From NCBI RefSeq assembly GCF_963921235.1, contig NC_086097.1, positions 35,900,001-35,964,000 of the forward strand: 64,000 nt of DNA. The letters are read 5' to 3'. The notes under the pieces are model-generated. The model did no database searches and had not been told where the DNA came from. It saw only the letters and a list, made by a program, of their open reading frames with translations. The stretch is from Mobula hypostoma. Lineage: Eukaryota. Numbering within the stretch: the stretch's first letter is position 1; the number at the start of each line of letters is the position of its first letter. Shown here one piece after another: positions 1-64,000 of the stretch. The position numbers and the translations under genes are program-made.

Positions 1-757
1 TTTTGTATACCGCTATCAAATCTCCCCTCAATCTTCTACAATCCAGGGAATAAAGTTCTAACCTGTACAACCTGTTCCTGTACCTCAGGTCCTCCAGTCC
101 CAGCAACATTTTTGTAAATGGTCTCTGCACTCTTTCAATCTGATTTACAACTTTCCTTTAGATAGGTGACCAAAACTGCCCACAATACTCCAAATTAGGC
201 CTCACCAACATCTTATACAATTTTACCATAACATCCCAACTACTATACTCAGTACATTGACTTATGAAGGCCAAAGTGCTGAACAATTTCTTAATGACCG
301 TATCGACCCAACACCACTTTCCTTTGTTCAAACCACACTCCTCAGTATCCTACTGCTCACTATGTGAGTCCTATCCTGGTTCGTCCTCCCAAAGTGCAAC
401 ATCTCACACTTGTGTGCATTAAATTCCACCTGCCATTTTTCAGCCCAATTTTCCAGCTGGTCCAGATCCCACTGAAAGCTTTGACAGTCTTTGTCACTGT
501 CTACTACGCCCCCAATTTTGGTGTCATTCACAAATTTGCTGATCCAATTTACCACATTATCATTCAAATTGTTGATACAGATGACAAACAATAACGGACC
601 CAGCACTGATCCCTGTGGCACACCACTAGTCACAGGCCTCCAGTCAGAGAGGCAACCATCTACAAGTACTCTCTGGCTTCTTTTGCAAAGCCAATGTCTC
701 ATCCAATTTACTACCTCACCTTGAATGCCGAGTGACTGAACCTTCTTGAACAACCTC
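1..757 (-). mobile_element. CR1 LINE ORF2 (RT) fragment
   Basis: ORF 328-753 contains [14 protein letters not shown], a degenerate FADD motif (KFVNDTKIGG) and WAEKWQVEFN, all typical of CR1 RT. Confidence 0.9.
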
Positions 758-825
758 GCATGCAGGACCTTGTTTTCATTTACTTTCCTCGTAACTTTTT
801 TCTCATAACATTAGCTTTAGCTAAT

Positions 826-1550
826 GTCCCTCCCACCAATTATCCCTGCAAGTGCTACATCTGCCCATACACCTCCTCCTTCACCTCCATTCAAGGCCCC
901 AAACAGTTCTTCCAGGTGAGCCAATATTTCCCCTGCGAGTCTGCTGGGGTCCGCTTTTGTATTTGGTTCTCTTGATGCAGCCTCCTCTACATTGGTGAAA
1001 CCCCGTTGTAAATTGGGACACCGCTTCGTCGAGCACCTCCACTCTATCTGCCAAAAGCAGAACTTCCCGGCCCCATTGTCATTGCCATCCCCACATATGG
1101 TCATGGTCTCCCCATGATGGGGCCACCCCAAGGGTGGAGGAGCAACATCTGATGTTCTGTCTGGGTAGCCTCCAACCTGATGGCATGAATATCACTTTCT
1201 TCTTCTGGCAAAAAAAATCCCTCCCCTCCTCCTTCATCTATTCCTCACTCCGACCCCTTACCTTTTCTCACCTGCCTATCACTTCCCTTGGGTCCCCTCC
1301 TCATTCCCTTTCTCCAAATGGTCCACTCTCCTCTCCTGTCAGATTCCTTCTTCTCCAGCCCTTTACCTTTCCTATCCACTTGGGTTCACCTATCACCTTC
1401 TGCCTATCCTCCTTCCACTTCCCCATCTTTTTTATTCTGGTTTCTTCCTTTTCAGTCCTGAAGAAGGGTCTCGGCCCAAAAGCATCGACTGTTTATTCAT
1501 TTCCATAGATACTGTCTGACCTGTCGAGTTCCTCCAGCATTTTGTGTGAT
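826..1550 (+). mobile_element. Penelope-like element 3' part (GIY-YIG endonuclease remnant plus terminal repeat)
   Basis: Translates to CYICPYTSSFTSIQGPKQFFQV..CESAGV..CSLLYIGET..RFVEHLHSI and VEEQHLMFCLGSLQPDGMNI. This is followed by a pyrimidine-rich UTR and the tail shared with 20739, 34530 and 60692. Confidence 0.85.
1453..1491 (+). ncRNA. Degenerate minimal type I hammerhead ribozyme motif in PLE terminus
   Basis: CAGTC-CTGAAGA-A-GGG(TCTCGG)CCC-AAAAGCATC-GACTG: stem I CAGTC/GACTG, CUGANGA core and stem II GGG/CCC are present. The GAAA box is mutated. Confidence 0.6.
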
Positions 1551-1689
1551 TACTAGTAGGTAAGTTATTGGCAGTTATTCTAAGGGACCGGATATATGCG
1601 TATTTGGATGGGACTAGGGAGAGTAATAGTTCATGGGGCCGAAGGGCCGGTTTCTGTGGCTCGGAATCTATAACGGGAGACTCCTGCTC

Positions 1690-1806
1690 TGGCGACACGG
1701 CGGAGAGCGGAAATGACGATTGAGTGGGGCGGAAGCGTTCTCCGTGGAGTCCCCAGCGGGTCGGAAGTGACGCCATTGCGCTGCTGCAGGGCGGCCGGAG
1801 CTCTGG
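1690..1806 (+). promoter_or_regulatory. CpG-rich housekeeping-type promoter / probable non-coding first exon
   Basis: Local CpG cluster with CGGAAATGACG (1708-1718), GGGGCGGAAG (1726-1735) and CGGAAGTGACGCCATT (1762-1777). A canonical donor GG|GTGAGT lies at 1807, followed by a G-run-rich stretch. Confidence 0.65.
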
Positions 1807-2287
1807 GTGAGTGAGGGAGTTGGTAGTGGAGGGCGGGGAGAAGTGTGGAGTGGGGTTTAGGGACTGAAGGGGAGGGAGGAGTATCCGTGAGGGGAAAGAG
1901 GAGGGGGAGGTGAGGAAGGTGACGAGCGGGTGGATTTGATGGAGGAGGAGGTGGGTGTTGGTGGGTTGTGGGCTGAGGGGAGAGAGATGAGGAGAGGTTG
2001 GTGAACTGGGTGGGGTGGGATGGGATGTGTGGGTCTGGCTGAGGGGAGGGAGGTGTGAGTGTGAAGGGGAGGGGGAGATTGAGTGGAATTTATGGGCTGG
2101 GAGAGAGAGGTGTGTTAGTGAGGTGGAGGGAATGAGAAGCTAGTTCTAACGGGGGAGAAAAAGAAGGCCAGCAAGGCGAGAGACCGTGTCGTTCCTGAAT
2201 TCGCCAAGTGAAATTCAGGTGAGAGACGAAAATTCCTGTCATGGATAAGCTAAGTCCTCCAGCACCTATGCACATTACTGCCAATTT

Positions 2288-2817
2288 GTGTTCGTCCATC
2301 GTTGACGTTGATGAGGACCGCGACACCATTATGATGGTGTTGAGACTAGCGCGTGATTTGGATTTAAGTGAGGGAGAGTTGCGCAGCGTCAGCCTCACTC
2401 TCTCTTCCCAATTCCCATCTGGATCCAGTGGAAAGACAGAGTGTGGATGACCAGGACATCTTCTGTGTCTTGTCCTGCTCTACACGTTCCACGACGCTTG
2501 CAGAGATCGCCTTCTTGACCGTTGGACCTTCCGTTGGTCTCGTCCACTCAATCCGCCAGAGTCTGTCTTCACATTCTGGGATAGACAACACCCTATCTCA
2601 CTGAGGGTTTGAGACCCATCGGCTACCCTCAACTGGTTTAGCCGGCTTGTCGAAGCCGTTGCCCGGGGTGTGGCCGCTGTCGCATGCAAACAGCTACGGG
2701 GAGCCACAGGTGAGAGCTGAGTGCCAGGTGGGGACCAAAGGTGGACTAACCACCCTGAAAAGGACACAACATGTTCCTCCACCAGAGGTGCTACCCCTCT
2801 CTGACACCCCAAACACC
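2288..2817 (-). mobile_element. Non-autonomous RTE-derived short element (~530 bp)
   Basis: Flanked by the 7-bp direct repeat CCAATTT (2281-2287, 2818-2824). Removing it restores the gag frame ITANLTDNWKHF. The minus-strand 3' end ..GATGGACGAACAC is RTE-like. Confidence 0.75.
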
Positions 2818-2889
2818 CCAATTTAACAGATAACTGGAAGCACTTCAAACAGCGATTCAATACATATTTAGCAGCTAGTAGAGGAGGGG

Positions 2890-3705
2890 ACCTAGATGGG
2901 ATAAAAATTGGAGGTGTTAACATCAACAATATGCAGACGATACCACCTTAATTGCAAGTGCTGCAGAAGACCTACAAGTCCTCTTAGACTAAGTAATACA
3001 AACAAGTGCAGATTTTGGTCTAAGCATCAACTGTAAAAAAATCAAATGTATGGTAATATCAAAACAGCAGGATACTCCCAAATGCCAATTACACATCGAT
3101 AACCAAGAGATTGAACAAAAGACCAGCTTTAGTTACCTTGGTAGCTTTATATCACAAGATGCTAGAAGTAAAGTAGAAATAAAAAGAAGAATTGCCATTG
3201 CTAAAACCAACTTCCAAAAAATGAAACCCATTTTTACCAACAGACATATTTCCATGACAACAAGGCTTAGGCTACTAAAATATTACATCTGGTCAATCTC
3301 GCTGTATGCTTCCGAAACATGGATTATAACACCAGAACTCCAAAGAAACTTAGAAGCAACAAAAATGTGGTTTCTTAGAAGAACGCTGAAATATCATACA
3401 GAGGTAGGGTAACTAATGAGACAGTACTCCAATGTGCCCATACAAAAAGATCTTTAATGAGAACATTAAATAAGAGAAATTCCTGGGCCATGTCATCAGA
3501 AAGGGAGAAATAGAATGCCTTACATTACAAGGCAGTGTGCCTGGGAAACGCAGAAGGGGAAAGCAAAGAAGAAAATATATGGACACTGTGAAAGAACTAA
3601 CAGATCTAAGTGTGCGAGATATCATTGACGCTGCGTGGGATCATTCGATGTGGAAAGCCATGATCGCCCAAGCGTGTAACGCACAAGGCACATAAAGAAG
3701 AAGAA
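2890..3705 (+). mobile_element. 5'-truncated RTE-clade LINE
   Basis: GIKIGGVNINN..ADDTTLIA, FSYLGSFIS, EIKRRIAIAK and MWFLRR; ends in a (GAA)n tail. It interrupts the Gypsy gag. Confidence 0.85.
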
Positions 3706-4689
3706 CAGCGGGGGGGGGGGGGCACCAATGAAAAATTGGAAGCATCTATTTTTCTATATCGTCTATTGGCAAAGATGCTGTGGGCATCTATAACAGCTTT
3801 CAAATTGACGAGAGAGCCTTTGCACTGGATACTTTAATGACAAAATTTGAGGAGTATTTTATCCCAAGTAAAAACAACATGTTTGAGAGATACAAGTTCT
3901 TTTTCTGTGACCAGAAACAAAGTGTTACCCTTGACCGATACTTAACTGAGCTTCACACACTGAGTAAGTCCTGTGAGTTTGAAGACTTGAGAGTCCCACT
4001 AGTTAGAGACAAATTACTTTGCGGAATCCCTGATAATGAGCTCAGAGAAAGATTGCTCGGTGAAGAAGATTTGATGCTGGAAAAGGCTAAGGATATGTGC
4101 AGGGCAGCAGAAACCACACGAGCACAAACTAAGGCACTGCAAAAGGCAGACACAACAGTGCATGCTGTGAAAACAAAGGGGCAGAGCACAAAGTGTTTCC
4201 CAAGGTAATAGCAAAGCTAAAAGGAAGGCTCAAACAGCAAATGCAGCAAATGCAGAGAGAGGCACATCCCAGAGATGTGTCCTGCTTATGGAAAGTCCCG
4301 CAATAGTTGTGGGAAGAAGAATCATTTTGCAGTGTGCTGCAAAGCTGGGACGGCCAAGTGAAAGGTGCACATAGTTGCTGAGGAAATGGAGGAAGTCTTT
4401 GTAGATCCTCCACTGACTGCAGTTGCTGGTAAAACAGAGTGGATTGTTTCAGCGACTGTGAGTGAGACTGTAATTCCATTCAAGCTTGACACCAAGCCCA
4501 GGTAAATCTGTTATCGGTGGATGATCACATGACTCTCAAAGTAAAGAGCAATATTTACCCAGTGAAGTTAAAAGTGACAGACTACACTGGAGAGAACTTT
4601 CCAGTAAAAGGGGGCTGTATAGTGACCTTCAAGCACAAGGGGCAGCACCTGAAGGCACAGCTACTGATGGTTGAAAACCTTACAGAAAT

Positions 4690-5090
4690 CTTGTTGGAGA
4701 TCTTATAGAAACATATAAAATTTGCACATCTTATAGAAACATATAAAATTATGAAAGGGATAGATAAGATAGAGGCGGGAAAGTTGTTTCCACTGGTAGG
4801 TGAGACTAGAACTAGGGGACATAGTCTTGAGATTCAAAGGAGTAGATTTAGGACAGAGATGAGGAGGAACTGCTTTTCCCAGAGGGTGGTGAATCTGTGG
4901 AGTTCTCTGCCCAGTGAAGCAGTGGAGGCTACCTCAGTAAATATATTTAAGACAAGGTTGGATAGTAGTGGAATTAAGGGTTATGGGGAAAAGGCAGGTA
5001 GGTGGAGATGAGTCCATGGCCAGATCAGCCATGATCTTATTCAATGGGTCAGATGGCATACTCCTGCTCTTCATTTCTTATGTTCCTATG
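4690..5090 (+). mobile_element. CR1 3' fragment nested in Gypsy protease region
   Basis: RTRGHSL..FRTEMRRNCFSQRVVNLW and a TTCTTATGTTCCTATG-type tail. Confidence 0.85.
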
Positions 5091-7347
5091 TAAAAGTGAG
5101 TACAGCCAGTATTAGGTGCGAGTGTGTGTGAAAAGCTCAACCTGGTGAAAAGAGTTTTCATAGTGGCTTCACAGACCAAAAATGACAACACTTCACTCAT
5201 GTAAATGTATGCAGATGTCTTTGAGGGGCTCGATTCTTACCTGGTGTACACAAAATTCATATAGATGAGACAATGGCTCCTGTTGTCCATGCATGCAGGA
5301 AAGTTCCATTTACACCGAGAGAAAAATACAAACAAGAACTAGCACGCATGGAATGGACAAATATCATACAGAAAACTGAAGAATCAGCAGATTTGCTGAG
5401 CTCACTGATTATTGTGCAAAAGAAAAATGGAGAATTGTGGGTACGTCTATATCCAAGGGATCTCAATAAAGCCAGTAAGAGGGAGCATTTTAAATTGGCA
5501 ACACAGGAAGAGATCATGTTCCAGTTTGCAATTACCAAGTGGTTTAGCAAACTTGAGACGGCATCTAAGTTTTAGCAGATGAAGCAAGTCTGGGACTGTG
5601 TACTTTTAACACACCACACTAAAGCTATCGCTTTCTTTGGCTACCATATGGGATTCTGTCTGCACCAGAAGTCTACCATAAAACCATCTGCATGATCTTT
5701 GAGGGCATACCTGGTGTTGAGACCATGATGGATGACATCATTGTCTGGTGGTTCACCAAGGATGTGTACGATGTATGATTGGGACAAGTGCTTGACATGT
5801 CACGGAATGTCAATTTGTAGTTAAATAAAGAGAAACGTGAGTTTGGTCTTAAGACACTGACTTCCATAGGAGATGTCATATCAGAAGAATGAGTGAAGCC
5901 TGACCCAGAAAGATGTTATTGAAAACACTGAAAGGCCCCAAAACGAGGAGGAGGTGAGATGTTTCTCAGGGAAGGTGACTTCCCTGGGCCATCCCTCAAC
6001 GATCTACTGTGTCAGCACCCCTCAGGTCACTCCGTCAGCAGCAATATGAGTGAATTTGGTCTCATGAGCAAGGAGTGTGTTTTCAGAGGCGGAAACGTGT
6101 TGTAACTGAAGAGCCCATGCATTGTCTCGAGCAGTCAACAAGAAAGGAAAGAGTGGCCAAGAGATTAGTGCTGGTATACAGGCCTGTGTTGACATGATTG
6201 TCACCTCCATTTCAGTATCTCCTGATAGAACCGAGAAGATCAGCACAGCAGCAGGGACAGATGAAATAATGAAAGTACTCAGAGAGATAACACAGAAAGG
6301 ATGGCCAGCAACTAAGAATGACTGTCCAAAGTGTATTTGGGATTATTGGGCACGCAGAACTGAACTGCTTCATGTGAAATATGCCTCACCTACAGACCAA
6401 AGCAGCAAGCAGAACAGCTTACAGCTCACCCTGTACCAAACAGACCGCACTTCAAAGCTAGAGTGGATTTGTTTGATTGTAATGGGAAGCATCACATTGT
6501 AATTGACTACTTTTCCAATAACCCAGAGGTTACAACACTGCAATCAACATCCAGCAAAGCAGCCAGCACCTTCCTTAAAACTGTGTTTATGAGGCATGGA
6601 GTTCCATGTGAAGAAGTATCAGACAATGGTCCATAATTTTCGAGTCCTTTGCCAATCATTGGAGGTTTTGACATAAAACTTCAAGCCCACATCAGCCAAG
6701 ATCTAATGGCCTAGTAGAGACTTTGGTCAAGGTAGTGAAGGACCTCAAGAGGAAAGTGCAAGATGGATGAGAGGATTTCCACAAACGTCTGATCATTTAC
6801 AGAAGTGTGTCACTGAAGAATGGCCTTTCACCGGCCCAAAAGCTGATGTGTTGACACATACTCACTAACCTTCCAGTGCCCGTTGACACCTAAAGGAGCA
6901 CGCAAGGTCAAATTGGCTAAAGTGAAAAGGAAAGGAAAACAGGGAACAGCATCACAAGACCATGAAAAGCCTACCAGTCCTGAAGCCTTGGAGATCAAGT
7001 GTGAATACGGATCATGATTCTGGCACGTGGTCCATGCAAGAATATGTGCAAGAGGAAGTAGTTCCGCATTCTTACCAGATCCAGGTGGAGTGGGGGACAC
7101 CTCTGAGAAGGAACTGTGTGGATTTAGAACCACAAGCTCCAACCCATAGCTATGACTCTTCACCTGTCCTTACACCAAAAGAAATATCAGACCTCAGGGA
7201 CTGATTGGAAGTTGCTGAGTGAATAAGGGATTGTATTTACTCATTACAATTCAAATTAATATGTATATCTTTGTTGGAAAGGATTATTGTTCCTTGCAAG
7301 TTTATGAGGACATAGTATTGTGTTTGTTTTTCTTTAAAAGGGGAAGA

Positions 7348-7522
7348 TGGATTATTATGTGTGTACATAATAAAGACCTTCGGTTCCCAGTGAGCAATGA
7401 GGGTGGAAATGACGATGGTGAGTTCATGGCACATGCTCAGTGTGGAGTTAAAACTGTTTCTGTAAATAAAATATTCTAGTGTTTACCCATGTCGTTTGCC
7501 TCTACTAAGAGCAAACATAACA
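7348..7522 (+). repeat. 3' LTR of the Gypsy element
   Basis: TG directly after the polypurine tract, internal AATAAA, and an ..ATAACA end. Confidence 0.65.
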
Positions 7523-8250
7523 CCACCTTCCTGGAAGAAAGCCCAATGATCCAAAAATCCAAAGCCTCCCTCCTACACCAGCTCCCTAGCAATGTGTTAA
7601 ATTGTATGATCTTCCTATTTTGGGCCTCACTAGCACATGTGGCATGGGTAGCAATCCTGAGATCACAACAGCGGAGGTCCTGTCCCTGAACTTAGCACCC
7701 AACTAACTCCCTGAACTCACTCTGCAGACCTTGCCACCCATCCTACCCATGTCATTGGTTCCGACGTGGACCACAACCTCTGGTTGTTTACCCTCCCATT
7801 TAAGACTCGATCCAAGTTTTCCCTAACCCTGGCACCTGGGAGTCAATATACCATCCAGGAATCTTATTCTCATCCACAGAACTTCCCTTCTGTTCCCCTA
7901 ACTACAGAAACTCCTATCATCACTACAGTTTGCATCTTCTCCCATCTTCCTTTCTGAGCCACAGAGTCAGACTCAGTGCCAGAGAGCTCACTGTTGTAGC
8001 TTTCCTCTGCTAGATCATCCCCCATAATGGTATCCAAAGTGGTATACCTGTAGTTGAGTGGAACAGCCACAGGGTTCTCTGCACTGGCTGCCTATCCCCA
8101 TTCTCCCTCCTGACAGTCATCCAGTTACCTGTATCCTGCACCTTGGGTATAACTACCTCCCTGTATGTCCTCTCTATCAATCCTTCAGCCTCCCGAATGA
8201 TCTGGAGTTCATCCAGTTCCACCTCCAATACCTCCACGACTCCTTTGTTG
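7523..8250 (-). mobile_element. CR1 ORF1 fragment (esterase-like domain)
   Basis: LELDELQIIREAEG, VPLNYRYTTLDT and VVMIGVSVVRGT (degenerate GDS-IVRG motif of CR1 ORF1). Confidence 0.75.
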
Positions 8251-9597
8251 TAAGCATTATGGGTCATTCAAAGTTCAAAGTATAATTTATTATCAACCTC
8301 CATGGTTCTCTGAAAGATTGCAGATGCAATTAGAATTCTGATGTTTTAATGTGAACAAGCACTTGTGTGCGTTAACAGTCAAAAACCTCTCGGACTGATT
8401 CTTTAGCTGTCCCTGTTGAGTTATATCCAACCTAATGAATTTCTGCCTCAAAAAAAAACTGTAAATTTATTTATGTTGTTTAAAGCAAAAAGATGTGCAG
8501 TATCTTACAAAATTCATCTCGCATCTGGGCTTGAGACTCAAGCACTGAAATCCAGCCTTTGGTGTAGCCATCTACCTTTCCTTATTTTTTAAAAATCAGG
8601 TGGTTGTTTAACCTTCCTTCTCCCCTTTTTTATTGAGGAAGATTTCTTTTTGATCCTAAATAAAAACAGGACACACTAGAAACAGGATGAAAAGTCAAAG
8701 ATCCTTCAGTAGAAGCGTGGATACAAAACATTAACTCTGTTTTGCTTGCTGACATTGCTGCCTAACCTGCTGAGCATTTTCACCGTTTTCTAGTTGTTTT
8801 ATTTCAGATTCCTGGCATCTGCAATTTTTTGGATTTTCTTTGGCCCTGCCTAACCTTAGCAACAATTTTTCACATGGCAAAAATGTTATAGTATTTCAAC
8901 ATTTAAAAAAGATGGAGGCTAAGTCTTGTCCTTTGTAAGTTACTTTTATTATCTTCAAGCTTCCTGAGGGGTTCATTTGTCTGCTAACACAGACCTTACA
9001 GAGCAGAAGCAAAATGGCATTTGTCAAAGAATAATAGTGTCCTAAGATAAACCCCATAAACAGCCTGACTCTTGGAAAACAATTATAAGACCATAAGACA
9101 TAAGAGCAGAATTAGGCCATCTGGCTCATCGAGCCTGTTCCACCATTCAATCATGGCTGATCCTTTTTTAAAATATCCTCTTCAACTCCATTTCTCGGCC
9201 TTCCCCCCGTAACCTTTCATGCATTTCTAATCAAGAACCCGTCAATCTCTGCCTTAAATACACCCAACAACCTGGCCTCCACAGCTGCGTGTGGCAACAA
9301 ATTCCACAAAATTCACTACCCTTTGGCGAAAGAACTTTCTCTGCATCTCTGTTTTGAAAGGGCGCCCTCTATCTTGAGGCTGTGCCCTCTTGTCCTAGAC
9401 TCTCCCACCATGGGAAACATCCTTTCCACATCTACTCTGTCCAGGCCTTTCAACATTCAAAAGGTTTCAATGAGATTCCCCTCTCATCCTTCTGAATTCC
9501 AGCGAGTACAGACCTAGAGCCATCAAACATTCCTCCTATGGTAACCCCTTCATTCCTGAAATCATCCTCTGGACCCTCTCCAATGCCAGGACACCTT

Positions 9598-9729
9598 TTC
9601 TCTTTTTTTTGGCATGTGCCTGCGTGCGTGCGAGTCTGTGCGTGTGCGTGTGTGCGAGTCTGTGTGTCCATGCGTGCGTCCGTGATGATGTCTTTTTCAT
9701 GGCTTTTACAAGGCGTGGAGCGAGCGAGC

Positions 9730-9762
<33 letters not shown>

Positions 9763-11153
9763 AGAGGGAGAGGGAGAGAGAGAGAGTGGGAGGGAGAGGG
9801 AGAGGGAGAGGGGGAGAGGGAGAGGGGGAGAGAGAGAGAGAGAGAGGGAGAGAGAGAGAGAGAGGGAGAGAGAGAGAGGGAGAGGGGGAGAGAGAGAGAG
9901 AGGGAGAGAGAGAGGGAGAGGGGGAGGGGAGGGGGAGAGAGAGAGAGAGAGGGAGAGAGAGAGAGGGAGAGAGAGAGAGAGGGAGAGGGAGAGCAAGAGA
10001 GAGAGAGAGGGAGAGGGAGAGGGGGAGAGGGAGAGAGAGAGAGAGAGGGGGAGAGGGAGAGGGGGAGGGGGGAGAGGGAGAGAGAGAGGGAGAGGGGGAG
10101 AGAGCGAGAGAGAGAGGGGGGGAGAGGGAGAGGGGGAGAGAGAGAGAGCGAGAGAGAGAGAGAGGGAGAGGGAGAGGGGGAGGGGGAGAGGGGGAGAGAG
10201 AGAGAGGGGGAGAGAGAGAGAGAGGGAGAAGGAGAGAGAGAGAGGGAGAGGGAGAGGGAGAGCAAGAGAGAGAGAGAGGGGAGAGGGAGAGGGGGAGAGG
10301 GGGGAGAGAGAGAGAGAGGGAGAGGGAGAGGGAGAGAGAGAGGGAGAGGGAGAGCAAGAGAGAGAGAGAGGGAGAGGGAGAGGGAGAGGGGGAGAGGGAG
10401 AGAGAGAGAGGGAGAGGGGGAGAGAGCGAGAGAGAGGGGGGGAGAGGGAGAGGGGGAGAGAGAGAGAGAGAGAGAGAGGGGAGAGAGAGAGAGGGAGAGA
10501 GAGAGAGAGGGAGAGGGAGAGGGAGAGCAAGAGAGAGAGAGAGAGGGGGAGAGGGAGAGGGAGAGGGGGAGGGAGAGAGAGAGAGGGGGAGAGGGAGAGG
10601 GGGAGAGGGAGAGAGAGAGAGAGGGAGAGGGGGAGAGAGCGAGAGAGAGGGGGGGAGAGGGAGAGGGGGAGAGAGAGAGAGGGAGAGAGAGAGAGCGAGA
10701 GAGAGAGAGAGGGATAGGGAGAGGGGGAGGGGGAGAGGGAGAGAGAGAGAGAGAGGGGAGAGAGAGAGAGGGAGAGAGAGAGAGAGAGGGAGAGGGAGAG
10801 GGAGAGCAAGAGAGAGAGAGAGAGGGGGAGAGGGAGAGGGAGATGGGGAGGGAGAGAGAGAGAGGGGGAGAGGGAGAGGGGGAGAGGGAGAGAGAGAGAG
10901 AGAGAGAGGGAGAGGGGGAGAGAGCGAGAGAGAGAGAGAGGGGGAGAGGGAGAGGGGGAGAGAGAGAGAGGGAGAGGGAGAGGGGGAGGGGGAGAGGGAG
11001 AGAGAGAGAGGGAGAGGGAGAGGGAGAGGGAGAGGGGGAGAGGCAGAGAGAGAGAGAGAGAGAGGGAGGGGGAGAGGGGAAGGGAGAGAGAGAGAGAGAG
11101 AGGGAGAGGGGGAGAGAGCGAGAGAGAGAGAGAGAGGGAGAGGGAGAGGGGGA

Positions 11154-11193
<40 letters not shown>

Positions 11194-11380
11194 GTGGAAC
11201 GCCACTGCTCACGCAGACATTTTCGCAGTATTTTCCCTTTATTTTACGAGGTTAAATTGCGATCTCGACACTCAACCCGGTGTGGATGGAAAGCGTACTC
11301 GGGAGCGGACCTGACTGGGTTTGAACCCGGGAACCTCCACTCCCGGGTCCGGCGCCGATGTCGTTGTGCCACCAACCGGC
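9598..11380 (-). mobile_element. tRNA-derived SINE with a hugely expanded internal microsatellite
   Basis: The minus strand starts GCCGGTTGGTGGCACAACG (A-box-like), includes GGTTCAAACCC (B box) and ends in an A-rich tail. TSD CCAGGACACCTT at 9586-9597 and 11381-11392. Confidence 0.85.
9730..11189. repeat. ~1.46 kb polypurine (GA)n/(GGGAGA)n low-complexity tract
   Basis: Almost exclusively G and A on the + strand. Confidence 0.98.
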
Positions 11381-12778
11381 CCAGGACACCTTCTCTAAGA
11401 TGACAGACCCAAAACTGCTCACAATACTCAAGGTGAGGCCTCAGCACTGCCTTATAAAGGCTCAGCATCACATCCTTGCTCTTGTGTTCTAGACCTCTTT
11501 AAATGAATGCTAACATGGCATTTGCCTTCCTCACCACCGACTCAACCTGCAAGTTACCCTTCGGGTGTTCTGCACAAGGACTCCCAAGTCCCTCTGCATC
11601 TCAGATTCCTGGATTTTCTCCCCATTTAGAAAATAGTCCATGCATTTATTTCTACTACCAAAGTGCATGACCATGCATCTTCCAACATTGTATTTTATTT
11701 GCTACTTTCTTGCCCATTCTCCTAATCTGTCTAAGTCCGTCTGCATCCTACCTGTTTCCTCAACGCTACCTGCCCCTCCATCAAGCTTCATATCATCTGC
11801 AAACCTGGCAACCAAGCCATCTATTCCATCATCTAAATCATTGATATACAGCATAAAAAGAAGTGGTCCTAACACTGACCCCTGCGGAACACCACTAGTC
11901 ACTGGCAGCCACCTAGAAAAGAATAATTTTATTCCCACTCACTGCATCCTACCAATCAGCTATTCTTCTAACCAAATTAGTAACTTTCCTGTAATACCAT
12001 GGGCTCTTAACTTTGTAAGCAGCCTCATGTGTGGTAGCTTGTCAAAGGCCTTCTGAAAGTCCATATATACAACATCCATTGCATCCCCTTTATCTACCCT
12101 ACTTGTAGTCTCCTCAACGAATCCCAACAGGTTCATCAGGCAGGATTTTCCCTGAAGGAAACCATGCTGACTTTGTACTATCTTGTCCTGTGTCACCAAG
12201 GACTCCATCACCTCACCCTTAACAATTGACTCTAACATCTTCCCAACCACTGAGGTCACATCTATAATTTCACTTCTGCTGCCTTCCTCCTTTCTTAAAG
12301 ATTGGAATAACATTTGCAGATTTCCAGTCCTCTGGCACCATGCCAGAGTCCAATGATTTTTGAAAGATCATTTCTAATGTCACCACAGTCTCAAACGCTA
12401 CCTCTTTCAGAACCCTAAGATGCAGTTCCTCTGGTCTGGGTGACTTATGTACTTTTAGGTCTTTCAGCTTTTTGAGCACCTCCTCTCTTATAACAGTAAC
12501 TGCACCCACTTCTCTTCCTTCACACACTGCAATATCAGGCATACGGCTAGTGTCGATTGTGCACTTAATTCTATATGTATTACTACACAAATTATATATA
12601 CTTCTGTCATTTTCAGAAACTTTGCTTCAGAATTCTTGCAGGCAGATGGACTTCTAAGTTCAAATGACTGGCAGCATATAAATAGCATGACTTAGATTAC
12701 TATTTCGGTTTCTAGAATTTGAAAGTTAGAATGGAGAACTGCATCATTTCCTTTAAAAACAGCAGCAGTACAATACCA

Positions 12779-13680
12779 CAAGTTGCCTACCCCTTATATG
12801 AAATGCTTGAGGCCGGAAGAGTTTTGGATTTTTTCAGATTTGGGAATATATAATAAAATAGCTTAAGATCACGATCATTTGATTCTGAATTTATGTACGA
12901 CCAGTAAGCAGTCTTTGTTTTACACTTGTACATCACACATATGTAGTTAACAGTAAAAATTATTACACACCATTAATATAATGAAAATATAATGTATACA
13001 GGGTAACAAAAGCATCGGGAGAATACCTGAATCAGCTGTTGAACAACTAACAACGGCAGGCTTTCAGTCCCCACCTGCAATGCTATGTTTTGATTAAAAG
13101 ATTACATTACACTGTATTTGTAGTTTACTGTTTTTAGGTTTTATGTAAGGTATAAACACAATCAGCATTATAGACTTTTCTGGTGTTCGTGTTTTTATGA
13201 GCAATGCTTTAAAAATTTAATGTGGTTGTGTAAGGTATATAAACAATCAGCATCGTAGACTTGTTCTCGAGCTATATTTGTGTGGTTCGGCAGACACATT
13301 AAAAATTTAATGTCATGCCTTTTCCTAAATTTTTGCAACCAGCGTGCCTAATATTCACAATTATCTTTAATTTTTAGTTTGTTGTGATTGATCTCTGCTT
13401 GTTTCATGATCAGCATACTGTTAAATGACACATGTCCATTCCAATGCTGACAATACACAATTGAGATCTTCAATTTTCACTTTATGCAATACTTTTCTGT
13501 TTTTCATTAACTTCTGTTCATTGCTTATGCGAGGTCACTTCTCAAAACTATCTATCACCTGGGAATCTTCCCAGCATCTCGTGAAATCTTCCATTTGTGA
13601 CGTCATGTCAGCGTTCAAAATAAATTCGGATTTCAGAGACTTCCAGGTTTTGGAATTTCAGATAAGAGGTATTAAATCTG
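12779..13680 (-). mobile_element. Tigger/pogo (Tigger4-like) DNA transposon, internally deleted
   Basis: Imperfect TIRs CAAGTTGCCTACCCCTTAT.. / ..ATAAGAGGTATTAAATCTG followed by TA. The minus strand at ~13290-13470 reads LHKVKIEDL..MLIMKQAE..IKDNCEY*ARWLQKFRKRHDIKFL (CENP-B-type HTH). Confidence 0.8.
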
Positions 13681-13694
13681 TATATAGAAAAGAT

Positions 13695-14012
13695 TAGCTT
13701 TATTTGTTAAATGTACATTGGAACATCGAAGCATACGGTGAAGTATGTTGTTTTTGCATCAAAACAAAATTGCGCTGGGTATCCTGCAAGTTTTGCTACA
13801 CTTCTGGCATCAACATAGCATACCTACAACTCACCAATCTTAACCAAATATCTTTGGACTGTGTTAGGAAACTGAAGCATCCTGAGTAATCCAATTTGGT
13901 CATGGGGAGAATGTACAAACTCCTTACCAGCAACAGCAGGAATTGAATCTCGAACAGTGATTCCTGGTGCTGTAAAGTGATGCGCCAACCACAATGCTAC
14001 AGTGCCACCCCG
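13695..14012 (-). mobile_element. V-SINE (HE1-like)
   Basis: tRNA-like head GGGTGGCACTGTAGCATTGTGGTT..GATTCAATTCC, then V-domain-like GTAAGGAGTTTGTACATTCTCCCCATGACC..CAGTTTCC..CCAAAGA. Confidence 0.7.
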
Positions 14013-14729
14013 ACTTGCTGATTTGATTTGACACCAAGACAATACATTTCACAAGGTACAAATGACAACAAAAGCTAATCTTTATATCGAACTTCATTTC
14101 AAAAGATTCTGAGCTATCTAACAGTAGCTGAAGTATTGAAATATCAGCAGAAGAAAACATTCACTTCGGCACAAACCTGCATTTTCAACACAAATATACT
14201 TAAGCATTTAAGAATGATCTAATGCAGAATACTGGATCTATAAATCACTGACTGAGATGTTTTATTTAATAAGAAGTAGGGTCAAAGAAAGCTGAAGAAG
14301 ATATTTCCAAAGAGCAAAGCCAAAGCAGATGAAAGCTCTGCAAGGGAAGGGCATTTATTCAATAAAGCACGAACACTTCTTGATTTCCTGAGCTTAGAAC
14401 TTTCCCTCTATTGCCTTTGTCCCACTTTTTTAAACCAGGCTACTGTCCTCCTTTTTCACTTTCCTACTTTTGTTAAAAATATTAGCATCCTGGAATATTT
14501 AATCTCAAACTGGTTTGCTTTGCAACTATACCTCTATAAAGTTTTCAGAAATGTAACCTTTTACTTTGCGCTATTAAATCACCTATCATGTTTTGAATGC
14601 TACATCTTCAATATTTTTTCATTTTACTACTTTTCCCTGGTGAGATCCTAACTAAAAGCATACTCATAACGTTGTACATCATAGTTATATTGAGTGAAAA
14701 TAAGCCTATTAGCCCAAGTCATACATACC

Positions 14730-15935
14730 AAGAAGTAAATTTATTATCAATGTACATATATACCTCCATATACTACCCTGGGATTTACTTTCTTGTGGAT
14801 ATTCACTGTAAATACAAAAAAACACAATAGAATTAATGAAAAGCTACACACAAGACAGACAAACAGCCAAATGACAACAAACTGTGCAAATGCAAAAAGA
14901 AAACAATAAACAAAATTATAATTGTAAGGGGTTTCTTCTTTTATGTTACTGCGTAGGCTAATTAAAATGGCTTCTTTGTTATGTGATAATTAAAATGGCT
15001 TCTTTGTTATGTTATAATTAAAATGGCTTCTTTGTTATGTTAACTGCTGAGAAAGTTCTCTCGCTAGCAGCTTGTTTGGGTTATAATACTGATAAGAGAG
15101 CGAACGAACCAATTGTGATAGATGTTATTCTTTCTAGTGTGTCTGTAAGCTATTGTGATGCGTGGGTTTTGGGGAGAAGGCGCTATGGAGACAGAGAGAG
15201 CAGACAAGATGCTGTGAGCTGGCTGACGGGGCGGACCCGAGCCGGAGTCCGAGGTCCAGGGTCTTCAGCGAGGAGAGGAGATGAAGACAGACTCACGTGC
15301 AGCCTCTGGACGACCACCACGGTTGGTCCCAGGCAGCAGGTCGAGGTTGTCAGAGGGGATCGAATGGTGAAGAGAGGATCGTTACTAGAGCTCCAACTGT
15401 TTGTGCACGAAGAGATTGAACTTTGATAAGTTTGGCACCTTTTATTTTCCCTTTATATTTTATCTCTATTAATTATAGAGTTCCAGTAATATCTATAAAT
15501 TGTAATCAATTAATCATATATGGTGTCTTGTCTGTTATTTGGCGGGGTGGGGTACATCATACAGCATCCACACAAACTTAACTACCCAGTTTGGCAGGGC
15601 CGAGGGCTGCTTCCCCGAGACAGCGAGTTCAGCAAGTCTGAGGCTTACCGGGGGTCTAAATAATAATAAATAAGTAAGCAATAAACACTATATCGAGAAC
15701 ATGAGTTGTAGAGTGCTTGAAAGTGAGTCATTAGGTTGTGGAAACAGTTCAGAGAGAGGGCAAAGTGAAGTTGAGTGAAGTTATCCTCTCTGGTTCAAGA
15801 GCCTGATGGTTTAGGGGTATTAACTGTTCCTGAATCTGGTTCTGTGGGTCCTGAGGCTCTTGTACCACCTTGTTAATGGCAGCAAAAAGAAGACAGCATG
15901 GCCTGGAAAGTGGGAGTCTTTAATGATGTATGCTT
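14730..15935 (-). mobile_element. Rex1/Babar-like LINE 3' end, split by a solo LTR
   Basis: TTCAAGAGCCTGATGG..TGTTCCTGAATCTGG..CTGAGGCTCTTGTACC, shared with 24945-25405 and with the 3' ends of the Rex-type ORFs in this window. Confidence 0.65.
14923..15660 (+). mobile_element. Solo LTR related to the LTRs of the 26061-30148 element
   Basis: TGTAAGGGG..ATGTTACTGCG..GGCTAATTAAAATGGC matches the reverse complement of ~30098-30148. 4-bp TSD TAAT (14919-14922, 15661-15664). Confidence 0.85.
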
Positions 15936-15944
15936 CTAATCTAA

Positions 15945-16270
15945 GCTAGTCTGCATTTCATCCATATACTTCAAAACCTTTTCTAACCATCTGCCTGTAT
16001 AAATGTGTTTTAAACATAAGTGTGCCCACCTCTACCATCTTGTCTGGCAGTTCATTTCATATACACACCACCCTCTGTGTGAAAAGGTTGTCTCTCAATT
16101 CCCCTTTAAATCTTGTTCCTCTCACTTTAAAGCTATCACTCTGGTATAAATCCCCCCCCCAAAAAAAAACCTCAGGAATAAGGCTGTGGCTTTTCACCTT
16201 CTCTACGGCCTTCATGGTTTTATATATTGCTATATGGTTACCCCACAGACTCATCCACTCTGGGAGAATA
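15945..16270 (-). mobile_element. CR1 3' fragment
   Basis: FKVRGTRFKGELRDNLFTQRVV. Confidence 0.75.
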
Positions 16271-17164
16271 AAAGACCCTCTCTATCCAGGAAGTCATCCA
16301 TGCTAACCAGGATTGGCCCATTTGTATTCATGCACCAGCCAAATGTCTTTTAATCACTGCACCCAGCTCTAAAGTTTTCTCTCAGCTAATCTTTGAGACA
16401 CAATTTAATCTCTTTGGCCATATTGATCCTCTGCCAATTTACTTGTTACTCATGTAGCAATCCCGAGATTCTTATGTTTGTGGTTCTGCTTTGTCAGGAC
16501 CCAAGTTACTCAGACCCCTTCAGCACAGCATCCTTGTTAATCCTATTTACATCATTATTTAATCATTAGTCCTATTTACATCATTAGTTCCCACGTTGCC
16601 CTCAAAAACTAGTTATATCCACTCCTACTCCATAATCCTCTCCAGCCCCAAGTATATATTCCTAACACTGGCACTGCAAGGTAACAAAGCCTTGCTATAC
16701 TGTCTCCTGCCTCTGGTCAGTTTCTTCTCATTCCACCAACTTAAACAGGTCCCTCTACATCAGTGATGTGATCAGTTTGCTCATCTATGATACAACTCTG
16801 CTCTCGTCCAAAACTCTGGTTCCTATTGAACAACAGTAAGGATGAGGTTCCTCAAACTCTTACTTCCAGATCCCCACATGCACCTCACTTGTAGTCATAC
16901 CCTCCTGCCCCTTTTGACTCACTCCTGAAAACATGTATCCCAGTAACTTTCTCTCTCGCTGATATACCTCAGCATTTAAACCTCAAACTCCAACTTGTCA
17001 ACTCCAAGTTCAAGATGCAGACACTTAATGTCGGTGTGATCAGTGCACGTCACAAGGGTTTCCACACACTGTAATATAGCTATAATATATTACCAGCTAT
17101 TCCATTCTATCTTAATTTAGGCTCATTATTTAATTCACAGAATTCTTTAAGCATATAGCCACAG

Positions 17165-17620
17165 CTTGTTTGCAGGGTTGTTTGCTGAGCTTGAAGGTTA
17201 TGTCGCAAACGTATTGTCACCAGTCAAGGTGACACCATCAGTGCACAATTGAGCGTTGCTACTCCCAAGTGCCTGCATTGACATTAGTCCGACTCGTTGC
17301 TCTGATTGGTTAGCTGTTGCACTGGCCGCTCATCTCTGCTGGGTCCCGACCAATCAGATAGCTGAGTGATCTCCGTTGGCCCTTATCCCCGGTTGTTGGT
17401 CATTGTAAGCATTATACCTTGGGCGTCCACAACTCACCCCTCGGCCCTAAACCCGCAGACACATAGGTTCGTAAATTGCATCCAGTTCAATATGCCATTG
17501 AGAACCAAGCTTTGAAGAATTCCCTTGATTTCTTGTTTGGTGCTTCCACCTGGATTTTTGTAGTTTCACAGATGAAATTATGGCCTTCCTGGTCTTCATG
17601 TACTGAGATATGTGAAAGAG
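17165..17620 (-). mobile_element. Second Penelope-like family (Poseidon-like) 3' end
   Basis: Minus strand SHISVHEDQEGHNF..TKIQVEAPNKKSREFFKAWFS..IELDAIYEPM (GIY-YIG C-terminus), followed by a hammerhead-like motif at 17206-17241. Confidence 0.7.
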
Positions 17621-18359
17621 CTACTGCATTGTCCTGACCCTTTACTCTAGTCTATGCACACAGTGAACTGTCAGCTGAGTAGACTCTAACTGCTGTGCCA
17701 CAGCACAGCGCACTGTGTTTCAGCCTGAACATGGCCCTAACAATACGTTTTAAGCTAAAATCTCCCAATAATCTCAAAGTATTTTTAAATCCACTTTACA
17801 GTCAAATATTATAACCAAGTGAGAAACAAAAGGAAAGCTGAAGTGGGAGAATTCCACACATCTAATCAAGCTGAACTATTCCTTAGACAATTTTTCTTTT
17901 ACCTAACTCACACCTCTGATGTAATTAATATATTGCAAATGCTGCAAATCTGAAGTAAATGTAGTCTGAAAACATTTGAGTGGATTGGACTGCATTTCAG
18001 AAGAATAGAAAATTAAACCACAGGAAACATTTTGGCAGAATGTGCATAAAAACAGGCACTAGTTACATAAGTTGTGCTTCTCAGCAGCTCTCAGTCCTCA
18101 GCCTTGAAGGTTACAGATCTTCAAGTGCCCATCCAAGAGCACTTTAATTGAGACACAAGAGACTGTAGATTCTGCAATTTGAAATAACAAGCAAACTGCT
18201 TGAGGAACTCAATGGGTCAAGCCTCGGCCGTGTGGGGAAAGGGATTGTTGACATTTCAGGTCAACATCAACAATTCCTTCCTCTGAAAGTTGCTGCTCAA
18301 CCGCTGAGTTTCATCAGCAGATATTTGGTTGTAGTTTTTAGTTTTCTTGAAGCTTTCTT

Positions 18360-18745
18360 GAAGGTTGAGGGGGGACTTGATAGAGGTGTTTAAAATTATG
18401 AGGGGATAGATAGAGTTGACGTGGGTAGGCTTTTTCCATTGAGAATGGGGGAGATTCAAACAAGAGGACATGAGTTGAGAGTTAAAGGGCAAAAGTTTAG
18501 GGGTCATATGAGGGGGAACTTCTTTACTCAGAGAGTGGTAGCTGTGTGGATCGAGCTTCCAGCAGAAGTGGTTGAGGCAGGTTCGACGTTGTCGTTTAAA
18601 GTTAAATTGGATAGATATATGGACAGGAATGGAATGGAGGGTTATGGGCTGAGTGCAGGTCGGTGGGACTAGGTGAGAGTAAGAGTTCGGCACGGACTAG
18701 AAGGACCGAGGTGGCCTGTCTCCGTGCTGTAATTGCTATATGGTT
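18360..18745 (+). mobile_element. CR1 3' end (well preserved)
   Basis: RLRGDLIEVFKIMRGIDRVD..TRGHELRV..FFTQRVV and a TATGGTTATATG tail. Confidence 0.9.
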
Positions 18746-18749
18746 ATAT

Positions 18750-20115
18750 GTTATATAAGTGTGAGGTGGTTCATTTTGGTAGGTCAAATATAATGGCAGA
18801 ATATAGTATTAATGGTAAGACTCTTGGCAGTGTGGAGGATCAGAGGGATCTTGGGGTCCGAGTCCATAGAACACTCAAAGCTGCTGCGCAGGTTGACTCT
18901 GTAGTTAAGAATGCAAACAGTGTATTGGCCTTCATCAATCATGATATTGAGTTTAGGAGTTTATGAATTGACAATAAACTGGACTGGTCAAAGAACACTG
19001 AGGCTGTCTACAAGAAGGGTCAGAGCCGTCTCTATTTCCTGAGGAGACTGAGGTCCTTTAACATCTGCCAGACGATGCTGGGGATGTTCTATGAGTCTGT
19101 GGTGGCCAGTGCTATCATGTTTGCTGTTGTGTGCTGGGGCAGCAGGCTGAGGGTAGCAGACACCAACAGAATCAACAAACTCATTCCTAAGGCCAGTGAT
19201 GTTGTGGGGATGGAACTGGACTCTCTGACGGTGGTGTCTGAAAAGAGGATGCTGTCTAAGTTGCATGCCATCTTGGACAATGTCTCCCATCCACTACATA
19301 ATGTACTGGGTGGGCACAGGAGTACATTCAGCCAGAGACTCATCCCACCAAGATGCAACACAGAGCGTCATAGGAAGTCATTCCTGCCTGTGGCCATCAA
19401 ACTTTACAACTCCTCCCTTGGAGGGTCAGACACCCTGAGCCAATAGGCTGGTCCTGGACTTATTTCATAATTTGATGGCATAACTTACATATTACTATTT
19501 AACTATTTATGGTTCTATTACTATTTATGGTGCAACTGTAACGAAAACCAGTTTCCCCCAGGATCAATAAAGTATGACTATGACTATGACTACTATAGGA
19601 GCTGAGAAGTAATGTTGCCGCAATATAGGATCCTGTTCTGACCCCACTTGGAGTTCTGTGCTCAGTTCTGGTCTCCTCACTATAGCAAGGATGTGGAAAC
19701 TATAGAAAGGGTGCAGAGGAGATTTACAAGGATGTTGCCTGGATTGGGGAGCATGCCTTATGAGAATAGATTGAGTGAACTCTGCCTTTTTTCCTTGGAG
19801 CGACGGAGGATGAGAGGTGACCTGATAGAGGTGTACAAGATGATGAGAGGCATTGATTGCCTGGAGGGCACAGTTTTAAAGTGCTTAGAAGTAGGTACAG
19901 AGGAGATGTCAGGGGTAAGTTTTTCTATGCAGAGAGTGGTGAGTGCATGGAATGGGCTGCCAGCGACGGTGGTGGAGGCGGATACAATAGGGTACATGGA
20001 GCTCAGAAAAATAGAGGGCTATGGGTAACCCTAGGTAATTTCTAAGATAAGGTCATGTTCGGTACAGCTTTGTGGGCCTGTATTGTACTGTAGGTTTTCT
20101 ATGTTTCTGTGTTTC
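18750..20115 (+). mobile_element. CR1 3' portion, split by a Rex1/Babar insertion
   Basis: KCEVVHFGR..QRDLGVRVHRTLK | PHLEFCAQFWSPH..RRMRGDLIEVYK. Confidence 0.85.
18962..19595 (+). mobile_element. Rex1/Babar LINE 3' end
   Basis: DNKLDWSKNTEAVYKKGQSRLYFLRRLRSF..FYESVVASAI..SFLPVAIKLYN; AATAAA plus (TATGAC)n tail; flanking TAGGAG repeats (18954-18959, 19596-19601). Confidence 0.88.
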
Positions 20116-20597
20116 TTTCTGTTTGTACTAGAAATTCTCAATATATTCAGGCCTTGAGTTCCAGCTCTGTACTGCTCTTGGAGTTGGACTCGTTCACTTC
20201 AATGACAATCTCTGGCTGAGAGAGTACGGCAAGCTTATTTTACCTTTTTTTGCTTATTTATAAATGAATTAAAGGTTTTAATAAACTTTATTTTTAATCA
20301 TTTAATTATATACAGCAATTTTATTTTTTTAATTATTCTGAATATCAGTGATGTTTACAACTATAGTAACTGTCTTCCGGCACTTTCAGGAAGAAAAGCT
20401 GCAGCTCCTGAGTGCTTGCTGTACTCTGCAGTCATGTGCTAATTCATCATTCTTGTGCATCCTCACCAAGCTTGGTTACTGGCCTAGAATCTCTTATCAC
20501 CCATAGCCTCACCCTACACTGTTTCTGTGATTGCTTTCAGTTTCAAAACCATCCCAAATTATCATGCAAGTTTGATTCTCACTCTCGCACAGTCTTG

Positions 20598-20735
20598 ACA
20601 GCACAGTAGTGTAAAGGTTAGTGCAATCACATTACAGTGTCAAAGGTCAGAGATTGGGGTTCAATTCCCATCACTGCCTGTAAGGAGTTTATATCCTCTC
20701 CCCGTGACCACATCGATTTCCTCCAGTTTCCTCTC
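20598..20735 (+). mobile_element. V-SINE 5' fragment
   Basis: GCACAGTAGTGTAAAGGTTAG..GGGTTCAATTCCC..GTAAGGAGTTTATATCCTCTCCCCGTGACC. Confidence 0.7.
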
Positions 20736-20738
20736 ATT

Positions 20739-20870
20739 TGTCTTGATGAAGGGTCTCGGCCCAAAACGCCGACTATGCTCTTTTCCATAGATGCTGTCTG
20801 GCCTGCTGAGTTCCTCCAGTATTTTGGGTGTGTTGCTTGGATTTCCAGCATCTGCAGATTTTCTCTTGTT
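20739..20870 (+). mobile_element. Penelope-like terminal fragment
   Basis: TTGATGAAGGGTCTCGGCCCAAAACG..GATGCTGTCTGGCCTGCTGAGTTCCTCCAG..CAGCATCTGCAG. Confidence 0.8.
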
Positions 20871-22024
20871 TGTACTTAGTGTTCCAGTTGCGGGGAATGG
20901 TTCCGCTGTCCTGGAGGTTGATCAGCCCTGTGGCTTCCATTTTCATCACATGACTTCATACGTCTTCCAGGTGAAGATCCTGCCTCTCCCAGGGATGAGG
21001 TCTTTGGAGCTTCTGTTGGCGTCTCTGTAGCACAGGGTTTTTATTGGAATGGGGTTACTGTTCCAATGCCCAACCCTTGTCCTTCTGCAGACAGGCTTTG
21101 GACCAGCCAGTTTTCCATTGTTGCCAGTTAAAGTGATTAGAACCTAGTATAAAGCATCATACTTTAGCTTTGGTTTGAAGGTGTCAATGAACATGAAAAA
21201 AGTACTGGGTTTCAGGCATTCACTGATGAGGAAGCCAACAGTGACCGTTATTTAATTTTCAATATACAATCTATTCTAATATAGTTTAAGTGTTTTCATT
21301 TCTCTAAGTGCAATTTATTTCACCGTTAAAGTTTCCATTTAATCCAGATCACCAGTAGTGCTTCAATATTCAAACACCTTTCTAATATATGAAAGATGAA
21401 CTTAAGACCACATTTCTTTGCTTCAGTAGCACGTATAAAAGAAGCAGTCAGACCCTATTACTAGCCGTTAACCTTCCCATTCAACGATTAGCAGTTATTG
21501 TTGGCCTGAGGTAACATAACACTATTGTTTGCATGTAGTTCAATTTCTAGCATGGTTACTCATCCATAGCCATTTCCAGTACAGTGTTAAATCCCACTGA
21601 CTATGACATTTGCATTGAAATCTCTGAGTCTGAGTAGCTTTACGCTCCAGTCCCATTATTTCACCTCAATGGCATAAGTATAAAATGTACCTAATTACAA
21701 TTAGGTAGAGCTTAGAGACTGGTCATATTTCTTAAGCAACAAGAAGAAACTGACTCTAGTGTCATGTGAACAATATCTTATTATGTTACAGGGATTGTCA
21801 ACTGTGTCCTATATTTTAGTTCAGTCTTTCATTTCAGATATGAAAACTGATGCTTGGAGGCTGAAGAAAGATTTACCACAAGTGATGGATTGCACTTATT
21901 TAAACTTCTGTGTGATTAGTCAAGTATTTTGTGAATGCTGCTTGCCCCTAAATCTCTTTTGAAGTTTCTTTCATAAACTGTTCAAAGTCATACCCAAAAA
22001 TGTCTATTTAGAACAAGAACAAAT

Positions 22025-24500
22025 ACATAGAACTTAGAATATAGAATAGTACAGCACAGTACGGGCCCTTCGGCCCACAATGTTGTGCCGACCTTCAAAC
22101 CCTGCCTCCCATATAAGCCCCCACCATAAATTCCTCCATATACCTGTCTAGTAGTCTCTTAAACTTCACTAGTGTATCTGCCTCCACCACTGACTCAGGC
22201 AGTGCATTCCACGCACCAACCACTCTCTGAGTAAAAAACCTTCCTCTAATATCCCCCTTGAACTTCCCACCCCTTACCTTAAAGCCATGTCCTCTTGTAT
22301 TGAGCAGTGGTGCCCTGGGGAAGAAGCACTGGCTATCCACTCTATCTATTCCTCTTATTATCTTGTACACCTCTATCATGTCTCCTCTCATCCTCCTTCT
22401 CTCCAAAGAGTAAAGCTCTAGCTCCCTTAATCTCTGATCATAATCCATACTCTCTAAACCAGGCAGCATCCTGGTAAATCTCCTCTGTACCCTTTCCAAT
22501 GCTTCCACATCCTTCCTATAGTGAGGTGACCAGAACTGGACACAGTACTCCAAGTGTGGCCTAACCAGAGTTTTATACAGCTGCATCATTACATCGTGAC
22601 TCTTAAACTCTATCCCTCGATTTATGAAAGCTAACACCCCATAAGCTTTCTTAACTACCCTATCCACCTGTAAGGCAACTTTCAGGGATCTGTGGACATG
22701 TACCCCCAGACCCCTCTGCTCCTCCACACTACCAAGTATCCTGCCATTTACTTTGTACTCTGCCTTGGAGTTTGTCCTTCCAAAGTGTACCACCTCACAC
22801 TTCTCCGGGTTGAACTCCATCTGCCACTTCTCAGTCCACTTCTGCATCCTATCAATGTCTCTCTGCAATCTTTGACAATCCTCTACACTATCTACAACAC
22901 CACCAACCTTTGTGTCATCTGCAAATTTGCCAACCCACCCTTCTACCCCCTATCCAGGTTGTTGATAAAAATCACGAAAAGTAGAGGTCCCAGAACAGAT
23001 CCTTGTGGGACACCACTAGTCACAATCCTCCAATCTGAATGTACTCCCTCCACCACAACCCTCTGCCTTCTGCGCAGACAAGTCAATTCTGAATCCACCT
23101 GGCCAAACTTCCCTGGATCCCATGCCTTCTAACTTTCTGAATCAGCCTACCATGTGGAACCTTGTCAAATGCCTTACTAAAATCCATATAGATCACATCC
23201 ACTGCACTACGCTCATCTATATGCCTGGTCACCTCCTCAAAGAACTCTATCAGGCTTGTTAGACACGATCTGCCCTTCACAAAGCCATGCTGTGTCCCTG
23301 ATCAGACCATGATTCTCTAAATGCCCAGAGATCCTATCTCTAAGAATCTTTTCCAACAGCTTTCCCACCACAGATGTAAGGCTCACTGGTCTATAATTAC
23401 CCGGACTATCCCTACTACCTTTTTTGAACAAAGGGCCAACATTTGCCTCCCTCCAATCCTCCAGTACCATTCCCGTGGACAACGAGGACATAAAGATCCT
23501 AGCCAGAGGCTCAGCAATCGCTTCCCTCGCCTCATGGAGCAGCCTGGGGAATATTCCATCAGGCCCCGGGGAGTTATCCGTCCTAATGTATTTTAACAAC
23601 TCCAACACCTCCTCTCCCTTAATATCAACATGCTCCAGAACATCAACCTCACTCACATTGTCCTCACCATCATCAAGTTCCCTCTCATTGGTGAATACCG
23701 AAGAGAAGTATTCATTGAGGACCTCGCTCACTTCCACAGCCTTCAGGCACATCTTCCCACCTTTATCTCTAATCGGTCCTACCTTCACTCCTGTCATCCT
23801 TTTTTCCTTCACATAATTGAAGAATGCCTTGGGGTTTTCCTTTACCCTACTCGCCAAGGCTTTCTCACGCCCCCTTCTTGCTTTTCTCAGCCCCTTCTTA
23901 AGCTCCTTTCTTGCTTCCCTATATTCCTCAATAGACCCATCTAATCCTTGCTTCCTCATGTATGCTGCCTTCTTTCACTTGACTAGATTTTCCACCTCAC
24001 TTGTCACCCAAGGGTCCTTCACCCTACCATTCTTTATCTTCCTCACTGGAACAAATTTATCCCTAACATTCTGCAAGAGATCTCTAAACATCAACCACAT
24101 GTCCATAGTACATTTCCCTGCAAAGACATCATCCCAATTCACACCCGCAAGTTCTAGCCTTATAGCCTCAGAATTTGCCCTTCCCCAATTAAAAATGTTC
24201 CTGTCCTCTCTGATTCTATCCTTTTCCATGATAATGCTAAAAGCCAGGGAGTGGTGGTCACTGTCCCCTAGATGCTTACCCACTGAGAGATCTGTGACCT
24301 GACCCGGTTCATTACCTAGTACTAGTTCTAGTATGGCATTCCCCCTAGTCGGCCTGTCCACATACTGTGACAGGAATCCGTCCTGGACACACTTAACAAA
24401 CTCTGCCCCATCTAAACCCTTGGAACTAATCAGGTGCCAATCAATATTAGAGAAGGTAAAGTCACCCATGATAACAACCCTGTTATTTTTGCACCTTTGA
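22025..24500 (-). mobile_element. Relatively young 5'-truncated CR1 LINE (ORF2 APE end, RT, C-terminus)
   Basis: Long ORFs with IMGDF, LGDSDH, YRPVSLTSVVGK, DFSKAFDKVPH and RPHLEYCVQFWSP; few frameshifts. Confidence 0.95.
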
Positions 24501-24544
24501 CTACTTTGAATGTGTCCAAAAAAGATGTCAGTAGACTTTACCAC

Positions 24545-24940
24545 ACCATAGAGTCATAGAACACTACAGCACAGATGGCCCTGCAGCCCATTTAGTCAAT
24601 GCCAAACCACAAAACTGCCTAGTCCCATCAATTAGCACACAGACCATGGTTCCCAATACTCCTCCCATCCATGTACCTATCTAATTCTCTTTTGAATGTT
24701 GAAATCGAACCCACATCAAACACTTGCACTGGCAATTCGATCCATACTCTCATCACGTTCTGAGTGAAGTTCCCTTTTTGTCTCCTTTCACCTTTCAACC
24801 TTAACCCATGACTTCTAGTTGTAGTTTCACCCAACCTCAGTGGAAAAAGCCTGCTTGCATTTACCCTGTCTACACCCCTCATAATTTTGTATCTCTCGGT
24901 CAAATCTCCCTTCAATTTTCCACATTCTATGGAATAAAGT
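24545..24940 (-). mobile_element. CR1 3' fragment
   Basis: LKGDLTERYKIMRGVDRV..TRSHGLRLKG. Confidence 0.8.
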
Positions 24941-24944
24941 TTGA

Positions 24945-25405
24945 GGTTCAAAGAAAAATGTATTATCAGAGTACATGTATGTCACCATATACAACCCTGA
25001 GATTCTTTTTTCTGCGGGCATACTTAGCAAATCTATAGGACAGTAACTGTAAACAGGATCTGTAAACTGTAAACAAACTGTGCAAATGCAGATATAGATA
25101 AATATCAATAAATAATGAGCATGAATTAACAATATAGCAGCGTCCTTAAATGAGTGTAGCTATCCACTTCTGTTCAAGAGTTTGATGGCTGAGGCATAGT
25201 AACCATTCTTGAACCTGGTGGTGTGAGTCCTGAGGCACCTGTACCTTCTGCCTGATGGCAGCAGCGAGAAAAGAGCCTGGCCTGGGTGGTGAGGATCTTT
25301 GATGATGGATGCTGCTTTTCTATGACAACATTTCACGTCATGTGCTCAATGGTTGGGAGAGTTTTATCCGTGATGTACCGGGCCGAATCCACTACCTTCT
25401 GTAGG
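24945..25405 (-). mobile_element. Rex1/Babar-like 3' end
   Basis: Same 3' UTR and terminal-ORF motifs as 14730-15935. Confidence 0.65.
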
Positions 25406-26060
25406 ACTCTGAACTTCAGGACTGGAAGATGTAGAATCCTTGTGAGTAGAGTTAAGAAACTGCCAGGGTGAAAGAGTCTGATAGGAGTTATATACAGGCC
25501 TCCAAACAGTAGCCAGGATGTGGGCTACAAATTGCAATGGGAGGTAGAAAAGGTAAAAATGTAAAAAGGGCAATGTTATGATAGTCATGTGGGATTCCAA
25601 TATGCAGGCAGATTGGGAAAATCAGGTTGGTGCCGGATCCCAAGAGAGAATTTATAGAATGCCTATAAGATGGAATTTTAGAGCTGCTTGTGGGTGAGCC
25701 ACAGGGGATCAGCTATTTTGGTTAAGGTGTTGTGCAATGAACTGGATTTCATCAGTGAGCTAATCCAGGAGGAAGTGATGATAATATGATAAAATTCACC
25801 CTACAATTTGAGAGGGAGAAGCAAAAGTCAGATGTATCAGTATTATAGTTGAGTAAAGGGAATTACAGAGGCATGAGAGGCATGACCAAATTTGATTGGT
25901 AGGAAACACTAGCAGGGATGATGGCAGAGCAGCAACGGATGGAGCTTCTGGGAGCAAATCAGAAGGTGCAGGATAGACACATCCCAAAGGAGAAGTATTC
26001 TAAAGGCAGGATGATGCCACCATGGCTGACAAGGGAAGTCATAGCCAACATAAAAGCAAA

Positions 26061-26743
26061 TGTAGCCCCCCGCCGGCCACCCTCAGGGTTGCTCGGCTCA
26101 CTGTCGTCTAGGGAAACAGCCTCGGCCCCGCCAAACTGGGTAATAGTTTGTGTGGATGCTGTGTGAGGTACCCCACCCCGCCCAAATAACAGACAATACA
26201 CCAGATGCAATTAAATGATATACAGTTTATAGATATTACTGGAACTATATAATTAAGAGAATAAAATATAAAAGGAAAATAAAAGGCGCCACACTTATCG
26301 AAGTTCAATCTCTTCGTGCACAAAACAGTTGGAGCTCAAGGACCTTCTTCTTCACCCTGCGACCCCCTCGGACCACCTCGACCGGCCGCCTGGGACCAAC
26401 AAAGGTGGTCGACCAGACGCTCCACACGAGTCCGTCTCCATCTCCTCGCTGAACGCCCTCCTCGGGGTCCGACCCCGTTAGCGGACATCACAGCACCTCG
26501 TCCATCCTCTCCCACCTTCTGCCCCAAAACCCCACGCATACAGTATCTTCAAATACACCAAAACCATAACAACTATCCCAATTGGTTAATAGCACCCTCT
26601 TATCACCCTCTCAACAAAAACAAGCTGCTAGCGCAAACTTTCTCAGCGTTTAATACAACAAAGCCACATTCCCCACATTAACATAACAAAGACGCCATTT
26701 TAATTAGCCTCCGCTGTAACATAAAAGTCAAAACCCCCTGACA
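26061..26743 (-). repeat. 3' LTR
   Basis: Direct repeat of 29455-30148, preceded on the minus strand by the PPT at 26744-26756. Confidence 0.92.
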
Positions 26744-27031
26744 CTCTCCCCCCACCAAATAAAGTCATGTCCTCATGACTTCTAAATAACTCGCCAACCA
26801 GTCCTGCAGACACACAACACACACATACACAGATACACACAGTGCCAGTGCTCCCCAATCAGTGGACCTTACTCCCGTCCCACAGGCGCTACATAGGCCA
26901 ACCTATCTGGGAGCTTCTTAACCCTCCGAGACCTCCGTACCCCCTCACCTAAACCCAAAAGGCTCAGACACTACTAGGGATACCTCGGGTCCGCTTGCCA
27001 ACTCCTCTCTCACTCAGGCCACCACTACAGC

Positions 27032-27946
27032 TCAGAGCCCCCTGTCCTGTGTCCGGGGCCCCGCCTCTCCTCCTTCCTGATCCTGCCGCAACTCAGACTG
27101 CCCACAGCTAACCCTCCCCACTACACCTGACTCAGTGGGAGAAGGGCCAAAGGTCGCTTCCTCAATCACGGGGAAGCTAGCAAAAGGCAGCATGTACCAC
27201 ATGTGCAGCACATCATCCTTCGAATCCGTATCCTTCCTCATTCCTTCGACCGGTAGCTGCTGTTTGAGTTTCTCCAAACTGAAACATTTAGCCGGGGCTA
27301 CTCCTTCAGCCTCCTGCAGTTGAGACGTCAGCTTCTTCGGGGACTCCTTCAACACTCGCCACAGCCTCAGCAGTTCCGACTCAGGGTTCCTGGCCATCTC
27401 CATCTGGGACGCAGTTACCCCACCAGCTTCTTCCTCCCTGACCTGAAAAGCAGCAGTTAAAAGATGTTCAGCCTCCGGTTGTTTCTTCCTGAGGACGTCC
27501 TCCAGGTCAACTTTCAGTTTTTCCACTTCGTTTAAACTCACGATAGTCATCTTCAGGTTCCTTTCAAGCATCCGCCTCCCTTTTCCGAGATCTGTCCTCC
27601 ATTTCTTCACCTCCTCCGGAGTGTAGTCAAACTCTCCTCCCTGGGCGCTCGGTTTTCTGTTGACCTTAGTCAGAACACTTCCTTGATCTTCCCCAACTTG
27701 TAAGTCTTCCAATCTGTTCTGAATGGACGTCTTGAGTTTCTGCTGATCCCTTCGAAGGTGGGTCATTGTTTCTCCTCGCTGGATTAATTCATCAGTACAT
27801 GACCGCAGTGCGGTGCAAATCCCCTCTCTTCCCTGTGTCTCAATCAGATTGACGACCTGGGTTTCCATCCCCTGGTCCACCACCGTCTGTCCCAACACCA
27901 GGAAGTTCAACTGGTATGTCGGGTCATTTTTCTCACATTGCACCAA
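27032..27946 (-). CDS. Chimeric ORF: sarcomeric myosin heavy-chain rod fragments (~234 aa) fused to the Gypsy pol C-terminal tail
   Basis: 304-codon open frame with [75 protein letters not shown] and [24 protein letters not shown], colinear with myosin II rod motifs. The annotated start codon is TTG; expression is unknown. Confidence 0.8.
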
Positions 27947-29454
27947 ACTCCTCCGGCCAAAAACTCCTCCACATTTGACACTTCACTTCGGTCGCCCGGG
28001 CTCAGCCACTCCCCTCACCTCATAGTCCCCACAGGCGAATCCAAGCTCTAGGCGGTCATCCACATACGTCAAAACTCCACACACCTTCACTTCCCCCATG
28101 GTCTTCCTCATGCCCCGCAGGAAGGATGCAGGGGCTCCGGATATGCCCTTGGGCATCTTTTCGGATCGGAAGAATCCTAGGGAATTAGTAACGGCCATCT
28201 TCAGCTCAACAGCCGCACTCCTCGGGATCTGGCAACATCCACCCCTCAGATGCAGCACATTAAACCACGTTGCATAATCCACACACACGCTGCCTTCATC
28301 TTCCACGCCGCTAGGGTCCAGTTGCCGCGACCTCTCTCTTACTGAGGTGTCTTCAGCGGTCAACTCCCCTCCCTCGTGGTAGTTCGGAGCATCTACTAAG
28401 AGAGTCTCACCCTCAGCTACTTTCCCCAAACCGTACCACCGCTGGGTCTCGTTTAAATTCGCTACTGGCTCAAGGCTGCTACACACGTGCTCAGAAGCAA
28501 CTCGACACGCCGGGTGCCCAGAAAATGCCTCCATGACTTCCAGGGTCATTAACCAATCATCGTCTTCTGGATAACTACTGCCACTAGTACCCAAAGTCCC
28601 CGGTGCCCTTGTGGTTGTCAAGGATAAATGCTTCAGACACCGGTTTTAAAACGAACTGTACAACAACTTGATCTGCGCCCCGGGGTCGAGGATAGCTTTA
28701 GCATCGCTTCCCTCTATCCATAGCGACACCCTGGGGCGTGGCCCCTCTAGGCCTTCAGGAATAGGGTCTTTTCCTTTCGGAAGTTCATCGGTACATTGCT
28801 GGGAATGTGCTTACCCAGAGATCCCAAGCCGTTCCCCTCACTGGGCCTCCACTAAGTTTCCCGACACCTCTCTGATCAGCTGAACAACTGAAGGAGGGGC
28901 TGATCCCCTGAAATGATCCCCCTGGCACTGCAAGCAATTTAGCCGCCCTCCTAGCCACGGAAGACACACTGAAAACTTTCCCCCCTCTTTCAAATAACTG
29001 ACAGCTGTCACTACGGTGTAAGCGAGCCTGACAGCTCTAACACCGTCACCAGCCCGCCTACTCAAACTTTCAACCAATCCCTGTCGCTCTCCCTCAACCA
29101 AGCTCTGCCACTCATCTAACAACTGCGAGATCCGCTCCGCCCACGTCTCACACGCCTCCGCCCCTCTTGGGGTGGACACAATCCCAAACGCCAGGCAGAG
29201 CCTGCCAGAGCTAGAACATTTATTCGCAGACCCTACCTTCAAATCAGACCACTCTGTCCTCTCTCTCCCAACCGCATGGACAGCCCCAAGTGCCACCTCC
29301 AACTCATCAATGCTAGTCTGAACTCGAACAAAGACCTCACCCACCACGCATACAGCAATCACCAGCAAATAACCCACAGAGACACACATTACAGATTGAA
29401 ACAGGGCACCACACAGCATACCAGCAGACTCAATCCCGGACAAAGCCCACACAA

Positions 29455-30148
29455 TGTAGCCCCCCCCGGCCACCCTCAGGGTCGCTCGGCTCGCTGTCGT
29501 CTAGTGAAACAGCCTCAGCCCCGCCAAACTGGATAATTCGTTTGTGTGGATGCTGTGTGATGTACCCCACCCCGCCCAAATAACAGACAATACACCAGAT
29601 GCAATTAAATGATATACAGTTTATAGATATTACTGGAACTATATAATCAAGAGAGAATAAAATATAAAAGGAAAATAAAAGGCGCCACACTTATCAAAGT
29701 TCAATCTCTTCGTGCACAAAACAGTTGGAGCTCAAGGACCTTCTTCTTCACCCTGCGACCCCTCGGACCACCTCGACCGGCTACCTGGGACCAACAAAGG
29801 TGGTCGACCAGACGCTCCACACGAGTCCATCTCCGTCTCCTCGCTGAATGCCCTCCTCAGGGTCCAACCCTGTTAGCGGACATCACAGCACCTCGTCCAT
29901 CCTCTGTCCCGCTCTCCCGCCTTCTGCCCCAAAACCCCACGCATACAGTATCTTCAAATACACCAAAACCATAACAATTATCCCAATTGTTTAATAGTAC
30001 CCTCTTATCACCCTCTAAACCAAAACAAGCTGCTAGCACAAACTTTCTCAGCGTTTAACACAACAAAGCCGCATTCCCCACATTAACATAACAAAGACGC
30101 CATTTTAATTAGCCTCCGCAGTAACATATAAGTCGAAACCCCCTTACA
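29455..30148 (-). repeat. 5' LTR
   Basis: Direct repeat of 26061-26743, followed on the minus strand by the PBS. Confidence 0.92.
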
Positions 30149-32039
30149 CAAAAGGGAGGGCATATAATAAAGCAAAAATTAGTGGGAAGTCAGAGGACTG
30201 GGAAACTTTTAAAAACCAACAGAAGGCAACTAAAAAAGCCATCAGGTAAGAAAGATTTGAAATATGAACACAAGTTAGCCAACAATATCAAAGAGGATAT
30301 TAAACATTTTTCCAGATATAAAAACAGTATAAGAGAGGTGAAGATAGATATTGGACCACTGGAAATTACTGGTAGAGAGGGAGTAATGGCAGACAAGGAA
30401 ATTGCATTCAAACTGAATAAGTATTTTGCATCACTCTTTACTGTGGAAGACACTAGCAGCATGCCAGAAGTTTGAGAGTATCGGGGGAAGAAGTTTGTGC
30501 AGTTGGAGAAGGTGCTTGGGGAACTGAAAGGTCTGAAGGTACATAAGCCACCTGGACCAAATAGACTACACCCCAGGGTTCTGGAAGAGGTAGCTGAAGA
30601 GATTGTGGAGGCATTAATAATGATCTTTCAATCACTAGATTCTGTAATTGTTCTGGAGGACTGGAAAATTGCAAATTTCACTCTATTCTTTAAGAGAGGA
30701 TGGGAGAAGAAAGGAAATCATAGGCCAAGTAGCCTGACTTCAATGATTGGGAAGATGTTGGAGTCCTTAATTAAATATGAGGTTTTGGGATACTTAGAGG
30801 CATATACTTAAATAGGCCAGAGTCAGCATTGTTTCTTTAAGGAAAATCTTGCCTAACAAATCTGTTAGAATTCTCTGAGGAAATAACAAGCAGGATAGAC
30901 AAAGGATAATCAGTGGATGTTGTTTATTTGGATTTTCAGAAGGCTTTTGGCAAGATGCCACACATGAGGCTGCTTAACAAGATTAGAGCCCATGGAAAGA
31001 TTCTTGCAGGGATAGAAGATTGGCTGATTGGCAGAAGGCAAAGAGTGGGAATAAAGGGGTCAGTGTTGGGACTGCTTACATTGAATATCAATGATTTTGA
31101 TGACGGAATTGATGACTTTGTGGCCAAGTTTGCAGATAGGTGGAGGGGCAGGTAGTGTTGAGGAAGCAGGGAGGCTGCAGAAGGATGTAGACAGATTAGG
31201 AGAATGGACAAAGAAGTGGCAGATGGAATAGTGTCAATAAGTGTATGGCTAGGCACTTTGGTAGAAGGAACAAAAACATAGCCTATGTTCTAAAATGGGA
31301 GAAAATTCAAAAGTCCAAGGTGTAAAGGGAATTGGGAGGCTTCATACAGGATTCCCTAAAGGATAATTTGAAGGTTGATTCGGTGGTGAGGAAAACAAAT
31401 GCAATGTTAGCATTCATTTTGAAAGGTCTGGAATATAGCAGCAAGGATGTAATGCTAAAGCTGACAAGGCACTGGTGAGGCCTTACTTAGAGTCATTTTG
31501 GGCCCTTATTTAAGAAAGTTTGTGCTGACATTCGAGAATATTCGGTGGAGGTTCATGAGACTGATTCTGGGAATGAAAGGCATATCATACGAGGACTGAT
31601 TGACAGCTCTGAGCCTTTACTTGCTGGAATTTAGAAGAACGAGGAGGGATCTCATTGAAATCAATCGAATGCCGAAAGGCCTAGAGACAGTGGGTATGGA
31701 GTGGTTGTTTCCTATGGTGGGGGAGTCTAGGACCAGATGGCACAGCCTCAGAATGGAGGGATGACCTTTGAGAACAGAGATGAGGAGGAATTTCTTTAGC
31801 CAGAGGGTGGTGAATCTCTAAAATTCATTGTCACAGGTGCCTGTGGAGGCCAGGGCATTTAGTGTATTTACGGCAGAGGTTGATAGGTTCTTAATTAGTT
31901 AGACCATGAAAGGTTATGGGGAGAAGGCAGGAGAATGGGTTTGAGAGGGAAATGATTCAGCAATGATGAAATTACCAAGAAGACTCGATGAGCAGAATAG
32001 CCTAACTCTGCTGCTATGTCTTATCTACATATCCCCTAT

Positions 32040-32857
32040 AGGTAGGTGACCAAAAGTGGACTCAATACTGCAAATTAGGTCCCACCGACGTCTTATACAA
32101 CTTCAACATAACCTCCCAACTTCTGTACTCAATACATTGATTTATAAAAGCCAATGTGCTCAAAGCTTCCCTTATGAACCCATCTACATATGATGCCACT
32201 TTCAAAGAATTATGGATTGTATTCCTAGATCTCTGTCTTCTACCCCACTCTTCAGTGGTCTACCACTCATCATGTGAGACCTACCTTGGTTGGTCATCCC
32301 AAAGTGCAACACCTCATACTTGTCTGCATTAAATTCCATCTCCTATTTTTCAGCCCTAGTCCAGATCCCAATGCAATCTTTGATAGTCCACTGCACCCCT
32401 AGTCTTGGCGTCATCCACAAATTTGCTGATGCGGGTAACCACATTAACACCAGACCGTTGAGACAGATGACAAACAACAATCGTCCCAGCACTGATTCCT
32501 GTGGCACACCACTAGTTATAAGCCTCCAGTCTGCTGCCACTTTCTGACTTCTCCCACGAAAACCAATGTCTAATCCAATTTACTACCTCACTTTGAATGG
32601 CAAGCGACTCAGCCTTCTTGACCAACCTCCTATGTGGGGCCTTGTAAAAAGGCCTTGCTAAAGTCCATGTCGACAACATCCACTGCCTTGCCTTCACCAA
32701 CTTTCCTGGTAACTTCCTCGAAAAACTCTACAAGGTTGGTTAGGCATGACTTACTATGCACATAGCCATGTTGACTATCCCTAATCAGCCATCGTCTATC
32801 CAAATACTTACATATCTGGTGCATTAGAATAGCTTCCAATAACCTCCCCACTACCAT
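32040..32857 (-). mobile_element. CR1 ORF2 fragment
   Basis: LIRDSQHG..SCLTNLVEFFEEVT and SGVPQESVLGRLLF. Confidence 0.85.
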
Positions 32858-34529
32858 TTATGTCACTGACACATGATGATGTGAAGAGTTGGTGAACACT
32901 TGGTCAGTATTAGATAAACCAATCACAGCAGCAGCTCATCAAGAAAATTATTAATTTGCATTGCTCATTTATAATCCCCTTGAACGCTTTCAAGTTTCAA
33001 CTTAGGACTCTCATTCACTCCAGGTGAAATAATTAGTGTTAAAACCACCCTTACTTACCATCTTATTGTGCTACTGCAATTTAACTTATAGTAATGTTCA
33101 GGATTCTGTGTTCCCTTGATTATACTACAGAATTCTACAAATCATCTCTCAGATTTTATAGTATAGACTATAAAATTCCCATTTTCTTCAGTTGTTCCAT
33201 GTACCTTGAGTCCTTACTTAGCCACTATGATCTTCTCCACATTCTCTCCAGCGTTGAATGTACCTCCTGGTCTCACAACCAAAAGCAGAATGCAATATTT
33301 AAGGTACGGTCTAAGCAGAACTCAAGACAATTTATCATGACTTCTATTCTCCTATTGATGGTGTACTGGCCAACACTATTTGCTGCCTCTTGATGTGTTT
33401 GATCTATTTTTTGTTGAGAAACCAACACTGTTGTGTCAGCTGAAGCTTCAAAACTAAATAGGTTGTAGTCCTTTTACCACAACTGTCACTCCAGTTTATA
33501 GCAAAAACCATCAGATTTTGTCGGGTCTAAAAATCATTGAACAGTTTGAATCTTCCATTCCCAAAGAAAAGGCTTCCTGAAATAATAGGCAAGGAATTAG
33601 GCACAGCAGACAGAAAGCAGATACTTTTTTTCCTTCCTTTCTTAATTTCTGATTAAGTAATCTTTAGAATTTGTCCATGTAAGTTTATCACTTTTACCTG
33701 CTCATTCCCTACTTTATTTGTCATTTCCCTTTTCACAGGCATCTGTGGAGGTCGTAGTCATAGGGAATATTTAAGGCAGATGTTGATAGATTTTTGACTA
33801 GTAAGGGCAAGAAAGGATACCAGGAGAAGAGAGAGACTGCAGCTGAAAGGAAAATGGACCAGCCATGATGAAATGGCAGAGCAGACCCAATGGGCCAAAT
33901 GGCCTAATTCTGCTCTTATGGTCGCATTTTCCCGTCTATCCTCATCCATTCTGCTCTTGGAAATGCCATTCAATTTTTTACCAGTATTCTGGAGTTCCCT
34001 TGATCTCACCGTACTGCTCTCTGTCTCCATTAACCTGCGACTATCACTCATTTTGACAAATCTCCCTCAATCATCACTGGTCTGATCTAGTCCAAACCCA
34101 ACCAGAGAAGGTACCTTATTATATCCAGCCAAAATAAAAAAGGTGAAAATTGTTGAATAATTTTCACATTTATTAATTCATTGAAATTTTGTTTTTACAA
34201 TACACGGTAAATTAGACATCATTGCCGTTGAGTGAGGTTCATTGGAGAGTTATTGCACAATATGCTTTGATCACGGACAAAATGAGATAAAGTTCAGAAG
34301 ATCCCTATCTCTAATCACTACAGATTGGCCCAGATACATTCAAACCTTTGAGCAGTATGTTAAATGAAACAATCTAATGAGCTCATTGCAGGGCTCACTA
34401 GTGTGCTATATTGGGTATCAGGGTCAAAGTCAGAAGGGGTGCAAGTCTGAGAGGCATTCAGGGAGTCAGAGGGTGGGACCTGTGTGTTGTGCAGGAGGGG
34501 TGGTAGCACCAAAAGAGGGGCCTGAATGG

Positions 34530-34855
34530 TAAACGCAAGAGATTCTGCAGATGCTGGAAATCCAGTGCCACAAACCAAATATGCTGGAGGAACTCAGCAG
34601 CTCAAGCAGCATCTATGGAGAGGAATAAGCAGCCGAAGTTTCTGGCTTCTTCCCCCTACAAAAGGAAGAGGGAAGAAGCCAGAATAAGAAGGTGGGAGGA
34701 GGGGAAGAAGACAAAATGGAAGGTCATAGGTGAAACCTGATGAGCCTCCATCTTCTTATTCTGGATTCTTTCGCCTTCTACTCCAATCCTGATGAAGGGT
34801 CCTGGCCTGAAACATCAACTGATTATTCCTCTCTATGGATGCTACCTGACATGCC
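34530..34855. mobile_element. Inverted pair of Penelope-like termini
   Basis: 34597-34647 is an imperfect reverse complement of 34803-34853. Contains the hammerhead core CTGATGA..GAAA at 34789-34812. Confidence 0.75.
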
Positions 34856-36734
34856 TGAATGGATCTCCTAGCCCCAGCCTTTCTGAAGACAGAACTTTTT
34901 TTCCCCCCAGAGAAAAACTTAGAAGAGAAGGGTCTAATTTCCTGAGCAGCTCTGCTGGAGCTTTCTATGGAGAATTACCCATTTCCTCGTGTGCTGTAAT
35001 GCAGAAATTACAAGTGCAAAGTGTTGCATCAAATTTCCAGAACTAAGCAGTTCAACCAGTAAATCATTCCAATCATTTTCCATTCCAGAAATAATGGGGG
35101 GAAAAATGGCACCGCACCAATGAATCCCCAGTCCTTTTTGTGCCAATTTTACGTCAATCATTCACACTTCATGCTTTTGGCTTGCACCTCTGTTCAATTG
35201 TATGCCAACATATGTGCTCTATGCGGGAAGCTGAATTCTTGTGTAGAAAGCAAATCATTTGATTGGAACAGAAAAGCTGCAGAATATCAATATAAAATAA
35301 TGAAGGGTCCAAGGATAATCAAGTTAGTTTAGCAAATGGGCAAGTCCTGAATTGGAACACCATGGAGATAAAACAGATTCTTTTGCACCTGCTCAACTGG
35401 AATGAGATTCTGTATAAAAATAATCAGACTTGTCACATTTAAGCTTGATAAAAATTGAAGACAAACAGAAATGAAATTAGAAACAGAAAAGTCAGTCCAA
35501 GACTAAGAGCAAGTGAGTTGCCTTCACATGCTAATACTTCATTATTTTTTCAACCACATATTATTAGTCATAAAACAAAGTCCATATTCAAGGATAAAAC
35601 CCCTAAAATGAAAAACAGCCTTTTTTTTAGAAAAGAAGCATAGAGCCAGCACATGTCTAGACTTTCATAGATAATATAAGTTTTCAAGGAAGACGACATT
35701 CCTTGAATGCCTTTTTGTGCAATTTGCTGTTACCTTCCTTAATTCTCAACCAATGGCAGAGCCTGATGCAGCAATGTATCAAAAGACATAAAATGAGGCA
35801 AAGTCAATTCTTAAAGGCATAGAATCATAGCACATTTAGATCCAGAGTCATGCCACACAGAAACAATCCTATTGGCGCACAATGTTGTTGTTAACCATCA
35901 AGCATTCATCGATACCATCCTATTATTCAACTCTTGGTCTAAACGCCTTAGTGATTCGAATGCTCTTCCAGATAATTTTTAAATACTTTGAGGCTACCTG
36001 TCTCTACCACATCCCCAGACAGTGTTTTGGATTGCTTCCACCCTCAAGGTCAAAAAGCTTTTCTTTATATCTCCTCTGATCCTCTTATCCACCAGTGTTA
36101 GGCACCTCCATTACAGTAAAAGGTTTCTCCATTACAGGAACCACTCTGTGATACAGAAAGAAGCCATTTGGCCTATCATCCCTGAGACAGTCAAAGCTGC
36201 CTTCTGGAATTACGTCTAAATTGTGTAGATGGCAGGTGTTCAAGCAAACTTCCACACACTATTTAAATGTGTAAGGGATTTTGCCTCTGCCACCCTTTCA
36301 ATCAAGGTTACAGAATAAAACCACCCTCAGGATGAATTTTTTTCATCTTTCCTCTTGTAACTTTACTGATTACTTTAAATCTATGCTGTATGGTTTTTGA
36401 CCCTTCTGCTACAGGAAATCCATCTATTCTATTGAACCTACATAAGCCTCTAATAATTTTATACACTTCCATTGTGTCTTGTCTCAGCCTTCTCAATTAC
36501 AAAAGAAGAAAATCCAGCTAACTTAGTCTTTTCATGATAATAATTTACCAGATATTGCAACATCTTTGTAAATCTCATTTGCACTCTCACTTGTCAATCA
36601 TTTTCTACTGACAATGCGATGACCAGAACTGTACACAGTAGTCAAACTATGGCCTTACAACGTCGTACAAAGTTCCAGCATAACCTTCCTGTGCTAATAT
36701 TCAATGCTTCAGATAACACAGAAAATGCCTTATA

Positions 36735-36989
36735 CGAGGGGTGATGGATAAGTTTGTGGCCTAAGGTAGAAGGCATCAATTTTAGAAAACCTAGCACAAC
36801 ACTTAGTCCAGTGGTCGTGGAGCATACAGATCTTGGACCTCCAGAAAGTGTCCACAGCAGGGATGATTGATAAGTTCATGGCATAAGGTAGAAGGAGACG
36901 AGTTATACAGCTCTCATTACACGCACATGCAGTTCAACTCTTTGAGTGAAAATGCAGAAAGTTTTAAGTTAATAACTCATCTCCTTCTA
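36735..36989. mobile_element. Mariner-type MITE remnant
   Basis: TA followed by CGAGGGGTGATGGATAAGTTTGTGGCCTAAGGTAGAAGG. A second copy of this motif lies at ~36859-36897 and a truncated inverted copy (..CTCATCTCCTTCTA) at the right end. Confidence 0.65.
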
Positions 36990-36994
36990 GATAA

Positions 36995-38225
36995 ACAGGT
37001 CAGAGGCTAGAAAATCCTGTGACAAGTGTTAGGGTGATTTTTGGGTTTAGGTCATTTACATTTAGCAAATGGCTTTGGCTACCAGTCTTCTGTTCCTTGA
37101 CAATGTATTGTGGATTTAATTTGGAACAATGCATTTCCTAAAAGCTGTGAATCCCAGTCCACAGACGATGCTGGCATCTGTGGGATGGAATGTGAACCAG
37201 AAGGTGTGAAGTCTGCATGTGGTTTCAGAGAAAGCATTATCTATACTTTGTAAATATGGAATTGTCCTTTGTGTTTAGCAAATAAATATCAAGCCCCACA
37301 TTGGGACAGCAGACCTTCCACCAAAAGCGTCTCCATATGAAGTCTGCTGTACCTGGTTTTGTCGAATAAAGAAGCTGCTTTGTATCTACCAGTAACTCTC
37401 TCCAGTGATTTCATTCATGCAACAACAAGTAACTCACCTCTTAACTGTACAAAATTTGTTCATGATCCACAGGCCTCAAGTAAGGGGTATGAATGAATAC
37501 TCTCCACTTACCTCGATGAGTGCAGCTTCAACAACATTCAAGATGTGCTACACCATATGGAACATAGTAACCTATTTAAGACCATAAGATATAGGAGCAG
37601 AATTAGGCCATTGGTCTTAGACTCTCCCACCATAGGAAACTTCCTCTCCACATCCACTCTGTTGAGGCCTTTCAACATTCGATCCATTCCAATGAGATTT
37701 CCCCCTCATTCTCCTGAATTCCAGTGAGTACAGGATCAGAGCCATCAAACGCTTCTCATCTGATAAGCCTCTCAATACCAGAATCATTTTCGTGAACCTA
37801 CTTTGAATCTTTTCCAATTGCTTAGGCACCCATTCACAGTGATTCACTCATTCCATCACCAATGTCAGCAGTCGTGGCCTTGTGTGCCATCTACACAATG
37901 CACTGCAGCAACTCACCAAGCCTGCTTAAGCAGCATCTTCCAAATGGACAACCACGACCAGCTCAGAGGACAAAGGCAGAAAAAGTACGGGAACACCATC
38001 TTCTATAAGTTACCCTCCTAGTCATACACTATCCTGACTTGGAAATATATAGTTGTTCCTTCTCTGTTGCCAGGTCAAAGCCCTGTAACTCTTTCCCTGA
38101 CAGTTCTGTCAACACATCCATACCTGCAAGGGCTGCTGCAGTTCAAGAAGGCAGCTCACCACCTTCTTGAGTGCAAATAGCAACGGGCAATTAAGTGATT
38201 GCCTCAGCCCGTGAAACCCACATCT
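36995..38225 (+). mobile_element. Old CR1/L2-group LINE 3' end (split by a solo LTR and a CR1 fragment)
   Basis: CAGGTCAGAGGCT..|TAACTCACCTC..GAATACTCTCCACT..CAGCAACTCACCAAG..; a related copy lies at 53000-54370. Confidence 0.55.
37027..37424 (+). mobile_element. Solo LTR (398 bp)
   Basis: TGTT..AACA ends, AATAAA at ~37365, perfect 5-bp TSD ACAAG (37022-37026, 37425-37429). Confidence 0.75.
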
Positions 38226-41200
38226 CTTGGATGAATACAAAAAAGCCTAGTAATATTCTAATAAATCTCTTCTGGGAAATGTATGAAGTTCTGTGTGGTA
38301 CTCAAAACTGGACATAATACTCAAGTTGCAGCCAAATCAGTAGCTTATAAAAGGTGGCTTCATTGTTCCTGAATTTGACATCTCTATTTATAAAACACAG
38401 GAATCTGTATGTTTTCTCAAATACTTCCTCTTCCTGTCCTGTCTCTTCCAACAGATATACAGGTGCTCCTGCACCCTTCACAGAGCTTGCACGTTCTGGT
38501 TCGAATCACGTCTCTTCATTCTCACAACAGAGAATAATTTTGTTCTTTTGTGCATTAAAATTCATCTTCCATATGTCCACCCATTCTAGCATCCTAGCTA
38601 TATCCCCCTGGTCCATACAGTATCATCCTCCTCCAAGTCTACAACATCAGAAATCTGGAGCAAGACTAGGCCATCTGGCCCCTTAGCACTACTCTGCCAT
38701 TCAATAGGATGATGGTCGATCTGCCACAGGCCTCCGCTCCTCTTCTGTACCAGCTGCCCATGTCTCATATTCCCCAATCTTTCAAAAGGTACCTACCCTC
38801 TCTTTAGTGACCTCCAATGATCCAACCTTCACAACTCTGTACCGGAGTAGAGAATTCCAGAGATTTGCTGCCCTCTGCCAAAGGAAATTCATTTTATCAT
38901 TTTAAATGACTGCGCTTTTATTTTGCAACAATGCTCCCGATGTCCGGACTCTGCTTTGCATGCATGGCATCCATACCGAACATTTCATTACATCAGTGCA
39001 GCAGAGTTTCTCACTGTAGCTCAGCACATATGACAATAATAAATCAATTTACCTCTCAGCATTGTTCACATCATTCTCTGTATGTCACTAAAAGTTCATC
39101 CCTCATTCTTCTAAACTCTAATGAATAGAGATTTAACTTTTTTTAGCAGTACACAATAGAAAAACCCTTCCATCCACTCAATTAGTCTCGTGAGTCTCTT
39201 CTGGGCTGCATCCAGTGTTTGAATTTTTTTTCTTAAGTACACTTCAAACCTTTATATAAATTATGCCTGAGTCCAAGTCATTAACGGACATGAAGTTCTG
39301 ATTACTGACCCTGGAGGAACTCCTTTATGCACTTTCCCATAGTTTGATAAACAAATACGCATTGCTAATCTTTGTTTTCTTGGTCAATTTTCTATCTATT
39401 TTGCCCCTCACCTTTTTATTCCACCGATGTCTGTGAAACCTATCATGCAAAAGCCCCATGAAGCCTATCTTGGGGATGTTTTATCAAATTCTTTTTGCAT
39501 GTCCACGAATAACACGTAAACCCTATCTAATACTTTATCAAAAAGCTCTAATTAGTTAATTTGTCCACAAACCGATGATAGCCTGCTCTACTGAACTGAC
39601 TATTAAAGAATGACTGCTAATTTCTCAGCCTCCTACTCTGTGGACACTCATGACTTCATTACCAGATTCTGCTATAACTCCATCTCCTATTTCACAGATG
39701 ATACCACCATAGTGGGCTGTATCTCAAATAAGGAGGAATTGGAATACAGCAAGAAAATAGAGAGCCTATTGACAAGCTTCATGACAACAACCTTTCCCTC
39801 AGTGTCGGAAAACAGAAGAGCTGGTCTTTGACTTCAGGAAAGGGGTGCACATGCTTTTATTTACTTCAACAGGGCTGATGTCGACAGGACCTCACCTCAA
39901 CACTGAACTGATTTCACAACCTATGAATTCACTTTCAAGGACGATACAGCTCCAGGTCTTCTTTAGCACATGGCCTTTGTGTGTAGTTTTCGTAGATTTT
40001 ATTGTATTTCTTTGTTCGACTCTGAATGCCTACAAGAAAATGAACCTCAAGGTAACATATGATGACATATATGTACTTTCATAATAAATTAACTTAGAAA
40101 TTTGGTTGAGAGCTTCAAGTTCCTAGGAGAGTTGAAAACATCTTGACCAATCAATGTAGAAACTTCCTTCACACCTGATTAAACCAGAGCCATTTTAGCC
40201 ATGGACTGAAAACAAGTGACATTGATCAAAAATCTGCTTCACAACTAATGTCACAGTGTAACGGCAGTTCCAATATTACCATGCTTTAATTGGACACAAG
40301 AAGAAGAAGCACTTGAAGGAGCGCTAACCATTATTAGCAGCTAGTCACACAGCGATAATGATTTCCCGTGTTCATTAAAATCAGCAAGCAGAAAGATTTG
40401 AAATAAGGCTATGTACTCTGACCTTTTCCAACACAATTTAGACAGGGATTCCCTTAGGATCTTTAGCATCACTTCATACATTACAAAATAATGCACACCA
40501 AGTTGAATTCAGACAGTTTATAGTGGGGAACCAGTGCAAAGTCTTAGAAAACTACCAGCAAAGAAACTGCCTTCAGCCCATCTAGTCTATGCTGAACCAT
40601 TTAAGCTGCCTAGACTCATCCATTCTTATGGCACATCCCATACTAATGGAGTAGGAATTCTTATGGATGAAAACATGGCAAAAATTGTTTTAGGACATTG
40701 GGCAATATCAGAAAGAGTGTTCCTTGTTAGATTCAGAGGACAACCATTTGATTTAGCAATTATACAGGTATATGCACCAACAACAGATGGAACAAATGAA
40801 GATATAGATAAATCCTATGAAGAGCTTGAACAAGCAAAGAATGGATGCAAATATCAAGATATTGTTATTGTCATGGGAGATCTAAATGCTAAAGTAGGAC
40901 GAGGTGCTGATAGAAATACTATAGGAGAATTTGGACTAGGGGAAAGAAATGAAAGAGGTGAGAAATGGGTAGAATGGTGCAAGATGAATAATCAGGTCAT
41001 TATGAATATCTACTTTAGAAACCATTCAAGATGTTTATGGACCTGGAAAAGTCCAGGTGATAACACCAGAAATCAAATTGACTTTATTACTATAAACCAA
41101 AGATTTAGAAACTCAGTGACTCAATGCAAAACATATCCAGGTCAAGACTGTAATAATGACCATAACCCAGTAATATGTCATGTAAAAGTAAAACTTTAAA

Positions 41201-41271
41201 AACTGAAGAAGCAAAAACCCCAACAAATCCCTTGACTACTCGCAATTAATTAAAGAAAAAAACTTAAGACA

Positions 41272-44200
41272 TGTGACGGGGTCCTGAATTACCCCTATGA
41301 ACTGTGATTTTGAAAAGAGAGAGGGAGAGGTATTTAACACTGACATCTTGTTTTTAAGAGAGAGAGAGAGCGAAAGAAAAAAAGAGAGAGAGAGAGAGAG
41401 ATGAAGACTGCTTTGAGATGGTGTTATGAACTCCTAAGGTTCATATTTCCTGTGGACTGTCACTTTAAGGCACGAGGAGCTTTCGGATTTCTGCTGAGTT
41501 GGAGAGAGAGAGAGCACCGAGCACCTCGTAAGATGCTATAGTGACCGAGGGTGGTGTTATTTGATAGGCAATCAATGTTATAGTTTCTCTGAAGCGTGTT
41601 TATACTTCCCAAGGACATGGCCTGCTAGTGCATTCTTATGCAGACAAAGAAAGAAGGAGTTATTTGACAGATAGTTGGTACTCAGTACAGTAAGATAAAT
41701 AGGAGGTCAGATGATAGACCTGCGGCACATGTTTCTGGACACTGAATGAGCTTTGTTGTGCCCACAGGAAAAGTGGGGTTTTGGAGGATCGATCAAACGG
41801 ATCGATCAGTGGCTCTTGCAGTGAGAAAAGGGAGTGACCGGTGGGGAGTTGTCCATGTGTCCACCCTTGCCTGGGTTGATGATTCCACCACAGAAAAACG
41901 GTCTCCTTTGTTGAAGTCACAGTCAGTGACTTTTAAAGGATTTCGGAGGACAATGAGAAGATCGACGGTGTCAGCTCACCTTGAAGACTCAAATCTCTCC
42001 CTCTCTCTCTCTCCATCACTACTCAACTCAATACCTCGAACTGAACTGAACTTTACTCATTATCGTAGGACTATCTATTTACCCCTAGACTTGAAGAAGC
42101 TTGGTTTTCATATATTTCCACACTTACTGATATATTTACTTATATATAATCATTGCTAATCTGTTTGATTTATGTGCATTTAAATTACTGTATTGTGTAG
42201 TTACTACTAAATATTATTAGTTAATAGCAATACTGGACTCCAAATTGTTTTCCATTTCTGCTGGTTCTTTAACCCGTCACGGGGTACGTGACAAAATTGG
42301 GGGCTTGTCCAGGATATGAACAAATTGGTTGGGAGGCTTGTTTGAATTGATTGGGGAAAATCCCTTTTGATTTGTTTGTGTGGAAATACAGCAGAAATGG
42401 ACATTAGTGTTGAGAGGTTTCTGTTGGAATCAACCCCAGAAGCATTGTATGATGCTACAAGGGATGTGCTGTTGGGAATTGCTCAAAAGTTAAGACTAAA
42501 GGTGGCCACTAAGATGAGGAAGGCTCAGATGCAGACGATAATAGCCCAGCATTAAATAGATAAGGGCACGTTTGATGAGGAGGCGTTAGAGTTATTTGCT
42601 GAAGGTAAGGTACTTACTGAGGATGAGGTTCAGTTGCAATTGAAATTGAAATTAAAACAGCTCGAGGCTGATGAAGCAGAAAGGCAAAGCTTCCATGAGG
42701 CTAGAGAGGCAGAAAGACAGAGACAGTTTCAAAGGGAGATGTGGCAGCTGAGATGTTTAGTGTCGGACCCTGATGATTTTTACAGCTTGGAAGGGCTTGT
42801 TTTGTGTGATGAATTTAAAAGTTGTGTCCCCTATTTTGTAAGGGCATACCTGGATGCAGAGGATGCCACCACCCTGCGGGGGTCTGCAAAGAAAGCAGAC
42901 GAAGATGCTTCAAGCCACAAGCTTGAGTTTACTCCAGTAGAGTGTTTGCCAGAGAATAGCTGGGAGGTTCAGGGTGACCTTGAATTTGAAACTGGGACAA
43001 GTGATGATAGCCCACAAGAGGCAGCTGTCCCAATTGCCTGTGTTCAGGTTGTTGAAGTACGTGTGAATTCACAGGGTTCTGAACCTTGTGTTGAGACTCA
43101 GTTAAGGTCTGAGGCACCTGACTTGGTCAGAAAGGAATGCAGTTTTTTTGTGTCAGATGATCTTGGTTCAGTGATTAAGGGGTCAATCTTGGTACCAGTG
43201 GAAAATGGGGATTCACAGTCACTTGCATTAGACAGTGAGGTAAAAGTTAGTGATGAGGTGAAAATTGGTGAGGTACGTGTTAATGGAAGTAATGAGAAAA
43301 GTGCTGTTCCTGGACTTTTGAGTAAAGTGCTGGGAAAGGTTGGATTGGTTGCGCTCCCTTCAACCCTACTTGCAGGACAAAGACCTGCAGAGGAATGATG
43401 TGCTACTCTGTGGAATTTTGTTTGGATATTTGGAGGTAAACACCTGCAAGGTTATGATGTTGTGGTGAAGGAGGAAGTTTGTTATGGGTTTGAGATGCCA
43501 TTGTTGATTAATGTTATGGAGATAAGTCAAAGTGAAGGTCATAATCAGATGAACGGATTGTTTGGTCTCTTCCACAATGTATACATGGTTCTTCTAAGCC
43601 TGGTGTTGGTGCTAGGTTTAGTAAACAATGGAGGAATGTTGACACCTCTCCAAGATAAGGTTGATATAGCTGTTAAATTAATGAGCAAAGCTGCTGCTGA
43701 GAATTCACACAGAAAGTCTGATGTTTATCCCACATGCACAGATACTCCAAGCATGTTTAGGAAGCCTGCTGAGGCCCATGATAACGAAACCAGAGGTTTA
43801 AATTATGAGGATGTGTCACAGACTTTTCTACCTTCCAGATTTCTGCAGGACCTAGAGGGTAGTAAAGCTGATGAGAGTAAGGTGTATGAGGAAGGTTTGT
43901 CCTTATTGAGGAAGGAATTTATAGAGGAACAGAAATTCTAAAATGGTGGCTTTAAAGGAGATAGCTCTCACAGGAGAGGAGGCTCAGAGAGAGTCATTGG
44001 GATATTACCTTAAAGATGGGGTGTTGATGAGGAAGTGGAGACCAGCCACTGTGCGTGCAAGTAAGAATTGGGTTATTGAACGTCACGTGGTGGTTCCGAA
44101 AGTGTACAGGGCTGAAATTTTAAACATGGCTCACAGTATGCCTTTAGGTGAGCATTATGGAGTGAGGAAGACAGTGAACAGGATTATGAAGGAATTTTAC

Positions 44201-46490
44201 TGGCCTAGTTTAAGAAAGGATGTTGTGAATTTTTACAGGACTTGCCATACCTGTCAAGTTGAGGGGAAATCTAATCATGTTATTCAGGTAGCACTACTTA
44301 AATCGATACCTGCTTTTGGTGAACCTTTTTCTAGGGTCACAGTGGATTGTGTAGGCCTGTTGCCAAAGACTGCAGCTGGTTATCAGTATGTGTTAACAAT
44401 TGTGTGTGCTGTGTCTAGGTTCCCTGAAGCCGTGTCTTTTGAAAACATCCAGGCCAAGACTGTGGTAAAAGCATTCAGTAAGTTTTTCACACTGGTAAGT
44501 CTGCCCAAAGAAATTCAATTTGACCAGGGTAGTAACTTTACTTCGAGAACATTCCAGGAGATATTTAGAGAATTGGAAGCTAAGCACATTGGGTCATCTG
44601 CATATCACACAGAGTCCAAGGGAGCCGTGGAACGGTTCAAATCCACTCTTAAGACCATGATAAAAACGTATGGTGTGAAAAATGGGAAAAAACTGGGTTG
44701 AGGGGATTCCCCTCCTCTTATTTATTGTTGGAGATGCGATTCAAAAGCCATTGGAGCGTAGTCTATTGGAACCTGTGTTCAGTTACAGGCTAAAAGGACC
44801 TTTGGCCCTACTCAGAGAACTATGGTCTGATATGGAAACGTGTCAGTGTGCTTAATTATGTTCTAAAATTCTGGAAAGGATTTAATAAGATTTGTGACCT
44901 TGCAAAGGAAAGTTTACAGAATGTTCGAATTAAAGTAAAACACTTGCTAGCTAGGACTGCATCTGGGAGAAATGTTATGGAACCAAATGGAGTAGTGGAA
45001 TCTGACAATGGGATAAAAAAACCTGTTTGCCCACTGAATCTAGTATCAACAAGAGGTCAGAATTCCATTGTTTTGAAAAATATTACTGATAAGGTCCATC
45101 AGTTGGACCCTACACCACAAAAACAAGTGAAAGAATTAATTGGCAAACCAAGATTTATTTTCTGCCATTCTGAAACGGTGCACAGGTGCAGTGCATCATG
45201 TCATTATAAATTCAGCCCAGCCCATAAAACAGCGTATTTACAGAGTGAACTTTGAGAAAAGTAAAATGGTTGAACAAGAAATTAGAAACAAGAAAGAACA
45301 AGGGAAGAGAATGGATGACTGTATTGATAGAGTGGGGAAGGCTAAATACCTTATAAAGATTGACTTGTTAAAAGGATACTGGGGTGTTCCTTTAACAGAG
45401 AGGGCTAAATAGATATCAGCATTTGGGACACCATCTAGACTGTATGAGTAAGATGTTTTACCCTTCGGGATGAAAAATGGTCCAGGGACGTTTCAAAGAA
45501 TGATCAATTCTGTGATTAGAGATTTAGAAAACACAGAGGCTTATATCGATGATTTAGTGGTCTGGAATGACACATAGGAAAAGCATATTGCAGCGGCAGA
45601 AAAACTGTGTGACAGACTTTCCAAGGCCAATCTTACTGTGAACCTCGCTAAAGGTGAGTTTGGCCATGCCACAGTTACATATCGGGGCTATGTAGTAGGC
45701 CAGGGCCACCTGGTTCCTGTACAGGCCAAGGTTCAAGCTGTTGCTGAGGTTCCTGTTCTGACCGGCAGGAAAGCTTTGAGAAGGTTTTTAGGAATGGTTG
45801 GGTATTATTATACATTTTATAAGAACTTTGCTGACATTGCTCTCCCCCTAACAAAACTCCTGGGAAGAGTGAAAGATTTGTATGGAGTGAGCTTTGCCAG
45901 AAGACACTTGAATGTCTGAAAACTATCCTGTGTTATCATCCTGTGCTCAAAGCACCTGATTTTTCAAAACCATTCTCGATAGCAACAGACACTAGTGACG
46001 AAACTGCTGGGGCAGTACTGTTACAGAAAGGAGTGGATGCAATTGAACACCCAGTAGCTTATTTCTCAAAGAAATTTAAAGGGCGCCAGAAAAATTATTC
46101 AACTGTTGTAAAGGAATTGTTAGCACTTATTCTGGCCTTACAACATTTTGAGGTCCGTATTTGTCCTGCCCAGAGACCCCTTGTGGTTTACACCGATCAT
46201 AATCTGTTGGTGTTTCTAACTAAGATGAAGGATAAGAATAGAAGGTTGTTAAATTGGAGTCTGATATTGCAAGAATGTGACAAAAATCAAACATGTGAAA
46301 GATACTGCAATTGTACACAGTTTAGCTCTGTCATCTGATGATCATACATGTATTGTCTCAAACTCTAAGTTACACTTAGACAAAAAAAAATTTTTGCCTT
46401 CGTCAAAATTTATTTTTCTCTGAAGGAAGGCGGTGTTACGGGGTCCTGAATTACCCCTGTGAGAGAGGTGAGAGAGTGAGAGAGTGAGAG

Positions 46491-46522
<32 letters not shown>

Positions 46523-47298
46523 CACCGAGCAGCTTGTACGTCACTATGGTGACCGAGGGCAGCATTATTTGATGGACAATCGACGGTATAGTTTCTCTGG
46601 AGCATGCTTATATTTCCCAAGGACATGGCCTGCTAGTGCATTCTTACATAGACAAAGAAAGGAGGAGTTATTTGAGAGACAGTTTGTACTCAGCACGGTG
46701 AGATAAATAGGAGGTCAGATGATAGACCTGCGGCACGTTTTTGGACACTGAATGAGCTTTGTTGTGCCCACAGGAAAAGTGGGGTTTTGGAGGATCAATC
46801 AGACGGATTGATCAGTGGTTCTTGCAGTGAGAAAAGGGAGTGACTGGTGGGGAGTTGTCCATGTGTCCACCCTTGCCTGGCTTGATGATTCCACCACAGA
46901 AAAACGGTCTCTTTTGTTGAAGTCACAGTCGGTGACTTTTGAAGGAATTTGGAGGACAATGAGAAGATCGACGGCGTCAGCTCACCTGAAGACACAAATC
47001 TATCCCTCTCTCTCTCTCTATCACAACTCAACTCAATACCACGAACTGAACTGAACTTTACTCATTATGGTAAGACTACCTATTTAGCCCTAGACTTGAA
47101 GCAGCTTGGTTTTCATATATTTCCACACTTACTGATATACTTACCTATATAAAATCATTGCTAATCTGCTTGATTTATCTACATTTAAATTACTGTATTG
47201 CGTAGTTACTAATAAATATTATTAGTTAATAGCAATACTGGACTCCAAAGTGTTTTCCATTTCTGCTGGTTCTTTAACCCGTCACGGGGTACGTGACA
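41272..47298 (+). mobile_element. Two-LTR Gmr1-type Gypsy retrotransposon (integrase before RT), degenerate
   Basis: LTRs 41272-42293 and 46434-47298; PBS TGGGGGCTTGTCCAGGAT (42298-42315, 16/18 to the tRNA-Pro PBS); PPT 46422-46433; TSD GACA/AACA. Integrase 43943-44701, RT ~45140-45900 (IDLLKGYW, PFGMKN, YIDD), RNase H 45943-46300. Confidence 0.93.
43943..44701 (+). pseudogene. Retrotransposon integrase (Zn-binding region plus rve core)
   Basis: AHSMPLGEHYG..TCHTCQ, VDCVGLLP, FDQGSNFTS and SAYHTESKGAVERF. Confidence 0.9.
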
Positions 47299-48106
47299 AA
47301 CAAAAATTTATAATTGCAGTAAGGAACAGATTTCGAAGTCTAGAAATAGAATCTGTTGAAGATGATAGCAATCATGTAGAAATGAAGTTTAACTCTCCAA
47401 AGAATGCCTTGGTAGAATCAGCAATGTCAGTGATTCCTAACTAAGAAAAAAGCATAAAGAATAAATGGATGACAGATGAAATCAAAAAACTAACGGAAGA
47501 AAGGAGACAGAAGGAAGCAAATCCTATAGAATACAAGTCCTTAGATAAAAAAAAGTTAAAAACTGATGTCAAAAAGCCAAAAAAGAATGGTTAAACCAGG
47601 AATGTGAGCAATTAGAGAGAATCGCTATTACTGATCCAAAAAGGTTACATCAACAAATCAAGAATATCACTGGTAAAAAGCTCCTCTGTTCTTCAGGTGG
47701 ATGTTTGAAAGCAAAGTACAGTACCATTATCATGGAAAAAGATGAGATTATGAACAGATGGACTGAGTATATTCAGGAAATGTTTGAAGACAATCCAGGC
47801 AAAAAAACAGAAATTACGAAGAAAATTGAAGCTCCAAGTATTTTAAAATCAGACGTTTGTAATGCAATAAAGAAGATAAAGAAAGGAAAGGCAGCAGGTC
47901 CTGATGAATTAGTAATAGAACAAATTATCGCCCCTGATGATTATGGAATTGAAAAACTTAATGATTTAATCAATGACATTTATGAGACTGGAATAATACC
48001 AGAAGAGATAAAAAAAATCAGTATTTATCACTCTTCCTAAGAAACCTGCATTAATAGAATGTGAATTACATACGACCATAAGTTTAATGAGACATATCCT
48101 AAGATA

Positions 48107-48428
48107 TGACTGTGGGCATGTGGCCAAGTGGTTAAGGCATTGGACTAGTGACCCGAAGGTCGTGAGTTTGAACCCCAGCCAAGGCAACGTGTTGTGTCCT
48201 TGAGCAAGGCACTTAATCACACATAGCTCTGCGACAACACTGGTGCCAAGCTGTATGGGTCCGAATGCCCTTCCCTTGGACAACATTGGTGTCGTGGAGA
48301 GGGGAGACTTGCAGCATGGGCAACTGCTGGTCTTCCATACAACCTTGCCCAGGCCTGCGCCCTGGAGAGTGAAGACTTTCCAGGCGCAGATCCATGGTCT
48401 TGCAAGACTAACGGATGCCTTTACTTCA
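48107..48428 (+). mobile_element. tRNA-derived SINE
   Basis: A box TGGCCAAGTGG, B-box-like GAGTTTGAACCC, CORE-like TGTGTCCTTGAGCAAGGCACTTAA; TSD CTAAGATA (48099-48106, 48429-48436). Confidence 0.88.
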
Positions 48429-49689
48429 CTAAGATACTTCCAAGAATTTTGATGACAAGAGCTAAAAGTAAGATACAAGCTGAAATGTGTAAAGAACAAA
48501 GTGGTTTTACGAAAGACAAAGGTACAAGAAACGCAATATTGATGTTAAGGATACTATCAGAACGAGTTATTCAAGTGCAAAAAGATTTGTTTGTTTTATC
48601 GACTACACAAAAGCATTTGATAAAGTAAAGCACAATAAGTTATTCGAAATATTACAGGAAACTCTAGATCTAGATTCGAAAGACCTCCCCCTAATCAGTA
48701 ATCTGTACTGGGAACAAACTGCCGCTGTAAGAATAGATGGAGAAGTGAGTCAGTTTACGAAAATCAAGAGAGGCGTTAGACAAGGGTATGTTTTCTCCCC
48801 TGATTTATTTAATGTGTACAGTGAAACAATATTACAAACAAATAAGAGACATCCTGGGAATCAAATTTGGCAGTGAAAACATCAATAATTTTAGATATAC
48901 GGATGACGCTGTGTTAATTGCAAGTATGGAGGAAGAACTACAAAACTTAATTGATATAGTTGTTGAAGAAAGTGCAAAAATGGGTCTACCTATTAATTGC
49001 AAAAAGACAGAATGTATGGTGATATCCAAAAAGAAGGAGAATCCTATCCTCAGGCTGAGAATAAACGGGGAAGACATAAAACAAGTACAGAACTGTTGCT
49101 ACTTGGGAAACTGCGTGACATCAGATGGCAGGTGCAACGTGGACATCAAAAGAAGAATAGGGATGGCAAAAGACTCCTTTACAACAATGAAGAATATACT
49201 GACCAACACTAAACTAGGCATGACAACCCGCCTCAGAGTACTGAAATGTTGCGTTTATCCAGTTATGTTATATGGCACAGAATGTGGGACAATATCTAGT
49301 AACATGAGGAAATGAATTGTAGCCCCAGAGATGTGGTTTTTGAGGAGGATGCAAAGAATATCATGGACAAAACAAATATCTAATGAGGATGTCATGAACA
49401 GAGCAAGCAGAAAAAGAGAAATTAATTAGATCATGAAAAGGCAACGTGACTTCATTGGACATGTGATTAGGAAAGAGGAGTTAGAATGCATGGTAATTAT
49501 GGGAAAGATTGAAGGGAAGAAAGCAAGAGGAAGGCAAAGACAAATGATGATGGAGACAGCAGCCAAAGAACTGGAAATGAATACCAATGAATTGATCCAC
49601 TTGACCTGAAACAGGAGTGTGTGGGCCATGGCAGTCAAAGCTCAAACTGGGCATGGCAGCTGATGATGATGGTGAGTCTCATCAATCTG

Positions 49690-50460
49690 CATCCAGATCA
49701 TAGCCTTCCATACCACTCTCATCCATGTAGTTATCCAAACTTTGAACTCGAAATTGCAATCCACCAATTGCACTGGCAGCTCATTCCACACTCTTATTCC
49801 CCTTAAGCATTTCATCTTTCACCCTTAACCCATGACCTCGAGTTGTAGTCTCACCCAACCTCAGTGGAAAAAGCCTGCTTGCATTTACTCTCCCTTCATA
49901 ATTTTGTATACCTCTAACAAATCTCCCCTCAATCTTCTAAATTCTGTCCTTATTACTCAGTTCCTGCAGTCCTGGCAACATCCTAGTAAATTTTCTCTGT
50001 ATTCTTTCAATCTTACTTATATCCTTCCTGTAGGTAGGTTATCAAAACTGCACTCAATTCTCCAAATTAGGCCTCACCAACTTCTCATATGACGTCAGTA
50101 TAAAATCCCAACTACTGTACTCAACACTTTGATCAATGAAGGCCAATGTGACAAAAGCTTTCTTTACAACCCTATCTACCTGTGACACTACTTTCAATTA
50201 AATTCCAAGATCCTTTTGATCAGCCGCACCCCTGAGTGCCCTAACAGTTATTGTGTATGACCTAACCTCATTGGTCCTCCCTAAGTTTAACACTTCATAC
50301 TTTTCTGCATTAAATTCCATCTTACAGTTTTCAGGCCATTTTTCCATTCAGTTCAGATCTCACTGCAAGCTATGATAGTTTTTCCTCGCTGTCCACTACA
50401 CCCCCAAATTTGCTGTCATCCACAAATTTACTGATCCAGTGAACCACACAATCATCTAGT
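49690..50460 (-). mobile_element. CR1 3' fragment
   Basis: Similar to the CR1 3' sequences at 1-750 and 24545-24940 (e.g. CCCAACCTCAGTGGAAAAAGCCTGCTTGCATTTAC). Confidence 0.8.
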
Positions 50461-52239
50461 TTACTAAAGTTGTGTGATGATTTAAAATGAAAATAAGCAG
50501 AGGTGATTCCTGCAGCTTCAGACATTGAAGTTTCTCCAGATTTAGTATATCACTTTCTATTTAAGAACAGGCATCATGCATTAGGGAGATTGTTTTTCCA
50601 AGCAGTGCCATCAATTTGATTTCATTCACTGATAAATATTTTATCATAGCATATACCAGTCTCAAATCCAAAGTAGATCATCCAAGGTTAGTGATGTTAA
50701 AAGATAAATATCAATTAATCAACAGCTAAATGGAGTGAAAATTTACCAGCACACTGCAAATGGAATAACATTCAATATCATGTGAAAAGGCAGGTCTCCT
50801 CTTTACCAGAACTTGCTCTGTAATACACTGGGACTGATATTGGCATAATTTTTATTTTTATAGCACATTTTTCTACCATGTTGTATCTCTCATGGACACC
50901 ACTTGTCCAATGTGATCCTTTTGTAAATTGTTGCATGCAATCCCATTTGGACCAAGGTGCACACAACAGCTTTTAGGTATAGAAACTGTGGAGATTGTAT
51001 AACAACTTACACTACTCTCTGCAACTGCTCTCCCCAAAGCCACAAAGAATTGTAGAGATGTGAAGGCAGCCCAGTCCATCACACCAGCCAGCCTGCCCTC
51101 CATAACCTATGCCAATACATTCCACTTCCTCGTGGCACTGTAATAGTATTATACTGCCCATTACGCTACCGTGCTGACAAGGAATTAATGCCATATTGTG
51201 AATTGAATTCCAAAATAAAGGAATCAACACCAATTTGTCAAGTTTCCAATATCTATTTGAATATATAAATTTCTTTCTTAACATTTTGCTTAAAAACAGG
51301 ATGAAAAACAAGTGGAAATCAAGGAATCTGTGGATGCTATGGGTAATGAAAAGCAAAACTGAGCATCTGGAGTCCAGTCATATGGCTAAATCCCTCTGCC
51401 CATTCTGCACTAATGTTCATTTACATAGATCCCTCCGGGGAAGGCACTTTAGAACCTCTAAAAGTCTTTGTGAATTCTGGAAAACAAAAGCACAAGTTGA
51501 ACTCTCTACGTTCCTGAGATATATTCAGATGTTACCTCAGTAATGTCAATTTCAAGCAATGGTTTAAAATGGTAAAGAGACACTGTGCTATGTCACACTA
51601 CCAATAGGCAAATAGGCAAATGCTCCTCATCCTGGTTTGCAAGGTGGATCATGGAACTAGTATAGCACAGTAGTTGACCATTCTGTCTGTCATGCCTGTG
51701 CCAGCTCTTTGCTCTAACAAATCTTTCAGTTCCATTTCCCACCTCTTATCCTACACACTGCCACAATATTCCTTCTGTCATACTAGTTACAGGGCATCAT
51801 TGGTTGTGATTGAACATTATACAGTTTTCTTCACAATTTCACATTTTGAAAAGCCTTCGCAGCATCCAACATGTCCCAGACAAGACTCTGGCTTGACCTC
51901 CGCATTCACAACAAATAGGAGCAAGACAATGGTCATCTCTAGCAAAAGGGAAGAATTTGCCCAACTTTCCTTGAAAAATCAAACCAAAACCACAGCTGGA
52001 TCTCCTATAACCTATCATTCTGGTTGGGTTGCAATTGATTAGAATGCTAGCCATTCAGTAGATGGGCATCTTGTGGAGAATTCTATTTTCTGAAAGTAGA
52101 AGCCAGAAGTATGAAAGAAATATCAACAACAACACTCAAAGTTTGACACCAATCTGAAGGTAACAATTGGCACCTCACCCCAAAAAAACACCTTAAGTAC
52201 TCAGTTCCTCTACATCAACACACAGGGCTACAATGCATA

Positions 52240-52866
52240 TGAAACCCCACTGGTTTCCTTGGCTGCGTAAGTCTAGAGAACACACACTCCAGTCCTGCCA
52301 AACCCATGCAATTGAGACAGCTTTCCCACCCCAGACCCCGGTTTGTGTGGATGCTGTGTAATTGGCTACCCTATTACAACTCAGCGCCAAGCAATAACAG
52401 ACAGCACACTGCAAACGATTAAAGGAATTATATTTATGAATCTTATCTAAAGGGTTAGTAAAGAAAAGAAAGAAAAAAAAACAAAAAGGGTCTATTATAA
52501 TTAAACAGTCAAATGTGCACAAGTTGGAGCTCAACTCTTCCGAAAGTCATATTCACCGATCCTCAGTAGACCCCCGCACCTTGTTCCATCGAATCACGGT
52601 CCTCCACCGGTTCGAATCCTATGGACCGTTCTCTCCAGCATCTTCTCTTCATTTCCCACTGAACAAAAAAAAAATCCAAGACCAACGTCAGTGTCCCTCA
52701 CAAAACCTCCCAGTGCCACCATCCTAATTGGATGACACACATTCCTCAACACCCCTTATCTTCAACAATAACCCAAACAGGCTGAAAGCAGAACAGACTG
52801 CTCTTACAGAACTGTTAAAATGAAATGCCTACAGCATAGCAGTAAATTGTGAACTAGGGTGTTACG
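52240..52866 (-). mobile_element. Solo LTR, distant relative of the 26061-30148 LTRs
   Basis: Shares GTTTGTGTGGATGCTGTG, AATAACAGACA and GTGCACAA..GTTGGAGCTCAA with 26061-26743. 4-bp TSD CATA (52236-52239, 52867-52870). Confidence 0.75.
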
Positions 52867-52999
52867 CATACTATACAAATGATGCGCTAAAGCAGTGCAT
52901 CACATTTTCTTTGACAACATCTCCCAAATGTAAGAGGTCTACCATTTATGAAAACTAAGGCAGCGGTTGCAGAGGAGAACCATCATTCCTCTTGACATC

Positions 53000-54370
53000 C
53001 TCTCAGAATCAAATCTTCAGCCAATTTGATTCACTTTGCATGATATCAGGCTAGGACTGAGAACTCTGGACAAAGCAAAGGCTCTCAGACTGGAAAATTT
53101 GAGTGTTGTAGAACTGTTTTCCTGCACTCTCGAACTAGCTCCACTTCTATCCCAGCTGTTTCTGTGCAGGTACAATGGTCACATTTACCTGACAATATGG
53201 AAACTTGCACTGTTGTGTCCAGTTCACCAAAAGTAGGACAAATCCTATCCAATTAATTACTACCCAATCAACTTTACACTCATCGTTAGCATAATTGTAG
53301 AAGCTACCATTAACTGTGCTATCAAGAGGCACTTACTCGACAATAGCGTAAAGAAAGATTAGTTTTATGCGTCACCTATACATTGAAACATACAGTAAAG
53401 TGCATCGGTGTCTGCCAATGACCAACTCAATCGAAAGATGCCCTGGGAGGGGGTGCAGTTTACAAGTGTCATCTTTATCAATGATTTTCCTGACATCATA
53501 AAGCCAGAAAATAGTATGTTTACTGGTGACTGTTCAATGCTGAATTCTATTTGCGGTAGGACCTTGACAATGTTCAGAATTTCCATTTAATGACCATCTC
53601 CGGAAACAGAGAACACAGCCAGATCTCCTTGTCATTTAAGGTATTTCCATAGTCTGGACTGCACCAACAACACATTGGGATCACCATTGACCAGAAAGTC
53701 ATCTGGACCAGCTACTTAAGTATTGTGTGGATACAAGAGCATCTTGGTGGCTGGGTGTTCTGTGGTGAGTGACTTGCCTCCTGGCATCCTAAAGCATTTC
53801 TACTACCTACAAGGTACAAATCAGGAATATGAAGGAATTCGCCCCACATGCCTAGATGAATGAACAACTTTCAAAAGTCTCAGCAGCATCTCCAATAAAG
53901 CAGGCCACTTACCTGGCATTCACCACTCAAAATATTCGCTTCCTTCACCACCAACATACAGTTGCTGTAGTGTGAACATCAACAAAATGCGTTGCCATTA
54001 CTCGCCAATGAACCTCTTGCAAAGCTGTACTCTGAACCACCGAGAAGGACGATGATAGGAGGCACATGGAAGCACCACCAACTGCACATTGCCTTCCAAG
54101 TCATACCCCACTTGCTTTCAATTCTGCTCATGAAAACCCACTACATTGCTACTAAGCTTGTTCATTTTGGGTATAGGTCAAATGCAACTGTGGAAATATA
54201 TCACTATTCCTTCATCCTTGCTGGATACAAATTCTGGAAACCCCTAACCAACAGCTCTGCTGGGAGCATCTTCATCAGATGCACTATGAGTCAAGAAGCT
54301 GGCTTGCTATGTTCTTCTCAAGGGCTATCAGGAATGAATAGTACATGCCAGTGATGTACATATCCAAAAA
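53000..54370 (+). mobile_element. Old CR1/L2-group LINE fragment
   Basis: ELAPLLSQLF..WKLALLCPVHQK, FINDFPD and MFTGDC (degenerate FADD). Confidence 0.6.
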
Positions 54371-56060
54371 CAATTGAAAATAAAAATTTAATTTTGAAAC
54401 GTTGTGCTGGTCCTTCATCACTGAATCTTAATGGTGGAGCTCACTGATTAACAGCAATAGGTTAACACCATCACCACATGGACTCCAGCAGATGAACTTG
54501 CTTGCTCAACACCAGCTTCTCAAGACCCCTGTGCTGACCCTACTAATATTATGCACATGTCATTAAAAGAAAAATGAATTTAGTTTCCTAATTTTACCCT
54601 CACTATTTCATCAAATAACACTTCTTCAAAAACCAAGGCTATTTTCACTTGTCCCAGCAGGGAAGAAGTTAATTCTGCTCATATGATGCTCTCTAATTTC
54701 TCCCGCTGCCTCCTCTGTACATACCGTTCCTGCATCCCGATTAGAATGGCTTTGAGGAAAAGGCAGTAAATCTAAATTAAGCCAGTACTTCTTGTGACTT
54801 GAATACATCCAAGCAGTTGATCAATTTTATAAACTAATAAATCACACTCAGACCTACAGTGGCCAGGAACCATTATCACCTGTCTTGCAGACAGGAGGAC
54901 AGCCCAGAGCTTGAATCTGAACATGTTATGGATGATTCATTCAGGTGGAACAAGATCATTTTCTATGTACTTGCATATAAAAAGTGAAACATTAGTACTT
55001 TCCACAAACGTATTTGTTCTATAACCAGCAATGGACAGAGCTGAAAATAAATAAGGGTGAATGCCACATTCTGTGAAAAGTCTGCATTAAAAAGTCATTT
55101 ACACCCACCCTGTCAAGCCATGTTCTCCGCACATTGGCGTATTTTATGAGAGGAATTAAAAGCATTACTAAAGGTTTTAACATCACCAAACTTGATCCGA
55201 GGTGCATCTGACAACTAAGAACTTGAGCTACACTTACAGGAATAAGTTCCACTACATGTTTATTCAAATTCTTGCAGAAACTGGCCTAAATGCTCTCTCA
55301 TTAAACATTCATTTCAGTAGAACATTATACTAAATTGTTAGTTTACAACATGATTGCCAATGAAAGTTACCCTCAATATATTCCAGATACCAAAAGTGGA
55401 ACTTGCTTTTAAAAGCACCAAATACCTCAACAGAACAAGTTCAACTAAGTTTTTGAAACTTACATTTAAAAAGAACATAAAATAGCACCAATGAGAAAAT
55501 AAAAACAGGTTTTTCCAGTGATGCTATCTATAAACACAGTATTATGTTTCAGAACGCTCATTTAACATTTTTAAACATTGATCAGCATTTCTAATTCATA
55601 AATCAATCATCAATCAATGTTTAATTTAGATTCATTAACTCTAATTTGAAAAGTTATTTGGATGTGACCGGGAATTCAATACTAAAATTAAAAATACTTT
55701 TAAGATCAAACTTTTTAATTATGTAGGCCAAAGACAATCAAATACAAATGGACTTTAGTGCCCTGTTTTTGTATTACTGAGTGGTTATAATTGAAGTACC
55801 TCATGCCTGCATGATCTGAACAGTATGTGTTCATTCAGCATCCATCTCTGAGACGAACTTGGTAGAATCATCACTGATCGAGCTGCCCGAGCCCTGAACA
55901 GCACAGCTGCCAAACTATGCTTGCAGCAGGAAGTGACTGGAGTATGCCAACACCACACCAGAGGTCATCAAAGCACCTGTCCATGATGGCATTGATAGAA
56001 GTGACTTGCGGACATTGAGGATAGCTCTGACAATCAAGCGGCATTACAATGGGATAAACT

Positions 56061-56840
56061 GTTTCCTGTTCTTTCCCACGCCTCGTGGTGCATCGAGCGG
56101 CAGCAAGCCGTTTCTTTGGCACTTGTCTGTTTTTGACGAGGCCGAGTTAAACATAGAAACATAGAAAATAGGTGGAGTAGGCCATTCGGCCCTTCGAGCC
56201 TGCACCACCATTTATTATGATCATGGCTGATCATCCAACTCAGAACCCCACCCCAGCCTTCCCTCCATACCCCCTGACCCCCATAGCCATAAGGGCCATA
56301 TCTAACTCCCTCTTAAGTATAGCCAATGAGCTGGCCTCAACTGTTTCCTGTGGCAGAGAATTCTACAGATTCACCACTCTCTGTGTGAAGAAGTTTTTCC
56401 TAACCTCGGTCCTAAAAGGCTTCCCCTCTATCCTCAAACTGTGGCCCCTCGTTCTGGACTTCCCCAACATCGGGAACAATCTTCCTGCATCTAGCCTGTC
56501 CAATCCCTTTAGGATTTTATACGTTTCAATCAGATCCCCCCTCAATCTTCTAAATTCCAACGAGTACAAGCCCAGTTCATCCAGTCTTTCTTCATATGAA
56601 AGTCCTGCCATCCCAGGAATCAATCTGGTGAACCTTCTTTGTACTCCCTCTATGGCAAGGATGTCTTTCCTCAGATTAGGGGACCAAAACTGCACACAAT
56701 ACTCCAGGTGTGGTCTCACCAGTTGCTAACTAGATGCTTGACCCAAGCACAGATGGAAAGCATGCAAGTAGCTGGCTGGATTCGAACCCCGACCACTCCC
56801 CTCGAAGTCCGGTGCAGATGACACTACACCACCGGCTGGC
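56061..56840 (-). mobile_element. tRNA-derived SINE split by a CR1 insertion
   Basis: Minus-strand head GCCAGCCGGTGGTGTAGTG..GGTTCGAATCC..GCTTTCCATC, related to the head of 9598-11380. The body resumes at 56144. Confidence 0.75.
56149..56720 (-). mobile_element. Young CR1 3' fragment
   Basis: Open RPHLEYCVQFWSP..FFTQRVVNL frame, (TTTCTATG)n tail and flanking AGTT repeats. Confidence 0.92.
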
Positions 56841-59221
56841 GTACACTCTGCGTCTGGTCGCTCAAAACTGGTGTGGGTGATCAGCAGCAGGAGATGGGTT
56901 CACGGCAACAATCCCTTAACTCAGAGCCCAGAATTCTACAACTCTCTTCTTTGTCCAGCAAATTCATTGTTACAATTGAGTCAGGAAAATGTCTGACTCA
57001 CAAGGAAAGCAGAAAGGTATACCATCTTGCATCAATTTTCTGTTCTGTTTTGCTTCCATCTGTTGCTCAATAAACATTCTAATCTCTTATGACTGTTAAA
57101 GGGGGCTGGATGGGACACTGGTTCTATCTCAGTGGAGAGTAAGGCCAAGGAAATTGCACATGCTCTTCCCATTCCAGCACCTTCTCTCACCACAGCCTTG
57201 CTTCCATCTGTGGCTCAGTGTTCCTCTGAGATCTTCTACCAGATGCCTCTGAATCAGAATCAGATTTAAAATATCACCAGCAAAGGTGTGAAATTTGTTG
57301 TCTTTGCGGCAGTACAACAACATATTAAATAGTTTAATTAAGTAAGTAGAAAATTTTAAAAAGTCATGTTCATGGGTTCCATTTACTCACAGCCCACTAC
57401 ACCACTGTTGCCTAGGGCAGCACTGAAGGTCCTCTATCTCTGTCTGTCCTTGGCCATCTTCTCTGTTGTACCCCAGGTGTGATACAGTGTTCTCAGCTGC
57501 ACACAAGTGAAAAAGGATTCCCCTTTGCTGTTTCCGTAACAATTTCTCTTTGACCAGTCAGGTTAGTTAGCCCTGAGCTGAACTCATGGGTTCAGTGTCC
57601 ATTCAGAAATCGGATGGCAGAGGGGAAGAAGCTGCCCCTGAATCGTCGAGTGTGCCTTCGGACTTCTGTACCTCCTTCCTGATGGTAGCAATGAGAACAA
57701 GGTGATGGGGACTGTTAATGAGGACATCGCCCCCATCATTCTCAAGTCTGACAGCATTGACCATTGACGCTTCTTCACCATATACGCAGGCGGAGGATGC
57801 CTGACTGATTGAGACATATTCAGAGGCTCCTAGATGGGTAGGTGCATAAGCAGAGAATGGAGCAATATGGACCATACGCAGGCAAAAAGGCTTAATTTAA
57901 TTAGGCATCATTAGCTTCATTAATTTGGCACAATATTTTGGGTGAAGGGTTTGTTCCTGTACTTATAATTCTTTGTTCCATGTTAATGCAGTTGACACCC
58001 TTTCAATATGCATGTTAGTTCAAAGATAATTACATTCAGTCATGATGGTATAAAAAGATATTTTTACAAGATTTCTGAAGGTTGATCATCTGCAGCAATG
58101 ACTAAACATGTTTCCTCCTTTCATATTGGCCCTTGCTACTCTCTGTCTTCGTTTTCAATAACAGTGAGTGGGAGAGTCTGGACCAGTCGTTTACCCTGAA
58201 GGAGCTGACAAGCTCCATATATTCCTTTGAGATGAACAAAACCCCTAGAAGAGAATGCTATCATCTGAGTTGTGGGAGTGAACCCAGACGTGCTGAAGAG
58301 TGAAGCTCTAAACTCCTTCTAAACTCCTAGCATAAAAAGGGCATGGTTCACATTCACCCACAAGCAGACGGGGAGAGGGAGATGAGAAATTGCAAACTAT
58401 CTCACCGTTAAATGCACTTCTTGTACTTCTGCAAATCCTCTATTAAAATGAAGCTGTATCGAAGAGCTCTGGGCAGTTATACCTCAACATGATGACTGCA
58501 TCATTTATCTACGATAACCAGCTATCTTTCAAATTAAATTCATTCTAGTCTCCCTACTATTAAGGAGTTTTACTGCCTCTGTTATCAGGCTGCTGCCAAG
58601 TATTTGGTTTGTTTTCAGCAATGTGTGAATCATTTAGTGTTAATGTTGTTAATTAACACAATTAGGGAGCTCAACTGTGAACTGATTTCCTAGTCCTTTT
58701 ATGCAATGCATCTGTCAACCTTGTATGAAACTATTTAGTCTACTGACTGAAATTGTTTTTTTTACTTTGACATTGTTGAACAGAGGAATAAATTATATTT
58801 CTTTCAGTAATTCCTGCTTCCACCCAATACTATTGTGTCTGATCCTTATACGCATGGGTCCCCAGTAAGAGGAGCAGAGCAAACAGTTCAGTTTCTAATT
58901 GCTGGCCAGGTATTGAAAGCGAGAGTTCAGACATAGACAGAGGAAATTTTTATGAATGGGTCAGTGTCAGAGGATGATTAAGTTCCACAAGTCCGTTGCT
59001 GTTCCTTGGCTCACTTTATGTCTGAAAACTTTTCAACCATTTCAGTTCACACATTATTGATTTGAAATACCAATTCAGTATCACTCTCCACTATAGCATG
59101 CTGACTCGCTAAGCATTTTCAGCATTTTCAGTATTTATTTCAGAATTTCAGCATCTGTAATACCTTGATTTGATGGTTGAATCAGACTGTTCATAGCTAA
59201 TAGGATTCAAATGTGGTACCA

Positions 59222-60691
59222 CGACCTGAATGACTACCGACCTGTGGCTCTGACATCAATTGCTATGAAGTGCTTCGAGAGGTTGGTTATGGCACACATC
59301 AATCACAGCCAACCAGTCAACCTCGACGCTTTGCAATTCGCCTACCGGAGCAACAGGTCAATAGCAGATGCCATCTCTCTGGCCCTACATTCCTCCTTGG
59401 AACACCTGGAGAATAAAGATGCATACGTAATTGCTCCTTTTCATTGACTACAGCTCTGCCTTTAATACTATGATTCCAAATAAACCGACTCCTAAGCTCC
59501 GGAACCTGGGCCTTAGCACTCAGATCTGCAGCTGGATCTTCAACTTCCTCACAGACAGGACCCAGGCAGCAAAAATAGGGGACAAGCTCTCCTCTCCAAT
59601 CACTCGGAGCACCGGTGCTCCACAAGGCTGTGTACTCAGCTCCCTGCTGTACTCACTGTACACCCATGATTGTGTAGCCAAGTTTCCAACAAACTCAATA
59701 TATAAGTTTGCTGATGACACAACAATTGTAGGCCGTATCTTGGGTAATGATGAATTTGAGTACAGAGAGGAAATTAAGAATCTGGTGGCATGGTGTGAAG
59801 ACAATAACCTATCCCTCAACGTCAGCATGACGAAGGAATTGGTTGTTGACTTCAGAAGGAGTAGCGGACCACACGACCCAATTTACATCGGTGGTGCGCA
59901 AGTGGAACAGGTCAAAAGCTTTAAGTTCCTCGGGGTCAATATCACAAATGACCTGACTTGGTCCAACCAAGCAGAGTTCACTGCCAAGAAGGCCCACCAG
60001 CGCCTTTACTTCCTGAGAAAACTAAAGAAATTTGGCCTATCCTCTAAAACTCCCACTAATTTTTATAGACGAACCGTAGAAAGCATTCTTCTAGGGTGCA
60101 CCACAACCTGGTATGGAAGTTGTCCTGTCCAAGACCAAAAGAAGCTGCAGAAGATCGTGAACACGGCGCAGCACATCACACAAACCAAATTCCGTCCGTG
60201 GACTCACTTCACACCGCACGTTGTCAGAGCAGTGCTGCCAGGATAACCAAGGACACGACCCACCCAGCCAACACACTTTTCGTCCCTTTTCCCTCTGGGA
60301 GAAGGTTCAGGAGCTTGAAGACTCATACGGCCAGATTTGGGAACAGCTTCTTTCCAACTGTGATAAGACTGCTGAACGGATCCTGACCCGGATCTAGCCA
60401 TAGTCATAGTCATAGTCATACTTTATTGATCCCAGGGGAAATTGGTTAATCTGGGCCGTACCCTCCAAATATCCAGACCTGCCTCTCGGTTTTTTTGCAC
60501 TACCTTACTTCCCATTTTTCTAGTTTCTATTTATGATTTATAATTTAAATCTTTAATATTTACTAATTTTAACTATTTTTAGTATTTAATATTTGTAATC
60601 CAGGGAGTGTGAAGCGCAGAATCAAATATCGCTGTGATGATTGTACGTTCTAGTACCAATTGTTTGGCGACAATAAAGTATAAAGTATAAA
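59222..60691 (+). mobile_element. Rex1/Babar LINE (RT to 3' end)
   Basis: [52 protein letters not shown] and KKAHQRLYFLRKL; AATAAA(GTATAAA)n tail. Confidence 0.93.
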
Positions 60692-61300
60692 TAGCACAAG
60701 AAAGTCTGCAGATGCTGGAAATCCAAAGCAACATACACAAAATTCTGGAGGAACTCAGCAGGTCAGGCAGTACCAATGGAAATGAATAGACAGCTGACGT
60801 TTTGGGCCGAGACCCTTCTTCAGAACTCTGAAGTGGAAAGATATCAGAATAAAAAGGTGGGGGTAGGGGAAGGAGACAGGTTGGAAGGTGATAGGTGAAG
60901 CCATATGGGGTGGGAAAGGTCAAGGGCTGGAGAAGAAGGAATCTAATAGGAGAGGAGAGTGGACCATAGGAGAAAGGGGAGGAGGGGACCCGGGGGAAGT
61001 GATAGGCAGGTGAGGAGAAATAAAAGGTCAGAGTGTGGAATGCGGGGGAGGGGGCGGACTTGTTTACTGGAAGGAGAAAGTGAGGTGCGTGTCATTAGGT
61101 TGGAGGCTACCCAGACCAAATATAAGGTGTTGCTCCTCCACCCTGAGGGAGGTCTCATCTCAGCACAAGAGGAAGCCATGGATCGACATGTCCGTGCAGG
61201 AACAGGAATTGGCATTAAAATGTTTGGACACTGGGAAGTCCTGCTTGTGGCAAATGGAGTGGAGGTACTCGACCAAGTGGCTCCCCAATAGCGACGGTTT
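60692..61300 (-). mobile_element. Penelope-like element 3' part
   Basis: Minus strand HLVEYLHSICHKQDFPVSKHFN..RVEEQHLIFGLGSLQP; terminus with a hammerhead-like motif at 60791-60827. Confidence 0.85.
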
Positions 61301-61784
61301 TCATCCAAACCAGAAACAAGACATTAACATATCTAAAGTGGTAGAGGTGTGCTAAAATTTTCAAGGATCATTAATTAGGTAGATCCTAAATCATCCATAT
61401 TCTCTAAAAGACTCCTGGTAGCTGCTTTGCAGAGATCTTTTAGAGTCCAAGAATCTCCACCAGAATGCCGAGCACTATTGGGACTGCATCGTTTACCACT
61501 TGCATTCCCGAGGAAAGGGAGGGGCACAAGGGACAGCCATTTCAAGGGTTAAGTATGCACTTGGGCAGTATTCCACTACCACACTCTGCATTCTGAACTT
61601 CCCTTGAACCACCCTGAGGCAGGCCACGTGCACTATGAAAGCCTCCGAACGCATGCGTAGCCCATACCATCAGAGGGTCACATATGTACTTTAGAATATC
61701 CTGGAGACTGCGGCAGGTACACACTGCACACTGTGAGACACCACAGAGTAATTCGACAATCCTCTTTCATGAAAATAGTGTCGG

Positions 61785-61960
61785 AAGCATGGTGGCACAG
61801 TTAGTAGAACTGCTGCCTCACAACCATTTCAATCCTCACCTCCAGTGATGTCTGCGTGGAACTTGTATGTTTCTTTTCCCACGCCCTACCCCATCCCCAC
61901 CTCCCGAGACACAGACACCTCAAAAGTGCGCAAGCCAGTATGTTAAGTGGCTAATGTAAA
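61785..61960 (+). mobile_element. Degenerate V-SINE
   Basis: GCATGGTGGCACAGTTAGTAGAACTGCTGCCTCACA..TTCAATCC..GTGGAACTTGTATGTT. Confidence 0.6.
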
Positions 61961-62324
61961 CTTGGTAGTATCTGGAGAGAGAGCTGATGGGAATGTGATG
62001 AAAACACATTAGCATAGGAAACAGACTGTAATGGCCACAGACCCATACTGCCTCAGTCCAGCACTCGAAAACCATTTCATTAGTTCAATGGTAAAGCACA
62101 CCTACACATCACATTGCAAACAACCGGAGCGCTTACAACCCACTGCATGGACCAAGCAGCAGTGTCAGCTAAGGGAAAAGATAATGGTGTCCGCTGAACG
62201 ATAAAGTTCTCATGATCAGAAACGGGGTGGTCTTGTCCTATTCATGCTTTGTCAACCATGGAAGATCTTCACCATCATTTTGACTGCAGTCTACATCTTC
62301 CCTCAGGCAGACATCAAGCTAAGG

Positions 62325-63110
62325 CAGCGGTCCCCAACCACCGGGCCGCGGACCGGCACCAGGCTGCAAAGCATGTGCTACCAGGCCGTGAGGAAACGAT
62401 ATGAGTCAGCTGCACCTATCCTCATTCCCCGTTACGCACTGTTGAACTTGAACATAGGGTTGCCAACTGTCCCGTATTTGCGGGACATCCTGTATATTGG
62501 GCTAAATTGGCTTGTCCCATACGGGACCGCCCTTGTCCCGTACTTCCCCCGCTAAGGTAGAGCGTTCCTATGAAACCATTCGTGCCGAAATGGCGTGAAG
62601 CGAAGAAGCAATTACCATTAATTTAGATGGGAAAAATTTCTGAGCGTTCCCAGACCCAAAAAATAACCTACCAAATCATACCAAATAACACATAAAACCT
62701 AAAATAACACTAACATACAGTAAAAGCCAGAATGATATGATAAATACACAGCCTATATAAAGTAGAAATAATGTATGTACAGTATAGTCAGGAAGATGAA
62801 GGCAAAACCGATTTGTGAGGAAAAAATTGGCACGTACGCCCATGCGCACATTACATGCGCACACGGGTGCCCGCGCAAGGCTTCATAGTCATGGTAGTCT
62901 TTCCTGGGGTAAACACAAGTGTCCCAGGATTTGACTGCTACTTTTGTCCCTTATTTGGGAGTGAGAAAGTTGGCAACCCTAACTGTAAAAGACATGTTGA
63001 GGTGAGTTTAACCCTACTTGAACACCCCCACCCCCACAGGTCGGCCGGTCCGCAAGAATATTGTCAATATTAAACCGGTCCGCAGTGCAAAAAAAGGTCG
63101 GGGACCCCTG
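62325..63110. mobile_element. hAT-Charlie-type non-autonomous DNA transposon
   Basis: TIRs CAGCGGTCCCCAACC / GGTCGGGGACCCCTG; 8-bp TSD AGCTAAGG/AGCTAGGG; inserted in a LINE endonuclease remnant (..TAVYIFPQAD|..VEGDFNQA). Confidence 0.88.
62455..62981. mobile_element. Nested MITE with TAGGGTTGCCAACT TIRs
   Basis: Perfect 14-bp inverted repeats at 62455-62468 and 62968-62981, with sub-terminal TGTCCC repeats. Confidence 0.8.
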
Positions 63111-64000
63111 AGCTAGGGCATGAGGTGTGATCAATAAGAACAAAGCTGACACCTGTCACATCGTGGAGGGAGACTTTAATCAAGCTAGCTTGAAGAAGCC
63201 TTACCAGTATCAACACATCACCTGCAAACACTGGAGGACCCAACATACTCAGCCAACATTATTGCTCTATCCCTGGCCTTCACTTGGTAAATCTGGTCAC
63301 CTGACTGTGCTACTACTTCTGCCAGCATACAGATAGAGATGGAAGAGTACAGCACCAGTGAAAGAGAACTGGACATCAGAAGTGGAGGATCAGATTCACA
63401 GGATTGCTTCAAGTCAGCGGATTGGAACATGTTCAAGGAATGGTCCGCACTCCTATATGAACATCTCACAGTTCTCCCTGACTTCATAAGGGCATGTGTG
63501 ATTGAGTGTATTCGACAGAAACATTCCTAGCCTTCCCCACCAGAAGCCCGGAAACCAGGTGATTCGTAATCTGCTGAAAGCTAGATCTGGGGTGTTTAGG
63601 GCTGGTCCGAGAGTCATATACAAAGTCCAGGTACAACCTCTGGAAGGCTACTGCAAGTGCAAATAATCGAATAACTGATAGATGCTCAATTGCTGTGGCT
63701 GGGATTGCACAATATATATCTTTTTAAAATGACCCATCCCTCTTTGTTGTGCATTTAATATTTTGATGTATTTAATATTTCAGTAATATTTGAGTAATAT
63801 TGTAAATATATTGTTTGATTATGTCCCCTTTGTTTAAATAATTCTTTATGGGTTATATGTAAAAGTAAGCAAATGGCATACATCATTATGCCACCACATC
63901 ATAAGTGTACACCTTTTCTTTCTTTTCTTTATCAATCTTTTTATTAATTTTTTAAAAAGTACATATACACAAACAAGAGGAGAGTTATCTCAAATATCTA

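What the first reader, a model, noticed from the sequence alone, without database searches (positions are those of the whole stretch)
27245..27946. LTR retrotransposon has captured a sarcomeric myosin heavy-chain rod fragment in place of RNase H/integrase
Seen: inside an element with two LTRs, TSD, PBS and PPT, the RT remnant is followed by ~234 open codons with no pol motifs, then by the element's own pol tail (..[11 protein letters not shown].., and further on RRSRRV..PDRLAYVAP). Knowledge, recalled rather than searched: these codons match myosin II rod motifs in the correct order. QCEKND ~ [23 protein letters not shown] ~ [40 protein letters not shown] ~ [43 protein letters not shown] ~ [40 protein letters not shown] ~ KKLAQRLQEAEE..AKCSSLEKTKQRL. 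The stretch [20 protein letters not shown] most resembles my recollection of MYH16. Inference: the long central block has no introns, so it came from a spliced mRNA by RT template switching. This would be retrovirus-style gene transduction by a vertebrate Gypsy element, which then inserted here as a unit.
Basis: partly seen in the sequence, partly recalled or inferred. Interest (0 to 1): 0.92.

Follow-up and report, generated by a model that had tools for sequence, protein, structure and literature searches.

The report
Retrotransposon family carrying captured myosin fragment
A defective jumping gene in a ray genome has swallowed a spliced piece of a muscle myosin gene and then copied itself, cargo included, roughly a thousand times: a clear vertebrate case of a known but rarely seen way of moving pieces of host genes.

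Summary
The finding is real. Window 26061-30148 (minus strand) is one dead copy of a non-autonomous Ty3/Gypsy LTR element with two LTRs, a 4-bp target duplication (TTTG), PBS and PPT. Its internal stretch 27235-27881 derives from a myosin heavy-chain rod. The donor is identified: a MYH16-like gene on contig C68 of the same genome. Consecutive donor exons, spread over about 182 kb with canonical GT-AG introns of 2.7-39 kb, lie abutted in the element. Nucleotide identity is 75-90% in this copy and 83-98% in older copies. The cargo therefore came from spliced mRNA. Older subfamilies keep RT and a complete RNase H before the cargo, so the capture replaced the integrase. The sequence after the cargo is the pol C-terminal tail. 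At least 752-1631 candidate places in the genome carry the chimera, with different flanks and duplications. A Hypanus protein shares the same junctions. The mechanism, LTR-mediated retroposition, is already described in flies, fish, birds and mammals. This is a new, unusually amplified member of a known kind. Whether the in-frame cargo serves the element is open.

The parts
30149..30152 (-). 5' target-site duplication TTTG
   Evidence: The same 4 bases follow the 3' LTR, and a paralogous copy of the flanking repeat has a single TTTG.
29455..30148 (-). 5' LTR (694 nt, TGTAAGG...GGCTACA)
   Evidence: Direct repeats; boundaries and 95.6% identity to the 3' LTR.
29433..29451 (-). Primer-binding-site-like sequence TGTGGGCTTTGTCCGGGAT, 3 nt after the LTR
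   Evidence: Copies L004 and L005 read TGGGGGCTCGTCCGGGAT. I recall this as tRNA-Pro complementarity; it was not tested (no tRNA gene in the DNA held).
28838..29419 (-). gag remnant (PNMA-type capsid), from the first in-frame ATG to a stop caused by a private 1-nt insertion at about 28838
   Evidence: Pfam PNMA E 2.6e-4, below cut-off. tblastn with P0161, a Gypsy polyprotein with PNMA gag. The 1-nt difference is seen in 7 of 7 other copies.
27983..28645 (-). Protease/RT remnant ORF (YVDD at 28055-28066), ending in a TGA private to this copy
   Evidence: Pfam RVT_1 E 0.027. tblastn P0153 393-488, E 6e-18. The other copies read through this codon.
27872..27961 (-).
   Evidence: tblastn P0153 668-697, inside its RNase H domain. 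The homologous stretch in L010 passes Pfam RT_RNaseH at 45.2 bits.
27235..27881 (-). Captured cDNA of the C68 MYH16-like gene. Blocks: exon A part 27810-27881, B 27719-27809, C 27632-27721, D 27485-27633, E remnant about 27435-27484, G part 27396-27434, H part 27314-27405, Z part 27235-27338. In frame with the pol remnants.
   Evidence: blastn to donor exons at 72.6-90% identity. 199 aligned codons: 80% nt and 63% aa identity, no stop. phmmer to myosins E 1e-7.
26757..27234 (-). C-terminal tail of the element's own pol (post-integrase region), with motifs TDSKDD..MWYMLPF (27182-27229) and RRSRRV..PDRLAYVAP (26884-26937, other frame)
   Evidence: Both motifs are colinear with P0161 1718-1739 / 1822-1835 and with P0153's C-terminus. 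The TDSKDD..WY motif aligned to P0161 in 6 of the 7 copies searched. The second motif aligned only in L010 and L011. Single E-values are weak, 0.016-0.6.
26744..26756 (-). Polypurine tract GGTGGGGGGAGAG
   Evidence: Directly upstream of the 3' LTR in the window and in the three other copies where the motif scan found the 3' LTR start (L003, L005, L006).
26061..26743 (-). 3' LTR (683 nt)
26057..26060 (-). 3' target-site duplication TTTG

Best explanation
Window 26061-30148 (minus strand) is one decayed copy of a non-autonomous Ty3/Gypsy LTR retrotransposon family. In this family the integrase-coding part of pol was replaced by an intronless fragment of the rod-coding region of a MYH16-like myosin heavy-chain gene.

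The donor gene lies on contig C68 (about 14.52-14.71 Mb) of the same genome. The fragment ran from exon 'A' to mid-exon 'Z', roughly rod residues 884-1420 in Callorhinchus MYH16 numbering.

Shown here:
- the cargo is host cDNA from that gene;
- the introns are gone;
- the 3' junction is the same, mid-exon, in all five copies tested;
- the chimera has LTRs, PBS, PPT and gag;
- it sits at many different genomic sites, each with its own 4-bp duplication.

Inferred: a spliced myosin transcript, or a read-through/spliced element-gene hybrid RNA, was packaged with element RNA. Reverse transcriptase then switched templates, at least at the 3' junction. This produced a chimeric, integrase-less element. 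Autonomous Gypsy relatives in the same genome mobilised it in trans, to about a thousand copies.

During that long activity the cargo was whittled down by internal deletions at glutamate-rich (..LEE..) repeats. The deletions differ between subfamilies, and in this subfamily all kept the reading frame.

The cargo most likely has no host function. The copy in the window is dead: three private in-frame stops and a private 1-nt insertion.
For: (1) Donor and intron loss.
- blastn of element copies against 180 kb of C68 shows consecutive exons abutted. In L010: 14524967-5196 (90%), 14564079-186 (93.5%), 14583575-665 (90%), 14612358-504 (96.6%), 14615495-591 (93%), 14651245-272 (96%).
- In L012 and L013, exon D is 97-98% identical.
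- In the window copy, blocks A, B, C, D, G and H are 74-90% identical.
- Exon Z matches C68 at 88-92% in old copies, against 67-71% for the second MYH16-like gene on C36.
- All seven introns between exons A and H have AG acceptors. Six have GT donors; the donor after exon H reads GGTAT in the printout and its boundary was not fixed. The spliced exons A-G give an open 267-codon myosin rod frame.
- The introns removed measure 38.9, 19.4, 28.7, 3.0, 35.7, 12.4 and 2.7 kb.

(2) Element identity. RT and RNase H in L010 and L011 are 61-67% identical to Gypsy polyproteins P0153 and P0161, which have the order RT-RNaseH-integrase. The cargo begins after the end of RNase H, and the pol tail motifs follow it.

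(3) Mobility as a unit.
- Of 8 copies examined in full, 4 have perfect 4-bp TSDs, each at a different flank (TTTG, CACA, and TATG at two sites), 1 matches at 3 of 4 bases, 1 is consistent, 1 has no match and 1 is not assessable. LTR pairs are 94.9-97.6% identical.
- The 951-nt ORF has 1631 first-look candidates; 40 of 40 scored are 95-100% identical, essentially full length.
- The 120-nt cargo/tail junction has 752 candidates; 40 of 40 scored are 96-100%.
- P0015 finds 1154 candidates; 150 of 150 scored are significant, spanning 74% down to about 40% identity.

(4) A single capture followed by deletions. The 3' junction sits at C68 about 14707454-456 in win, L009, L010, L011 and L014. The subfamilies differ in internal deletions that cannot be derived from one another.

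(5) Other species. Annotated proteins from Mobula birostris, M. hypostoma and Hypanus sabinus carry the same chimera. Hypanus P0003 shares the F/G, H/Z and cargo/tail junctions.

(6) Helpers exist. Many long-ORF Gypsy pol copies with integrase are in the same genome.

(7) The mechanism is documented in metazoans (PMC5131818, passages read).
Against: - The autonomous parent was not identified, so microsimilarity at the two original junctions, a hallmark of template switching, could not be measured.
- In L010 and L011, homology to the donor starts within 2 nt of the acceptor site of exon A. A random template switch would rarely do that. It fits better a splice between an element read-through transcript and exon A, or an unrecognised piece of the upstream exon. 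About 27 nt between the RNase H end and exon A are unassigned, and the upstream exon was not found.
- No copy with the undeleted cargo was seen. The longest intronless matches are 247-260 aa, but only 24 candidates were scored in each of those searches.
- Trans-mobilisation and its timing are inferred, not shown.
Confidence: 0.9

Rival explanations
1. The cargo is not passive. The chimeric gag-pol-remnant/myosin coiled-coil reading frame has been kept open by selection because the element uses the protein, or needs translation through it. Possible uses are multimerising with or hitch-hiking into the helper's particles, or protecting its RNA.
For: - In the window subfamily every internal deletion kept the frame. 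The RNase H remnant and blocks A, B, C, D, G, H and Z are all read in the donor's frame in one ORF: 199 aligned donor codons with no stop in 5 of 8 copies.
- Stops and frameshifts in the 8 copies are mostly private, so the progenitor's pol-remnant-to-tail frame was probably open for about 590 codons.
- Simulated unconstrained substitution at the observed divergence leaves no stop in only 1.5-14% of trials.
- Changes assigned to the young master lineage give pN/pS 0.35-0.70. Private post-insertion changes give 0.87.
- The lineage with these junctions is shared with Hypanus.
Against: - The counts are small: 9-11 synonymous against 13-23 non-synonymous changes. By my own binomial estimate, which no call computed, only one of the four polarisations would be nominally below neutral.
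- The simulation reuses a substitution spectrum that is already conditioned on no stops.
- Many replacements introduce Pro or Gly into the former heptads ([23 protein letters not shown]), which argues against a conserved coiled coil.
- Donor-versus-copy dN/dS of 0.39-0.76 is what a constrained gene lineage plus a neutral element lineage would give.
- No expression data.
Confidence: 0.15
2. The cargo entered by DNA-level events: a LINE-made processed pseudogene of the myosin gene inserted into, or recombined with, an LTR element copy, which then became a master copy.
For: The genome is rich in LINEs; the window copy itself sits in one. An intronless copy could also be made this way.
Against: - Both ends of the cargo lie inside the coding region: it starts at rod exon A and ends mid-exon Z.
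- There is no 3' UTR or poly(A) at the cargo/tail junction (sequence).
- The cargo replaces about 575 pol codons instead of interrupting pol.
- The cargo is in sense orientation and in frame with pol.
Confidence: 0.05
3. The ORF is a genuine host gene ('myosin-16-like', as public annotations call its relatives), or only a chance coiled-coil resemblance.
For: NCBI names cluster relatives 'myosin-16-like', 'putative uncharacterized protein MYH16' and 'myosin heavy chain, striated muscle-like'. Pfam finds no myosin tail in the window ORF.
Against: - About a thousand LTR-flanked copies with copy-specific stops and frameshifts.
- RT remnants are fused upstream in the annotated proteins too (RVT_1 in P0004, P0012, P0020).
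- Nucleotide-level identity to specific exons of one gene excludes chance.
Confidence: 0.01

Closest known systems
LTR-mediated retroposition chimeras (Tan et al. 2016, Genome Res 26:1663, PMC5131818; passages read)
   Same: An internal partial retrocopy of a host mRNA replaces part of the internal ORFs of an LTR retrotransposon. The introns are lost, there is no poly(A), and the chimera can behave as a non-autonomous element and be retroposed again. [quoted passage not shown]
   Different: The cases quoted in the passages I read are single or few-copy young loci (Bs1: 1-5 copies). Here the chimera became a family of the order of a thousand copies, with several subfamilies. It is shared by at least two ray families. 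Microsimilarity at the junctions could not be checked here.
Acutely transforming retroviruses carrying v-onc genes (recalled knowledge: read-through/splice at the 5' side, RT recombination at the 3' side, helper-dependent)
   Same: Spliced host gene segment inside the element. Replication genes are replaced, the cargo is in frame with the upstream viral frame, and a helper is needed. The 5' homology starts at an exon acceptor (within 2 nt) and the 3' junction is mid-exon, as that model predicts.
   Different: This is a Ty3/Gypsy retrotransposon without env, inherited in the germ line. The cargo is a structural coiled-coil fragment, not a growth regulator. There is no evidence that the cargo gives any advantage.
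Maize Bs1, and HERV-K with captured FAM8A1 (as summarised in PMC5131818)
   Same: LTR elements holding exonic pieces of host genes, with shared switch points among copies.
   Different: Their copy number is low. They concern other hosts and element lineages.
Sarcomeric myosin heavy chain MYH16 (Pfam Myosin_tail_1 family)
   Same: The cargo descends from rod exons of a MYH16-like paralogue. The order of segments is preserved.
   Different: There is no motor domain. About 215 of some 1080 rod residues remain, with five or more internal deletions. Identity to the donor is 63% aa. Pfam does not detect it. It is fused to pol remnants. It is not a myosin gene.

Membership tests
Ty3/Gypsy (Metaviridae) LTR retrotransposon, non-autonomous derivative | Two LTRs in direct orientation with TG..CA ends | tested here: met
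   694 and 683 nt, 95.6% identical, TGT...ACA.
Ty3/Gypsy (Metaviridae) LTR retrotransposon, non-autonomous derivative | Short target-site duplication (4-5 bp) | tested here: met
   TTTG in the window. Perfect 4-bp TSDs in 4 of 8 copies, with 1 more at 3 of 4 bases. A paralogous empty site has a single TTTG.
Ty3/Gypsy (Metaviridae) LTR retrotransposon, non-autonomous derivative | PBS complementary to a tRNA 3' end next to the 5' LTR; PPT next to the 3' LTR | tested here: inconclusive
   Sequences are present at the right places. The tRNA match (tRNA-Pro) is recalled only; aragorn found no tRNA gene in the 244 kb held.
Ty3/Gypsy (Metaviridae) LTR retrotransposon, non-autonomous derivative | pol domain order PR-RT-RNase H-integrase, with Gypsy-type RT/RNase H | tested here: met
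   RT then RNase H in L010 and L011, 61-67% identical to P0153 and P0161, whose Pfam order is RVT_1, RT_RNaseH, Integrase_H2C2, rve. The integrase itself is absent, replaced by the cargo, which makes the element non-autonomous.
LTR-mediated retroposition chimera | Host-derived insert lacks the donor's introns | tested here: met
   Exons A-H and Z are abutted. Seven introns of 2.7-39 kb are removed between A and H, with AG acceptors throughout and GT donors at six of the seven.
LTR-mediated retroposition chimera | Insert replaces part of the element's internal ORFs, is a partial mRNA, and has no poly(A) | tested here: met
   The cargo sits between the RNase H end (P0153 about aa 760) and the pol tail (P0161 about aa 1718). 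It ends mid-exon Z.
LTR-mediated retroposition chimera | Microsimilarity between element and mRNA at both switch points | not testable with these tools
   This needs the true autonomous parent, which was not identified. Both junctions lie in Glu-rich GAG/GAA sequence, which is only suggestive.
LTR-mediated retroposition chimera | Secondary retroposition of the chimera | tested here: met
   752-1631 first-look candidates. 40 of 40 scored are full length or junction-spanning, at different loci.
Myosin heavy chain (Pfam Myosin_tail_1 / functional MYH gene) | Passes the family model; has motor, neck and a full rod | tested here: not met
   No Pfam family at E<=1 for the window ORF. It holds only rod pieces, fused to pol remnants.

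The most novel reading that the evidence does not exclude
The captured myosin coiled-coil has been retained as a translated module of the defective element. It stayed in frame with the gag-pol remnants through five or more in-frame deletions and about 20% nucleotide divergence, since before the Mobula/Hypanus split. It may contribute to the element's exceptional success, for example by oligomerising with or entering the helper's particles, or by shielding the RNA. If so, this would be a host structural domain co-opted by a retrotransposon, rather than the reverse.
Probability: 0.15. Interest if true: 0.8.

Novelty: new member of a known kind. Interest (0 to 1): 0.5.

Why it matters
- It is an unusually clean vertebrate example of gene transduction by an LTR retrotransposon. 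The donor gene, the exon map, both junctions and a series of deletion derivatives are all visible in one genome.
- It shows that such a chimera can become a high-copy, long-lived family in a cartilaginous fish. It is not limited to being a one-off retrocopy.
- There is a practical consequence. Public annotations of Mobula and Hypanus list these transposon ORFs as 'myosin-16-like', 'MYH16' or 'myosin heavy chain-like' genes. That inflates the myosin family and could mislead studies of muscle genes.
- The shared junctions give a ready-made phylogenetic marker for dating element activity in batoids.
- The in-frame survival of the cargo poses a testable question: do defective elements benefit from captured host domains?

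Tried and rejected
- Pfam on the window ORF: no family at E<=1. This reflects low sensitivity, not evidence against a myosin origin.
- Word-based search for longer relatives: only 1 hit, myosin-7B of Amblyraja, E 1.1e-4.
That stretch is an RNase H remnant. My own first reading of it as the RT thumb 'KCxF..FLG' motif was also wrong and is dropped.
- The second MYH16-like gene at C36:112.7 Mb is rejected as donor: 67-71% identity against 88-92% for C68 exon Z.
- The exon upstream of A was searched with P0018 and no hit was found on C68 14.4-14.5 Mb. The probe is MYH7-like and may be too distant, so the origin of the 27 nt before exon A stays open.
- Autonomous partner: many Gypsy pol copies exist, but none was tied to this family.
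As a result only 8 young copies were studied end to end, and old copies only within +/-1.5 kb.
- Earlier findings of this scan: nothing held.
- Expression: no RNA holder listed. The four runs laid are contigs of unrecorded kind. They only show that the same chimera occurs there; for example, one 1,993-nt contig in X9 bridges 26846-28812 with 94 differences. Nothing can be said about transcription.
- The tRNA for the PBS was not found in the DNA held.
- Codon-based selection tests are inconclusive.
- Literature: searches for 'LTR retrotransposon' + 'gene capture' + 'myosin', 'MYH16' + 'retrotransposon', capture/transduction terms, 'LTR-mediated retroposition' and non-autonomous LTR / host gene fragment / vertebrate listed no paper on a myosin-carrying LTR element or on this ray family. 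Only listings and abstracts were seen, except PMC5131818, where passages were read.
Full report
**1. What is at the site**

On the minus strand the window holds a 4.09-kb LTR element.
- The LTRs are 29455-30148 and 26061-26743. They are 694 and 683 nt long, with 651 of 681 aligned bases identical and ends TGT...ACA.
- The element is flanked by TTTG on both sides, at 30149-30152 and 26057-26060.
- A paralogous, uninterrupted copy of the flanking repeat elsewhere in the genome has a single TTTG at that point. The boundaries and the 4-bp target duplication are therefore sound.
- A PBS-like sequence lies 3 nt inside the 5' LTR, at 29433-29451. The purine tract GGTGGGGGGAGAG abuts the 3' LTR, at 26744-26756.
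- In copies L004 and L005 the PBS reads TGGGGGCTCGTCCGGGAT. I recall this as the tRNA-Pro primer site. I could not test it, because no tRNA gene lies in the DNA I held.

The interior reads, in order:
- a gag remnant with weak PNMA similarity (E 2.6e-4);
- a protease/RT remnant (YVDD at 28055-28066; RVT_1 E 0.027);
- the 316-codon ORF 27032-27982.

**2. Is the myosin resemblance real?**

Pfam finds nothing in the ORF at E<=1. Other searches do.
- phmmer against PDB chains aligns ORF residues 58-175 with Myosin-4 residues 977-1094 at E 1e-7. It finds colinear weaker pieces at 1110-1187 and about 1380-1427. Eleven of the 12 best-scoring matched sequences are full-length myosin II heavy chains.
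- A full scan of 1.84 billion representative proteins gives 29 hits at E<=1e-3. One group consists of relatives of the ORF itself, 53-93% identical. Their sources name them from Mobula birostris, M. hypostoma and Hypanus sabinus, often as 'myosin-16-like' or 'MYH16'. Some carry RT remnants (RVT_1 in P0004, P0012 and P0020). The other group consists of true myosin fragments.
- One protein, P0015 from Narcine, bridges the two groups (Pfam Myosin_tail_1 E 3.6e-7). Its roughly 44 best long relatives are almost all named myosin-16-like, from Callorhinchus and teleosts; a few rows are unnamed or labelled myosin-7-like for the same species.

**3. The donor gene and the loss of introns**

The window's own genome is held (3.48 Gb).
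- Searching it with P0015 gave an exon-like hit on contig C68.
- I fetched 180 kb there. tblastn with Callorhinchus MYH16 (P0034) showed a string of rod exons 3-48 kb apart.
- blastn of element copies against this region is decisive. In the old copy L010, element positions 1121-1804 match six successive exons in order and abutted: C68 14524967-5196, 14564079-186, 14583575-665, 14612358-504, 14615495-591 and 14651245-272. Identities are 90-96.6%.
- L012 and L013 match exon D at 97-98%.
- L014 and the window copy also contain the end of exon G and the start of exon H.
- The window copy matches blocks A, B, C, D, G and H at 74-90%.
- A further exon (Z, from about 14707341) supplies the KKLTS.LQEAE..AKC.SLEK.KQ segment. 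Old copies match it at 88-92%, against 67-71% for the equivalent exon of a second MYH16-like gene on contig C36.
- All seven introns between exons A and H have AG acceptors. Six have GT donors; the donor after exon H reads GGTAT in the printout and its exact boundary was not fixed. The spliced exons A-G give an uninterrupted 267-codon rod frame.
- The introns missing from the element measure 38.9, 19.4, 28.7, 3.0, 35.7, 12.4 and 2.7 kb.

About 182 kb of gene is thus condensed into about 770 nt in L010, and into 647 nt (27235-27881) in the window. The cargo came from spliced RNA of this gene. Odd-looking residues in the element, such as [10 protein letters not shown] where canonical myosins have LDDLQAEEDK, are simply the donor's own sequence.

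**4. What was replaced**

In L010 and L011 the sequence upstream of exon A is a Gypsy RT followed by a complete RNase H domain.
- L010's stretch passes the Pfam cut-offs: RT_RNaseH 45.2 bits and RT_RNaseH_2 38.2 bits.
- It is 60-63% identical to long vertebrate Gypsy polyproteins.
- Two of these polyproteins, P0153 and P0161, have the order RVT_1, RNase H, Integrase_H2C2, rve. P0161 also has a PNMA-type gag.
- The RNase H ends at the ...YRPG..NIDVDV motif, equivalent to P0153 about aa 760. About 27 unassigned bases follow, and then exon A.

Downstream, the match to exon Z stops at C68 about 14707454-456, which is inside the exon. This holds in all five copies tested (win, L009, L010, L011, L014).

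What follows the cargo carries two motifs:
- TDSKDD...VWY.LPF;
- later, R.S.R....PDRLAY.

These occur in the same order and at similar spacing near the C-termini of P0161 (TDSEDEEFGVWYDIPF ... RKAPSRLTY) and P0153. The first motif aligned to P0161 in 6 of the 7 copies searched. The second aligned only in L010 and L011. Single E-values are weak, 0.016-0.6.

The capture therefore removed the linker, the zinc finger, the catalytic core and most of the C-terminal domain of integrase, about 575 codons. It kept the very end of pol, the PPT and the LTR.

In the window's subfamily a later deletion removed most of RNase H and the first 50 nt of exon A. What remains of RNase H is 27872-27961 (..[18 protein letters not shown]..), which matches P0153 668-697.

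**5. A family, not a single event**

- The 951-nt ORF has 1631 first-look candidates in the genome. All 40 that were scored are 95-100% identical and essentially full length.
- A 120-nt probe across the cargo/tail junction has 752 candidates, and 40 of 40 scored are 96-100% identical.
- P0015 finds 1154 candidates. All 150 scored are significant, with identities grading from 74% down to about 40%.
- I read eight young copies end to end (window plus L002-L008).
 - LTR pairs are 94.9-97.6% identical.
 - 4-bp duplications are perfect in four copies, each at a different flank: TTTG, CACA, and TATG at two sites. One copy matches at 3 of 4 bases, and one is consistent from the three bases visible. 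One copy has no match, and one is not assessable because its 5' LTR was only partly recovered.
- Six older loci (L009-L014) all show the order gag - RT - myosin - tail.
- The subfamilies differ by internal deletions in the cargo.
 - L009, L010 and L011 join 25-44 nt of exon F to exon Z base 23.
 - L014 and the window family join a few bases of F to G base 56, and H base about 73 to Z base 1.
 - The window family also lacks 120 nt (A122 to B15) and 27 nt in D/E.
- Neither pattern can be derived from the other, while the 3' junction is shared. The simplest history is one capture of a longer cDNA (exons A to Z, about 1.6 kb) followed by independent deletions.
- The deletion joints lie at repeated ..(V/L)EE.. 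codons, which suggests slippage or template switching at short repeats.
- No undeleted copy was among the hits scored. The longest intronless matches are 247-260 aa, with only 24 candidates scored per search.

**6. Age and spread**

- The Hypanus protein P0003 is 59% identical to the window ORF over 227 residues. It has the same F/G, H/Z and cargo/tail junctions.
- That sub-lineage therefore predates the split of mobulid and dasyatid rays, or it moved between them.
- Synonymous divergence between donor and old copies is 0.10-0.18. For the young family it is 0.26-0.32.
- I give no absolute dates, because I have no measured substitution rate for these fishes.

**7. State of this copy and the question of selection**

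The window copy has private defects.
- A TGA at 27983-27985 separates the RT remnant from the cargo ORF.
- There are two further stops in that frame.
- One extra base lies at about 28838. The other seven copies lack it, and so do contigs of three of four public runs.
- The other copies read through the RT/cargo junction, with ORFs of 289-451 codons across it. Each has its own stops or frameshifts.

The progenitor of the young family therefore probably had an open frame of about 590 codons, running from the protease remnant through the cargo to the tail.

All deletions in the cargo kept the donor's frame.
- 199 donor codons can be aligned to the window copy without a stop.
- Under simulated unconstrained substitution at the observed divergence, only 1.5-14% of trials stay stop-free.
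- Changes assigned to the young master lineage give pN/pS 0.35-0.70, from 9-11 synonymous and 13-23 non-synonymous changes.
- Private, post-insertion changes give 0.87.

Together these are a hint of selection for an open frame, not proof. Against a conserved coiled coil, many replacements are prolines and glycines.

**8. Mechanism**

Shown:
- a spliced host transcript is the source;
- it replaces pol sequence;
- it has no poly(A);
- its 3' end is mid-exon;
- it is in sense and in frame;
- the chimera is mobile with LTR-type duplications.

This is the anatomy described as LTR-mediated retroposition, in which RT switches from element RNA to a co-packaged mRNA and back. [quoted passage not shown] From my own recollection, it is also the anatomy of helper-dependent transducing retroviruses.

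One detail deserves attention. In L010 and L011 the homology to the donor begins within 2 nt of the acceptor site of exon A. A random switch would seldom land there.
- Either a little of the upstream exon is present but unrecognised. I could not find that exon.
- Or the 5' junction was made by splicing of a read-through element-gene transcript, as in the classical retroviral capture model. In that case only the 3' junction was made by RT recombination.

Mobilisation in trans is inferred. The element lacks integrase and has only RT remnants, while the genome holds many related Gypsy pol copies with long open frames that include integrase. The specific partner was not identified.

**9. Rivals**

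- Chance coiled-coil similarity, and a normal domain of autonomous relatives, are excluded by exon-level nucleotide identity to one host gene and by the integrase found at that position in relatives.
- A genuine myosin gene is excluded by copy number, LTRs and copy-specific defects.
- A LINE-made processed pseudogene nested in an element is unlikely. Both ends are inside the coding region, there is no poly(A), and pol sequence is replaced rather than interrupted.
- A functional role of the cargo for the element remains possible. I put it at about 15%.

**10. Novelty and value**

- Five literature searches listed no report of a myosin-carrying LTR element or of this ray family. I saw listings and abstracts only, except for passages of PMC5131818. 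Supplements were not consulted.
- The mechanism is known, so this is a new member of a known kind.
- What stands out is the scale: of the order of a thousand copies and several subfamilies, where the cases quoted in the passages I read have one to a few.
- It also stands out for its persistence across ray families, for the completeness of the record in one genome, and for the in-frame survival of the cargo.
- It also exposes systematic mis-annotation of transposon ORFs as myosin genes in public ray genomes.
- Interest: 0.5.

**Limits**

- Copy numbers are first-look candidate counts, with only 40-150 scored per search.
- There is no information on expression. No RNA holder was listed, and the runs laid are contigs of unrecorded kind.
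- The genus assignment (Mobula) rests on the names of the closest public proteins.

Noticed in passing
public proteins P0002, P0032, P0003, P0007, P0009 (Mobula spp., Hypanus sabinus): Automatic genome annotation names ORFs of this transposon family 'myosin-16-like', 'putative uncharacterized protein MYH16' and 'myosin heavy chain, striated/cardiac muscle-like'. Several carry RT remnants. These are mis-annotated transposon copies.
   Followed up: partly
G000 C68:14524969-14711642 (loci L015-L032, L040): The donor MYH16-like gene has very long introns, 2.7-39 kb between rod exons, with the stretch from exon A to exon Z covering about 182 kb. It is more diverged from Callorhinchus MYH16 (45-76% per exon) than a second MYH16-like gene at C36:112.716-112.718 Mb (74-83%). 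One alignment on C68 includes a TAG. No motor or neck exons of the C68 gene were located. Whether it is a complete, functional gene is open.
   Followed up: partly
window 28838: The window copy has one base more here than 7 of 7 other copies, and than contigs in 3 of 4 runs. In the rest of the family, gag and the pol remnant are therefore one frame apart, as in elements that use a frameshift between gag and pol.
   Followed up: partly
window 23975-24553 and 30190-31155; flanks 25950-26056 and 30153-30260: The element is inserted in a LINE-like repeat. The ORF 23975-24553 (minus strand) matches Pfam Exo_endo_phos_2 'endonuclease-reverse transcriptase' at E 1.1e-5, below cut-off. The immediate flanks recur several times in the 180-kb C68 region.
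   Followed up: partly
window 9718-11189: A 1.47-kb (GA)n microsatellite, about 370 copies of GAGA at 73-83% matches. It explains the GC and purine skew peak in the composition profile.
   Followed up: yes
G000, e.g. C76:3021711-3025655, C40:64399584-64402856: The genome holds very many Gypsy pol copies related to P0153: 49,753 first-look candidates, of which 31 were scored. Some have open frames above 1,400 codons that include the integrase region. They are possible helpers for the defective family.
   Followed up: no
L009-L014 (C64, C5, C91, C198, C116, C148): Older subfamilies keep different parts of the cargo. L009, L010 and L011 hold exons A-E plus 25-44 nt of F, joined to Z from base 23. 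L014 and the window family hold a few nt of F joined to G base 56, then H 1-73 joined to Z base 1. L012 and L013 hold exons C-E at up to 98% identity. This implies a fuller ancestor, which was not found among the scored hits.
   Followed up: partly

Follow-up and report, generated by a model that had tools for sequence, protein, structure and literature searches.

Non-autonomy of LTR elements, gene capture, and translation that acts in cis are already known, each on its own. Mouse IAP 1-delta-1 is a non-autonomous endogenous retrovirus with an in-frame 1.9-kb deletion in gag-pol (Saito et al., 2008, as cited in the accessible sections of PMC6466679, PMC7411935, and PMC10924933). For maize Bs1 and animal LTR retrocopies, the accessible sections of PMC13317346, PMC7264820, and PMC5131818 describe template switches guided by microsimilarity. 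In the titles and first parts of abstracts of the open literature, nothing was found on the family described here or on frame-only selection in a non-autonomous LTR element; the word "myosin" occurs 0 times in the main text of a mobulid genome preprint (10.64898/2026.10.27.761883).

The window, i.e., the whole stretch of 64,000 nucleotides of Mobula hypostoma DNA that was analyzed, contains one copy of an abundant non-autonomous Ty3/Gypsy LTR family that carries myosin-rod pieces and occurs in myliobatiform rays (Mobula, Hypanus, and Hemitrygon). The whole element spans 26061-30148, and all its parts are given on the minus strand. It has a 5' LTR of 694 nt (29455..30148) and a 3' LTR of 683 nt (26061..26743); the alignment of one to the other gave 651 matches, 30 mismatches, and 5 gap events. 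A 4-bp target-site duplication flanks the element, the bases of its left (26057..26060) and right copy (30149..30152) being identical. Directly after the 5' LTR lies a degenerate primer-binding-site-like stretch (29433..29453), which we take to resemble tRNA-Pro sites, and a polypurine tract is present at 26744-26756. Two LTRs with TG...CA ends, a polypurine tract, and a short target-site duplication are marks of Ty3/Gypsy elements. The parts follow each other in Gypsy order along the autonomous Pol P0171 (Pfam: RT, RNase H, integrase), with gag and protease ahead, and the RT part of P0008 matched Ty3.

Two other classes were considered and rejected. For an endogenous retrovirus, an env-like region between pol and the LTR is missing, and the best Pol relatives are Gypsy-type. 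For an autonomous Ty3/Gypsy element, no integrase match was obtained, and the catalytic residues of protease and RT are replaced: in a scan of 19 family proteins, another residue stands in place of the protease Asp in all seven Hypanus proteins that show the motif and in place of the first RT Asp in 4/4 proteins of the window's subfamily. The dead catalytic motifs and the absent integrase reported in the preliminary description were therefore confirmed. With the integrase gone and the catalytic Asp residues replaced, the locus is a Gypsy element that is no longer autonomous and has host mRNA in place of part of pol; this intron-free mRNA stands in place of part of the internal ORF between discontinuous parts of the element, the pattern by which LTR-mediated retrocopies are recognized.

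The region 27032-29473 forms one frame of 814 codons with five stops, the terminal one included (28838-40, 28811-13, 28646-48, 27983-85, and 27032-34), and each of the other two minus-strand frames contains 54 stops. After dinucleotide shuffling (2000 replicates), the most open of the three frames held 33.4 ± 3.6 stops (minimum 20), and 0/2000 had five or fewer. The single frame had thus been described with exact coordinates. A low stop count alone is nevertheless little proof, because both parents are coding. Within the frame, Pfam matches to PNMA (gag, E = 2.6e-4), RVP (protease, E = 0.076), and RVT_1 (RT, E = 0.027) and a match of the myosin rod to MYH4 (E = 1e-7) were found, and every match to P0171 from 28834 to 27041 lies in the phase of this frame.

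The PNMA-like gag remnant (28838..29419) runs in its native frame from the first Met at 29419, 35 nt past the 5' LTR, to the gag stop; it carries about three internal deletions, and its blocks match the fish Gypsy Gag proteins P0149 and P0178. The gag ORF had been drawn as 28838-29473; it does share the common frame, but 29473 lies within the 5' LTR. The protease remnant (28517..28837) aligned ungapped to residues 2-108 of the autonomous Pol (47/107 identical to P0171) and is interrupted by two private stops (28811-13, 28646-48). The spacer and RT remnant (28013..28516), with five in-phase deletions and the first catalytic Asp lost, reaches to about residue 525 on the P0171 map. A private stop (27983..27985) separates it from an RNase H fragment of 30 codons (27866..27961; Pol 702-733, 53% identity to P0171). 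Between Pol 733 and about 1322 sit intron-free pieces of a myosin heavy-chain rod, joined in phase (27263..27868; phmmer against PDB MYH4/MYH7). They correspond to MYH4 residues 977-1094, 1153-1187, and about 1396-1427, and a rod stretch of 118 residues aligns ungapped to MYH4; a further piece presumably corresponds to MYH4 ~905-925, judging from P0005 and the numbering of myosin. The Pol C-terminal tail (27014..27253; about 1322-1400) follows in phase to 27014-16. The ORF 27032-27946, previously labeled as myosin, does include myosin pieces but is a mosaic with the RNase H fragment and the Pol tail. Past the stop, a leftover of the Pol tail with two out-of-phase junctions ends in the polypurine tract (26744..27013); here 5 in-phase stops occur in 96 codons, and P0171 1450-1474 and 1484-1522 match in two other phases.

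Proteins matching the myosin ORF numbered 12 (45-93% identity), and all belong to Mobula birostris, M. hypostoma, Hypanus sabinus, or Hemitrygon akajei. Several related models are named MYH16-like by NCBI, and some copies are annotated as isoforms (X1) of TMEM192, SDHAF3, and GSTT2. Among the best 8000 candidates scored, one cluster of 10 Hypanus models contained three of 729 aa and three more of 632-691 aa; these proteins, like those of Mobula, are predicted gene models that were found because they are open and that may hide introns. The Hypanus models of 632-729 aa lie on several chromosomes. The Hypanus models enter the -1 frame ~45 codons upstream of the gag stop and then run unbroken from gag to the Pol tail; the frame in which ~45 gag codons are read differs between the Mobula and Hypanus lineages. 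Both lineages retain the same capsid-like block of 70 residues and the same myosin pieces, and the subfamilies differ in which myosin pieces are lost. DNA of relatives was not found in metagenome scans and a viral scan.

To follow the stops through the family, contigs of three sequencing runs (7047, 6474, and 508 records) were aligned to 26990-29480; X1 and X5 are DNA of two organisms, and X15 is RNA by guess. A sense codon replaces the stop in 99.4/98.8/100% of the depth in the three runs at 28811-13, in 99.8/98.9/100% at 28646-48, and in 96.5/99.7/100% at 27983-85, where the Mobula models P0003, P0025, and P0026 read through as well. Over 27032-28837, length differences at ≥20% of depth were absent from the three runs. 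The terminal stop at 27032-34 is probably private too, and that of the family is probably 27014-16: all three related proteins that reach the former site continue (P0002, P0007, P0010), and two end at 27014-16. The near-fixed differences between window and family, 40 among those listed, fall 15, 10, and 15 times on codon positions 1-3, as expected for neutral decay after insertion. X15 contigs covered 30/30 bins and were not counted as evidence of expression.

The remaining internal stop (28838..28840) is of another kind. It lies 15 nt behind an X XXY YYZ slippery heptamer in -1 phase (28856..28862), at the place where P0171 Pol starts, and was identified on these grounds as the gag stop at the gag/pol junction. 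The four internal interruptions had been positioned correctly, but this one is not a stop of decay. The idea that the stops are copy-specific holds for three of the four; at 28838-40 the family is split in phase. Here 34% (X1), 44% (X5), and 11% (X15) of the depth lacks one base relative to the window, so that pol stands in the -1 frame of gag, the usual arrangement, and in 56-66% of the Mobula DNA depth pol stands behind the junction in gag's own phase. A single frame across gag and pol is not family-wide. Copies with the window's phase quite likely also carry the gag stop, because the intact parent has a stop there, judging from the start of P0171, and because in 3/3 Mobula models of the window's subfamily the start is the first Met beyond the junction. 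The -1 frame at the heptamer matches residues 119-165 of Hypanus P0014 (57%). Shorter proteins spanning the gag/protease junction were not found in the protein search, which does not show their absence. The starts of these Mobula models and two further observations at this junction speak against the translational explanation given below. If the gag stop is shared, translation shifted by -1 runs for only about 20 codons in copies that have the window's phase, and no stimulatory structure was found: pseudoknot-free folds of the sequence downstream of the heptamer in three windows gave no stable structure (z +0.5 to +0.8).

To assess whether the frame was kept better than chance, as the preliminary description had asked, junction phases and missing stops were compared with expectation. 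In the pol-myosin-tail region 11/11 junctions are in phase (six in Pol, one between RNase H and myosin, three in myosin, and one between myosin and tail). Weak anchors of five to seven residues were merged, which gives 11 and not 13-14 junctions, and in-phase deletions known only from the gene models of other subfamilies were excluded because such models are open by construction; about three further in-phase junctions of gag stand outside this count. Of the short direct repeats in this DNA, 36-38% keep phase, and at that rate the chance of 11/11 is about 2.4e-5. Among rare joints used as a control, 6/15 are in phase (15 of 45 listed, several with inserts; Fisher p = 0.002 vs. 11/11), and of the two junctions past the stop, which may be private, none is (p = 0.013). 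Protein identity between window and Hypanus is 62% in PR-RT (265 residues) and 60-64% in myosin and tail. When neutral decay to 62% identity was simulated over 598 codons, ~12 stops arose, and none of 200 runs gave fewer than 5. For the 460 shared codons a strand-specific spectrum predicts 8-11 stops (probability of zero stops 2.6e-4 to 1.6e-5), while the number actually fixed is 0 in either lineage. Frame conservation is thus better than chance in the junctions as well as in the stops (0 vs. 5-11 expected, the lower values coming from the biased spectrum discussed below). The private stops, the unbroken Hypanus frames of 632-729 aa, the junction phases, and the missing stops together argue, as had been suspected, that the long frame was very probably selected in the master copies.

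Selection on amino acids was judged by protein-level tests. Replaced residues had a mean BLOSUM62 score of -0.54 in PR-RT (n = 101), of -0.53 and -0.41 in myosin (n = 72, 70), and of -0.77 to -0.91 (about -0.83) in the gag block (n = 23-26). Neutral decay gives -0.6 to -0.7, and autonomous Pols lie between -0.10 and +0.64; the gag controls (-0.37 and -0.24) are weaker. The lineages agreed at 0.58 of 98 sites that are invariant in autonomous Pols vs. 0.54 of 61 variable sites (p = 0.63), while the autonomous control gave 0.99 at invariant vs. 0.16 at variable sites. By these measures gag, pol, and myosin appear to have changed in amino-acid sequence between the ray lineages much as under neutrality, which leaves room for constraint on a handful of residues. 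With junctions in phase, stops never fixed, and residues changing in a neutral-like way, the frame appears to have been selected and the protein not. A selected Gag-coiled-coil product, as had been proposed, finds no support in this pattern, nor in the 7 prolines in the 205 myosin residues of this copy (none in the aligned 118-residue MYH4 stretch) or in a capsid-like domain of which half is deleted or read in another frame. A dN/dS of ~1 had been named as refuting selection; this was wrongly framed, as the data point to a value near 1 and are compatible with selection on the frame.

A fusion polypeptide might still act in cis, its Gag remnant or coiled coil tethering its own RNA to helper particles, with few residues or bulk properties mattering. 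Such a cis-acting fusion protein has a precedent in IAP 1-delta-1 (accessible sections of PMC6466679 and PMC7411935), the capsid-like block and the myosin pieces persist in both lineages, and in Hypanus the gag-pol fusion is hard-wired. We regard this explanation as rather unlikely in view of the neutral-like replacement in all three parts, with invariant sites no better retained, of the 5-9 prolines that four copies have in the myosin part, and of the myosin losses that vary by subfamily and the part of gag read in another frame in Hypanus.

It is less probable still, and in our view improbable, that selection was not involved at all and that the frame results from two coding parents, in-phase repeat deletions, A-to-G bias, and ascertainment. 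Several junctions do lie at short repeated peptides, but a repeat phase bias of only 0.36-0.38 was rejected as the cause. A-to-G change cannot make stops, and sense-strand A-to-G exceeds T-to-C between window and family (27:9, 21:12, 34:17); however, the polarized deeper changes show no A-to-G excess (4/32), off-frame stops are abundant, and quadrupling A-to-G still predicts 5-7 stops in the shared codons (probability of zero stops 6e-3 to 1e-3), where 0 are fixed, so that this bias was rejected as the source of the open frame as well. The present copy lacks a private length change in 2.4 kb, while its LTRs differ by 5 gap events, which suggests ascertainment of this copy; phase is nevertheless lost immediately past the stop. 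That the masters are loci retained by the host for a function of its own (a chimeric gene that was domesticated, or an exonized copy) and also spawn copies would agree with the TMEM192, SDHAF3, and GSTT2 isoforms, i.e., with copies spliced into host transcripts in NCBI models, but is very improbable given the lack of amino-acid constraint, the many near-identical dispersed copies in place of one conserved locus, and the several subfamilies with different deletions. Equally hard to credit is selection on RNA length or the spacing of packaging signals, combined with a separate, internally started or spliced pol-myosin message and frames that are open for unrelated reasons: the Mobula models begin at internal Mets, and the main Mobula subfamily may have the gag stop as a fixed feature, but selection on length does not need phase, and Hypanus has one unbroken frame from gag.

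We therefore return to the reading that we favor, with a probability of roughly 0.65: what was selected would be translation as such and not its product, since selection that responds to stops and phase and is blind to amino acids acts on translation itself. The element would have originated when most of RT, RNase H, and integrase was exchanged for myosin-rod mRNA by template switching, and presumed intact helper elements would copy it. Master copies would be selected for translation through almost the whole internal region, whatever the protein. Ribosomes would start at gag and then enter the pol-myosin-tail frame, by the hard-wired shift in the young Hypanus subfamily, by -1 slippage on the heptamer in some Mobula copies, and by readthrough or a fused frame in the remaining ones. 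Translation would end about 270 nt before the 3' LTR, leaving a 3' untranslated part of <~1 kb rather than ~2.7 kb; a stop at gag leaves about 2.1 kb plus most of an LTR, and one at 27014 leaves 270 nt plus part of the LTR. With so short a 3' part, we propose, the unspliced RNA would most likely escape nonsense-mediated decay, the pathway that we presume, or else would remain among the translated RNAs on which helper Gag draws for packaging. Copies whose frame was broken by a deletion, a capture, or a point change would be dead ends, those whose frame was kept would be free to spread however their amino acids were altered, and after insertion every copy, this one included, would decay neutrally.

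The loss of constraint just beyond the stop fits this translation-based explanation. In Rous sarcoma virus, premature stops cut the unspliced RNA to about 10% and lower the packaged RNA, long 3' regions being targets of decay (accessible sections of PMC9143442), and 1-5% readthrough can block nonsense-mediated decay (accessible sections of PMC5360307). Against it stand many non-autonomous LTR elements, mouse ETn and the cattle D-type elements among them, that thrive without a long frame. The RNA stability considered in the preliminary description fits best, as an inferred mechanism. More tentatively, and with somewhat less than even odds, the whole coding region may be a "ribosome runway" from which stops and frameshifts are purged across the ray lineages and in which amino acids are ignored, with myosin as in-frame filler; gag and pol would then have been fused twice, independently, in Hypanus upstream of the gag stop and in the main Mobula subfamily at that stop itself.

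When thousands of repeats share an open frame, this is commonly taken to indicate a useful protein or domestication; here frame and protein come apart, which calls for caution in ORF-based calls. Comparative signs that parasitic retrotransposons are shaped by RNA surveillance or by translation-coupled packaging are rare, and the family may offer one; its natural variation makes it testable whether translation or the product matters, the question raised by IAP 1-delta-1 and by defective RNAs. It also explains false gene models in rays (MYH16-like, myosin-like, isoform X1 of TMEM192, SDHAF3, and GSTT2). If the runway reading is true, the family would be a germ-line counterpart, on an evolutionary scale, of translated defective interfering RNAs, and thousands of mutated copies would map the position of stops to RNA decay and copying success in cartilaginous fish.

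Compared to the autonomous vertebrate Ty3/Gypsy elements with PNMA-like Gag (P0171, P0033, P0178, P0149), the ray element has homologous gag, protease, RT, RNase H, and Pol tail in Gypsy order, at 43-49% identity to P0171, and shares the LTRs, polypurine tract, and 4-bp duplication. It differs from them in having no integrase, only 30 codons of RNase H, lost catalytic residues, and a myosin insert. As far as described in the accessible sections on maize Bs1 (PMC13317346, PMC7264820) and animal LTR retrocopies (Tan et al., 2016, PMC5131818), host mRNA substitutes for part of the internal ORF there as well, and the product behaves as a non-autonomous element. Bs1 is, however, a new chimeric gene from three host genes with a possible function, and the animal retrocopies are low-copy, whereas the ray element has one myosin source, a very high copy number, and a decaying protein. 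Coronavirus defective RNAs are reportedly also parasites of a helper, with a long fused frame over deletion junctions in which the frame and not the sequence matters; these are parasites of RNA viruses followed in short passage series, while the ray family is seen in the germ line, over evolutionary time, and from sequence.

Most similar is IAP 1-delta-1, which according to the accessible sources is a non-autonomous LTR element as well, in which a deletion keeps one gag-pol frame and which depends on helpers and outnumbers them. It is a young element with one deletion, and its effect is credited to the fusion protein, whereas the ray element has at least 11 junctions, a captured host gene, and lineages ~38% apart in protein, without amino-acid constraint. 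An open frame across deletions, as in IAP 1-delta-1, is present over pol-myosin-tail in both ray lineages and from gag to tail in Hypanus, while the Mobula junction is mixed; the neutral-like amino-acid change argues, indirectly, against a functional fusion protein. In the accessible accounts, IAP 1-delta-1 shows a cis effect of its own translation, and it is in this respect that we propose a parallel for the ray element.

Comparison of the related proteins P0002, P0005, P0007, P0010, P0013, P0032, P0006 and P0008 divided the family of the myosin element (the non-autonomous Ty3/Gypsy LTR copy at 26061-30148, minus strand) into at least five subfamilies, set apart by the RT, RNase H and myosin pieces that they retain. 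P0007 and P0013 have a gap of 92 residues, to which a 276-nt skip in the family comparison at 26990-29480 corresponds.

In the same interval, A-to-G changes of the window copy relative to the family exceeded T-to-C changes on the sense strand (27:9, 21:12 and 34:17), a strand with a G content of 35%. RNA editing or RT error could have produced this excess, but it was absent from the deeper polarised changes. While the coding part at 27032-28837 carried no private length change relative to the family, five gap events, mostly at runs or short repeats, separated the two LTRs (26061-26743 and 29455-30148); this difference may reflect either ascertainment or LTRs that were already unlike at insertion.

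Several predicted NCBI genes consist wholly or partly of the myosin element, namely the isoform X1 models of TMEM192 (P0014) and SDHAF3 (P0012) in H. sabinus and of GSTT2 (P0026) in M. birostris. Copies of the element also account for many "myosin-like" and "MYH16" models. P0024, a 54-aa JGI protein placed in the cluster of P0003, appears unrelated to P0003, and its membership is likely a clustering slip.

The myosin element lies in a decayed LINE, presumably of the CR1/L2 type by its motifs, parts of which were found at about 25440-26056 and 30153-31900, with RT-like peptides carrying on into the right flank. An LTR-like copy at 14923-15654, in the opposite orientation and 77% identical to the LTR of the myosin element, was not accompanied by an internal region matching the element's protein, and is probably an older solo LTR. 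A long GA-rich simple repeat occupies about 9600-11000.

A second Gypsy element was located at about 41500-47290 on the plus strand. Its LTRs are 86-94% alike, and stops together with one or more frameshifts disrupt it. LINE endonuclease- and RT-like peptides (40507-41199 and 47567-48040, plus strand) flank it on both sides and belong to a different LINE from that around the myosin element. In the second Gypsy element, integrase lies upstream of RT and RNase H, as in the Gmr1 clade.
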